NCBI RefSeq assembly: GCF_964204645.1
Contig: NC_134031.1
Location: 11,782,088 to 11,846,087, forward strand
Length of the DNA stretch: 64,000 bases
Direction: 5' to 3'
Source of the DNA: Tubulanus polymorphus
Lineage: Eukaryota > Animalia > Nemertea
Under the pieces are notes generated by a model. That model made no database searches. It was not told where the DNA came from and saw nothing but the letters and a program-made list of their open reading frames with translations. The position numbers were made by a program, and so were the translations under genes. The number at the start of each line of letters is the position of its first letter. Position 1 is the stretch's first letter. Below are positions 1 through 64,000 of this stretch, one piece after another.

Positions 1-2221
1 ACAACAAGGCAGTTAAACCTTATATGTAAAATCTTATTGCATCCCGAATTGAGAATGATTATCATAGCTCTACAGAGTCTTTATATACAGAATCATGAGT
101 ATAATGTGAGAACTAGGTGTCAGACAAGTTGTAGACATCAGGACTCACAAACACCTAGTGACATGTTTGAGAGACATTAATTAATTATCGATGAGCACTG
201 ACTAGCTAATTATTGTGAAAACATGTTGAGTAATGTCACATGTTGATTACGACCTTAAAGCACATATTGACACTATAGTCATAAGTTATATTATATTAAT
301 ATTATTATTATTATTATTGTTATTAATATGTAGTAGAGCTATGAAATATTATGAACCGTTCGATATGACATTGTAGATCTATATGATTATGAAATATGCA
401 AATTATATCAGGGTGACAGATGACATACCATAGTCATGCACAAATATAAATGTCAATACAATCACTTTTTTTCATTGTTGTGTGTTGCGTGTTGCCTAGC
501 AACATAAATCTGGTGCCTACATTTACTTGAAAATATACTGAAAAAAACTTTTAAGCTCTAAAAGTAATACTTTGACATTATATTTTTTCAAACAATTTTT
601 ACTGATAATACTTGACCATTGTTAGTTTACTTTCCTCAATCATCGGCCAATTCATTGTTGCCACACCGTTGCTATGGTTATAGGAAAACAGTACCCAATA
701 TCTATGAATTTATCTGACAATCTTTGCATTTACGTTATCTTACTCTAAAGGTAAGTAAACAACATGTCTACAATAAATTATGGTTGCTATGGATTTTAGA
801 ATCCCCTGATATTCAAATTAAATTGTCATTGTTGTGTTTCCATAGCAACATGCTCCCGTTATTACTGTATTGTGGATATTTCGAAATTTGCCATAACTCT
901 GGTTCTAGTACAGAGAAAAAGCTGATATTGGTGTCATTTCCTAGGTTTCCATAGACCCGGAATCCATTTCCGATGAGATAAATCCATTTAAATAAAGATT
1001 GAACGAAATTCTGATAGTATTTTGACAAAAGAGCCCATTAATCACTTTACATAAATTCAGCTTTTAATACTTGAAATGAATTTAACTACATACATATTTG
1101 TATTTATTAAGGTCGCAACATTGTTAAATATAATATATCAGCACTTTTCACGAAGCTTTATAAAATATCTTTATAAATTATGTTCATTTTATTGTTTAGA
1201 CACTGAAAGTTTGTACCACTAACATATTCTCACTTGTACTAATTATTCAGTCACATAAAGCCTACATATAAACTGTCAACTATTACAATACGCGAAACAG
1301 ATATGATTCAACTATTAATACAATAGTATCATAAATACATGTACTGTATTACACTTATTGTTTAATTAACACTATTTTGACCTATTTCAGAAGTTTTACA
1401 GAACTATCACACATTAGAAACATTGCATCGCTATAATTACTACCATACATCATTACGATAACTATTACAATAGTATCACTACTTACATATCATAATTGTT
1501 ATACACTATTTGAACTATCACAAAAACTATTATTACAACAATATTCTTCAGAACTATTACAGGCATTATAGAACTATCCAATTAGTCTGTATGTGCATGG
1601 CGGCATTCTCCTTTACAGAAACAAGATTTTATGCACTTCCCACGTTTCTTACATCTGCACCCTGCTTTGCAGCCTTTAATGCACTTGCATGAATTCAGTT
1701 CATCATAATCGGGAAAATCTGTTTTGTCCTTGTAATGTGGTACAAGTTTACCATTTTTATCTACCCAGGCTCCAGTCTCCTCAGGATTTTCCACCATGTA
1801 GATACGATTTGCATTCAACCAAATTTTACATTGGTAGTTCGCTCTGATATAATGATAATGCAATGCGTCTCTGGTTGGTAGTAGCGAGCAAAGGTTTTTG
1901 GCCTTATTTTCATATAATGAAACACGAGCTTCCTCTAAAGCTGAAAATTGTGTGTCATACATTTTACAGACAAACTCTTCAACTTTTTCAAAACTTGTAC
2001 CGCGGCCAATTCCAGAAAGCAGTTCTGGATGCTTAACGTAAATATCCCAAGCAGTTTTTTGCCAATGCCCGAGAAAGAACTAGTTGTGTCACATCCAGTT
2101 ATCGCATGCCATCCTAAAATATTGTTTAAAACGTTTTCGCTTAGACTGTCCCTGATTTTACTGATGTCGTACACCTTTTTACCACTAATCATCAAAACGG
2201 TAGCATCGATGTCTGCTGTGT

Positions 2222-2225
<4 letters not shown>

Positions 2226-2260
<35 letters not shown>
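2226..2260 (+). repeat. (CAG)11 microsatellite, read as poly-Leu inside the Academ XPG exon
   Basis: Eleven perfect CAG units; translation DDTDV-L11-YY on the minus strand. Confidence 0.95.
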
Positions 2261-5200
2261 CGTCTGTATCGTCAGCAACAATGACTACTCGAGTTGCACC
2301 TGAAAAGTTAACAAAAATTGTAATTAGATTACAATAATAAAGTGTTTTGCCAATACTTTTGTGGATTTTGAGACAGCAAAATGGATTATAATGCTTACCT
2401 GCATCTACTGCATGCTGCATGTGATAAATTATGCGGGTGTCAGCCTCCTCGTGATGGCATTCCAGATGCGGCAAAACCCCAGATGTAGTTGAAGTAGGAA
2501 CAGTCCCACCACCACTGACTAATATCTCTATACCACTGTGTACTTTCACCACAAAGTTGCTGAGAAATGTTACGAGGTCTGATATGTTTTCTTCTAGTGT
2601 GATGAATGCTTTCCAGTCCTGAAATTACATTTGAATTATCAACATCTATCATGTTATTAATAACTGCCAATGGTCAAACTGATGTTTAAACATATTATTC
2701 TGTTTTTATGATAAGAATTTCTGAAAAATAACTTAACAAACCTTTGGGACAGGCGTGTTGTGGTTGATTAGTTTCCTCACTCCAGGTTTTTTCGATCTTT
2801 TTTGGCGAGTTTGAAGTTTAATTGAATTACTTCCATTGTAACAGTCTAAGACAACGTCTATTCTGGATGTGTCATCAAGTTTGTTGGAACATGCCTGAAA
2901 AATTGATATAACAACCAAGAATCAATATCATAATAAAATAACAATGCAAATCCAAAATTAAAGGTTACAAGAAATCGGAAATTGAGTCTGTGGGTAATTT
3001 ATCATTATTACCTTCTCAAAGAATATTCTTCTATAGTCATCGAAGGATTTGCATGATGAATTTGCTGGACTCCCAAGTTTTTTGTATGAGGTCAACACCG
3101 TCTACAATGATGATCGATTTCTCTGATTTTGTACTCTCCAGTTTACTTCTATCAGATACATCAATACCAGCATTTTTACCAAGAATTTCGAGAATTTTGC
3201 TTTTGGCTGTTTGACGCATCTCTCCTGTTGTAGTCACTATGGCTGCTGGGTATTCTGCCAACTAATGATTTAATATAAAATTCATGTCTATATCACGTCC
3301 ACCCTGCGGAGCTACTAGAACCTTTTGGAAGAATTTAGCAGTGCTGTCATTAGCGGCTGGTTTTACTTTCTTTGAACGACTTCATCTTTGTAAACATCGG
3401 GAAACCTCTTTGCTTTCTCTTTGGTGATCGGATCAACGAAACTGTTGGATTTGTCCAGAAATCTACTTTGGATTATACCGTCCAACTTATTTTCGCCTTT
3501 CTGGTGAGCATTAACCAAGTCATTCGTAATTGGCCTTGTCGCTACATCATTGCTTATCACAGATCGAATTAATCCACCAGGAGCACATTTAGGAATGATC
3601 AATTAAAATAATGATGACATTTTTGTTATATTAATGACTAACATTGTAATTTATCAGAAGTGTAGTCAGATTTTGAATTGCTGTAACATCAGTATTAATT
3701 CTGCTGGGAAGCATGTCTTTTCGTCCTGATATGACAGGACCTTCAACTTCAGTATCTTCGATGCCCAGTAGAACTCTGGTCTGCTGCATGGCATTAGCAG
3801 CTGCTGCCCATGTTATACAGAATTTGTTTCTGGTTTTCTCGTCAAGGGAAATACCAATGATACCATTTGCCATCTTACACGTTCTATTGATCCATTCCAT
3901 TGCCTGGTCAAAACTGACTTGATTAAACTTGTTGCTCGTTCTTTTAGCAACAAAGTTACCCCTGATAAATTCCCTGTAATTCAAATGGATAACATGGTAA
4001 GATTTTATGATAATCATGACACTATCTGTTACATATTAGCAGATATTCAAAAATAAAAAATAAACCCGTGTCAAAAGATTTTGCATTAGTACAGTACGGT
4101 AATTTCAATTTACCAGCCAAATAGAGCTGAATATTGATGAACTTTCTAAATGACAAAATTATTTTTTTCAAACGGCATTGTACCTCAAGATATCAGGTGC
4201 AGTGTTCTCCAAGTCAGTCATCTGTGCCAGGTACACTGGTCCCCAACGACTATAGTGGACATGGTCGTACCTTACCATCCATGGTAGCATTTTAGCAAAA
4301 CTTTCTAAATGAAGTGACCAGTTCCCGTCTCTCGTCGCTCTGATGAAATCAAGCATCACTCCAACCATATTTATATAATCAAGCCATAACTTGTAATTAT
4401 TTGAGTGTTCACTTTGGACATCATCGAATATTTGCAGTAGATGGCTGAACTTTGCATTCCTCAATCGATCTGCGAGTAACTTCATTTTGTCTAAAAGATA
4501 AAATAGTGTAGTGGAATTGAGCTGTAAATATCAGAATAAAATAAATTCGCAATTAAATATACACTGTTCAATGCCGACCAGTGATATATATTGCCAAGTC
4601 TTTACATTGGAGCTATTCAAGCCTGGGTAATTAGCTTTGACTATAATTAGTAATATGTTCGAATTTGCTTGCTCACTGTGGAATAACAATAATTGAATAA
4701 TAAAATATAAGATGATAAGGTCTTCATACTAAATTATTCTTACCATACGGTGAGTCTTTAATCTTGATAGATTCAATGAGACCTTGAACAGCACATATTA
4801 TATCGCATGGTTTTGCTTTGTCTTTAATCCAGGTAACGAACGTTTCCAACCTAATTTTATTCACAGCTTCAAAGACAAGTTGATGGCCTCTCTTTGCTCT
4901 ATAATATGCCTTCCCCTCTAACATTGCAGTGACATTGTGACTGGCAAATAATCCGGACTTTGTCCATAAGTCTTCTAGTTCTGCCCCTGCCATGTGTTGT
5001 CCTATGACCTTAAGAAAGTTAAAGAGTATATGAAGGTGACCAAGCATCAAAATGACGTGTTCGTACTGCAGGTTTTCTGACACAATTTCCTGGGCCAGAC
5101 TGTAGAGTGGTTGATCGGCACACATAACAGTGTATTTCTGATTTAGTTGTTTCGAGCACTCCATAAACCTGTTTAGTACTTTTATCATTGTATCTCTGTT

Positions 5201-7023
5201 TTGAGACTGCGCATTTAGAATAGGTAGGATACCAACATTAGTTTTTTCTTGCAGTACCGGTTGTTGATCACAGATTTCAAAGAATGGGGCCCACATCGGC
5301 ACAACATTTTGATCATCCAATATCCTACTCATCAACCATATGTCGGTCGCTTGGCGAGATATATTGCATACATCTGATGTTTGGAGCATTTCACTGACTA
5401 CATTAGCATTAACTGTAGGGCTGGACCTCTCAGCTGAAAAAACACCATTCACGATTTTTCCTATGAAATGAAAGCAACAGTTTTTAAAATCAATACCCAT
5501 TTATGTTTCCCTATCAGGGCTACCACCGTCATCTATTAATAAAATGCTAAGGGGCAACTTAGTTTAGTCAACATTCTAATAATGTAATTTTTAAGAAAGA
5601 AATATACTAATAATGCCATTCTACACAAGAGGACTAAGAGAAAAGCTTAGAGCCTCAGAGAAAAGGTATTTCTAAAAGAACTGGTACAACCCCAGTGTAC
5701 CGAAAAAACACTGTCGTGGCATGCTTACTTGGCTGACTTGAATTCTTTATCATGTTGTACTCTTTTAACGTTTCATTTCGGGCTCCACTTCGCACCAACT
5801 TCTTTCTTGGTATCAAAGAACTGTCAACTATGCCCCTTTGCCATAGAAGCATTTGTGTTGCATGAAGGGTGTCTTTCCCATCAGGTGTACACTCATTAAG
5901 GTCAATGTTGTCACATGAAGCTATAACCAGCCTCCCTGGTTCATAATGTTTTATATTTGAAAGGCTGAATCCAAGAACATGTCTATCGCACTTTTGAGCC
6001 CAAACGTCTACTTTTACTTAGTAGCCACTTGAGAATAATAAGCAATTAACGATATCAGCTACTTTTCCAGTAGTATACATTTCAAAACAGTCACTCTGAA
6101 ATAGTATTCCTTTCAATTGGGTTGGTTTTCTATAGTGGCTGGTTCAAAGAGTCTACTATTGAAAAGTGACCATTTTGAAACATCTGGTTTCGATAGTGCA
6201 CACTAGCAGTAGAGATGACTGTAAAACCACCCGCCTGTTAACAGTGACTTTGTGATAGTAACTCCTACCATAGCAGCTACTCTCAAAACACATCGTTTCT
6301 AAAAGTCAACTATTGAAAAGTGACCATTTTGAGATCGCTTGCCAGATTCCCTGTTATAAATACACGGTAGCAACATATGCTTCAAATTTGCAGTGATACG
6401 TGACAATATAAACATACAGAAAAACTCTACTCACGCTATAGTTTGGGGTATAGTTCCATTAAGAGTAACTCAGTTAAGATCCGAAGATATTGTAGATACT
6501 CTTTGAGGATGTGAAATGTAATGAGCGATTCCCAACTCTGACCAATAAAAGTCGAATTAAAAATGTTTACAAATTGTCAATAGTTATGTAGTTTTAAGAT
6601 AAATCGAAATTTCCTTCTTTTCATGAATTCAATTTGAACAAATGCAGCTATTTTCAAGCATAGGTCTGCATTTATTTTTGATTTAAATTCTTAGATTAAA
6701 AGCACAATCATGAATTCAGGCTAACCTCTCATTGAAATGGTGGTTTATTTTCAACGGGGGCCTGGATGTCTTTGCATCTTAAATTAAGATGTGCATTTCG
6801 GAGTGTTCGAATTTCCCTGAATTCTAATTTCGCAAAATCATTAATTTTTTTTAAACAAAATATGCTTTATCCATGTGGATTTTAAAAATTCTAAGAGAGC
6901 CCATATTTGATCGAATTTAATAGAAGAAACTTTGTGTGGTATTCAAGATTTCATTTGGATTACGGTAACAGCCTTTGGTGATCGTCCCTGGGGTCATGAA
7001 GAAATCTCGAAATAGAATTTTGA

Positions 7024-7240
7024 ATGAAGAAATCTCGAAATAGAATTTTGAATATGATAAAATTTGTTAAGGTGAAACCGCAACGTTTCGACTGTTGACT
7101 AACAGCCATCATCAGGTGGAATGTAGGCATTCCTAGTGAGAAGGCCTTTTAGTCAGATGGCTGTCAGTCAACAGCCGAAACGTTGTGGTTCAACTTTAAT
7201 AAATTTCATGATACAAAATTCTATTGTGGAATTTCTTCAT
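7024..7240. mobile_element. Penelope-like element remnant (inverted pseudo-LTR fragments)
   Basis: Imperfect inverted repeat 7024-7110 vs 7156-7240 containing a hammerhead core, the usual footprint of Penelope-like elements. Confidence 0.65.
7077..7120 (-). ncRNA. Minimal type I hammerhead ribozyme motif
   Basis: Minus strand reads UCCAC-CUGAUGA-UGGCUGUU-AGUC-AACAGUC-GAAA-CGUU-GCGG: conserved core, stem II, palindromic AACGUU stem III. The opposite arm has GUGG, which completes stem I with CCAC. Confidence 0.7.
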
Positions 7241-8270
7241 TTATCTACAGTTAACACGGTTTAGAGTATTTTATTCGACTTCTTCGGGTCCTGTCGCCGT
7301 TTAGATAGAAAATTATTTACTTTTCGGCACAGAAGGGATATACAACCGAGTTTGTCGCTATAAGAGGGATTCCCTGTATATCTGCACCTTAAAGCGGTAC
7401 CCTTGTTGGTTCTAGCCCGCATTCGCTTTCAAATTCAAGTAACGTTGGTTTACGATAATTTTAGAAAAAGAGTTTAGTTGGAGAAAACTGATGATTATCT
7501 TATAATTCAGCGGATCATTGGTTCATCGATTCGTAAAAACAAAATCTCTCATAGAGATATTGCGGTGCTAAGTTTATTACTATTAAGAGAGGTGATTACT
7601 TTTGGTTCGTGATCTTTAGGTGGTTAGTGCAGTTAGTTCATTCGTTCATCAATCACTGTCTAGTTAGCCAGTGTAATTGACCTGCTGACCGATAGCTGCT
7701 GCTGAGTTTTTGATAACCTGTATAAACAATTTACTCAACAAAGTAGGAAAGTATGTGAAACTGAAATTACAGCCTATCACATTTCTTTCACTTCTTAAGC
7801 CAAACGAAGTTTTCTCTATCAAATGAAATTGCTGATTTCAAAATTACGCGAACACTCAACTCTTATACGCTAATCCTTTGATCTTTCATAATAGTTGGTA
7901 ATTTCATTTCAACCAAACTATATAACTACGAAATAAGATTTTGATTAGGGTATCACTTCTAGCAAGCGATAAAACGATATTCAGAGAACCGCGTGACAAA
8001 GTGAACATCACAAGGATTACTTAAAAATCGTTCGTATCGAAATTAACAATAAATTCAAGGTTAATTCTAAGTATTTTAGATACATTTTTTTCGTAATTCA
8101 TTTTCTGAACATATGATTTTATTTGTATATTCCTCTCTCATATACCCTTAAAAACAAATTAAGCCTAAAAGATAAATTTATTTTTTGCCTTTCTTTTCTA
8201 CAAAATTAAAGATTTATGAACGCACCAGAATGTTTATAATTCTAGGACTGGCACTATATTTTCGTATTAA

Positions 8271-9070
8271 AGGCCGAGGAGTATGGATGCTAGTTAACCG
8301 GGTGGCAAACACTTGAGATCGGCCGTCCCACTAACTACAGTATCTTGTTTATAATGTTTAGAGTGAGCAAGGTTGGCACACAACAGAAAAGCAGGTCACA
8401 CACAGTTAAATTTGACAAATTCATAAAAGTTTTCATATCAAGTTCTAAACTAATTTTAAGTAATCTAGTCATAGTGGGAATGAAAATCTGATGCTAGCGA
8501 TCTTTTTTTGAAGGGATAGGGCCAAGATTAAAGATTTTAGAGACATTTCAAATTTTTTGAAAATCATTAATTTTTATCCGATTTCGATGAAATTTGGACA
8601 CAACATTGATGGTAGATAGCTAAACAAGTGTACGAAATTTCAGACTGATCCATTGACCATGAAAAAAGTTTTGATGTTGCCAAATTTTGGTACTATGAAT
8701 GAGGCTATGTTTTGTTTATGTATACTGATGACTATAGGTATCAAGTTACTGTTCATGTGCTCTGTGAGCTACACTAATTCACTGGATAACTCCTCCCTCT
8801 ATGTCATTCAAAGATTCAAATTTTGAAGGAAATACCAACTAAAAAGCTTAATTTCTCGTAGAGGAGGGCCTAAAACACATTTTTGACTGCAGAAATGAAT
8901 ATATTACACATTAATACATATGTCTGACAAAAAGGAGGGTCCAAATCGGATAACTGACAGAGAAAATAGGAGAATTCCAGTTTCAACCGTTGGAGCTCTC
9001 CACTGCACTATTGCTTCATGGGTACTGCCATCTTTGACATTGATTGGGCTTTTATACTGCTCCTCGGCCT
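8271..9070. mobile_element. Kolobok-like non-autonomous DNA transposon
   Basis: TTAA on both sides (8267-8270, 9071-9074); TIR AGGCCGAGGAG...CTCCTCGGCCT. Confidence 0.85.
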
Positions 9071-11496
9071 TTAATGGATTTAATCCATGATGATATAATT
9101 TAGGGGATTCTCAGCAACTCAAAAACTTTGATTTTCTATTCACAGAACTGTATTCAAACCATACAGAGTTCTGTATACAAAGCAGATAGGGTTTAACAGT
9201 ACCTTTGAACCTGACACGAATCACTGCAAATCTTTAACAGATGCTGCTATTTTGAACAGGAAATTACCAAGCCATCTCAAAATGGTCACTTTTCAATAGT
9301 TGACTTTTAGAAACGATGTGTTTTGAGAGTAGCTGTTATGGGAAGAGTTACTATCACAAAGTCACTGTTTACAGACGGGTGGTTTTACAGTCACCTCTAC
9401 TATCGAAACCAGATGTTTTGAAATGGTCACTTTTCAATAGTAGACTCTTCGAAACAGCTACTATAGAAAACCAACAGAATTGAAAGGAATACTATTTCAA
9501 AGTGACTGTTTTGAAATGTATACTACTGGAAAAGTAGCTGATATCGTTAATTGCTTATTGTTCTCAAGTGGGTCTACTAAGTAAAAGTAGATGTTTGGGC
9601 TCAAAAGTGCGATAGACATGTTCTTGGATTCAGCCTTTTATTTGGTGGTATATATACACAATTGCCCGATATATTGTCTGTGAAATTCTTTTCCAGAGTA
9701 TAATGGATGCGACGTATTGTGTTAATTCCTATACAATGCCCAGCTGCATGGAACATGTCGACGAGAGCTTCCGATCTGGTTGCGTGATGTAACGATAGCC
9801 CTAAACCTACGTGTTTCGGGGTTAGTACATTCCCCTTGGAGGCCGCATATACAAGATCCTGGCCTATGCTACTTCTATTTTGCTTAGTCCTCTCTGTGTC
9901 ATGTTCATTTTCTGGCTCTCTTTGGATAATGATCGACAATAATAAGTTCAGTGATTCAGGAATTATTTCACTAATTGCATCACAAATTATGTCAATGTAT
10001 TCTGTTGAATGCTTAGAACCAGAACTCAAAATATCATTCCTAATTTTCAGTGCTGCTTGAATCAAAGCGTGTCTATCGTCCTCCATGTAACGTACTCCAA
10101 TTTTGTCACCTGAAACCATCATTTTTTATTGTATTCAAGACTAGGAAGAGTGGCGATCCATGTTCATTTGAATCCCTAAAAAGTTAGAACATAGGTGACT
10201 GAGACACCACGCTCTATTGCATTGCAGTTCACATTTCTCAATAAACAGAGGGAAAGAAAAAATATGACAACAATATCCCCAATATCAACATGCATACTGG
10301 CGAGTGCACTTTCCACTGCCAAACTATCAAGCGACCGACTTGTAAAATCGAACCTAACAAGATGCCAAGGCATCTAAGCCCGCTTGCCTGTGTGCTTAGT
10401 GAAGTCAATCACAATAATATACACCCCAGTTTAATAATCTTAGATGATACAGCCTATAGTGTTTCAAAGTAGAAAAATTCTAAATGGACAATAGACCACC
10501 ACTAAGACCCGGGGGAACAGCATCTAAGCCCGTATGGCCTTTGGCCAAGCAGGCTAAAATACATAAGCTATGCTAATTTTTTACTTCAAAATTCCCAAAT
10601 GGAGCCGTCTATAAAATACATCCATGCTGTAGGGGAGGGGGTTTGATTTTTTGTGGATAAAAGAATATAAGTAAAATAGCTCAACATTATTCAATAATCA
10701 AATCTCTTAATTATCCAAATGCCAATGCGGGTCACTGTCCAGTGAACAAGGGGAAGGGGGTTTAGATTATGTGGATTTTATTTGGACATAGGGGAGGGGC
10801 GTCTAATTTTCCATATTTTGTGTGGACGTCTACAAACAATTATTTCTCTGTTCAAGAAAAAGCCAGGAAACAGATTATATTATTGGAAATCACTTAGCAA
10901 CCTGAATGTGGATGGGGAATTTGAGGAGTTCTTAACTTTTTGCTCTTAGGGGAAATCCCTTTTGAAACAGGTTAGTTTGGAAAAAAGGTTGCCACTGGCG
11001 TAATTAAAAATTGGCTTGAAATTTTATTATCTGTAACTATGGCAACATATTACTTTTTCAAATAAAATAGCAATTCCGGTTCGATATTTCGAGGTTTCTT
11101 TGAATTTTGGAGTGATATTGAAATCCGGTAAATACCAGTGGTAGATTGTGAAAACCCATTGCATGATATTTGTATTACTTAATCAATGAAAAGCGTCGGG
11201 GCCGCGCCAGGAGTTTTCGTGATTCAAGTAGCGCAATAGCCTACTTCGTGTTCGTCCACCTCAATTTTCACTCCGCCGATCTCTGACACGGCTCTGTCCC
11301 CGTCGGCGCTGTGATTGCACTTTCGTACCACCAAAATTTTTTATTTCTATATCAGGGAGGTCTGGAGAATAAAAAAGTCAAAATTTGGATATCACATAGG
11401 CCTGATTTCATCGAATAAGTCGACCATGGTCGTTACGTTTCCGTACTTATTACACCACCTAAAACATTGTCACAACCAACATTTCGTTTACAGAAA

Positions 11497-12710
11497 TCAG
11501 GTGTTCACGTGAATCCGCGGTATCGTCTACTGTTTTACTTCTGGGTTTTATTTTGAGATTTAAAATTGTATTTCAAGATCGATTTCTATGAAATCTTTAG
11601 TTGATTTGGTGTTTTGGAGGAATTTTTATTTGCTCTACAGAAAATTCATCTTTGACAATTGCGCAAGGTTCGCGAAAAAAAGGTTTTACCAAATCGGGTG
11701 TATGACCTTGATATGCTAATTAGCCATGTGCCCGAATTGCAAATTCAATCAAATTTTATTCTGCCAAAAAATGTTAAATACAATTCGCTTTCCGAGAGTT
11801 AATGGTATGCTGCATGGAACAAAGTTGTTTTGAGATGGGTCTTGAAGCTATTGAGGTCGAGAGATAACCATCTAGATAGTTCGTGAGAGTTCCAAAGTTT
11901 TGAAGACGCTTCAAGGTAATGTCTTGATATTTGTTTTATACATGAATCTACCCTAGACACATCTTCAGGCCAAAAACTGGCCCTGTCAGATTCAAGATGG
12001 CCGACTGGCAGCCATTGTTGTTCGCCAAAATCAGCCCTTTTTACACATTTTTGAAGTTTTCGAGGAAAATTTTGAAGACACTTTTATCAATAACCTTGAT
12101 CATTCGTATGTATTTGTATCCCCCGAGGGCCCATCGGCATGAGAAAAATTGAGTCGATCGGACTCAAGATGGCCGTACTGTGACCTTTTTTGTTCCCAAA
12201 AATGTCAATTTTGGCCTGAATTCTGAGTACTGTAGCTTTCTAATGGTGCGCCATGTTTCATTGCAATTTGTAATGGGTATTCTTTGGAAAGGGATCTTTT
12301 TTATCCGAGAGGGTATTTTTGACCAGGCAATTATGACGCACTTGGCGGCCATCTTGGGGTCATCAGTACTCATTCGTAGGTGGAAAAAAAGTTTTTCCAC
12401 ATCATAATTGATACTTAAGCATATTTTGCTACTATAATCAATTGGAAAGTTGTAGCTCATGACATGTTCTATGATCGAGGTGAGTTTCAAGCTCATTGGT
12501 TTTTTTTATGGCCACCAGGGGGCGTTGAACAATACAATAACTTAGTATTTCTATATTACATTCGTTCCTGCTGTCTGTGTTAACACACGATTTTACTATG
12601 TAAATGATATTGAGCAGGGAGTGTATATTGATAAATATAACCCACAGATTACATCATTTATAAAAAGCAAATCTGACAGGCTGGCCATTGTGCCCCTTGG
12701 GGCTCTTGTT
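11497..12710 (+). mobile_element. HINE family 3 copy (5'-truncated) with a nested HINE family 1 fragment (~11900-12560)
   Basis: Homologous to 17165-17699, 24105-24652 and 52119-52873. 3' end GGCTGGCC + hairpin GCCCC-TT-GGGGC + TCTTGTT. Confidence 0.75.
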
Positions 12711-13359
12711 GTGTTATGAATAAAGTATTATATAACTGATTATTAATGACATTCAATAAATAAACCTTCAAAGAAAGGTACCTAGTGTCTGACATTCTAT
12801 TGAAAAATTCTGGATTGATTTACCGCATAGTCTTTTCATAGTGAGCATTTTAGTATATGAATCAATAAAGATGATTGACAAACACGGGTGTGGTTGTCTC
12901 ACTGTTGAAGATGCTCGATGTTAACAATAATTCTAACCACGTGCGCGATGAAAACAGGGACATCAAACTAAGAATCACTGAATTTCTTAATTACGTGTGA
13001 TTTGAATAGGCATCTGCGCTGCTTTTTCAAGAAGTCGAATCTTAATTGACTCCCATTGCATAGGCTGAAGCCATATATATATAAAGATTAATTGATGAGT
13101 GCAAAACTAACAATGGTTGTCGGTGACGAGACATGACATATATTTCATAGTACGACAAAGACAATGATTGAGGTGGGACAGACAGATAAATAACAGGCTA
13201 ATTGATATTTCACAGGCAACATGAAGCAACAAACTGTACACAAAGAAAATATGAAATTTACACTAAAATATACCCCTTCGCTGCCGAGAAATTTGCTCCC
13301 GCAAATTGAAAATAAATTAAATGTTATAGCGACAAAGATGAATTGAGATTTTGAATTAA

Positions 13360-13997
13360 AGGGGAACTGCAGTGAAAATTTTTTGTATCTATATGTGTTA
13401 GAAACCTTTATAAATACATTGTCAAAACAGCAGAAAAACATTTCATCCAATACTTTATCCAAAAAGAGGGTTTTGTAGAGAGACTACTGCCACCATTTTC
13501 TCCACGTGGCAGACGCTTTTCTCTCGGCTGTGACGTAGTTCGGCCCACTTCGATATGTGTTACTGCTGTTATTCATAGTGTTTTCATCACTTAAAGTCCA
13601 ATAACAGTTCTAAACTGCAGCATAATCCCACATCAGCAATTATATGGATATCTTTCACACAGTGAATGGATAAATAAAAGTAAAAAAGTAAAAACCCCAC
13701 TGGCAGCCCAGCAGGAGTATTTTAATTGCAATTTTCAACAGATCTTCAATGAGTGCATCTATTTGTGTACACACTGGAGTGTGTGATGGGCCGGGATACG
13801 TCATCAATGTTTACATGCCTCACTTTGGAATTTAAATATGGCGGCTCTCATCTGCAGTAAAATCTGCTGGTAATAGTATAAAAATCGTTGTATACAAGTT
13901 AATTAGGAAGAATTGGAAATTTCAACTAGCATTATGCTAAACAACAACAAGAGTAGAAATTAATGGCCAATTATAATTTTTTGACTGCAGTTCCCCT
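13360..13997. mobile_element. Kolobok-like non-autonomous DNA transposon
   Basis: TTAA at 13356-13359 and 13998-14001; 14-bp perfect TIR AGGGGAACTGCAGT. Confidence 0.88.
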
Positions 13998-14598
13998 TTA
14001 AGTAATGGATGGATTGTTTGAATAAAATGATTAAATACATATGATCAGATTAATCCTAAACGAGGTTAAGCCACAATGCCATTGCTGAATGACTTACTAA
14101 GATACCTAGATACTGACTTATGAATAATCTTACACTCCTAGTTGCATAATTTTTTTGATGCAATTAATCACATTTAGTTCAAAATTCATGGGTGTAACTA
14201 TAGCTTATTTCAAACAGCGACAATCAATAGCGCAATAGTACATTGAAAGTGTAAATGTGTTGATCGTCAATCTATATCTTGAATAAAGTCAAGATAAGTT
14301 TGATTCTAAGAGTATTTGAATGTATAAGATGATTAGAAATACAACAGTTATTAAGTGATACGCACATAGGTAAAGTATGACTGTTTGCAATAACCTGAGC
14401 CGATGAGACAGACCTCAGTTGGCTAATACAAATGCGAGTTGCATAGCAAGAACAATTAATTTGTTGGTAACTGAAAATACACTATGACTAATGGAGATAT
14501 TGCAAATTAAAATAAGACGTAGCAAATAACATAGAATGAATTAAAGGTCGCATTGAGTGGCACACAGTTAGATTTGTTTAGATTTAAATCCATTCGGA

Positions 14599-15634
14599 TT
14601 ATGTTTGGTTGATGAAATGTTCCAAGAATAAAGTGTCATATTTATGCTGAATAATTTCGTCGCATATTAGTGGAAATTCGCGCATAAAGTTTGAGTCGAC
14701 GTTTGGCGGCAAATTTTCTAAACCCTGATCTTGTATAATATCAGACAAACGGTTCGCGTGCTTGAAGTTAGATTTTAATGCATCTAAGTCCGATTTGAGT
14801 TGATAGTTTTACCCCACGAGGTTATGAGTAGGCGAATCTGGCTGAAGAACGTTATTACGATGAATATTCATACATTCATTAATTTGCTCCTGTATATGCG
14901 TATGTTTTTGACTCCTCCCAGAAGTTGTTAAATTTCTGGAAACGTGATTCGAGTTCGCGCATTTCAATTTCATAATCGCATAACTCCAGTTTTGGTTGAA
15001 TATAATAATTGTCTATTGTTGCGTAGTCTGTTTTATCAACTTCTGTAAAAACATCAATGAAATTAAAGCAAAATTCACATTTTTCTGCGGCACCGATTGG
15101 ATCAGCTATTCTTTTCTCCAACTCAGATAGTTCAGCGTTTTCAGTTTGAACTGATGCACAGTTGGATTCTTTTTCGGTTGAAGAAATGCATTCTATATGA
15201 GTCGGATCTGTTTGTGCGGAAACAGTAGATTTTATTATTTCTGTTTGTGTGGCAGAAACAGAAAGTTGGCGACACTTAGCTTCGGAATAAAGATCGGTCT
15301 GAGTATTTGCTGCAACTAATGATGATTTCTCTTTCGGCTTTGGATCTTTTTGTTAGTCGCTTTGTTGCATTCGTTTCTTTAGAAATGCCTTCATTCGTTT
15401 TTGGTCATGCTTAATGGTATTCGGTGATTTTCTATTACGTATGCGTACCTTTTCATGAGTCTGTGGTGTATTTGTGTCGTTGTCGTCTTCCGAGTTGGCA
15501 CTAGCAGTTTCCAAATTCCAAGTTATATGCAGGGAAACTGAAGATCCTGTATTTTTCAGATCCCACATAGCTGGTTGTAGTGATATCGGCAAGCTTCGTA
15601 GTAGATCCTGGATGTTCTGGAGAATTGTAGCCAT
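14599..15634 (-). pseudogene. Decayed ~345-codon ORF of unknown function with four (T)QT motifs
   Basis: ORFs 15353-15640 and 14879-15121 are in one frame separated only by the TAA at 15353. The linker encodes NTQTD, ATQTE, SAQTD and SVQTE. After one frameshift near 14880 and one more stop, the reading continues to ...EHFINQT* at 14599. Confidence 0.65.
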
Positions 15635-16511
15635 TTTCAATATTGGGAGTCATTCGCAGTTGATGAGGTACCAAGTGATCTCAGTAAGAAAATATATCTT
15701 TACTGCCCGAGGCAACTAAATAACTAACTTACTAACTCAGTGTTACATTTTCAGCTATATATATATCTTAATATATATATATATATACTTGTTTTTCATA
15801 GGTGTGACAGATAGAACAGTTTAAGCACGACAGAGACAGTAAGAAAAAGACAATGAATGAGGTGCGACAGACAGATAAATAACAGGCTAATTAATATTTC
15901 ACAGACATGTAGCAACAAACTGTTCACAAAGAAAATATGAAATTTTAACTATAATACAGGATCTATTGAAATTATTAACGATTGTCGAGTCTTAAAATTC
16001 CCATCATCAATCATCGAAAATGTTATTCAAGAATGTTCTTATAAATGACAGTTTCATTAAAAGTTCACACTGACCGACATCAAGTCCATGTTAAGAAATT
16101 CTTCGTTAGTTCTTTTTACATCGGTAACTGTGACTACATTCATTTGCAAAGTTGTAGCTCAAGACCTGTTCTATGATTGGGGTGAGTTTCAAGATCATTG
16201 GTTTTTGTATATGGTCACTAAGGGGCTTGAATAGTGAAATAACTTAGTATTATATTGTACTTGTACCTAGGCATATTTTGTTACGACAATCATTTTCTGA
16301 ATTGTAGCTCATGACATCTATGACTGTGGTGAGTTTTAAGGTCATTGGTTTCTGTATATAGTCACCAAGGGTCGTTGAATATTGCAATTATCACATTATT
16401 TTCCCTTCGTTTCTAGTTATTACCTCATAGCTGATAATGTTCTCTAGAGAGAGGGTTTGAAATGTATATTTTAAGCTTATTATCTGTTTTCCACGTCAGA
16501 GTGTCACGATT

Positions 16512-17699
16512 TTTTGGCCAGCCATAGGCTGAGCCCATTACTTTACAAATGGAGCGAATTTAAATGACATGGTTTCCAGAGTGAAGGCGCTTTTGACTGT
16601 GCAACTGAGCATATAATCAATACAAATCATTCATAAGAGCATTATCCTTCTCCAACCCCTATGAAGCTGAATTTTGAAAAAGGGCCTCGTTAAAATTCAT
16701 GTGAGCTTTTTCGTGAATATCTGAACACAAAAATATTTTGTTTTAACTCATTGCCTGCCAAAAACGTACTGGTACGTTCGATATTTCATCACACAACACC
16801 AGTTAGTTTAATGCCTTTACTACTAAAACAAACTATCATCAGTCGTTCAATGCAGTGTGTTAGTGACGTCATCTGTTGAAATGGGGTCTGAACACGCATA
16901 AATGGGCATATTTTATGCAAAATAACCCCTCTGCACTGGTGATTGCTGCAGATTTTATAACTTTTAGAAGAAATGCTACTTATTTTTCACGACTGATGAA
17001 CAAAATAAAACAAATTTGATGATGATATAACCAATAGTTTTTGTTTTATGAATCTCTGAAAAACACAGAAATCATTTCCTGAAAAAATAGGCCTGGCAGG
17101 CAAATAGTTAAAAAGCCAATCAGAAAGCAAAGACTCCTCTGTGATTGGCTTAGCCGCCGAGATCAGCAGGTGTGCGGGTGTTCATGTTTGAACACATGGT
17201 ATCGTCTACCGTTTTACTTCCGGGTTTTATTTTAAGATGTTAAATTGTATTTCAAGATCGATATCTGTGAAATCTTAAGTTGACTTGAAAATATCATTGT
17301 CATTTATGCTAATTAGCCATGTGCTCAAACTACAAATTCAATCAAATTTTATTCTGCAAAAAATATCAAATCCAATTCAATTTTACTTTATTGCTCAAAT
17401 TAAACATCAAATCCAATTCAATTTTGTTTTATCGAGCAAATTTCAGAAAATTCAATTCTATTCCGCATTCAAATCAATAAGACCAAGGGAAAAGTTTTAT
17501 CTGAGGTATTTGTTCCTGCCAGGTCCAGTCGCTGTCTGTGCTACTTATGAAAACACAATGATATTGTGTAAATTATAGCGGGTATTGACTCTGAGCTGGG
17601 CCCATTGAATTTTGACAAATATAACCCATAGAATGCATCATTTGCCATATTTATGAAAAGCTGACAGGCTGGCCATAGTGCCCCTTGGGGCTCTCGTTC
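16512..17699 (+). mobile_element. HINE family 3, full-length copy
   Basis: 5' TTTT-GGCCAGCC and 3' GGCTGGCC subterminal inverted repeats, 3' hairpin GCCCCTTGGGGC, T-rich flanks, no TSD. Confidence 0.8.
16747..17107. mobile_element. piggyBac-like MITE nested in a HINE-3
   Basis: TTAA|CTCATTGCCTGCC...GGCAGGCAAATAG|TTAA. The empty site is visible in the paralogous HINE-3 at 24041-24070. Confidence 0.85.
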
Positions 17700-17733
17700 T
17701 TTTGTTTAACTCTGCCTACGCTGGTCTCATTGA

Positions 17734-18060
<327 letters not shown>

Positions 18061-18111
18061 TAAAAACAACAATCTTGCAAAAATAATTGTTAACATTTCA
18101 TTCCTATTTAT

Positions 18112-21029
18112 CTAATGGCATTGATAAAGACAGGATATACCCAAGTGTCCAGCGTGTAAACGTTCCTTCATGTCAGGCCGCATACTTTTAGGGATGACTA
18201 CGCGTTCGCCACGCGGTACCAGATCAGTCGATAGATCACCCTTCAGGTCAGGCCAACCTTTGATTATAGTTTGTTTCAGCACGGTTAGAGTCTCATCCAG
18301 CGCGGTGGCATCTTGAATCTGTTGCAAACGATCGGGTTTGATAGGTGAAAAGTTAATCAAATTCACAGATACGAGTTCACAATCAGGTTTCTCTGGAAGC
18401 GGAGCGCGGGATAACGCATCAGCTTTCGGAATTTGAGTCCCAGGTTTATACTGTAGCGAGAAAAGATGTTTTTGAGCACGAAGTAATAAGGCTTGCAGTC
18501 GTTTCGGAGCCTTATGTAACGGTTTAGTCACCATCGAGACGTGTGGCTTATGATCGGTCACTATCTGCACATCCCGTCCGTACGTATAATGGTGAAATTT
18601 TTCTAAACCATAGATAACTGCCAGCATCTCCTTTTCGATTTGAGCCCATCGGGTTTCCGTGTCCGACAACGCCTGACTTGCATACGCCACTGGACGACCT
18701 CGTTGAATCAGCACCGAACCAATTCCGTAGTCAGACGCATCATTTTCTATAAATCAAATTTTGATTAGGGTCATACATTGCTAATACCGGAGCTTCCGAT
18801 ATCAAATTTTTCACTTTTTCGAACGATTCGTTTTGAGACTGCGACCATACGAACGGCACATCCTTCTTTAACAGATTACGCAACGGAGAGGTCACAGAGT
18901 TAAGATTCGGAATAAAACGAGACAGGTAGTTAGCGATACCGAGAAAACGTCGGAGTTCTTCCACATTAGTGGGATTGTTCATGTTTTTCACCGCACAAGT
19001 CTTTCCGGATCATCAAGATTTCGATCATGAGTTTCGGTATCTTTTCCGTGTACAACAATGTCATCTGCTATACATTCTACTCCCTCTAAGCCATCGATAG
19101 CCTCGAGTATCTTTTTCTGAGAGATTTCCGATGATACCGATAAACCAAATGCTAGACGTCGCCATTTATATCTGCCAAATGGCGTCTGAAAAGTGGTAAG
19201 CAGACTGGACGGGTCATCTAACTCCACATGCCAGTATGCAGAGCTTACGTCTAATTTAGTAAATACCTTAGATCCAGCCATATTATGCAGTATGTCTTCC
19301 AACAGCGGCAGTTGCTAATGTTCACATTTCAGCGCTCGATTTAAGTTTCGAGGGTCTAAACAAATGCGTAACGAACCGTTTTTCTTTTCCGCCACAACCA
19401 TCTGATTAACCCACGGTGTAGGCTCATCGACTGGTTCAATGATTCCCTTTTCAGAAAGGCGTTTCAATTCATCTTTTACACAAGGACGAAGTGCTACCGA
19501 CGGAGAGACAACAGGCTCTACTGTTTCATCAACTTTCAAATGAACGGAACCAGACGGTTTGCCAAGTCTCCCATCAAAAATATCAGCATATTTATCCGTC
19601 ATTCCAACACTCGCTACACGTTCCATTAGGGTATTGTTAACCGTAACAAGTTTCATCCCCTCAGCCGCTTTGAGACCTAACAACGGTGATAGATCCTCTT
19701 TTATCACGACAAACTCAACCGAATAACGTTTCCGATTCTTAGGGTTGACTACGATAACTCTAGACACACCAACAGGTGTCACGACCTGATTATTGTATGT
19801 CTATAATTTACGAAAAGTAGGTTTCACGTCGCTGTGAATGGCATATCGCATTGGTAGAATATTTACAGCAGCTCCAGTATCAACCTGGAAGACGACCGGC
19901 TCTGTTCCAACAATCATGCGACAACGAACATCCGAAATGGAATTACAAATCGACGTTATACTATTAATCCACTCGCAGTGTTCAGAATCATCTGAACAAG
20001 AATTAGTATCGACCGCATTGACCTGTTTTGCTTTTAGGCATTTAGCCCCAAGCAGGACAGTCAGTCTTCCGCATAGGATGCTTCTGCGAACAGAACTTAC
20101 AATGTTTTGTTTCTGCACCGTCAGATCGAGTACTAGCGGGTTTCGAATTAGTTGCGCGTTTTGATTTCCATCGAGGCTTCGCAACAGAAGAAACCTAATT
20201 AACCGGATTGTTCCTGAAGGCCTTGCCTTAAATGCTGGCTGATTCGGCAGCCTTGTTAATATCAATGGCACAAGCCAAGGTTAAATTGCGCTCTTTCAGT
20301 AATGATCGCTGAGTTTCTCTATCTCTTATACCAAGAACAATTCTATCTCGGAGAATTGAATCCACGCTAGCTTCATGGTAGTTGCACGTTTTTACAAGCG
20401 CTCGAATTGCTGATAGGAAAGATTCAAAAGTTTCACCATCATTTTGGTCTCTTTTATTGAATATGAATCGTTCGTATGTTTCATTTGTTTCACCCACAGC
20501 AAAGCTTTCAAATTTCTGTAATATCTCTATCTCTGTTCGGTCGACTTCAGCAGTGGGGAAAGTAAAACCATTATATATCTTCAACAATTCATCGCCTAGC
20601 GTGTGAGGCAATAATGCGACCTTATACTCTTCAGTGCCTTGTATTGGGCGAGGATTATGATTACTTTTGTGATTTTCACCGTCCAACATAGTTTCATGTA
20701 AAGTGTTGCAATACCGGTAGATCAATATTTCGCAATATACTCGACTGCCAGCGCAGTGTCACAATCGAAGAATCGTAGTAGCGCACTCAACGAAATTACC
20801 ACCAGTTCAGAGTTCTGAGTTAGTTGCTGTACTCACTGTAGATAATCCCACCGCTGCCACCATGTTTCGTGTCGTCAGTGATGGGGGACAGACCCATAAA
20901 ACCAGAACTATAACGACTTCTTAGACGCAACGCGACTTTATTATTCAGCCATCTTAGAGTACAAACTAAAACAGAGACCAAGACTTTATCTATATCACGG
21001 AACAACGACTAGGGAGCTCATTCACAACA
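18112..21029 (-). mobile_element. Ty3/Gypsy (Mag-like) LTR retrotransposon, 3'-truncated and frameshifted
   Basis: gag (NETYERFIF..RDQ..GETFESF..LRDRIVLGIRD), protease FQVDTGA, RT LRICLDP and IADDIVV, RNase H DASDYG/EKEMLA/TDHKP, start of integrase LHAGHLG. Integrase core and 3' LTR are missing. Confidence 0.93.
20845..21029 (-). repeat. Gypsy 5' LTR (~167 bp, 20863-21029) plus tRNA-Leu primer binding site (20845-20862)
   Basis: TGTTGTG...GAAACA with internal AATAAA, followed at once by TGGTGGCAGCGGTGGGAT, complementary to the tRNA-Leu 3' end. Confidence 0.85.
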
Positions 21030-21409
21030 ACACTGGTATGGTCACCCGAATCGATATGATTAAACCACTAATTTTCTAAACTGGCATCATTCTTTCTTTT
21101 ATTGCCGTTTCTACAAAACATATATTACAAGGCACATTTACACTACAGATTTAACATTTAACTTGAGGTACAAAGGATAATACAAGCTAATATGTATATA
21201 TTTATATTATGTAAGTTACTCACAGAAGAATTTGGCAGCTTATTTCTCGTTTCGGGAACCATGATCCAAAGCTAAGTTATGAATGCCCGAATTACAGAGG
21301 GCGTGTACGCGCCAAAAACATGCAACAAAATAAATCTGTAACTGAATCGACGAATATAAAATAAACTAAATTTGATTGAAAATATTCCATCTACAAGTAT
21401 AAACTCAAC

Positions 21410-21962
21410 AACGGCTTTAGAAATGACACTACCAGATTCACTCCTTGTCGACTCTAAATAGGTTGAAACTCTATTTCTGATTTCGGAATGTTCATCACAT
21501 ATTTTCTCCATTTCAATATTAATTTGTGCTAACCTGTCTACGTCATTTGCACCATGATAGTAATCCCATATATGAGTTAAAGATTCATTCACCTTGGTAA
21601 GCGCACCATCGAAGTCCTTCAATGTTCTTTTCAACTGGTTTCTATCAGCTGGCCCATCGTCTGTGAATTTCCAATGCATCTATCAATTCAGTCTTTTGTC
21701 TATTAAATACGATTTTTGCCTTCGTTCTTTGAAGCTTCAGTGTCTCTATTGCTGCCATCCTAACCACAGTTCTTTTCTAACCACGCTCTGCTACCAAATA
21801 ATGTCCACAAGAGACCGAAAAAATAGGATGGAGCCGGATTTTAACTATACTTTTCTTTTATTCTGGCCAAGAACAGCCATTGTTATCTTCATCAATCCCC
21901 CAATCCTCAGTGACAACCAAAAAACAAACCAGGTGGCAGCACAAGCTTATGCCAAAATAACA
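21410..21962 (-). mobile_element. BEL/Pao-like LTR retrotransposon 5' remnant (LTR 21802-21962, iMet PBS 21781-21796, gag start 21758)
   Basis: TGTTA...GGACA LTR with AATAAA; PBS TGGTAGCAGAGCGTGG; ATG then MAAIETLKLQRTKAKIVFNRQK, then a frameshift into helical ORF 21272-21679. The superfamily is assigned from gag N-terminus style only. Confidence 0.6.
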
Positions 21963-21982
21963 ACTTAATATTCTCTTCAGAA

Positions 21983-23845
21983 CAAGACACATCTTCAGCC
22001 CGAAAACTGGCCCTATCAGAATCAAGATGGCCGACTGGCAGCCATTGTTCGTCAAAATTAGCACTATTTACACTTTCTGAACTTTTTGAGGGAAATTTTG
22101 ATTGAAGATGCTTAGATCAATTACCATGATCAGCACACATTATTATTACACGACTTGGATGACGCAGGCTGGGCTGGGATTCACAAACAAGTTTACGGTT
22201 TCAGGACGCTTTTATGGTCCAGTACTGGATAAAAATATCTCTACCCACAGAAATATCTGCGATGTCTATATCAGACATTCCCTCTGCGAGGTTTTTACAA
22301 GGAGGGGAATGACTTAAAGGATGATGAATGCTCGCTGCTCCACAGCTGCCACCTACACTCATTTGTAGGTGAATAACAGCCTGTTGTATTCCATATCAGA
22401 TTTATTTCCTGAAACGGAAACCAGACCTGGTGGTCAGAAGTGGCTGTCGATTTCTGTATTTCACACCAGCGGGGTCTGTGGATGTGACACGACTCTTGAC
22501 AGCGACGACGAGATCTCTCCACTGTTACAACCACTGAAGAAATAATGATAAATATTTTGTGAACATCTGAGAAAATACAACACACTTTATTTCTTCAGAT
22601 ACACATTACAATGGCGGATTATGAACTCATAACCCGCCAAAAGTATGACAAGGAGGCGCCACAAGACAACCACCTAAAACAGCAATCCAACTAATAGATA
22701 GAACTACTAAAATTTGGATTAGGACTGCCTATCACAGGTGGGAAAAAGTTTTTCCACATTAAATCGATACCTAAGCATATTGTGTAACCACAATCGAATG
22801 GAAAGTTGTAGCCCATAACTTGTTCTATGATTTTGGTGAGTTTCAAGGTCATTGGTTTTATATATGGCCACCAGGGGGTGAATAACACAAAAACTTAGTA
22901 TTTCGATATTATATTTGTACCTATGCATATTTTGTTACCACAATCACTTGCAAAGTTGTAGCTCATGACATTGTCTTTGATTGTGGTGAGTTTTAAGGAC
23001 ATAAGTTACTCTATATGGTCACCAGGGGGCGTTGAATAGTAGAATAACTTAGTATTTCCTTATTAGATTGGTACCTAGGCATATTTTGTTGCCACGATGA
23101 ATTGCAAAGTTGTAGTTCATGACATGTTCTATGATTGTGGTGAGTTTCAAGGTCATTGGGTTTTGCATATGGTCACCAGGGGGCGTTGAGTATTGAAATT
23201 GTTAGATTGTTGAGCATTTGAAACCACTTCCCAAGTGGGTATGGTGTCCCTGGACCCCTAGTTTATTATTATTAGCACTGTCAGAAGATGCATCTCCTCA
23301 CATGGAATTGGAATTACCCAATTCTTTGTTCATGCCACCAGAGGGAGTTAAATATTAAGTACAATTTGTCTATTTATATCGTTACCTATGCATGTTTTGT
23401 TACCACCATTAATTGCAAAGTTGTAGCTCATCACATGTTTCATGATTGTGGTGGTGTTTCAAGGTCATTGGTTTTGCATATTGTCACCAGTGGGCGTTGA
23501 AGAGTAGAATAACATAGTATTTCCATTTTTGGTATATTGGTACCGCAGTATCTCAATCACTTGCAAAATTGTAGCTCCTGACATGTTCTTTGATTGTAGT
23601 GAGTATCAGGGTCATTGGATTTTGATAAATATGACCAGGGAGCGTTGAGTATTGAAATTTTAGATTGTTGAACATTTGAAACCGCTTGCCAAGTTTGCAT
23701 GGTGTCCGTGGATCACTAGTCTAGTTAGTGGTGAGTTTCATTGGTTTCAGTATATGTTCAATGGGTGGCATTGAATATTGAAATTGTCACATGACTGAGC
23801 ATTTCAAACCACTTACCAGCTGGGCATGGTGTCCCTGGACCCCTA
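21983..23845 (+). mobile_element. HINE family 1 copies with ~152-155-bp internal tandem repeats
   Basis: Reverse-complement homology to 43672-45071. 3' ends GTCCCTGGACCCCTAGTT at ~23262 and degenerate ends at ~23720 and ~23845. Interrupted by unrelated DNA at ~22140-22730. Confidence 0.75.
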
Positions 23846-23971
23846 TTTGAAGTTTTCAAGAGAAATTTTGAAGACATCTCAATCAATTTTCTTGATCTTG
23901 TATGTATGTATGTTTCCATCCCACATGGCACATTAGCATGAGAAAAGTTGGTTTCATTGGACACAAGACAT

Positions 23972-24652
23972 TTAGCTGAATTTTGAAGGAGGGCCTCGTT
24001 AAAATTTATATGAGCTTTTTCGCGAATATCTGATCGCAAAAATATTGGTTTTGAAAAGCCAATCAGAAAGCAAAGACTCCTCTATGATTGGCTTAGCCGC
24101 AGAAATCAGCAGGTGTTCACGTGAACCCGCGGTATCGTCTACCGTTTACTTCCCGGTTTTATTTTTAGATCTAAAATTTTGTTTCAAGGAAAGCTTTAGT
24201 TGATTTGGTTTTTGGGAGGAATATTTTTATAAGCACTACAGAAAATATCATTGACCATTGTGCAAAGTCTGGAAAAAATAGCTTTTTCGGATAGATGACC
24301 TCGATATGCTTATTAGCCATGTGCTCAAACTACAAATTCAATCAAATTTTATTCTGCAAAAAAATATCAAATCCAATTCAATTTTGTTTTATTGAGCAAA
24401 TTTCAGAAAATTCAATTCTATTCCGCATTAAAATCAATAAGACCAAAGGGAAAATATTGATCTGAGGTATTTGTTCCTGCCAGATCCAGTCGCTGTGCTA
24501 CTTTTGTTATCTCCGATTGTATTTTGTAAATTATTAGGTATTGACTCTCAGCTGGGAGTGTATTTTGACGAATTTAACCCACAGAATGCATCATCATTTG
24601 CCATTTTATGAAAAGCTGACAGGTTGGCCATAGTGCCCCTTGGGGCTCTAGT
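23972..24652 (+). mobile_element. HINE family 3 copy (5'-truncated)
   Basis: Homologous to 16665-17699; same 3' hairpin end. Confidence 0.8.
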
Positions 24653-25197
24653 AATGAAACTAATATTGATAATGATAATGATACAACATATAATTCTAAT
24701 TTAGCAGATAGTGGTTCTAAAGAACCGTCCACAGACGAGTTTGATAGAAGAACTAAATCGAGAATAAATCCTGAAAATGATAATCCAGATTTAGTTAAAC
24801 AAAATTTAGAATATAATGAATATATTTATCATTTCAAACCTATATTGATGTTTGTTTATTGTCCGCATTGCCATTAGACACATCTCCGTACATGGAATAA
24901 GGATTACCTGGTTTTTGTTCTCTCTATGATGGGGAGGTAAATGCTGACTTGTTTTCTTGGTATTTAGCTCGACTATTAAGCTTCATAGGCTGCTCAAACA
25001 TCCACAGATATTTCCATATAGAGCAATGATACCAATCAATTATTATTAATTGACTTATTTTCAGGTAATAACTGATGAGATTCCAAATAACTTCATTGCA
25101 AATAAGAAATTTTAATTCAGATCTGGGTTTGGGACGGTCTAGAAAAAGTAATTGTACTTATTCTAGTTCTTATTGATATCAATACTTTCGATTTCAG

Positions 25198-25397
25198 CAA
25201 CTAAATGACTCAAGTGTCATCATCAGCTTACTGTCAACACACTTAAGACATCCTGATGTGAGCATTGAAAAGTTAGTCACATATTATCCTACTTTAAAAT
25301 CAATGAATGATAAAGGAAAAACAGTATTTGAACATCCAAATAAGTACTTCGTCATGAACTTTTCTGACCTTCCTGAAGAAAAAATGAAAGCTGGCAA
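25198..25397 (+). CDS. PTGES2: Prostaglandin E synthase 2, coding exon
   Basis: tttcag| QLNDSSVIISLLSTHL...YYPTLKSMNDKGKTVFEHPNKYFVM...AG(K) |gtaagt; phase 0/2. Not in the ORF track. Confidence 0.95.
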
Positions 25398-25930
25398 GTA
25401 AGTACAGTTGCTACTATAGATGGATCACCTGCTGTACCTGGGTTTAGATACCTATGTCCACACTCTGGAAACCATGTCATTTAAATTTGCTCCATTTGCA
25501 TAGTAGTAGGCTCACTGGCCTAAACTAGAAAACTTCAAACATGTGGTCGGTTTGTTATACGGAAAAAATGCCACCGGTTACAATTCCACTGGCAAAAATA
25601 CCACCGGTAAAAATGCCACCAACAATTTTTAACAAAATTTTTTCAACCGTTAAAAATGAACAAATGATGATAATAAAATTCCACAGTTTATGTTCAGACA
25701 TTTCCTACCCAGATTATATACACGTTCGAAATTTGATTACTACTTTATTACTGAGCATGAATTTTGTTTTAACTAGGAATAGACTAATAATAATATGTTA
25801 TTAATAATAAGAAATTAAAGGTGAGTGAGGGTTCGGAGTTAGGGTTAAGGTCGAAATTGCGTTGAAACTTGATTACAGCAAACTGATTATAGATTGATAA
25901 TGGAAATATTGAATCTAAATATAGCCGGTT

Positions 25931-26530
25931 TATAGCTGCAAAGCAGCGATAGCTGGTTTTCTGCTCATCCTCATTTGTATTCTTGATCTTGTCTGAATAC
26001 TGTCGACGATCGCGTGTACGCTGATGATGCGGCACCATGCCATAAAAATCGAAGGGAAGTTAGAATCCTGTTCAACTGTCAAAACCGTTTTATAAAACGA
26101 TGGTTGACAAACAGTCAATGAGACTACTTTGAAACCATGGATGACTGGACTAAATGGTTATTTGACTCGACAAAAATCGACTGTTAGGCCTCAATTAGTC
26201 TTTATGGATTTCAAAAAAGCATTTGATAAGGTCCAACATCAGCGATTACTAAATAAGCTATTTGGAAAAGGTATCAATGATTGGTCGCTTAAATGGCTCA
26301 GCAAATACTCTGAACGAAAACAGGTGGCTGAAATCATCTTGAAATCATCTCATCTTGGAATAAATCGGTCTAACTAGTGGAATCAAGCAAGGTAGTATCC
26401 TAAGTCGTCTTCTCTTCGCTCTCCTGATAGATGATATAAGAGTAATTCAAAACGTACCGGATATTTACTGTATATTTCCAAAACGACCTAATTCAAAATG
26501 TACCGGACAGAGTCTATTTCTAAAACGACC
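25931..26530 (-). mobile_element. HINE family 2 3' part carrying a degenerate LINE (CR1/L2-like) RT fragment on the + strand
   Basis: 3' end ATCGCTGC-TTT-GCAGCTATA on the minus strand; VFMDFKKAFDKVQHQRLLNKL...KQGSILS motifs; homologous to 40323-40785 and 42994-43332. Confidence 0.7.
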
Positions 26531-28013
26531 TAAACAAGCTGTGTTCCGTTTATGGTTAGAAACGTGGAAGATGGGCTTCAACCTGAAAGGCATGATATGG
26601 ATATTGGATACAAAGAAAACCCAGGTTCACATTATACCTTTGTGTTCTGTTCTTTGGGCTCTGATATTTACACACATTAAATGCAGTAATAAAGTCTAGG
26701 TTCCTTTCGCATATTGGCTATATCGGTTGTCGTTTTCTTTGTTTTATGATTATGTTTAATCATTTTTGTTATTTCAGCAGCGCACACCATTGGTTGTGAG
26801 CGTGCGTGATCAGTCTTGAAATTGGTATTCATGCGCGGCATCGTGCTGGCAATTCAATTCGTTCTTTTTTGACACAATTTCACAATATAACATTTACTTT
26901 CATGTTTGTAAAAATTCTTTTAATTTTCTTTTCATTGAGTGCTTGTGTTAGCAACCATTTGAAAAATCTCTGTATGAACGTTTATATTTTTCAGTTTATC
27001 TAAAACTTAAAAACTGCTTTTCTGTAAAATAAATTCTGAATTGAAGACTGGTTCCCTGTCTCTTCAAAGAGCCAGAGGGCGGTAGTCTATGGTGGCAATA
27101 TCGGATGATCGTAGTGGATTGTCATTTGAAGGAAATGCAACTTATTCTTGCTTAATGTCTTTGTTATCATGGTCAGAGACCATATAGGTATCGTAGCTGG
27201 TAAAAATCCTGCCGTTAACCGAACAACACTTGTAGTACCTCTACTGCTATGGATATAGTTCCATAACGTAGTTCATATAGAACTGATAATCAAGTAATAA
27301 AAAAGCTTGTATACGTGTCATTTGCCTTTGTCTTTATGGTGGCCATCATAGCGAGTTGTATTCAAATTCCCAAATATATGACTTTCTGATAACATTGTGG
27401 AATGCTTTGAGGCTCGCAAAGGGCCTACCAGTCAGCGATTGATTTCTATCAGTTTTACTCGGCAATGAAGCGTTGTCCCCATCACTATCCTCGGGCACTG
27501 ATATGTTTGAAAATAGTTCATAAAAAATACTTCACGGTTGGACGCTGGATGGAACAGAAGGTCGGACTGTATTAAAAGGTAATATTAATTCCCTAATTAA
27601 AACTGAAATCACGAAGATGTTTCAAAAGTTGTCCTGTCGGGAATATTCAATTACCGAGGTTATGGCCTGTGACTGTCGTCGGTGTCAGGATTGTTTTTTT
27701 CGGTCTTGTATGTTGTCAATAAAAATGAGGCCGACCTGACAGCATGATCGAGCGGTCAATCAATTCTAACAATTAATTCTAATATTAGGGTAGGCCAATA
27801 GTAATCGCAAACGATCGCTACCGGTGTCAACCGCGCAAAACATTTCGACTTGTATTCATAGAACTCCTCGTGAGGTCTGTAGTGGTATAACGTTTGCGCC
27901 TCAATTGTGTCTGATGGTTGCGTGAACATGAATCGCATAGCACGCTGGTGAAAAGCGCTGCGCGTGTAGTAGGCCTCTCTCCAGCGTATAGTGTATTGAA
28001 AAATTAATGCATG

Positions 28014-28828
28014 CAGGGCTCAAAATATGCCGTCTGTCGTATCCGACTGTTAGTAAGAATCCTACGGCGGCTGTGAAATATCTCGCCTGATATCAATGAT
28101 AGTATAAAAGCTGTGATCAGTGGTTATATTTGAATGTACTGTTGTCAGTGTGCATCGTGTGAAAACGTCCTCATACGCGTGGACTAGTTTAAGTTTCCAG
28201 GAAATTGGCTGACTTCCAAACTACTGCAAATCATTCTAGCGACTGTCGGTGTTTAAGGAGTAGTGTATATTCGATGAATTACTTCATTTTGAACACATTG
28301 TTGATGCTCCGGATCTTGTTATCTAGACTATTAGACAAATTTCATATGCACAAGGTGAAAACTTTGTTCGGTGAACCATGAACTCTAAAACGAGTCCATG
28401 GATGAACTCTCAGAGACACTCGCAGAGACTATTAGTTTGGGTAGCCTAATAGCAATAGCTGTAATGTGTTCCTAAGTTGTCTGCTTAACCAATCAACAGT
28501 TACTAATTGCCATTACCATACTGCAGTCACTTACACTAGCAAATCAATTAATTTGACATTTCTAAAAATTAAAACATGCAAATTCATGTATACACTATTC
28601 CTGATTCCTGGCTTTTATCACTATTATTGTGCTTTTTTTAGATAGAGAATCTGATTTAAGCATGTCATGAAATTTTCAATAAATAAGCTTTTGTAACCTC
28701 AAGATAACTAAATATGAGATAACTAAATATTTCCGTGAAAACAAGCACTGTGTCAGTGGTCGGGGAAAATATAGCAACTGCTATTTCTTTGTCTGCAACT
28801 GCTATTTCAAATCATTTTGAAAGCCCTG
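28014..28828. mobile_element. hAT-like non-autonomous element with a 6-bp TSD
   Basis: CAGGGCT(TT)CAAAAT TIRs; TGCATG on both flanks (28008-28013, 28829-28834). Confidence 0.8.
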
Positions 28829-29502
28829 TGCATGGTTGCTAGGCATTGAAACTTGAACATGTACACAGTTTCTTGGAGGACCTTTTCAAATGCACAACAG
28901 ATTTTCTTTTATTATGTCATCTTTGACATAACATTTTTGATAGCCTAGGATTATTTTGATCAATTAATTTATTTTATAGTGAAATATCATTTTGGGCATT
29001 AAAAGTCAAAAGATCATGTTTGATTTACTCATTAAAGCCTTATTTTATTTTCTTTCAGATATTTACCATCATTACAGTCACTACTAAAGTCAAGATAAGC
29101 TTTTAAGGTAAGTAGTTTCACATTCAGTTAACCTTTGATACAAACTTCAATGCCTGCAATACCTTCAATACATACTTGATTAAAGTCACTTCAGATTTCA
29201 CTATCTTGAGTATCTATTCAAACATTACCTAATCTATTAAAACAACCAGTTAAGAATATTAATGAAATTAATCCATTAGCTTATCAGAACATGTAATATT
29301 ATATCTTATAATTGTACTGGCCCCTTTGCTTAATTGCCTATAAATCACCATTTCTATATCATTACGGAATTGGAACTTTTTTAATGCCATCAAAGAACTT
29401 CTAGCCTACTCGACGTGATATTTCTTGAAATTCAACATATTTTTAGAACAACATTAATAAAAAGTAATAATTCTGCTCCATTGTATTAACATTTTCTTCG
29501 CA

Positions 29503-32500
29503 ATGAACATCCATGGAAAGCAAATTCTTCCTACAGGAAATCCAGATACTGATTATAATAACACTTACAATATTGAAAAGTGTATTTTGGCGGACATTAA
29601 TCTGGCTGCTGATTTATTTGCTATTCCATCACGTGGGCGACAATGTATTTGTAATAGTTTGCTTGCTTTGATCCATGCTACCTTTCTATCACCTGAAACA
29701 TGGGATAGTAACATATTGCATAATGTACTTATCAGTGGCAATTACTTGTATAATGAAATTATCAACCAGTCTCCTCTTGTACATTCTGATGATAATTATT
29801 TATTGGCCTCAGACACACCTACATACATATCATGGAATGGCATGTACTTCAGTGTATACCATCAGAACTTCATTCATGGTTACTTCGAGAGTGAAACAGA
29901 TCCTAATGTATTGATGTATTCTTTACGGGATGGTCTGACTCTAGCATATATATCAACTGATCATTGTATAATGACTTTTAAGGAATCAGCATTAGCCATT
30001 ATAAAACAAACTAATGATAGGTTTGTAGTATTTGATAGCCATTCCCGTAATTCCCTAGGCATGTTACATAATGACGAACCCACTACGCTAAAGCTGTTCC
30101 CCGAACCCCTTGACCTCACGAGTCGTTGGAGTTGTTACTAGCCGACCAGAATCCAGTCGTACCAATCACAGCGCTTGTAACAAAGGACATTGGGCTTCTG
30201 TTGGTTTTTCCTGTTAAATGGACCAATCAGCGAACGTTTTACCGAACAAGGAAGTTTTTCGCAAATCGATGTATGACGTCATGCGCAACAGCGCCAGTAA
30301 TGAAATCACGCTTCGTGAGGCCAGGGGGCTGGTGGAAGCGAGTTCGGGAGCGATACCGGACCCCTGGCAAGAAAGGATGCATAATGATGGTGTCTGTACA
30401 TGTTTAACACTGCCATCTTTTGAAGACTTGATACATTTTTTGAAATGCCTGAAAGATAGTCTTCAAGTTGTCATTTGAATATACGTTATGTAATAAATAG
30501 GTGAAGATTAGAACCATATCTGAGAGGTTTTTTAAACAAAACCAAAACTAAGAAATTATAAGCTTTTCAGTTGTCGTATTCTGAATATCAATTATCCCGT
30601 GGGCCTATATCTTCCTTCTGTCAGACTAGTTCCTAATGATGTGTCCCATCATCTTGTAAAACCAATCAGTCCTGTATGTGAAAAGTTATGTAATACTAAT
30701 GTCATTAGAGAAATTAATAGACAGGTAGAAAGAACTTACTAATGATAAACGTGTATCATGTCAAAAGAAGAGAAAGTTAGATTCTTTTGAATCAATAGGG
30801 GCTAAAAAAAGAAGAAAAGTTCATGAACTTTCAGCTGTACGTAAACAGAAAACTAAAAGCAATAAAGACTCCCTGGCAAAGTTGATTTTATCATTCAAGA
30901 AAACAATTTCAATTTGTCTGTGTTTTCAAACAACTTATGAATGCAACTTATGAATGCAGCTAATATTTCTATGAGAAAATGTAAAGATGTGTCAAAAATC
31001 TGACTGCTGCTGCAATAATCAATAATATCGTTAAATTGAACGAAGGTTTCAGAGTTCTCAAGTGTCTTAGAGGGAGTCCACCATATTGGGAGAAGTGTAA
31101 ACATGATATTTTTGCGATGATCAGACAGCTTGGTGTGCCGACATACTTTTTCTCTGCATCAGCAGCAGAAACTAAGTGGCTACATCTGCTCAGAATTCTA
31201 GGAAAGGTAGTTGATGGTATCGATTATGACGACTCTGCCTTATCCCAAATGCAGTGGCAAGAACAAATGTCGTCTGATCCAATCAGATCCAGTTACATGT
31301 GCCAGACACTTCGATTTTCTAGTACAACATTATTCTTGCATTTCTTATCTGACAAGATGGACCCAATCGGAGACGTTCAGGATTACTTTGTAAGAGTTGA
31401 ATTTCAACAAAGAGGGTCACCACATAACTATTGTTTGATCTGGATTCAAAATGCACCTCAGTATGGAAAGGATAGCAATGCTGATGTTACTGAATTTATC
31501 GATAGACATATATCTTGCAGTAAATCACATGTATCAGATAACCTTTTGGCCTTGCAGACTCACAGACATTCTCGACTTGTAAGAAAAAGTCAGTAAAATG
31601 TTGCAGATTCAATTTCTCCCAACCTCCCATGCCGCATACCATGATTTTAACTCCTCACAAGATAACTGATGCTACAGTGAAATTTACTCAAAATATTCGG
31701 TACGATCAATACACTTGAAAATTCTGGAAAATCTTTCCAAGAATTTCTGTCTTTCCTTGACATCACTGAAGAAGAGTATATACTAGCTATTCGCTCATCA
31801 ATAAGAAGAAATACTGTTTTCCTTGCACAGACTTTATCGGAATTTACGAATAGATAATTATAATCCTGCAGTTCTGATAGCCTGGCAGGCTAAAATAGAC
31901 TTGCAATTCTGTTTAGACGCATACGCTGTAGCCATGTATATTGTGTCCTAGATGTCAAAAGGTCAGCGTGGTATGTCAAATCTATTGCATGAGGCTGCTA
32001 AAGAAGCTAGAAAAGGGAATGAAGATGTTCGTCATCAGATAAGATCTATTGGTAACAAATTCTTGAATCACACAGAAATATCAGCACAAGAAGCAGTATT
32101 CTTAGTTTTACAACTTCCTTTACGAAAATGCAGCAGAGGATTTGCATTTATAAACACTTCCCCACCTGAAAAACGTACATTTCTTCTCAAGAAATTGGAA
32201 TATATTCAACAAATGCCTGATGATTCTACTGATATTGAAGCAGATAGCGTGATAAAAAGGTACCAACGCCGTCCAAAATCGCTAGAAACTTGGACATTAG
32301 CAGACTTTGTGTCTTTGTTAGATGTAAAATTTGTTCATACTTCAGTGGATGACTCAAATCCAGATGATAATGCTGAGGATGTGGGAAAAGATTTTGTAGA
32401 AAATAAATGTGACAAACAATTCCCACTTCATCTTTCACATAATGTTTACCTATATAAAAGGAAAAAGCCTAAAATTATTCGGTTTGTTCGGTATAATAGA

Positions 32501-35062
32501 TATTCTGATAGTGAAAATTTTTTTTAGCAAAAAATTGATGTTGTAGTACCCTTGGAAGAAAGAGAGTGATCTGAAAGGACAGTATGATTCTTATGAAGAA
32601 CATTACAATGTCATCAGCGTTGCTGTTGATGAGGCCGAACGTCTTTTTAACACATTTACTGTCGACCTTAATGAAATTGAATGACCAATTGATGATGACG
32701 CCCTTCTTTGGGACACTGTTGCCCCTAATACAGAGTACAGAAACACTATTGACATTGAAGCTGGTGGCTTTCCCAGTCCTACATACAGTTCTTTAAACCC
32801 TACCAATCTTGATGTTAAGTACGATTTAGCCCAGGATTTACATATATCCACATGTACTCCTATCCAGCATGAAGTGATGAACAGGAGACTAACCGATTTT
32901 GAATTTTACAAAATGATGAGATCATTGAACTATAGGCAAAAATTGATTGTCAATCATTTGTAGAAACATTTCAAAACTAATACTAAGCAAATATTTGTCT
33001 TTTGTTCCGGTGGTGCAGGAATGGGCAAACCTTATGTCACAAAAGCTCTTTTCCAAGCTCTGGTTAGGTATTTCTATTCACAAGTAGGGGAAAATCCTGA
33101 TGACTGTCAAGTCCTCATAGTAGCGCCTACAGGAAAAGCCGCTCATAACATCAATGGTAGTACACTACATGGAGCATTCCACATACCTGCATCACAAGGC
33201 TATCACTACAAAAGCCTAACTTCAGAAGCCCTCAATACCTTACGGTGCCATCTCAATAAGCTTGAAATTCTCTTCATTGATGAGATATCTATGGTAGGTT
33301 CAGGTATGTTCAATTTATTAACAACCGATTACAAAAGATAAAAGGAAACTGACTCCTTTTTGGTGGCATCAGTGTAATTGCAGTAGGCGATCTGTTTCAG
33401 TTACAACCAGCATTTGATCAGTATATTTTCTGTCATGGAACGAGAGACTACTCTTCATTGGCCTCTAATCTCTGGCAAGATAACTTCAAATCGTTCGAGT
33501 TGGAGGAAATTATTCGACAAAAAGATGTTCTTGCTTTTGCAGAATTACTAAACAGACTAAGAGATGGACGCCAGACATCAGATGATGTAAAACTTCTTAA
33601 GGCCCGTAAGTGTACACTTTCCCCTATAGAAACTCTTTAAGTTACCAAACCTGGTGCTGACAAACAAAGCCGCTGATGAAATAAATAGTAACGTGTTCCA
33701 CAATGCTACAACATTCAAAGTTTGTTGTCAAGCTTTCGATATTGTTATCGGTGATATACCGGATTATAATAAACATAAGATGTTATCATCAGTACCTAAT
33801 GATGCTACTGAAACAGCAGGACTGCATACCATATTACATATTGCTGAAGGTGTACGATATGACCTCACTGCAAATCTAAGTACAGCTGATGGACTTACCA
33901 ATGGTGCTGCCCTCACTGTCAAAAAGATACATTTTGTAGATATTAGTAAAAAAGCCTCTATAGTTTGGGTTTTATTTGATGATAACCAAACTGGTGTGAC
34001 ATGGAGAAGAGATAATAAACATTTGTACTCTCAGGACATTCATGCTACCTGGACCCCTGTTCTACCCATTACACGCCAATTTCAATATAAATTAAATGCT
34101 AATGTATATATTGAAAGGAAACAATTTCCACTGCGCTTGGCTGTTGCGAAAACATTTCACAGAGCTCAAGGAGACACGCTGTCTGAAATTGTTGTAGATT
34201 TCTCAGGCAGACGTGTTCCCCACATTCATTATGTAGTGCTTAGTAGTTGCACTCAATTGTCAAATGTACATATACAAAATTTGAATGAAAATTGTATTTG
34301 CGTAAATGACTCTGTGAAAAAAGAGATGATACGCCTACATACAGAAGCAGTTCTTCAGATACCAGAAATGGACTTTCCTGTCCTCGATTCCAAACATTAT
34401 TTGAAATTATCTTTCCAAAATGTACGATCCCTCAAATCCCATTTCCCTGATATTGCTGCTGACTTCAATACCATTTCCAGTACAGTATTTATTGTAACAG
34501 AAACTCGACTACGCTTCAACAAGAATAACAATAGTATTCTTGATTATGATATACCTAACTTCAACGTCTATCATAATAAAACTAGTAGTAACACCTGTCA
34601 TGGAACGTCTATTTATTACCATGAAACTTTTGGTATCAAATATTCACACACTTAATTACTCAAATATAGAAGTGACTCTTTACAATTCGAATTCATAAGC
34701 ATGTAGACCCTCAGCTGGTTGCTGTGTATCGTTCACCGTCTTTGGCTTTCAGTCATACTTACCCATGCTTTGAAAATTTATTACACTATATTGATCAGAA
34801 CAATCCCTTGATAGTATTTTGTGATTTTAATGTTGATGTAGTCACAATCCAACTTACAATAAACGTAAAGATCTCCTTGCTCAAAACTTTGCTACCTTGA
34901 ACTTGTACATGAACCAACTACAGACTATCATTCAACTTTAGACCACATATATACCATATAGAAAGCAACAAGTTTAGGCATGGTGTTATTGAATCATATT
35001 TCAGTGACCACAAAACCTTGTGGATAGCTCTAGAAAAAGATAAATTTAGGTGTAACCTGTAA
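29503..35062 (+). pseudogene. Helentron polyprotein: peptidase-C76-like cysteine protease, Rep (HUH), PIF1 helicase, AP endonuclease
   Basis: GRQCICNSL..FDSHSRN; LRGSPPYWE..AMIRQLG.PT.F; RVEFQQRGSPH; (Y)MSKG, EISAQEA; GGAGMGK, APTGKAA, IDEISMV, VGDLFQLQP, QFPLRLAVAKTFHRAQG; QNVRSL, ETRL, YRSP, TLDHIY, YFSDHK. Many stops and frameshifts. Confidence 0.93.
30075..30379. mobile_element. 305-bp GC-rich insertion with an 8-bp TSD and no TIR
   Basis: CATAATGA at 30067-30074 and 30380-30387. Removal restores SRNSLGMLHNDGVCTCLTLPSFEDL. Confidence 0.85.
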
Positions 35063-35142
35063 TGCATATACTCATGTATGAATTTCATGATCATCATGTC
35101 ATTCTATTGCACTTTCATATCTAAATAGCATATATTTTACAG

Positions 35143-37684
35143 ATGTTGTCCATTAAAGATATATTCAAGAAAAATAAACGTCCATATACTCTTGTGAAGG
35201 GAAAAGTTATGGCGAAAAAAGTCACTGACCAAAATCTAACGTTCTCTTTGGCTGATAACACAGGTGCAGTAAAATGTGTCACAAGCGAACTGAAACATTA
35301 CGGAAAACTGGAAGTTGGTGATGGAGTCATTCTGTCCAACTTCACTTTTGGTAGAAATGTGGTTCTCCTTCAGAAAAGATCACAGATCAGTTTATCGGCA
35401 GCTATTGACATCAATGTGCCTTCTGACATTGAAACTACCGCTAAACACATAATTCAGCCACCCGAACCTGTGACAGTGACCATAAAAGAGGCACGGAAAC
35501 GAGGTGAAAGTGCCCACCTCATCAATATTGTTGCTACTGTTGATCAGGTAAGTTATATATTTGATTATCATTTTAAAATGATTTCACATCTCTCTGTCCA
35601 AAATGTGGCATCATAGATTATATACCTATCCAAAATTACTAAACAAGTTAATCACTGTTTATGTATGATAACAATAATTATAATTTATGATTTAAAGGTA
35701 TTATAAAAACGAATGCCACACACATCTGACTGTAGAAGTACCCAAATATGTGACAAATCAAAACAATTACTTTGAACCTCTATACTCTACACAGGACGAA
35801 CAACCGCACCCAGTATCTAGCCCATCCAAAGGAACGATAAATGTCAGGAATATTACTCTAACTGACAGTTCGGGAGAGAAAATTCGACTTACTCTCTGGC
35901 AGCCTTTAACAGAAACCAATTTTCAGTCTGGAGGTTAAGCCTTACACACCTATTTTCCAAAAAAGATGCCTACCTCAATGATTTAACTCTACGGACCACC
36001 TCTCAGACTCACATCACAGTAAGTATCTTTTTAATTGTTATGTAGGACCTAAACCATCTAGGGGGACTATACAGTTCAGACACTCCTTGTGAAGGGTCCT
36101 GTGTAGGACTATGATATATTTCGTTCTAAACGCCTGCAGACAAAGTGTATTGCACGCACCCTCAATATCCAGCAGCTTCCTGAATTGAAAAAATCAATGA
36201 CAATGAGGGTTGAATCAAAATAGATTGATTACATAGCGATTCCCTGGTCCAGCCTAAAAAGGAAACATAGCCTCGTAATAATGTAATGATTTAATTGCAT
36301 GCTTCCATTTTTTTAACAGAAATCTAGAAGCCTTGACAAAATGAACTGGAGATTAAGATTGACTATCCATTCATGTCTTTACATTGTCCTCTTTACACCA
36401 ACAGCCTTGCATATCACCATTACTTTTCAAAATACAGTATACCCACACCAAACATGCCAAACTGCATTACAGGTACTTCCAGTAGAAAGTGAAACTGTTG
36501 ACGTGAAATTTGTTGGTTTAGAATCAGAGGATAGGACCAACTATCATGTAACTGCAATATTTTCTGACACAGTTCGCATTTTATCAATTAAAAAAAAATT
36601 GCTGCAAAGGATCGTGACTGGCGAAGATGCCGATCCTGGGAGGGATATGTTGTTAAATCTGTTGCTTGAAAAAGGAGAGCAAACTGTTCATCTTCAAGGT
36701 AAGAGATTGGTCAAATTGCATTTGTTTTTCCCCTTTAACTTATCTTAAAGGGTTCGCAAGATAGTTTGTGAAAAAGTGATTAAATTGTGAAAAACATTAA
36801 CAGTATGCAGGCATAGTAATTTCATGAAAAAAATTTTCAATTATCATTATCCAGTTACAAGAAAAAGTCCCTAGCCCTAGAAACTGGACACTCAAGATTG
36901 CATGCCAAAATTGATTCATTACAAAAGAGCAACCGAGAACAACACATATGGCCCTAAGATAATGTAAACCAGCTTAGCACTTTATCAAAGGGTTTTCACC
37001 AATATGATGGAACATATAAACTTGAATATATGATGCCAGGCAAAATAAAATTGCTTGCTTCTCATCAATTTCATTTTCCATGTGCATCCAAAAAGTCTGA
37101 ATAAAAAAGAATAGAAATTAAAAATCCTAAAAAACAACCTAATCACAGTTTTTAGCCCACCTGGGACTTAAGTCTCATCAGGCTATTGCATTCACTTTTC
37201 GTCCGTCCGTCCATTCATCCATCCGTAGACAGAATCCAGTTATATTGGGAACTTTTGAAGATGCTCAAATGTAATGATATTTGGTTTATACATGTACTAC
37301 CCTAGACACATCTACAGCCCAAAAACTGGCCAAGTCAGGATAAAGGTGAGCTACTAGCAGCCATTTTTCACCGATATCAGCACTTTTCACATTTTTGAAG
37401 TCCAAGGGAAATTCTGAAGATGCTCTAATCAATTATCTTCATCTTTCACGTATGGTTGTATCCCACCACCCCCCCCCCCAACCCCTAACTCAAGAACCAC
37501 TTCATGATCCTTTTTAAGGCACTACTACCGTGAAAATAGTTCATATGGAAAATAGTTCAATGGTCAACATATGATTATTTTATAATAAAACACTAGTTTT
37601 CATTTTTCAGGAACTGTCATCATTGGAACAGATGAACCATCACTAAGCGAGCCAAACTCAGATGAAGTACTATTTGGAGAATAA
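35143..37684 (+). pseudogene. Four-exon OB-fold (RPA-like ssDNA-binding) gene of the Helentron
   Basis: Exons 35143-35547, 35795-36018, 36473-36698 and 37611-37684, with canonical GT-AG and consistent phases. OB-fold motifs FSLADNTGAVKC and NITLTDSSGEKIRLTLW. One lesion (stop/frameshift) near 35936. Confidence 0.75.
37150..37465 (+). mobile_element. HINE family 1 5' fragment in an intron of the OB-fold gene
   Basis: TTTTTAGCCCACCTGGGACTTAAGTC..., (GTCC)n microsatellite, homology to 44780-45071 reversed. Confidence 0.7.
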
Positions 37685-38749
37685 ACTGATCGTGGCATAA
37701 TACATTCCCATATCTACTAATTTAGAATATGTAATTGTTATCTGTAATTCTGAATTACATACCATTCATAAAAGTGACAATTACCTACAAATTACAAGTG
37801 TATCATGACTTTAATTTTATGATTTTCCATGACAGTTGTCTGGAACAACGTTGTTAATTCTTATAATTTTTGTTATGGATGTGCAAGTGTTCAGTAATTG
37901 AATTATATGTTGACTGGTTAATAGCCATTAATTTGACAGATGATGTATCTGCCTGTACCAATTACGGTGCCTGGTTCTAATTCATTTGCTCTATTGTTTA
38001 GCAGGTTCATGCAATTTTTCAACATCATTTAAGTAAAGTGATTAAAGTTGATTTCATGCTTTGGCTAACAGATGTTTTTCGGGTTTTTTTTACAAATAAG
38101 CACTTATATTCATTCATTTAATTTTATTGTGACTGTACAAAGTACAGTATACAAATATTGTTCAATACAATATAATATAGTGACAATACATTCATTCATA
38201 GCAGCGAATAGTGTTATATTAGGGCAATATAACATGGGACTTCAAAGGTTGCTTTAAAGAATTTACATCATTAGAGTGGAATAGGTAAGTCATGTAAATA
38301 TGGTTCAAACTTCAGTTCAAACTTTGATCATAGAATACATTAGTCCTTTTGAGCTGTTGCAGCAATCGGCTCTCCATTTTTTAATACATTGGTCTTGATG
38401 GATCTACTTAATCTAGGTTGTATTTTTTGCACCTCTATTCTATTTTGTTATAGCATTTCTTTCAATCATTATGTCAAATTGTTCAAATCATACCTATACA
38501 TTTATATTAACGTGTTTTCTTTCGTAACTGATGATATAATATTTCATGCATAGCATTCTATTGCAATAACTTCTGTGATATCAAAGAGTAAAAGACGTAT
38601 TTTTTATTTTTTTTTTAGATCACTTATGTATATATATTTATATATACGTATTTTTTATGTATTTTTTGAGAATGTCGCAGAGCGGGATCCTCCGGATCAG
38701 CGATTGACCAGCCGTTTCTTCTCACCAGGAACTGATGACTTTAGTTAAT

Positions 38750-39301
38750 CTAAATAAGATAAAGTTTTTGTTGTATACCTACAAGAAACTTTATTCCAAA
38801 AATACAGAATATCCTGCTTATATGGCAGAATTCTAAAGACTGACCACTTCTGAACATCTATTGAATTATATACATATAATCTCCATCCAAGGAGAACGGT
38901 ATCTCACAACATCTTCATTAAATTGTCCACAAAACAATAGAGTAACTTACATATTACATATCACACTTAATAATCAGCTTTTTCTACTAATTTATATCTC
39001 GATTTCCAAACAGTAAATATTTACATACTATATTCTGATAAAAGACCGAAGATACGACCACTTTCTAACCTACTTAATTAGCATACAAAAAATGGCAGGA
39101 AATTTGATTTCATAAAGGAATTTCCACAATTCCTTTTAACACATCTAATTTCAATGACAAGGCCTATAAATACAGCATAATATAATATCTACGTAAGACA
39201 AACTTACCTAAATAAGATAAAGTTTTTGTTGTATACGTACAAGAAACTTTATTCCAAAAATACAGAATATCCTGCCTATATGGCAGAATTCTAAAGACTG
39301 A
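38750..39301. repeat. ~93-bp direct repeats (38750-38844, 39209-39301) with a unique spacer
   Basis: CTAAATAAGATAAAGTTTTTG...CTAAAGACTGAC occurs twice with 2 mismatches. Confidence 0.85.
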
Positions 39302-39389
39302 CAACACCTCCAGGAAGTCAACCGTGATTCCACGAACACCCATAGAGGGGCGCCAGCTTACAGTTAATAATTTTCACTCTATCACAAGA

Positions 39390-39706
39390 GTATCTGTTAT
39401 GGTAGGAGTTACTATCACAAAGTCGCTGTTGCGGCGGGTGGTTTTACAGTCACCTCTACTGCTAGTGTGCACTATCGAAACCAGGTGTTTAAGAATGGTC
39501 ACTTTTCAATGGTAGACTTTTCGAAACTGCCACTATAAAAAACCAACCGAATTGAAAGGAATACTATTTCAGAGTGACTGTTGAAATGTATACTACTGGA
39601 AAAGTAGCTGACATCGTTAATTGCTTATTGTTCTCAAGTGGCTACTAAGTAAACGTAGACGTTTGGGCTGAATAGTGCGACAGGCATGTTCTTGGATTCA
39701 GCCTTT
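39390..39706. mobile_element. Solo TIR of the long-TIR family seen at 5960-9638
   Basis: Colinear with 9325-9638 and ends at the same GGATTCAGCCTTT terminus. Confidence 0.85.
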
Positions 39707-39797
39707 CAATTTGTTTGTCCCCAGTAGACAGAATCAAGTTATTTTAGGGGTTTTGAAGATGCTTCAATGGATTGTCCTGATATTTAGTTTATACATA

Positions 39798-40258
39798 ATT
39801 TGTTTTTAAAGTTTTTGGGGGAAATTTTGAAAGTGCTTCCTTATCTTGATCTTTCACTTCTATTTGTATCTCCCAAAGGCCCACCAGCAAGTGAAAAAAT
39901 TGGATGGATCAGACCCAAAATAACTGTCCTGTGACATTTTTTATTCCAAAAAGGTCAGTTTTAGCCTAAAGGCTGGCTTACGTCGACAAGCAATGCTGCT
40001 ACGGACGCAACTGAGAGCAAGCGCGACCACAGCCCAGCTTATGTTGACGTTCCAATTCCCAGCATTTTAGGCCGACTACCGGGGTATGAGATCCTCCCAT
40101 TTGCTTTCCTCCTTATGTAGGTTGTGATTGAAAGCAACTGTCAGCCTACAATATTCCCAAGTGGAGCATGGGCATTTAGCCGGATACGGCTTGCGACGAG
40201 GCGGTAGGGGTGCGGTTGCAGTTGCGAGCCCGCTTATGTTAAACAGATTTAAGAGTCT
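39798..40258. repeat. Composite segment (HINE-1 fragment + Harbinger-like MITE) duplicated in inverted orientation at 51612-52075
   Basis: About 460 bp reverse-complement match, including the shared MITE junction. Confidence 0.85.
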
Positions 40259-41297
40259 TAAATCGCGATCACAAGCTCATGCGGTCGGATGGACAGATGG
40301 AGGCGGAAACCAAGTCAAAAAATATAGCTGCAAAGCAGCGATAACGGGTTTTCTGCACAGTCTTTGAATCCTGTTCAATGGTTAATACAGTTTTATAAGA
40401 GGAAGCTCGACAAACAGTCAATTAGACCTTCTTGAAACCATGGACAACTGAACCAGATGTCCTATTTGACTCTGGAAAATCGACTGTTAGGCGATAATTA
40501 CTCTTTATGATTTCGACAAAGCATTTAATAAGGTACAACATCAGCCATTACTAAACAAGGCTATTAGGAAACAGTATCAATGATTGCCGAAATGGCTCAG
40601 CATTATCTCTGAACGAAAACTTGTAGCTGAAATCAACGGAACGCTTCATCTTCATCTTCAAGTCGGTCTAACTAGTCGAGTCAAGCAAGGTAGTATCCTA
40701 AGTCGTCTTCTGTTTAATGTCCTGACAAATGACATACACAGTAATCCAAAATATACTAGACCAAGTAAATTTCCAAAACGACCTTAACACGCTGTTCGAC
40801 CAAAAAACTTAATGATCCGACAAGAAAATCTTGTACGCTTTTTGTTTGAACCAAAACTTTTCTTCATTCTGAAAGCTATGTTATTGTTGAAATGAAAAAC
40901 TTTTTGTCCCGGCAAAAAAATTTGGTTGAGCATAAACAATTTTTTCGAACGAATGTTTGAATGAAAACAATTCTGTTCAAAATACTTAATACTTTGGGTT
41001 CGGAGAAAAAACTTTTTACAATATACTTGTTCGAACAAAAAACTTAATGTTCTGAAAAGAAAATTCTGATCAAATTCAAACGATTCTGTTCAATCGAACA
41101 ATTGTTCGAACAAAAAACCTTTCGTTTGGACAAAAAAAGTTTGTTCAACTTTGTTCTAACGTTTTTTTTCGAATTGGTTCAATCGAACAGAATATTATTG
41201 GTTGGTACGAAACAAATTTTGTTCCGACAAAAGAATTTTCAAGCGAAAGGTCTTTTGAACGAAAAAAAAGATATTTCTGGGGCTCCGCAGTAACTTA

Positions 41298-41625
41298 AAG
41301 CCAAACGTAGGTCAGCCTTGTGACGCGATGCGATCCTCGCGTTGCATCGCAAGTTTCGGTGCAAGTCGGTTGCGATACGATTGTCAGCGACTGTATGCGA
41401 CTAGTTTCTGCCAGTCGCAAGAGCGGGTCGGTTGGTTGTGACAGTCGTGTCGTATCGCAGAAAGTAGAACACGTGCGACTCCTTGTGACTGGCGTTGCTG
41501 AAAGTCGCAACCCGTCGCAAGGGAGCGTAGGTCGATGAGTCGTTGCGACACAATCGACGCTGGCGGTCGCAGTGATAGGCGTCGCAGTGAATCACAAGCC
41601 GTCGCAAGGCCGACCTACGCCCTGC
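41298..41625. mobile_element. GC-rich MITE (Harbinger-like)
   Basis: Inverted repeat CGTAGGTCAGCCTTGTGAC / GTCGCAAGGCCGACCTACG; many TGCGAC/GTCGCA motifs inside. Confidence 0.6.
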
Positions 41626-43671
41626 AATAAATCATAAGAAATTAATGATATACCAGTTTCATTTATGATGAAAAAACTCAAATGAAAAGTCTGGCTTATA
41701 AAGCTGTCTGCTCAGACGAAATTTTCAAAAAAATCTTCATTTTTGGCAATAAAATTGATAATTGTGATTGATCGTTGCAAGTCACAACCAGTTAATCACT
41801 AATTAACATGCATTTTAATAAATCTTGATTCCTCCTTTACAGTGAACTTAGCTTTAACCTAGTAGAGGCTACAAGCCTTTGTAGGCCTATGTATATGCGT
41901 AGGTCTAAAATCTGGACAGATTGGTCCACCTAAATATCGTAAATTTTATTTTGAAGTTCAATCCAATATGTCCGTTAATAAACGCAACAATTATACTGTG
42001 TTTGTTTAGTAAAGCTCAGTACCGGTAGGCCTAAAGCCGCGTAAAACTCGATAAACACTTCAAGCGACACAGCGAACGATCTCCTTTCCCCCACAGCGAA
42101 TGCTTACTCCGAATGTCAAGTGTGAGTCCAGCATACGGAAAGGAGTGTGTTATATACTTGTATTTAGTAAATACCTTGTGCATTTGACAATGATCGGTAT
42201 GTACTGTAGGAAATATAGAGTATTGATGGTATTGATATAGAGGTTGAAGCCTGCGGCCGAATAAAGTAATACATTTTTTTATTTTGATACCTCGTCGACA
42301 TAACAGCTTTTCTCCGCTATATCTCTTCGGCGTGTTTAGTTTAGGCCTACGATTCCCCGGTACACTAAAGATTTATCATAGTAAATACACAGTTAATTCG
42401 GTAAAGAAAAATAGGTATTGTTAAACTAACTCCTTGAAACCCGCAGCCAAATCACTGGTAGTAATAAATTAATTTGTACTCTATTTGATTCTCATGATGA
42501 GGAGAAACTCGCAGCTGATCCCCGGAACGTCGATGTAGTAACACAAGTCGATTCGTCGATGTTTACGGCTCGACAGTGCTTTTAAAATCTAAAATAGTAA
42601 ATTTCCAGTGTATCGGTAATATGATTTGATGAGGAAAATGGGCTATTGTTAGAATCACTGTTTGAAGACCGCGACTGAATGTGAAGTCTGCGGCAATAAA
42701 TTAGTTCATTTATACTTGAATTGATAATCGAAGTGACAGTCCGCCTGCGGGTTGATTTCGGGATGACGCCTCGAAAAACATGTCGCCCCATTCAAATTTG
42801 AATGGGGCTAAATTTTCGATGTTTACGGCCCGACAGCGCTTTTGTAACGATGATTCGTGAAAAAACACGCGGGCTATTTGTAGATCTCAGTGAGCTGAAC
42901 GATATTATATGGATTGTATATGAAACAGCGGTAAGGTAACAAAGCCTATGTTCTTTTGGTAAAAATAGTGTGGAAGAAAATAATAATAGTAAATATAGCT
43001 GCAAAGCAGCGATAACGGGTTTTCTGCACAGTCTTAGAATCCTGTTCAACGGTGGATTTCGACAAAGCATTTGATAAGGCTCAACATCGGCCATTACTAA
43101 AGAGGCTATTAGGAAACAGTATCAATGATAGGTCGTTTAAATGGCTCAGCAGTTATCTCTGAACGGAAACTTGTAACCGAAATCAACGGAACGCCTCCTC
43201 TTGGAATGAGACGGTCTAACTAGTGGAGTCACGCAAGGTAGTATCCTAAGTCGTCTTCTGTTTAATGTCCTGACAAATGACATACACAGTAATCCAAAAT
43301 ATACCAGACCGAGTAAATTTCCAAAACGACCTTAACACACTGTTCGACCAAAAAACTTAATGTTCCGACAAAACCACGGGGACAAAACCAAAATTATGAA
43401 TTGTCGCGGGTGACAAAACCAAAATATTGAATTGTCACGGGCGACAAAACAAAAATAATGAATTGTTGCGGGCGATAAAACCAAAATAATGAATTGTCGC
43501 GGGCGATAAAACCACAATAATAAATTGTCGCGGGCGTTAAAACCAAAATATTGAATTGTCGCGGCGATAAAACCAAAATAATGAATTGTCGCGGACGACA
43601 AAAACAAAATATTGAATTGTTGCGTGCGACAAAACCAGAATAATGAATTGTCGCGGGAGACAAAACCAAAC

Positions 43672-45071
43672 TAGGGGTCCAGGGACACCATGCTCACTTG
43701 GGAAGTGTTTCAAATGCTCAACAATCTAACAATTTCAATACATAACGCCCTCTAGTGACCATATACAAAAACCAATGACCTTGAAACCCACCACAATCAT
43801 AGAACATTTGAGCAGCTATGATTTTGTAATTGATTGTGATGACAAAAAATGCCTCGTTACCAATTTAATATGGAAATACTAAGTTATTCTACTATTCAAC
43901 GCCCCTGGTGACCATATGCAAAATCCAATGACCTTAAAACTCACCACAATCGTAGTACATGTCATGAAATACAGCTTTGCAATTGATCATAGTAACAAAA
44001 TATGCCTAGGTACCAATCTAATAAGGAAATACTAAGCCATTCTACTATTCAACGCCCCCTGGTGACTATATGGAATAACTAATGTCCTTAAAAACTCACC
44101 ACAATCATAGATGATGTCATGATCTACAACTTTGCAATGGATCATGGTAACAAAATATGCCTAGGTACCAATCTAATAAGGAAATACTAAGCCATTCTAC
44201 TATTCAACGCCCCCTGGTGACTATATGGAATAACTAATGTACTTAAAAACTCACCACAATCATAGACGATGTCATGAACTACAACTTCGCAATTGATCAT
44301 GGTAACAAAATATGCCTTGGTACAAATATAATATAGCAATACTAAGTTATTGTATTATTCAACGCCCCCTGATGGCCACATACTAAAACCAAAGACCTTG
44401 AAACTCACCAAAATCATAGAACACGTTATGGGCTACATCTTTCCAATTGAATATAGTAACACAATATGCTTAGGTATCAATTTAATGTGGAAAAACTTTT
44501 TCCCACCTACGAATGAGTACTGATGACACCAAGATGGCCGTCAATTGCGTCATAATAGGCTGATCAAAAATACCTGTCCCAGGTATAAAAAATCCCTCTC
44601 TAAAGAATACCCATCAGCAATTGCAATGAGAAATGGCAAACCAGTAGGAAGCTACAGGACCTAGAATTCTGGCCAAAATTTACATTTTTGGGCACTAAAA
44701 AGGTCATAGGACGGCTATCTTGAGTCAGATCGACCCAATTTTATTATGCTGATGGGCCTTTGGTAGATTCAAATATAAACGAAAGATCAAGGTAATTGAT
44801 CGAAGCGTCTTCAAAATTTTCGAAAATGTTTAAAAAGTGCTGATTTTGGCAAACAACAATGGCTGCCAGTCGGCCATCTTGAATCTGACAGGGCCAGTTT
44901 TTGGGCTGACGATGTGTCTAGGGTAGATACATGTATAAACCAAATATCAAGACATTACCTTGAAGCGTCTTCAAAACTTCCCAAAATAACTGGATTCCGT
45001 CTATGGACGGACGGAGGGACGAAAAGTGAACACAATAGCCCGCTGGGACTAAAGCCCCAAGTGGACTGAAA
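43672..45071 (-). mobile_element. HINE family 1, full-length (five ~155-bp internal monomers)
   Basis: 5' TTTTTCAGTCCACTTGGG..CCCAG hairpin and (GTCC)n; 3' CAAGTGAGC + GTCCCTGGACCCCTAG; inserted in a T run of the satellite. Confidence 0.85.
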
Positions 45072-46203
45072 AAGAATTGTCACGGGCGACAATACCAAAC
45101 TAATGAATTGTCGCGGGTGATAAAACCAAAATATTGAATTGTCGCGGGCGACAAAACCAAACTAATGAATTGTCGCGGGCGATAAAACCAAACTAATGAA
45201 TTGTCGCGGGCGATAAAACCAAAATATTGAATTGTCGCGGGCAATAAAACCAAAATAATGAATTGTCATGTGCGATAAAACCAAAATAATGAATTGTCGC
45301 GGGCGACAAAACCAAAATAATGAATTGTCGTGGGCGATAAAACCAAAATAATGAATTGTCTCGGGCGACAAAACCAAAATAATGAATTGTCGCAGACGAT
45401 AAAAACAAAATATTGAATTGTCGCGGGCGATAAAACCAAAATAATGAATTGTCGCGGGCGACAAAACCAAAAAGAAGAATTGTCGTGGGCGACAAAACCA
45501 AAATAATGAATTGTCGCTGGAGATAAAACCAAAGTAATGAATTGTCGTGGGCGATAAAACCAAAATATTGATTGTCGCGGGCGACAAAACCAAACTAATG
45601 AATTGTCGTGGGCGACAAAACCAAAAAAAGAATTGTCGGGGCGACAAAACCAAAATAATGAATTGTCGCGGACGACAAAACCAAAATGGTGAATTGTCCA
45701 GGCGACAAAACCAAAATAATGAATTGTCGCCGGCGATAAAACCAAAATAATGAATTGTCGCGGGCGACAAAACCAAAATATTGAATTGTCTCGGGCGACA
45801 AAACCAAACTACTGAATTGTCGCAGGCGACAAAACCAAAAAAAGAATTGTCGAGGCGACAAAACCAAAGTAATGAATTGTCGTGGGCGATAAAACCGAAA
45901 TATTGATTGTCGCAGGCGACAAAACCAAAGTAATGAATTGTCGCGGCGACAAAACCAAAAAAAGAATTGTCGGGGCGACAAAACCAAAATAATGAATTGT
46001 CGCAGCAGAAAAACAAAAATCTTGAATTGTCCAGGCGACAAAACCAAACTAATGAATTGTTGCGGGCGATAAAACCAAAATAATGAATTGTCGCGGGCGA
46101 TAAAACCAAAATAATGAATTGTCGCGGGCGATAAAACCAAAATAATGAATTATCGCGGGCGATAAAACCAAAATAATGAATTGTCGCGGGCGACGAAACC
46201 AAA

Positions 46204-47453
46204 CTAGGGGTCCAGGGACACCATGCTCACTTAAGAAGTGGTTTCAAATGCTCAACAATCTAACAATTTCAATACATAACGCCCTCTAGTGACCATATAC
46301 AAAAACCAATGACCTTGAAACCCACCACAATCATAGAACATGTGAGCAGCTATGATTTTGTAATCGATTGTGATAACAAAATATGCCTCGTTACCAATTT
46401 AATATGGAAATACTAAATTATTCTACTGTTCAACGCCCCCTGGTGACCATATGCAAAACCCAATGACCTTAAAACTCACCCCAATCGTAGTACATGAAAT
46501 ACAACTTTGCAATTGATCATAGTAACAAAATATGCCTAGGTACCAATCTAATAAGGAAATGCTAAGCCATTCTACTATTCAACGCCCCCTGGTGACTATA
46601 TGGAATAACTAATGTCCTTAAAAACTCACCACAATCATAGACGATGTCATGAACTACAACTTTGCAATTGATCATGGTAACAAAATATGCCTTGGTACCA
46701 ATATAGCAATACTAAGTTATTGTATTATTCAACGCCCCCTGATGGCCACATATAAAAACCAATGACCTTGAAACTCACCAAAATCATAGAACACGTTATG
46801 GGCTACAACTTTCCAATTGAATATAGTAACACAATATGCTTAGGTATCAATTTAATGTGGAAAAACTTTTTCCCACCTACGAATGAGTACTGATGACACC
46901 AAGATGGCCGCCAATTGCCTCATAATTGGCTGATCAAAGATACCTGTCCCAGGTATAAAACATCCCTCTCTAAAGAATACCCATCAGCAATTGCAATGAG
47001 AAATGGCAAACCAGTAGGAAGCTACGTGACCTAGAATTCTGGCCAAAATTGACATTTTTGGGCACTAAAAAGGTCATAGGACGGCCATCTTGAGTCAGAT
47101 CGACCCAATTTTCTTATGCTGATGGGCTTTTGGTAGATTCAAATATAAACGAAAGATCAAGGTAATTGATCAAAGCGTCTTCAAAATTTCCCACGAAAAC
47201 TTCGAAAATGTTTAAAAATTGCTGATTTTGGCAAACAACAATGGCTGCCAGTCGGCCATCTTGAATCTGACAGGGCCAGTTTTTGGGCTGACGATGTGTC
47301 TAGGGTAGATACATGGATAAACCAAATATCAAGACATTACCATGAAGCGTCTTCAAAACTTCCCGAAATAACTGGATTCCGTCTATGGACGGACGGACGG
47401 ACGAAAAGTGAACGCAATAGCCCGCTGGGACTAAAGTCCCAAGTGGACTGAAA
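46204..47453 (-). mobile_element. HINE family 1, full-length (four internal monomers), near-identical to 43672-45071
   Basis: Same termini and same insertion position in the satellite unit (AACCAAA|CTAGGGG). Confidence 0.85.
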
Positions 47454-50400
47454 AATAATTGTCGCGGGCGACAAAACCAAACTAATGAATTGTCGCTGGC
47501 GATAAAACAAAAATATTGAATTGTCGCGGGCGATAAAACCAAACTAATGAATTGTCGCTGGCGATAACACAAAAATATTGAATTGTCGCGGGCAATAAAA
47601 CCAAAATAATGAATCGTCTCGGGCGACAAAAACAAAATATTGAATCGTCGCGGGCGTCAAAATCAAAATAATGAATTGTCGCGGGCGACAAAACCAAAAT
47701 AATGAATTGTCGCGGGCGATAAAACCAAAATAATGAATGGTCTCGGGCGACATAACCAAAATAATGAATTGTCGCGTGCGATAAAACCAAAATATTGAAT
47801 TGTCGCGGGCGACAAAACCAAAAAAAAAATTGGCACGGGCGATAATAACAAAATATAAAACCAAAATAATGAATTGTCGTGGGCGATAAAACCAAAATAT
47901 TGAATTGTCGCGGGCGATAAAACCAAAATAATGAATTGTCGCGGGCGATAAAACCAAAATAATGAATTATCGCGGGCGATAAAACCAAAATATTGAATTG
48001 TCGCGGGCGATTAAACCAAAATAATGAATTGTCTCGGGCGACAAAACCAAAATAATGAATTGTCGCGGGCGATAAAACCAAAATAATGAATTGCCGCCGG
48101 CGATAAAACCAACATATTGAATTGTCGCGGGCGATAAAACAAAATTAATGAATAATCGCGGGCGACGAAACCAAAATATTGAATTGTCGCGGGCGACTAA
48201 ACCAAAATATTGAATTGTTGCGGGCGACAAAACCAAAAAAGAAAATTGTCGCGGGCGACAAAACAAAAATAATGAATTGTCGCGGGCTATAAATCAAAAT
48301 TAATGAATTGTCGCGGGCGATAAAACCAAAATAATGAATTGTCGTGGGCGACAAAACCAAAATGGTTAATTGTCGCGGGCGACAAAACCAAAATGGTGAA
48401 TTGTCGCGGGCGACAAAACCAAAATGGTGAATTGTCGCGAGCGACAAAACTAAAATAATGAATTGTCGCGGGCGATAAAACCGTAATAATGAATTGTCGC
48501 GGGCGATAAAACCAAAATAATGAATTGTCTCAGGCGACAAAACAAAAATAATGAATTGCCGCCGGCGATAAAACCAACATATTGAATTGTCGCGGGCGAT
48601 AAAACAAAAATATTGAATTGTCGCAGGCGATAAAACCAAAAAAGAAAATTGTCGCGGGCGACAAAAACAAAATATAAAACCAAAATAATGAATTGTCGCG
48701 GGTGACAAAACCAAAATAATGAATTGTCGGTGGCGATAAAACCAAAGTAATGAATTGTCGCGGGCGATAAAACCAAAATATTGAATTTTCGTGGGCGACA
48801 AAACCAAAATATTGAATTGTCGAGGGCGACAAAACCAAACTAATGAATTGTCGCGGGCGACAAAACCAAACTTATGAATTGTCGCGGGCGATAAAACCAA
48901 ACTAATGAATTGTCGCGGGCGATAAAACCAAAATAATGAATTGTCTCGGGTGACAAAAACAAGATATTGAATCGTCGCGGGCGACAAAATCAAAATAATG
49001 AATTGTCGCGGGTGACAAAACCAACATATTGAATCGACGCGGGCGATAAAACCAAAATAATGAATGGTCTCGGGCGACAAAACCAAAATAATGAATTGTC
49101 GCGGGCGATAAAAACAAAATATTGAATTGTCCCGGGCGATTAAACCAAATTAATGAATTATCGCGGTCGATAAAACCAAAATATTGAATTGTCGCGGGCG
49201 ATAAAACCAAAATAATGAATTATCGCGGGCGATAAAACCAGAATATTGAATTGTCGCGGGCGATAAAACCAAAATAATGAATTGTCGCGGGCGACAAAAC
49301 CAAAATATTGAATTGTCGCGGGCGATAAAAACAAAATATTGAATTGTCCCGGGCGATAAAACCAAATTAATGAATTATCGCGGGCGATTAAACCAAAATA
49401 TTGAATTGTCGCGGGCGATAAAACCAAAATAATGAATTGTCGCGGGCGACAAAACCAAAATATTGAATTGTCGCGGAATGATGCAATCGTGAGTTGAAAT
49501 AATACCTGAACAAATCGATGCACAGACATTTACTTTATATATCTACTTGAACAATCGAGCCTACTCAGTAATATACTCAGTTTTTACGAAACCTGGAGTT
49601 TTTGTTTCAGAGAAATTTGAGTATCAGTATCCGATGCTATATACTAACGTTAACGTTAGTTATCATCGCTCCGTCATGCAAAGTTATACATTTCATGTCA
49701 ACCAGTATCTAAAGGCAGCTGTACAGTGTGTACACACTATATCTGAATACGAGGCTGGAATAACAGGCTCACTTCACGTAGGTTCATGATGAGGAGAAAC
49801 TCGCAGCTGATCCCCGGAACGACGATGGAGTAACACACGTCGAATCGTCGATGTTTACGGCTCGACAGTGCTTTTAAAATCTAAAGTAGTAAATGTCCAG
49901 TGTATCGGTAATATGATTTGTTGAGGAAAATGGGCTATTGTTAAAATCACTGTTTGAAGACCGCGACTGAATGTGAAGTCTGCGGCAATAAATTAGTTCA
50001 TTTATACTTGAATTGATAATCGAAGTGACAGTCGGCCTGCGGGTTGATTTCGGGATGACGACTCGAAAAACATATCGCCCCATTGAATGGGGCTAAATTT
50101 TCGATGTTTACGGCCCGACAGCGCTTTTGTAACGATGATTCGTGAAAAAACACGCGGGCTATTTGTAGATCTCAGTGAGCTGAACGATATTATATGGATT
50201 GTATATGAAACAGCGGTTAGGTAACAAAGCCTATGTTCTTTTGGTAAAAATAGTGTGGAAGAAAATAATAATAATAATAATCACGCGGATATCAATAGGG
50301 TTTTCTGTGAAATAACAGAAAACCCTAATAATCACGCGGATATCAATAGGGTTTTCTGTGAAATAACAGAAAACCCTAATTACGACGATCACGGGAAACC

Positions 50401-50558
50401 ATAACCTAGATACATGTACGACGGAACATCTGAACTATTCAAGATTCAAGTTATTGTAAAAAATTAGCTTATTTTGCAAAAAAAATAAAACATTTTATTT
50501 TATATAGAGTGTTACCTCTCCATCTCACGGTTCTTTGTCTTCAAAGCTTTGATTATTA

Positions 50559-51123
50559 CTGTAAAAACCGGTGTATAAGTCGAGTTTTTAACCCTTGATT
50601 TTACCACTAAATCATTGAACTCGACTTATACGCCGAGTACAGTTTTCTACAGAGTATTTTCAGGTCACAAGAAATATTGATTCTACCAGACAAAAAAGAC
50701 AGCGTTCATCTTCTCACTGCTATAACATTTTCAATAATTATTCATGATAAATAAAGCTATTTAATGAAAAAAACTTCATTCATTTTGACACAGCTTCATT
50801 TAAAACGATGTATTCATATATGCGGGCTCATAGCAGCGCTTAATTCATTAGGCTATATATAGGCTATATATAGAGTGTGACTCACACTACTGCATCACTG
50901 TATGGTAGTGTATTATACCTGAGTGTGTGTGTAACAGTCTATTGATTAACACACAGCAGCAATCAGGCTGACGCGCGGTGGTGTGCGTGAAGGCACACAT
51001 CGATATCAAAACAAAAGAAGGGACTCGACTATAAGCCGGATATATGTTAAAATCATGAAATGTAGGTCTAAAAATCGACCTCGACTTATACGCCGCGTAG
51101 ACTTATACGCCGGTTTTTAACGG
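50559..51123. mobile_element. Tc1/mariner-pogo-type MITE
   Basis: TA|CTGTAAAAACCGGTGTATAAGT...ACTTATACGCCGGTTTTTAACGG|TA. Confidence 0.85.
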
Positions 51124-51608
51124 TACCCCCCTCCACACCAATTTCAAATGCAAAGTTCACTGTTGTCACAGGATTGACTGGTAAGATTAACAATGCCAGA
51201 CTTAATATCTCTATGAGATCTTCCTGATCAATTACTTATTGGGACCAGGTCAGCAGCCACTTCTTTGAAAGCACATTTCGCTTTCTTTCTTTTGCTTCTC
51301 AGATTATCATGTCGGTGAGCTTCTGGGCCATTGGCTTTTTAAAACAGATATTTTTGCGATCAGATTTTTGCGAAAAAGCTCATACAAATTTCAACAAGGC
51401 CCTTTCAAAACTCAGCTTCATAGAGGTTGGAGAATGGAAAATGCTCTAATGAATGATTTGTATCAATATATGCTCAGTTGCACAGTCAAAGAGCCTTTAC
51501 TCTAGAAACCATGTCATTTAAATTCGCTCCGTTTGTATAGTAATAGGCTCAGCCTACGGGTGGCCTAAAAATGGTAACGCTTTAGCAAGCTACAGGTCTT
51601 GGAATTTA

Positions 51609-51889
51609 AGGCTGGCTCCTAAATCTGTTTAACATAGGCGGGCTCGCGACTGCAACCCCACCCCTACCGCCTCGCGCAGGCCGTATCCGGCTAAATGCCC
51701 ATGCTCCACTCGGGAATATTGTAGGCTGACAGTTGCTTTCAATCACTTTTCAAGCAGGAAAGCAAATGGGAGGATCTCATACCCCGCTAGTCGGCCTAAA
51801 ATGCTGGGAATTAATTGGAACGTCAACATAAGCTGGGCTGTGGTCGCGCTTGCTCCGTAGGAGCATCGCTTGTCGACGTAAGCCAGCCT
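51609..51889. mobile_element. PIF/Harbinger-like MITE
   Basis: TTA|AGGCTGGCT...AGCCAGCCT|TTA. Confidence 0.75.
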
Positions 51890-52118
51890 TTAGCCTTTAG
51901 GCTAAAACTGACCTTTTTGGAATAAAAAATGTCACAGGACAGTTATCTTTGGTCTGATCCACCCAATTTTTTCGCATGCTGGTGGGCCTTTGGGAGATAC
52001 AAATAGAAGTGAAAGATCAAGATAATTGAAGGAAGCACTTTCAAAATTTCCCCCAAAAACTCTTAAAAACAAAATATCACTTTCTAGCAATATTGGCACA
52101 AGACCAACTAGACCGTTG

Positions 52119-52873
52119 GCAAAGACTCCTCTATGATTGGCTTGGAGGCAGACAAGCATATAGTACGGCTATACATCAGCAGTTAAATGACTCACCACAC
52201 CAGTGATTGTATATATCTGTGACGTAAATATACGTCATGCTTGGTGAGAGAAGGTCATTATTTGCAACGTAAATATATGTCACAAGTAGTAATGAAGAGG
52301 TTAAGATTTAAAATTGTATTTCAACATCGATTTCTGTTTTCAATATCGATTTCTGTGAAATCTTTAGTTGATTTGGTCTGTAGGAGGAATATTTTTATTT
52401 GCTCTACAGAAAATATCATTGACAATTGTGCAAAGTCCGGGGAAAAATAGCTTTTTCTCAAATCGGATGGATGACCTTGATATGCTAACTGGCTATGTGC
52501 TCAAACTGCAATTTCAATCAAATTTTATTCTGCAAAAAAATATCAAATCCAATTCAATTTTACTTTATTTAACAAGGTAAAACAGCAAATTCCAATTCAA
52601 TTTTATTTTATTGAGCTAATTTCTGAAAATTCAATACTATTCCGCATTCAAATCAATAAGACCTAGGGAAAAGATTTATCTGAGGTATTTGTTCCTGCCA
52701 GCTCCAGTCGCTGTCTGTGCTACTTATGAAAACACAATTGAATTGTGTTAGCCTGGTATTGACTAGTCTATGAGCTGGAAGTGTATTTGGACAAACTTAA
52801 CCTACAGAATGCATCATTTGTCATTTAATGAAAAGCTGACAGGCTGGCCATAGTGCCCCTTGGGGCTCTTGTT
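52119..52873 (+). mobile_element. HINE family 3, 3' half; its 5' half lies inverted at 51330-51570
   Basis: Homology to 24070-24652; standard 3' hairpin end. Confidence 0.8.
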
Positions 52874-53579
52874 CATTGAAGTTTGCGATGGGTATTCTAT
52901 GAGTAGGGATCTGTAGCATATCAGATGGGTCTTGTGAGCAGTCAAATATCACGCAGTTGGCTGCCATCTTAGTGTCATTAGTCCTCATTTGTAAGTTGGA
53001 ATAAGATTTTTGAGGAAAATATCAGTTTTTAGATTCAGTATTATTAGTATAAAATGGAGTGCTGAATTCGTGTTGACCGCTATCTCCTCCGAGTGTGAAA
53101 TGATTCACGGAATTTAGGGGTTTATAGGGCTATATTTGAAACTTCATAGAATAGTTACCAAGGTATCTGAGACAGAAAATTTATATAGCATGTTGTTCAT
53201 AACTTTTGGGCCAACAATGTAGACATAAATAATTTGGATATAAGTGAACTTGAGGTCAAGGTCACATACTCCAAGATGGCCGCCATGAAAAAAATTCACG
53301 AAAAAGTTTCAGATAAACTGCTCTGTCTCCCAGCAAAATGCACTGATCTATTCAATTCCAACTGAAATTGTATGCCATATATCCTTACTTTATGTAGTAG
53401 AAATTTCAAAGCAATAGAACAACTAAAAAATTAATCTTTCCACTCATTTACCAACTTTTCCACCGATATGCCGGAAGGCCGGATGTAAGGGTTTCATTGG
53501 GGTATAATTTCAGGCCTTAGAAAATTGTTACCTATGTATTTGACACTGATACATTGTATACCATGGTGTTGATAACCAT

Positions 53580-54068
53580 TGGGCTTACAAATAAGACAAA
53601 TTATTTGGATATATGTGACCTTGAGGATGGATAGTTTCTGGTTCTTCATTATTGTTTTTTGTGTCCGTTGCCATGACAACCGTATCAACAGGGTCTAAAG
53701 AAATTGTCACTGATTTCATTTTCATCATCAAAATCATTGCCGGCACTATAAACCGATTTTCTGACAAAGCCTCAACATCTGAACTGCTGCTGTCATTTTC
53801 GTTGTCACTCTCAATTTGTTCACTACCAAATTCCTAGTCACCAGCATCACTGTCAGCATCATATACGAGCTGCTGAACCATTTCATCCAGCCAAATTGTT
53901 TTTTGCTGGCTGTTGCCATCTTGGTGTTTATGCAGATGGCAGCACCGGCTGATACTGATAGATATGCCCTTCTAGAAGAAGGGTTAAGTGATACCGTATC
54001 ACAGACGGTACGGGTATGCTAGCTTGACAATTTGTACCGTATGCCATACGGTAGTGGTATTGTAAGGG
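53580..54068 (-). mobile_element. piggyBac 5' remnant
   Basis: TTAA|CCCT terminus on minus at 54068; acidic transposase-like N-terminus (LDEMVQQLVYDADSDAGD..ESDNENDSSSSD). Left boundary approximate. Confidence 0.5.
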
Positions 54069-54944
54069 TTAAGTTGGCTGTTATAATGGCAGCTAACTGC
54101 TTTTGAAGGCTTTTGATGAAGCCTAAATTGGGTAAATTGGCAATTTTATGCCGTTTTTGGGATTTTAGCGATGCATTATGACATCTTGATCTACTAGTTT
54201 TATTACTGATTCAACATATAAAATTCGTCAATGAGAAACATAAGAAGATATTAAATTGCCTATGATTTTTCATTTGCTGTGCTGAAAATTGCATGTCGAT
54301 GCGCGGCGTAGTTACAGTATTTACTGCGGAGCTGTGATGATAGCGCCCTCGTTTTAGTAACATGTATAGCTCACCAAAATCAACACAGCCGTTAATCTTT
54401 AGATATTAATTATGCGTAAGCTCGGGATTATCTTGACGAAAAAAACGTTTGTATCGATATGCAGATGAATTTTAAACAATTTTAATTCGCATTGAAAACC
54501 CATTTCATATCGACCAATATTGTGTAGTATATAGTTGAATTCGAACACTGGAGTAGCTGCGGGTTACTCGCTACGATCCTGCCCATGCGTGGGATCCGTC
54601 TTATTGACATCTGCGTCTTTTGGACCCTAAGTTTTATGTTGAGATGGTTATGCAGAAGGGTAGCCGTGATCCGCGCGCTCTCTCATATGGCGTGGTTTAT
54701 GCTGCCTCGCCGATAGAATGATACTAGGAGGGAACGTTCTCACGTACATATTGTTCATGTCGAAGTGGTGTACTGTAGTATGAGAATAGCTAGACAATTG
54801 ACTAGAATATCGAACTTGATAAACCAGACCACACAGAAAGAATATGTCTAGATGTAACTTTATAAGTTCATTTCTAAACTGCCGCGTCTAAAATATTGAA
54901 AAATATCATTGAGCATGGTTTAAAAAAAGTAATGTACACAGGAT

Positions 54945-55590
54945 ACATCTCACGTGGAATTGGGGTTGCCCAGTTTTTTGTTAACACCACTAGTAGGTGT
55001 TGAATATTGAATCATATACAATTTGTCTATTCATATTGGTACCTATGCATATTTCGTAACTACAATCAATGTAGCTCATGACATCATCTATGATTGTGGT
55101 AAGTCTCAAAGGCATTGGTTTCTGAATATGGTAACCAGGGGCGTCAGTAGCGGAATAACTCCGTATTCTGGCTCAGTATATCCATATCTCCATATTATGT
55201 TGGTACCTAGGCATGTTTTGTTACCCCAATCAATTGCAAATTGTACCTTATGACATGCTCTATAATTGATGCGAGTTTCAGGGTTATTGGTATTTGTTTT
55301 GTTTATCTTTATGTTACCGTATTATATTGGCGCCCAGACATAGTTTGTTACCACAATCAGTTGCGAAATTGTACCTCATGACATGTTCTATGTTGTGGTT
55401 AGTTTCAAGGTCTAAGGTTTCAGTATAGGTTCACCAGGGGCGTTAAGTATTGAAATTGTTAAAATTGTTGAGCATGGTGTCCTTGGACCCCTAGTTGTAC
55501 CGTATTTGTTCACCAGGGATGTTGAATATTGGAGTGTCAGATTGTCAAGCATTTTACCAAGTGGACAATATGTCCCTGGACCCCTAGTTT
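54945..55590 (+). mobile_element. Diverged HINE family 1 3' parts
   Basis: ~155-bp monomer homology; two GTCC(C/T)TGGACCCCTAGTT ends at ~55496 and ~55589. Confidence 0.7.
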
Positions 55591-55596
55591 ATTATT

Positions 55597-56052
55597 AGGA
55601 ACCATCTCAAAATTTCGATAGTTACTTCTATTAGAATAACTCGCGGAAGGGGGTTGGGGTTTAAGGCCTCCCGCGGATTCATCAGGACTGCCTAACTATC
55701 GATATATTGTGGTGCAATAAAGATAACATTGAATTGAAGTGCAGTTTCAATGTATGTATATATTACACAAGCAGTAGATTAAACCGTCTGTTGGTATGTT
55801 AGATGACCTATTTGATTTTGTTTATAAAGTCTGTTAGAGTTAATAGGTTTTCCACTTGTAATTTTGCTAATTTATTTTTCAATTAAAAGTTGTGATCGAA
55901 ATACACTCGTGAGAATGTCTTATCTTCATCTGTGGTCTCTCAGTAGAAAATCAATAGTTCCAACTTTGGCACGTGTCTAATCAAAGGGGGGTTAAAAGCA
56001 ATTAGACAGTTATTCTAATTGACGGAACTATTGAAATTTTGGGATGCGCCTC
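55597..56052. mobile_element. MITE with ~45-bp imperfect TIRs
   Basis: CATCTCAAAATTTCGATAGTT..TTAGAATAACT vs AGTTATTCTAA..AACTATTGAAATTTTGGGATG. Confidence 0.7.
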
Positions 56053-57370
56053 TAGTAATCAACTTCTATTACTGTTTTTTGATCCATGACACTTTTTCCC
56101 GTTAATTATGGCCTATGAATTGGGTGTTTGTTTCCACCCATGAAACTTGTGACTGGTATTGGACATTATGAATATTCTAAACTTTATTTAAAAACTTACA
56201 ATAACAGCAAGTTGGCGTCATTTGCAGCACATCTGTTTTCTTGATCAGAATGCTCAATTAACCAAAACTACATTGAGAATTCCAATTTCATATGATTAGA
56301 ATATAGCTGTTCATTATGTTTTGTGTTTGGGAAGCCAGCCAAATTCTGCAATGCTACATGCTATTATAGACTTAGAACCTTTTTTTTAAGGAATCCCCAA
56401 ACACATCAACATTGAATTCTGAAGGGCATGGCAAAGATATGTAGGTTGACCAGTTCTAATGGATAATGAACCTGTATGTAACGTTACACCGGTTGTTTTT
56501 CCTTTTGAAGGATTATTTGTCTATGGTGTATTGAAGCTGTGTTGATTGCAATTTAAAATTTAGTTAACTTCCACTTGCAGTAATGATGGAAATGATGAAG
56601 TAATAAATTCAATCATCATCTTGAAGTAGTGTTCATTAGAATGCAATTTTTGGTTCAAAGAATGAGAACCTAAGCTATCGTCAAGTTGCAGTCATGAAGA
56701 CACGTGACAGGATCGATTTTTTTTCAGATTGCGTGATACGCCTCAATGAAATAGGTCCAGAGACGTAATTCGCTTGTCTTAAGAATATTATAGTTATCAT
56801 GATAAAGATTTCTAAATAAATATTAATTTTGAAAGGATGCGTAACGAACGCCAGTTAAAACAAATCATTTCATCTACTCGCGCATAAATACACCATCAAT
56901 GCTGCGCCTGTTGTAAGCGCCAGTACCCAGTACGTACAGCCTTACACACGACACCAGCCTCCACTTCAAAAGTTATGAAAAACAGGCAGGCTCAGCTGCA
57001 TGCCTCATTTTATCGATGACGTCAGATGTAAACAATAACATTACCACGTGAGCAATGCAAACGGCAAACAAATTGAATTTTTTTAAGCAAACTTCTCTAA
57101 TGGAATATTAATTTCTTTTTCATAATTTGCCTTTCTTTTATGTAATTTGTAATTTATACATCAGACTTTTCTTCTTCGAACCTCAGGACTTTGAAGTCCT
57201 CTTGTTACTCATATGTGTTCATTCGTGGTTATGTACGTATAAATTTAGCTTGACAACTTTCAGCTGTTAATAGGTTCCATAAACACTTTTTGGTTTTTAC
57301 GACTTAAATACACTGGAGTAATGGATGTCTAGTATTATTTATTCTGTCAATGATTAGATATTCATTTTAG

Positions 57371-57583
57371 GAAGGAAAGGATATGGAGAGAGTGGGCTGA
57401 TTCAGTTCTGGTACATATGCTATCACCAAATATATACCGCACACCAATTGAAGCTTTACAAGCTTTTAATCACTTTGATGAAGTTGGTAATTGGGAGCAA
57501 AACTTTTCAAAATTTGAACGTTTGGTTGTAATATATGTCGGAGCTGCTGCCATGTTCATCATAGGAAAAGTTTTGAAAAGAAG
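57371..57583 (+). CDS. PTGES2: Prostaglandin E synthase 2, coding exon
   Basis: ttttag| KERIWREWADSVLVHMLSPNIYRTPIEALQAF...YVGAAAMFIIGKVLKR(R) |gt; phase 2/2, matching the previous exon. Confidence 0.95.
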
Positions 57584-57685
57584 GTATTTGTAAAGACCAA
57601 ATAATTTTCCAAAGAGGAAAATGTATTGTGTGGCCATTTGGGCTTGTCGAGCCTTTTTTTCAACTTGCGTGCATGTATTTTTTAG

Positions 57686-57806
57686 ATACGACTTAAAAGA
57701 TGATGTACGTCTTTCATTATATGAAGCTTGTAATCATTGGACGAGAGAGTTGAAGAAGCAGAGTACAAAATTTATGGGAGGCAATTTACCTAATCTAGCA
57801 GATCTG
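57686..57806 (+). CDS. PTGES2: Prostaglandin E synthase 2, coding exon
   Basis: tttag| YDLKDDVRLSLYEACNHW...FMGGNLPNLADL |gtaagc; phase 2/0. Confidence 0.95.
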
Positions 57807-57882
57807 GTAAGCAGTAACGAAATCTATCGTCATAATCCTGATTAAATTCTTCATTCAGATTTTTAATATTTCTGTTATTTAG

Positions 57883-58041
57883 GCTGTTTATGGTGTATTA
57901 AGTTCTATAGAAGGTTGTAAAGCATTTGAAGATACATTGGAAAATACTGATATATCTCAGTGGTACTATGATACTAAGAATATTGCTGTTAATCGTACTA
58001 AATGCCCTACCGTAGGGCTACTTGATAAAAAACATGCCTGA
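57883..58041 (+). CDS. PTGES2: Prostaglandin E synthase 2, last coding exon
   Basis: tttag| AVYGVLSSIEGCKAFEDTLENTDISQWY...KKHA* (TGA 58039-58041). Confidence 0.95.
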   Translation, partial: AVYGVLSSIEGCKAFEDTLENTDISQWYYDTKNIAVNRTKCPTVGLLDKKHA

Positions 58042-58190
58042 TATGCTTACATCTCAATTTTGAATTGTTGTCTGAATTCTTAGTTGAATTCCCTGAATTC
58101 TTTTGGCCCATATCCATTTCATGCTTGTCGAGTACATATCAGATTGGCATATATTTTACATTTTTGAAATGGTTAAATCCTTTTACTCTC

Positions 58191-58196
58191 AATAAA
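58191..58196 (+). terminator. Candidate polyadenylation signal of PTGES2
   Basis: First AATAAA, 150 bp after the stop, followed by T-rich sequence. Confidence 0.55.
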
Positions 58197-58285
58197 TGTC
58201 ATGAAAATGTTACGTTTTAGTAGTTATTTCAAATTTTATTCATTCCATATTGATTGATAAAAATGTCAGAATTTCACCACTCTGG

Positions 58286-58901
58286 CAGACTTGCCAACCA
58301 TTCTGTTTATCCCAGAATGGTTAGGTAAATGAAAGTGAATTTACGGTGTTTCGTTTTTCCAGGAATGTTACCTATTTCATATAGATTCAAAATCCGGAAA
58401 ATTTGTTTCCATAACATTTAAAATAGATATAATTTATTTGAGCAAAGTGAAGTCGTCATATTGTTCATTTACTTGCTTTTGCGGTAAATCATGCCAGAAT
58501 AAATTTCCAATGAACTTTGGCGGAACACTGACTGCTTTGTGACCCGCTATGGTATAGTTCCATCAGGTACCGCCATTTATGTTGAATCAAAAATGGCGTT
58601 GGATGAGGATAATTCTGTCATGTCTGATGCCGAGTTTTCTTCAAATTCATCATCTCAATCTGAGCCTAGTGACACACACACGATTCTGAACTCGAGACAA
58701 AATGTAGTACAGAAGAAGGTCCCACAAAAAAAAAAATTGATTTTGATAGATGAAATTTTGATTTTTGTGTATAGTTGAGGAAACTACTTATTTTTCATGA
58801 AAATTACCAGTTTAAAGCTTGGTTCCTTAGAAATTCAGAAAATACTTAAAATTAAGATATGTGTTTCATATGTGTAAAAAAATTCTGGGTTGGCAGGTCT
58901 G
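58286..58901. mobile_element. hAT-like non-autonomous element
   Basis: TIR CAGACTTGCCAACC / GGTTGGCAGGTCTG; flanks CTCTGG and CTCTGA (5/6 match). Confidence 0.75.
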
Positions 58902-60341
58902 CTCTGATCCCATGGCCCTATCTGTGTTGACGGACTTGTTTCTCCTTGGTTCCTGGTGAAAAGCAACTCAAGGAGCACACGTTCGAACTATATGTTTATT
59001 TCTGACTGAATCTCAAAATCTCAAATTCACATGATATGATATGTTCACGTAACGATGAAACTAGCAGTAAAGATTATGTATGGCTGACCTGACAACTTGT
59101 ATTCATAACACAACATGTATATAATACATCAATACTATGGTTAGAAAAATACAGTACTGTAAGTCAGTCACCACACTGTTGTTCCTGGTTGTTTGACATA
59201 TCTAATAGCAAGGAACTACACACAATCGGCCTATAAACTTGAATGTCAGTTTAGCAACAGAATTTCCTGCTACAATGTATATCATAAAATATGCTAAAAT
59301 ATAAAATACGAACGATTCCATTAGTTTACTATTACTAGTTTTATTATCCAGTCTAATGTGACGGAGAGTAGGCACAAGAGTGTTGGTGATAATTGGGTTA
59401 AGGTGGACGTGCAGTATAGAAGGCCAATCAGTTGTCGCTGGTACCAAATGACGTGGTACTGCCGTTGAGTTCAGAGCTCTGATGATTTCACACACATTTA
59501 TCTTATTTGCTCAGGAATTAGGCCATATTGAACCCTCCTGTTTATCATATAACTTTAACGAATATATTTTATACAAAATCTCATCAGTTTACACCAAGAT
59601 TAAGCCTATCATGCACAATATCTTAAAGATTTTAAATTACCCTCCAAGTTCTGAATCGCGTGATAGGCATATGGGAGGAGCTCTCTTCGCAAATGAAGCT
59701 TAGTCATCAGTATACCAGTGTAATAGTATTGCCTCTATTGTGTGTATGACAATAGAGCACAAATAAATCCTTTAAAGAAACGGATCACGATCGATTGAAC
59801 ACTAACAAAAGATAGTAACCACTTGCCTCCGTTTTATTCACACCGGAGAGAGAGCTTCTTCCGGTCTCCACAGTTACACTATATTGAGGCGCATGGACTC
59901 GAACACTAAACGACAGAACCGGACTATGATAAACCCGGCCCATCACACCACCCCTCCCCTTAAATTGTCGAGGCCGCGCACCGACATAATAACTGACAGA
60001 TTAAAGTTTGTTCCACAAACACACGTTCTTCGTTTCACAAGCACAGTAACAAAGCGATATATATATACAACAGGTAATCCATAGTCCATAATCCAGTCTT
60101 TGTTCAAAGGCAGCAACGCACGCGCAATGAGTGCCAGGGTCAGACTAGGGGTTACCATCGGCGGCTCCCCACATCACGCAATTACGACCATCAGAAGGTA
60201 AATCGGGATGCCAGTCCCCTGTTGTCAAAGCACTCCCAGACGTGACATCCAGGTCTAGTTGCTGTTTATGGATATTCCTAAAATATACAAAAAGATACAC
60301 AAAGAAAAGAGAATAATTATACATATATATATATATACATA

Positions 60342-61216
60342 TTATTTATAGTGGGGGTAGTGGCAGCTGTGGTGGTATAGCTTAGTGGACGGGGCAACAT
60401 AGGCACGAAACAAGGCAACGACCATCGGAGGGTAGGGTAAGCAACACAAAGGACCATCTACAGGTATTGGAGCTCCATAATTTGCCAAATGTTCCGCCAC
60501 CGCTGTCAGTATGTGGTTCTTCACCAACTCCATAGCAGGCTTCCGATAATGTATATTGGTAAAATCTCTATCGCTTAAGTCTGGGTGGACTATTGGAATG
60601 AAACCTGCCTTGTCAGAGAAGACATTTATGCGGTGGACTTAGCCCTTATGGGGTACTTAGCCCTTAGCACACCATAGAGGGTGAAGATATCATCGGTGGC
60701 TGTTCCATAGTTCCTTGTTTGGTTCAAACCATGGTTGAACACCACCGCTCCACAGTTCACCGATATGTTTGCTAAGTACCCCAGGAGCATTGAAATGGTC
60801 TCACCGGGATGGCATATTGGGAGCAAGTCCCCACTTGGCTTGACGTCCTTAAACATTGAGTCTCCGAGCAAGAGTATCGGCTTGCCCATCGTCCTCTTCT
60901 GCATGACTTCCTGCAGTTTCGCCAGCTTCCCATCGAGGTCTTCTGGCCTCCCGCCACTCTCAGCTACCATACCCCTCAACTGTTCCGATAACTCTCTGAA
61001 GCGCTTTCGCCCAAGTGGGTGCAGTTTCCTCTTCATTGATGTCTTCAAACCTAAGATAATGGCACCTACGACCAAGTGGCCTGGCTCGAACACATTCCGC
61101 TCAGCCGATGCCACAAGCTCCTTCACGGATGGACTGTCCATGTTTGTGTCTGGCCAGAACGTACGGATAAACCGGGCTACTTCTTGTGTTAGCTTCTGCT
61201 TCATATCTTGCGTCAT
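60342..61216 (-). pseudogene. SGNH/GDSL hydrolase-like ORF between pol and the 3' LTR
   Basis: Helical N-terminus, then LLLGDSMFK (block I), HPGETI (II), FNHGLN (III). After a frameshift near 60630, DFTNIHY (block V-like) leads into ORF 60342-60533. Confidence 0.7.
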
Positions 61217-61324
61217 CCTATCGAGGCTAAAGAACGATGAAGGCAACCCGTATGGGATAGGAAAGACGGCACATATGACCATAGATAGGTAATGGCGTCT
61301 CCACTGCCAAACATCTTATTTTGG

Positions 61325-62695
61325 CTAAGCCGATTCATTTTGTCGCAGTTCCAAACCTCTACGCAGCCATGTGTCCTTTTTCAGGGCGATGCGCCTCCAA
61401 GTTGCCTCGAAGCAATGGCAAGGCCGCGCCTTATGGCAATGTGTCATCTCATAAGCGTATCTCTTTGGAAGCTTCAGAGTGCCCTGCGGTCGAAGCTGGC
61501 GTTGAGGTACAACGGCATCCAATGGCACATGGTCATCAACAGGCGGTCTTTGAACAGTACCATTTGCCACGGTTGCATCGGGTTCATTAGGCTCATGTGC
61601 CACCGGGGGCGGGATTCTCACTGGAACAGGTGTTGCTTTTGGCCGAACCCACACAGTGTCCTCAAGTATCGGGTTTTCTGATGATGCATCCGAGTCAGTT
61701 GACCCATCCTCTTCAGCAACGGGGAGTGATGAAGTTTTCTTCCGTTTTAACCTCCCAGTGGGTTTTATTTCCTTAGGGCAATCCTTTCTGATATCACCCT
61801 AACACAACTTCATATCATTGAAGTGTACTACCCTGGTCTTTTTCTGTCCGCTCACTGGGGATACTCTCTAATTTACCTCGGACACGCACTCAATAACAGT
61901 ATACGGCCCCTTCCACTTGTGGTGGAATTTTGACGCCTCCCCCGGTTTCAGGAAATGGCTTAGCAACCAGACACGGTCACCCTCTTGGTAACCACCACGC
62001 TTGGCAAGCCTGTCATATGCCAATTGCTGGCGCCTCTGAGCAGCCTGCAGACGGTCTCTCACATGGTGATGGGCATACTCTAGGCGGTCAGTCAGGTCAT
62101 GGCCGTACTTGGTTTTAAGTCCTGAAGGGTTCGGGTTCCCAACCATGATGTCGATGGGTAATACCATTTCCTCCCCAAAGGTTAGATAAAATGGTGTTTC
62201 CTGGGTTGACATCTGGATGCTGGAACGAAAAGCCATCAGGCATGCGGGCAAATGGTCATCCCAATTGGTCCCCTTATCATTAACGGCGACTGTCAGTGTT
62301 GACTTCAGTGTCTTGTTGAGGTTCATAACCTGACCATTGCCCATTGGATGGTATGCTGTCGTTCGTGCCTTATCGATGCCTAATATGGTACACATCTCAG
62401 CAAATACCCTGGATTCAAAGTTTGAACCACGATCGGAATGAATGCTCTCTGGGCAGCCGAATCTGCAAACCCATTCGTTCACCAGGATTCGGGCAACAAC
62501 GTGCGCCTTCTCACTACGAATGGCCCATGCTTCTGGCCATTTAGTAAATGCGTCCTGGGCGGCGAGGATGTAAACATTTCCATGGCGAGTACAGGGTAAT
62601 GGGCCCACAATGTCGACATGAAGGCGCTGACCACGCCTCCCGATACGAGTAGGGATAAGTGGGGCCTTTGAGTAATTGGAAGATATGGGTTTCAT
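61325..62695 (-). pseudogene. Gypsy integrase core, GPY/F motif and low-complexity tail
   Basis: HVDIVGPLP, DAFTKWPEA, HSDRGSNFES, TTAYHPMGNG, KWKGPY, RVVHFN; in-frame stops at 61868 and ~61800. Confidence 0.92.
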
Positions 62696-62755
62696 ACCAG
62701 AGTACTAGAGTACTAAACACCACTCATCACCACAAGTAATTTTTTTTCCTTATAA

Positions 62756-64000
62756 ATGGAAGAGAGTGAGTACCAGACGGAAAACAATAATGTTAATAAA
62801 AATCAATATTATTGCCCATATTGTAAAAAATACATCGATAAATCTAATAAATCTAAACATGAAAAATCTGCAAATCATATAACAAATGTAATAGATTTTG
62901 AAACTCCAGAAAATTCCAATGAAAGAAAAGAACGATTAGAAAATATGAATGTGGATGAAATAAAATGTGAAGTTTGTAATGAATTTGTAGTAAAAAGGAA
63001 TTATAATAGACATCTCGAATCACAAAAACACCATCAAAATTTGAGTAATAATGTTTTAGGAAAAGATTATTTTGATGATAAACCTCAAAAAGTAAAAAAA
63101 ATTACTTCAAAAACTAAATCCATTTCAAATAAACTAACATGGAAAATGTTAGAAATTATATTGATTCACTAGAAATAAAAGATACAATTGAAATTTTAGA
63201 AACATTACGTAGTAAAATTGGTCCTGCAGCTATTATATTTAGATTTTTTAAAGGTACAACAATAGAAGATTATATTAAATTTAATGAAATAATAGAAAAA
63301 ATACTAGATTTGATAACAGATGTTGAATATCCAAAAATTAGTATCTCTGGGAAAGTAAGTTTTTTAAAGTCAGAAGATAAAATGGATTATAATATTCAAA
63401 CACTCTCTGAAGAAATAATTTCAAAAACACAAATAAAAGAGAAGTTAGAAAAAATATTTAATGAATTCAAACGTCATATTGAAGAAAGATATTTTGAGGG
63501 TTCTGGCTTAAAATTGAATGAAATTATATTTTTAGATTTAAATGTTTATAATACAAAAAGAAATAAAACATCAAAAAGTAATGAAATGTTTAAAAATGAT
63601 TCAAACTTTACAACAGAAAAGGATATTAAAGCATCATCTTATATTAAATTACCATTTACAACAAAAGCAGTAATAAATGTTCAAAATGAAGATGATAAAT
63701 GTTTTCTGTGGGCAATTATTAGTTGCTTACATCCAACAGAAGATATTACACATAGTTTTAGAATAACAAATTACCGGAAATATGAAACATTATATAAAAT
63801 TGATCAATATCCAGTAACTATAAAAATGATTTCCAAAATAGAAAAAGTTAATAATTTAAAAATAAATGTATTCGAATTAATGCAATTACCAAAGACAAAA
63901 GGTGAAAATATTAAAGATTATACATTGGAAGCTTTATATTTAACAGAATATTATGATGATGAAAATGCTATAGATTTGTTATATTACAAAAAAAGATGAA
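62756..64000 (+). mobile_element. Polinton/Maverick-type element: zinc-finger region and N-terminal part of the protein-primed PolB ORF, running off the window
   Basis: Two CxxC..H..S..H fingers, then EGSGL..SSYIKLP..KAVINVQNEDDKCFLWAIISCLHP..YPV..KIEKVNNLKINVF..IDLLY, the motif series that precedes PolB2 in Polinton-like elements. Abrupt switch to very AT-rich DNA at ~62700. Confidence 0.8.

Follow-up and report, generated by a model that had tools for sequence, protein, structure and literature searches.

The described systems that come closest to the region discussed here are the Penelope-like elements, the cargo of short non-autonomous transposable elements (TEs) and, at the protein level, the multivalent clients of dynein light chain LC8 (DYNLL). 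Some viruses recruit LC8 for transport. Multivalent clients such as ASCIZ have a disordered linker that bears several TQT motifs (PMC6607443, PMC5963919). The LC8 motif comprises eight residues with TQT, or a variant of it, as the anchor in a disordered region, and many TQT peptides fail to bind (PMC6607443). Naiad and other Penelope-like elements have an insertion bias for (TA)n, suffer 5' truncation and build partial tandems, the pseudo-LTRs; the terminal repeats of canonical Penelope-like clades contain a hammerhead ribozyme motif, of which Naiads are devoid (PMC8557442). Cargo of a short non-autonomous TE is carried along by read-through transduction or within a composite or macrotransposon.

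The window, i.e., the whole stretch of 64,000 nucleotides from Tubulanus polymorphus analysed here, contains a region for which a sequence-only reading had proposed a mobile family that uses (TA)n microsatellites as insertion sites, occurs in tandem and brings along its own LC8-binding protein. In our view, the region is probably an ordinary patchwork of decayed repeats, made from a short repeat (X) and a segment (Y), with Y copied as cargo of X.

The X and Y parts lie on the reverse strand and are best read from high to low coordinates. The right copy of X (15790..15958) begins exactly at X's own 5' end (TGTATTATAG), comprises positions 1-174 and has lost X 175-237. It is followed by the right TA tract (15757..15789), an interrupted (TA)5..(TA)8 that is the expanded internal TA spot of this copy. 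Past the spot, 15730..15756 correspond to X ~238-278 (GCTGAAAATGTAACA...); there X stops and Y begins. Y opens with a leader (15635..15729) and continues with a decayed orphan ORF of ~344 codons (14602..15634) and a non-coding, 3'-UTR-like tail (13998..14601), which is 88.7% identical to the copy on contig C10. A miniature element (MITE) is nested at 13360..13997, and the final ~85 bp of Y (13271..13359) are fused to the 5' half of the left X copy (13085..13270, X 1 to ~240, internal deletion ~X 125-178). This copy breaks off at the left (TA)5 tract (13073..13084), a TA-rich spot inside X at ~X position 240. Neither window copy of X has the 3' ~180 bp, and the remainder of X was sought elsewhere in the window and not found. 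A repeat of ~170-190 bp adjoins each TA tract (13149-13270 and 15838-15956 match at 90-91%); the tracts themselves are too short for detection by Tandem Repeats Finder at score 50. Inspection of the sequence confirmed that the ends proposed for the unit have no TIR, LTR or poly(A).

Next to the left tract lies a 361-bp fragment (12713..13072) of a larger, unrelated interspersed repeat with at least 167 candidates of 87-91% identity. The fragment stops exactly at the tract; other copies extend both ways with sequence missing from the window. An insertion of the whole block into this repeat was considered and dropped, since the continuation of the repeat was not found right of 15958. A 3.7-kb segmental duplication around the unit was also dropped: the flank repeats in question (12412-12549 and 16114-16251) belong to a repeat family that is abundant and in part very young.

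Separate from Y, X is a short interspersed repeat of 415-460 bp, old, present in few copies and unclassified. It starts with T(G)TATTATAGTGTAAATTTC and ends with CTTATAATA. The genome search yielded ~17-19 candidate loci with 70-92% identity, copy counts from this search being lower bounds. On C1, C6, C8, C9 and C11, the 5' repeat, the TA spot, GCTGAAAATGTAACA and ~180 bp more are contiguous, with common ends and unique flanks, and the free-standing copies have no (TA)n at their ends. Most copies carry ACATATAAATATAG at the mid-element TA-rich spot and no true microsatellite. True (TA)n is confined to the copies linked to Y, i.e., those of the window, C10 ((TA)7-8) and C4 (~(TA)35). The (TA)n is therefore an internal proto-microsatellite of X, expanded in one sub-lineage only; it is not an insertion target. 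The tracts that had been taken for the borders of the unit do exist, then, yet inside X and not at unit ends, and what looked, past the right tract, like the 3' end of a second 2-kb copy consists of X's first 174 bp, counted from X's 5' end. Since TA tracts sit inside free-standing X, the idea of a (TA)n-targeting element is largely refuted. The expanded internal proto-microsatellite of a short repeat can evidently mimic a microsatellite-targeting element with tandem copies; otherwise the region has little significance.

Y is ~1.8 kb long and intronless, with a ~0.7-kb tail behind the ORF. In the 268-Mb genome, searches at the DNA level and, in six frames, at the protein level detected it at only three loci on three different contigs: that of the window (C7), C10 and C4. 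The locus is not single-copy. None of the X and Y loci (~19 and 3 matches, respectively) is part of a multi-copy 24-30 kb element. In all three copies the end of Y is joined to X position 1 by an identical junction. In C10 and C4 the homology stops at X's own 3' end, as it does in free X copies, after which the flanking sequences are unrelated. Because every copy of Y is joined to the start of X and these two copies end where X ends, Y is cargo copied along with X, and we infer that it was moved by X's transposition machinery. The 5' extents vary: C10 is cut at about window 15526-15533 and C4 at about 14682, where a young repeat insertion adjoins; the leader and the first 32 codons of the ORF are present only in the window copy. 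The identity between C10 and C4 is 94.5%, whereas that of either to the window copy is ~90.7%. A TA tract lies ~190 bp beyond the end of Y in all three; on the 5' side of Y there is one in the window copy only, with 28 bp of X in between. The further copies, on C10 and C4, have neither a 5' TA tract nor an upstream X. That an ORF-bearing segment was copied to C10 and C4 also holds; a family it is not, as the ORF is found in two copies only and the third is a 3' fragment.

The likeness to cargo of short non-autonomous TEs consists in an ORF of non-TE character joined to a short repeat at a fixed junction, in new loci bounded by the terminus of that repeat, in the low copy number and in the variable 5' extents. 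The differences are that X stands outside any assigned superfamily, that no autonomous partner was found here, and that the window copy has partial X on both sides. On this probable reading, the Y-X composite, in which Y is joined head-on to X position 1, was copied at least twice, the window copy splitting off first, C10 and C4 later. X's own 3' end served as the boundary of copying, and Y may have travelled by read-through or 5' transduction, or between two X copies. The window has one partial X upstream and one downstream of Y, and the break in each coincides with the fragile TA spot or is close to it; the MITE landed in the tail of Y later. It counts against this scheme that it takes two deletions or a template switch to explain why Y is flanked by two partial X of like orientation that both break off near the TA spot.

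With Penelope-like elements the region shares a superficial layout, in which a truncated copy, (TA)n, a complete unit and again (TA)n follow one another; it resembles the partial tandems of Naiads, which also counts against the preferred reading (PMC8557442). The unit here, however, has no reverse transcriptase (RT) or GIY-YIG nuclease, its TA tract forms part of a free-standing repeat and is not a target, and its upstream piece starts at the fixed 5' end of that repeat instead of being truncated at random. This genome does contain Penelope-like elements, and they are young. A search for RT- or transposase-encoding elements with the same termini had been suggested; across the whole set of X and Y loci, each with 1.5 kb of flank, C10 only has an RT/GIY-YIG ORF nearby. 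It belongs to a younger element, which begins ~35 bp past X. A 97% identical copy of this element on C1 is without X. The possibility that X is a pseudo-LTR or leader of this neighbour was dropped, given that ~35-bp distance and the absence of X downstream.

How the copying proceeded can be imagined in different ways. X might be SINE-like and transcribed from its position 1; RNA reading through from Y would be reverse-transcribed at the target to give the 5'-cut Y-X of C10 and C4, the window copy would be primed on the internal (UA)n at a TA-rich nick and, for this reason, end at (TA)5, and the upstream partial X would result if the template were then switched to a second X RNA. This retro-type route is conceivable, if doubtful. 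The common X 3' end of C10 and C4 with their different 5' cut points fits it, as do the upstream X beginning exactly at X position 1, six X fragments cut at the 5' end, the Penelope-like elements with RT and GIY-YIG nuclease that are active in this genome, one of them beside the C10 copy, and the predilection of Naiads for (TA)n and partial tandems (PMC8557442). X, however, has no poly(A), tail repeat or pol III boxes, and in the two X loci and window 12700-16200 Rfam (E ≤ 1) gave no match and no tRNA-, 5S- or hammerhead-like part; the missing hammerhead ribozyme alone does not exclude Naiads (PMC8557442). Neither C10 nor the free X copies, which are old, showed a clear target-site duplication, and the 5' cut of C4 adjoins the young repeat, which masks this end. 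The Penelope-like neighbour of C10 is younger than Y-X, its copies being 97% identical. Another six X fragments are cut at the 3' end, and this balance favours neither a retro nor a DNA route. The DNA route would be a composite element in which two direct X copies flank Y (X'-Y-X), comparable to an IS-bounded composite, a macrotransposon or an LTR-like pair; free X would be its vehicle or the product of recombination, and C10 and C4 would be 5'-cut composites. We rate it as unlikely. Considering that 268 Mb contain ~19 X loci, it is very improbable that two of them come to lie 2.7 kb apart in one orientation by chance; both window copies share a derived base (GAAATAT versus GAATTAT in the others), and X has short inverted AT-rich ends, of only 7-8 bp. 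Contigs of public runs that join 13123 to 15846 would also suit a Y-less recombinant, or just another X copy; these contigs are DNA-like, of single-copy depth, and no RNA run contained the stretch. Yet neither window copy of X now offers a usable 3' end, C10 and C4 lack the upstream X, no transposase partner was found, and the two window copies (90.8% identical) are no closer to each other than to other X.

Transposition of Y could be dispensed with altogether if a pseudogene that adjoined an X copy by chance had undergone plain segmental duplication. The very low copy number and the fact that all copies are decayed and differently truncated would agree with this proposal, which is nevertheless improbable: homology of C10 and C4 ends exactly at the X 3' terminus with unrelated flanks beyond, and the three copies reside on three contigs. 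Least of all do we believe in the proposed non-autonomous family with (TA)n microsatellites as targets, tandem copies and an LC8-binding accessory protein of its own. In its favour, elements that target (TA)n are described in the literature (PMC8557442), TA tracts are seen on both sides and again behind all three Y copies, the unit's end recurs past the right tract, and two canonical TQT anchors lie in a Ser/Thr-rich linker with a weak predicted docking to LC8 (see below). All the same, the two sides of each tract form one contiguous repeat that elsewhere has unique flanks and no terminal (TA)n, most copies of this repeat are without a true microsatellite, the 5' tract is peculiar to the window copy and separated from Y by X sequence, and there are just 2-3 copies, none of them intact.

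The single decayed ORF was recovered as described, running from 15634 down to 14602 and broken three times: by an in-frame TAA at 15353-15355, by the loss, compared with C10, of 5 bp near 14915, and by a second TAA at 14809-14811. C10 has AAA at the window stop and five extra bases at the window frameshift; in the ancestor the ORF was continuous. The proposed dN/dS check gave 0.37 over 235 codons (Sd 18, Nd 28), which suggests that the ORF was once coding and had a protein product in the past. An intact copy does not exist in the genome; every copy is dead. The unit does indeed encode neither RT nor transposase, and no GIY-YIG nuclease or recombinase gene either.

The ORF was searched as separate pieces, never as the whole 344-codon read-through protein. 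Pfam (E ≤ 10) assigned no family to four pieces, apart from a chance CBM_25 at 0.16. Word searches with pieces 1 and 2, covering proteins of 0.55-1.75 times the piece length, were without a match, as was a search of the ESM Atlas by features with two pieces, and HMMER with the 137-residue open frame of the C10 copy found 0 matches in 1.84 billion representative proteins. Specifically, no LINE ORF1, Gag or RRM/CTD family was matched by the pieces; a known LINE ORF1, a match to which had been named among the possible refutations, did not turn up in Pfam, word or HMMER searches. An alpha/beta N-terminus with a basic helix had been predicted, and the single-sequence AlphaFold model of the N-terminal 93 residues (pLDDT 66.5) shows a helix, three strands and a long basic helix. 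Foldseek of this model against the PDB returned nothing at E ≤ 0.001, and the Atlas shape search only weak, unrelated rows. The model of the C-terminal piece (pLDDT 37.5) is unusable. With no living copy and no relatives, a comparative study is impossible.

The four QT motifs, NTQTD, ATQTE, SAQTD and SVQTE, are all there (~15143-15304), within ~55 residues of a disordered Ser/Thr/Glu-rich linker, and the C10 pseudocopy, which is 92% identical, retains all four cores at the DNA level. Four QT[D/E] occurred in 18 of 200,000 shuffles of the protein. VAANTQTD and SVSATQTE have canonical TQT anchors, TVSAQTD and CASVQTE are variants; at the sequence level the linker thus has what defines an LC8 motif. 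Like ASCIZ and other multivalent clients, the ORF combines several anchors, here TQT twice and AQT and VQT once each, always with D or E as the next residue, and its SVSATQTE resembles the optimal motif VSRGTQTE (PMC6607443, PMC5963919). Unlike these clients, it is a predicted one only, has no orthologues and is dead in every copy. Complex prediction with two copies of the worm's own intronless LC8 and linker residues 1-80 gave a median of 0.57, as compared to 0.01 for the best of 3 controls; the runs agree in at least 75% of contacts, the partner pLDDT is 47-48, and the score may reflect the model's memory of solved TQT complexes. It weakly suggests docking of the linker to LC8. If the binding were true, the ORF would be a rare transposon passenger with a dynein-light-chain handle. 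We consider it highly improbable that an undescribed non-autonomous mobile element, with its own LC8-recruiting accessory protein (several TQT) and possibly primed at TA-rich DNA via its internal (TA)n, survives in Y-X as a last remnant.

The element nested in the tail of Y had been called a Kolobok. It is a TTAA-targeting MITE of the Kolobok or piggyBac type, flanked by TTAA at 13356-13359 and 13998-14001. The corresponding site is empty in C10 and C4, and the MITE was therefore inserted after the three Y copies had split. Its TIR (AGGGGAACTGCAGTGAAAA) measures 19-23 nt, the 23-nt arms being 96% complementary, and the genome contains at least 44 scored copies.

The TA tracts that frame the ORF-bearing block, a (TA)5 at 13073-13084 and an interrupted one at 15757-15789 (both read on the + strand), are real, if too short to be detected by Tandem Repeats Finder at score 50. 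Each is adjoined by a repeat of ~170-190 bp (13085-13270 and 15790-15958), ~90% identical across the shared part. The window derives from a 268-Mb, AT-rich animal assembly (G000:C7:11782088-11846087). A search of this genome with the repeated end, then with an entire copy, and subsequent alignment of the loci revealed that this end makes up the first ~240 bp of an interspersed repeat of 415-460 bp, here called X. It starts with T(G)TATTATAGTGTAAATTTC, finishes with ...CTTATAATA and has ~19 candidate loci genome-wide, at 70-92% identity. On contigs C1, C6, C8, C9 and C11, X has unique flanks and the identical two termini.

At the site equivalent to the TA tracts of the window, most X copies have CTTGTACATATAAATATAGCTGAAAATGTAACA, no microsatellite, and X continues for ~180 bp more. 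True (TA)n is confined to the copies linked to Y, the ORF-bearing segment: the two in the window, one on C10 with (TA)7-8 and one on C4 with ~(TA)35 and a small local duplication. The 28 bp past the right tract (15756-15730) are X's next piece. The right copy thus consists of X 1-174, TA and X 238-278; the left one comprises X 1 to ~240 minus an internal deletion and terminates at its TA tract, and the remainder of X is found nowhere else within the 64-kb window. The position of the tracts inside X, the restriction of (TA)n to Y-linked copies and the 28 bp that continue X all argue that the tracts are an internal proto-microsatellite, expanded in one sub-lineage, and that the ORF-bearing unit neither targets them nor ends there. 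The sequence-only reading had taken them as insertion target and boundary, which does not hold for a site internal to a repeat with unique flanks elsewhere; its supposed 3' end of a second unit beyond the right tract is X 1-174 of this free-standing repeat. The proposed genome search did yield other copies, but most X copies lack true (TA)n. The X that follows Y on C4 (L004:2230-2400), its internal spot grown to ~(TA)35, has also undergone local duplication of the ~25 bp flanking that spot on either side; it illustrates how a microsatellite can be born, and be unstable, within a repeat.

Y extends on the minus strand from 15729 down to 13271, ~1.8 kb without a nested MITE. Searches of the genome's DNA, and of its six-frame translation with three pieces of the ORF, found it, besides the window, only at C10:5901682-5903024 and C4:13076769-13077266. 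The C10 copy begins at about window 15526-15533 and carries deletions of 180 bp and 2 bp; the C4 copy, which begins only at window 14682, is missing most of the ORF and is adjoined at its 5' side by a young repeat. The leader and the first 32 codons are present in the window copy only. At each of the three loci Y's final base is fused to position 1 of X. Identity is 94.5% between C10 and C4 and ~90.7% between each of them and the window copy, which indicates at least two copying events, each using X's terminus. Because of this repeated use we read Y as a cargo of X. Plain segmental duplication is less favoured: on C10 and C4 a full-length X follows Y, the homology ends at X's own 3' end, and the flanks beyond are unrelated.

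How the X-Y-X layout arose can be imagined in several ways. The two window copies lie 2.7 kb apart in the same orientation and share a derived base (GAAATAT versus GAATTAT); with ~19 X loci in 268 Mb, such proximity is hardly a coincidence. One route is the copying of a read-through RNA at the target, primed internally on the TA tract and combined with a template switch; another is a composite in which two X copies enclose Y; the third is a local duplication that later suffered deletions at its fragile TA spot. All three fit. Since 5'-cut and 3'-cut X fragments are equally common (6 and 6), the inverted ends of X measure merely 7-8 bp, the aligned loci show no clear target duplication and X matches no RNA family, we prefer none of these routes. 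Contigs from three public runs join 13123 to 15846 at single-copy depth, skipping the 2722 bp between the X copies, with 28 nt on the short side; the joint may come from an X locus elsewhere whose sequence aligns to both copies, or from an allele in which recombination removed Y. The public runs matching the stretch look like genomic DNA of single-copy depth, with no RNA run among them.

The arrangement imitates the partial tandems of Naiad, Penelope-like elements that favour (TA)n and place a 5'-cut copy upstream (PMC8557442). The decisive difference is that here the TA tract and both its sides belong to the free-standing X; moreover, the window's upstream piece begins at X's fixed end. On C10, a young Penelope-like element starts ~35 bp beyond the point where Y-X ends at its 3' side, and in the same orientation (L079:7205-9054, i.e., G000:C10:5899204-5901053, minus); its ORFs encode RT (327 aa) and GIY-YIG (161 aa). 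A 97% identical copy at C1:16463495 lacks X, and the element is therefore taken for a neighbour. Neither X nor Y hit any large element present in multiple copies, so nothing ties them to giant TA-targeting recombinase elements.

The decayed ORF runs on the minus strand in a single reading frame from an ATG at 15634 to 14602, interrupted by two TAA stops (15353-15355 and 14809-14811) and, between them, a frameshift near 14915. C10 reads AAA where the first of these stops lies and has five additional bases at the frameshift, so the ancestral ORF was one continuous frame of ~344 codons. Comparison of window and C10 across 235 codons, with 18 synonymous changes and 28 non-synonymous ones, gives a dN/dS of 0.37, which suggests that purifying selection acted during part of the divergence and that the ORF was formerly coding. 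The single ORF with its four QT motifs, NTQTD, ATQTE, SAQTD and SVQTE, is thus confirmed; four QT[D/E] were attained in just 18 of 200,000 shuffles of the protein.

The ORF pieces were searched separately. Pfam offered no family, the word search with pieces 2 and 1 and the Atlas search no match, HMMER with the C10 copy's 137-aa open frame, which best covers the C-terminal domain, none among 1.84 billion representatives, and fold searches nothing; as anticipated, no named family can be assigned. Single-sequence AlphaFold gives a moderate N-terminal model (pLDDT 66.5) of a helix, three strands and a long basic helix, in line with the predicted alpha/beta start and basic helix. The C-terminal model (pLDDT 37.5) is unusable.

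The motif bound by the dynein light chain LC8 comprises eight residues with a TQT anchor; VSRGTQTE is the top binder, and numerous peptides with TQT fail to bind (PMC6607443). This anchor is present in two of the four ORF motifs, AQT and VQT in the others; SVSATQTE comes near the optimum. The genome's own LC8 gene is intact and intronless (94 aa, L071:1474-1758, i.e., G000:C4:24591340-24591624, +; full Pfam Dynein_light match, 147 bits); at C4:3079870 there is another, partial match. In predicted docking, linker residues 1-80 and a pair of LC8 chains reached a score of 0.57 (runs 0.64, 0.55 and 0.57; best of three controls 0.01), in a range, up to 0.60, that held just 5 of 78 solved complexes yet all 4 passing mismatches. 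Partner pLDDT was 47-48, and contacts agreed between runs to at least 75%. The predictor thus lends weak support to docking, and the pass may stem from solved TQT complexes that the model had learned. Of the whole locus, only the TQT cluster might reward further interest.

Taken as observation, the sequence-only reading was largely correct; as interpretation, largely wrong. Y was indeed copied to C10 and C4, but a mobile family is hardly made of three loci, all dead. What remains is a composite, found at three loci and dead, in which an orphan ORF segment is joined to an unclassified low-copy repeat with an expanded internal TA spot. As cargo carried by a non-autonomous repeat, it falls into a known kind.

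The nested TTAA element, present as described like the tracts and adjoining repeats, is a 638-bp MITE (13360-13997) with TTAA on both sides, inverted ends of 19-23 nt and at least 44 scored copies. The paralogous C10 and C4 loci display the empty site (GAATAAGT), which points to a late insertion. Left of the block, a 361-bp fragment (12713-13072) belongs to a larger interspersed repeat with at least 167 candidates at 87-91% identity. The fragment is cut by a young repeat at its left and ends exactly at the (TA)5; other copies extend both ways, and its continuation is absent from the other side of the block. The ~409-bp repeat at 12302-12710 is 99-100% identical to all 40 scored places, of 2916 candidates genome-wide; it is a short element, both very young and very abundant. 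Its older relatives, which contain ~147-bp subrepeats, occur at 16114-16388 and other window sites. Several tandem or nested copies of the flanks' abundant family lie at 43600-47500 and 22700-23900, and a strong AT skew (0.24-0.26) at 44-50 kb coincides with such copies.
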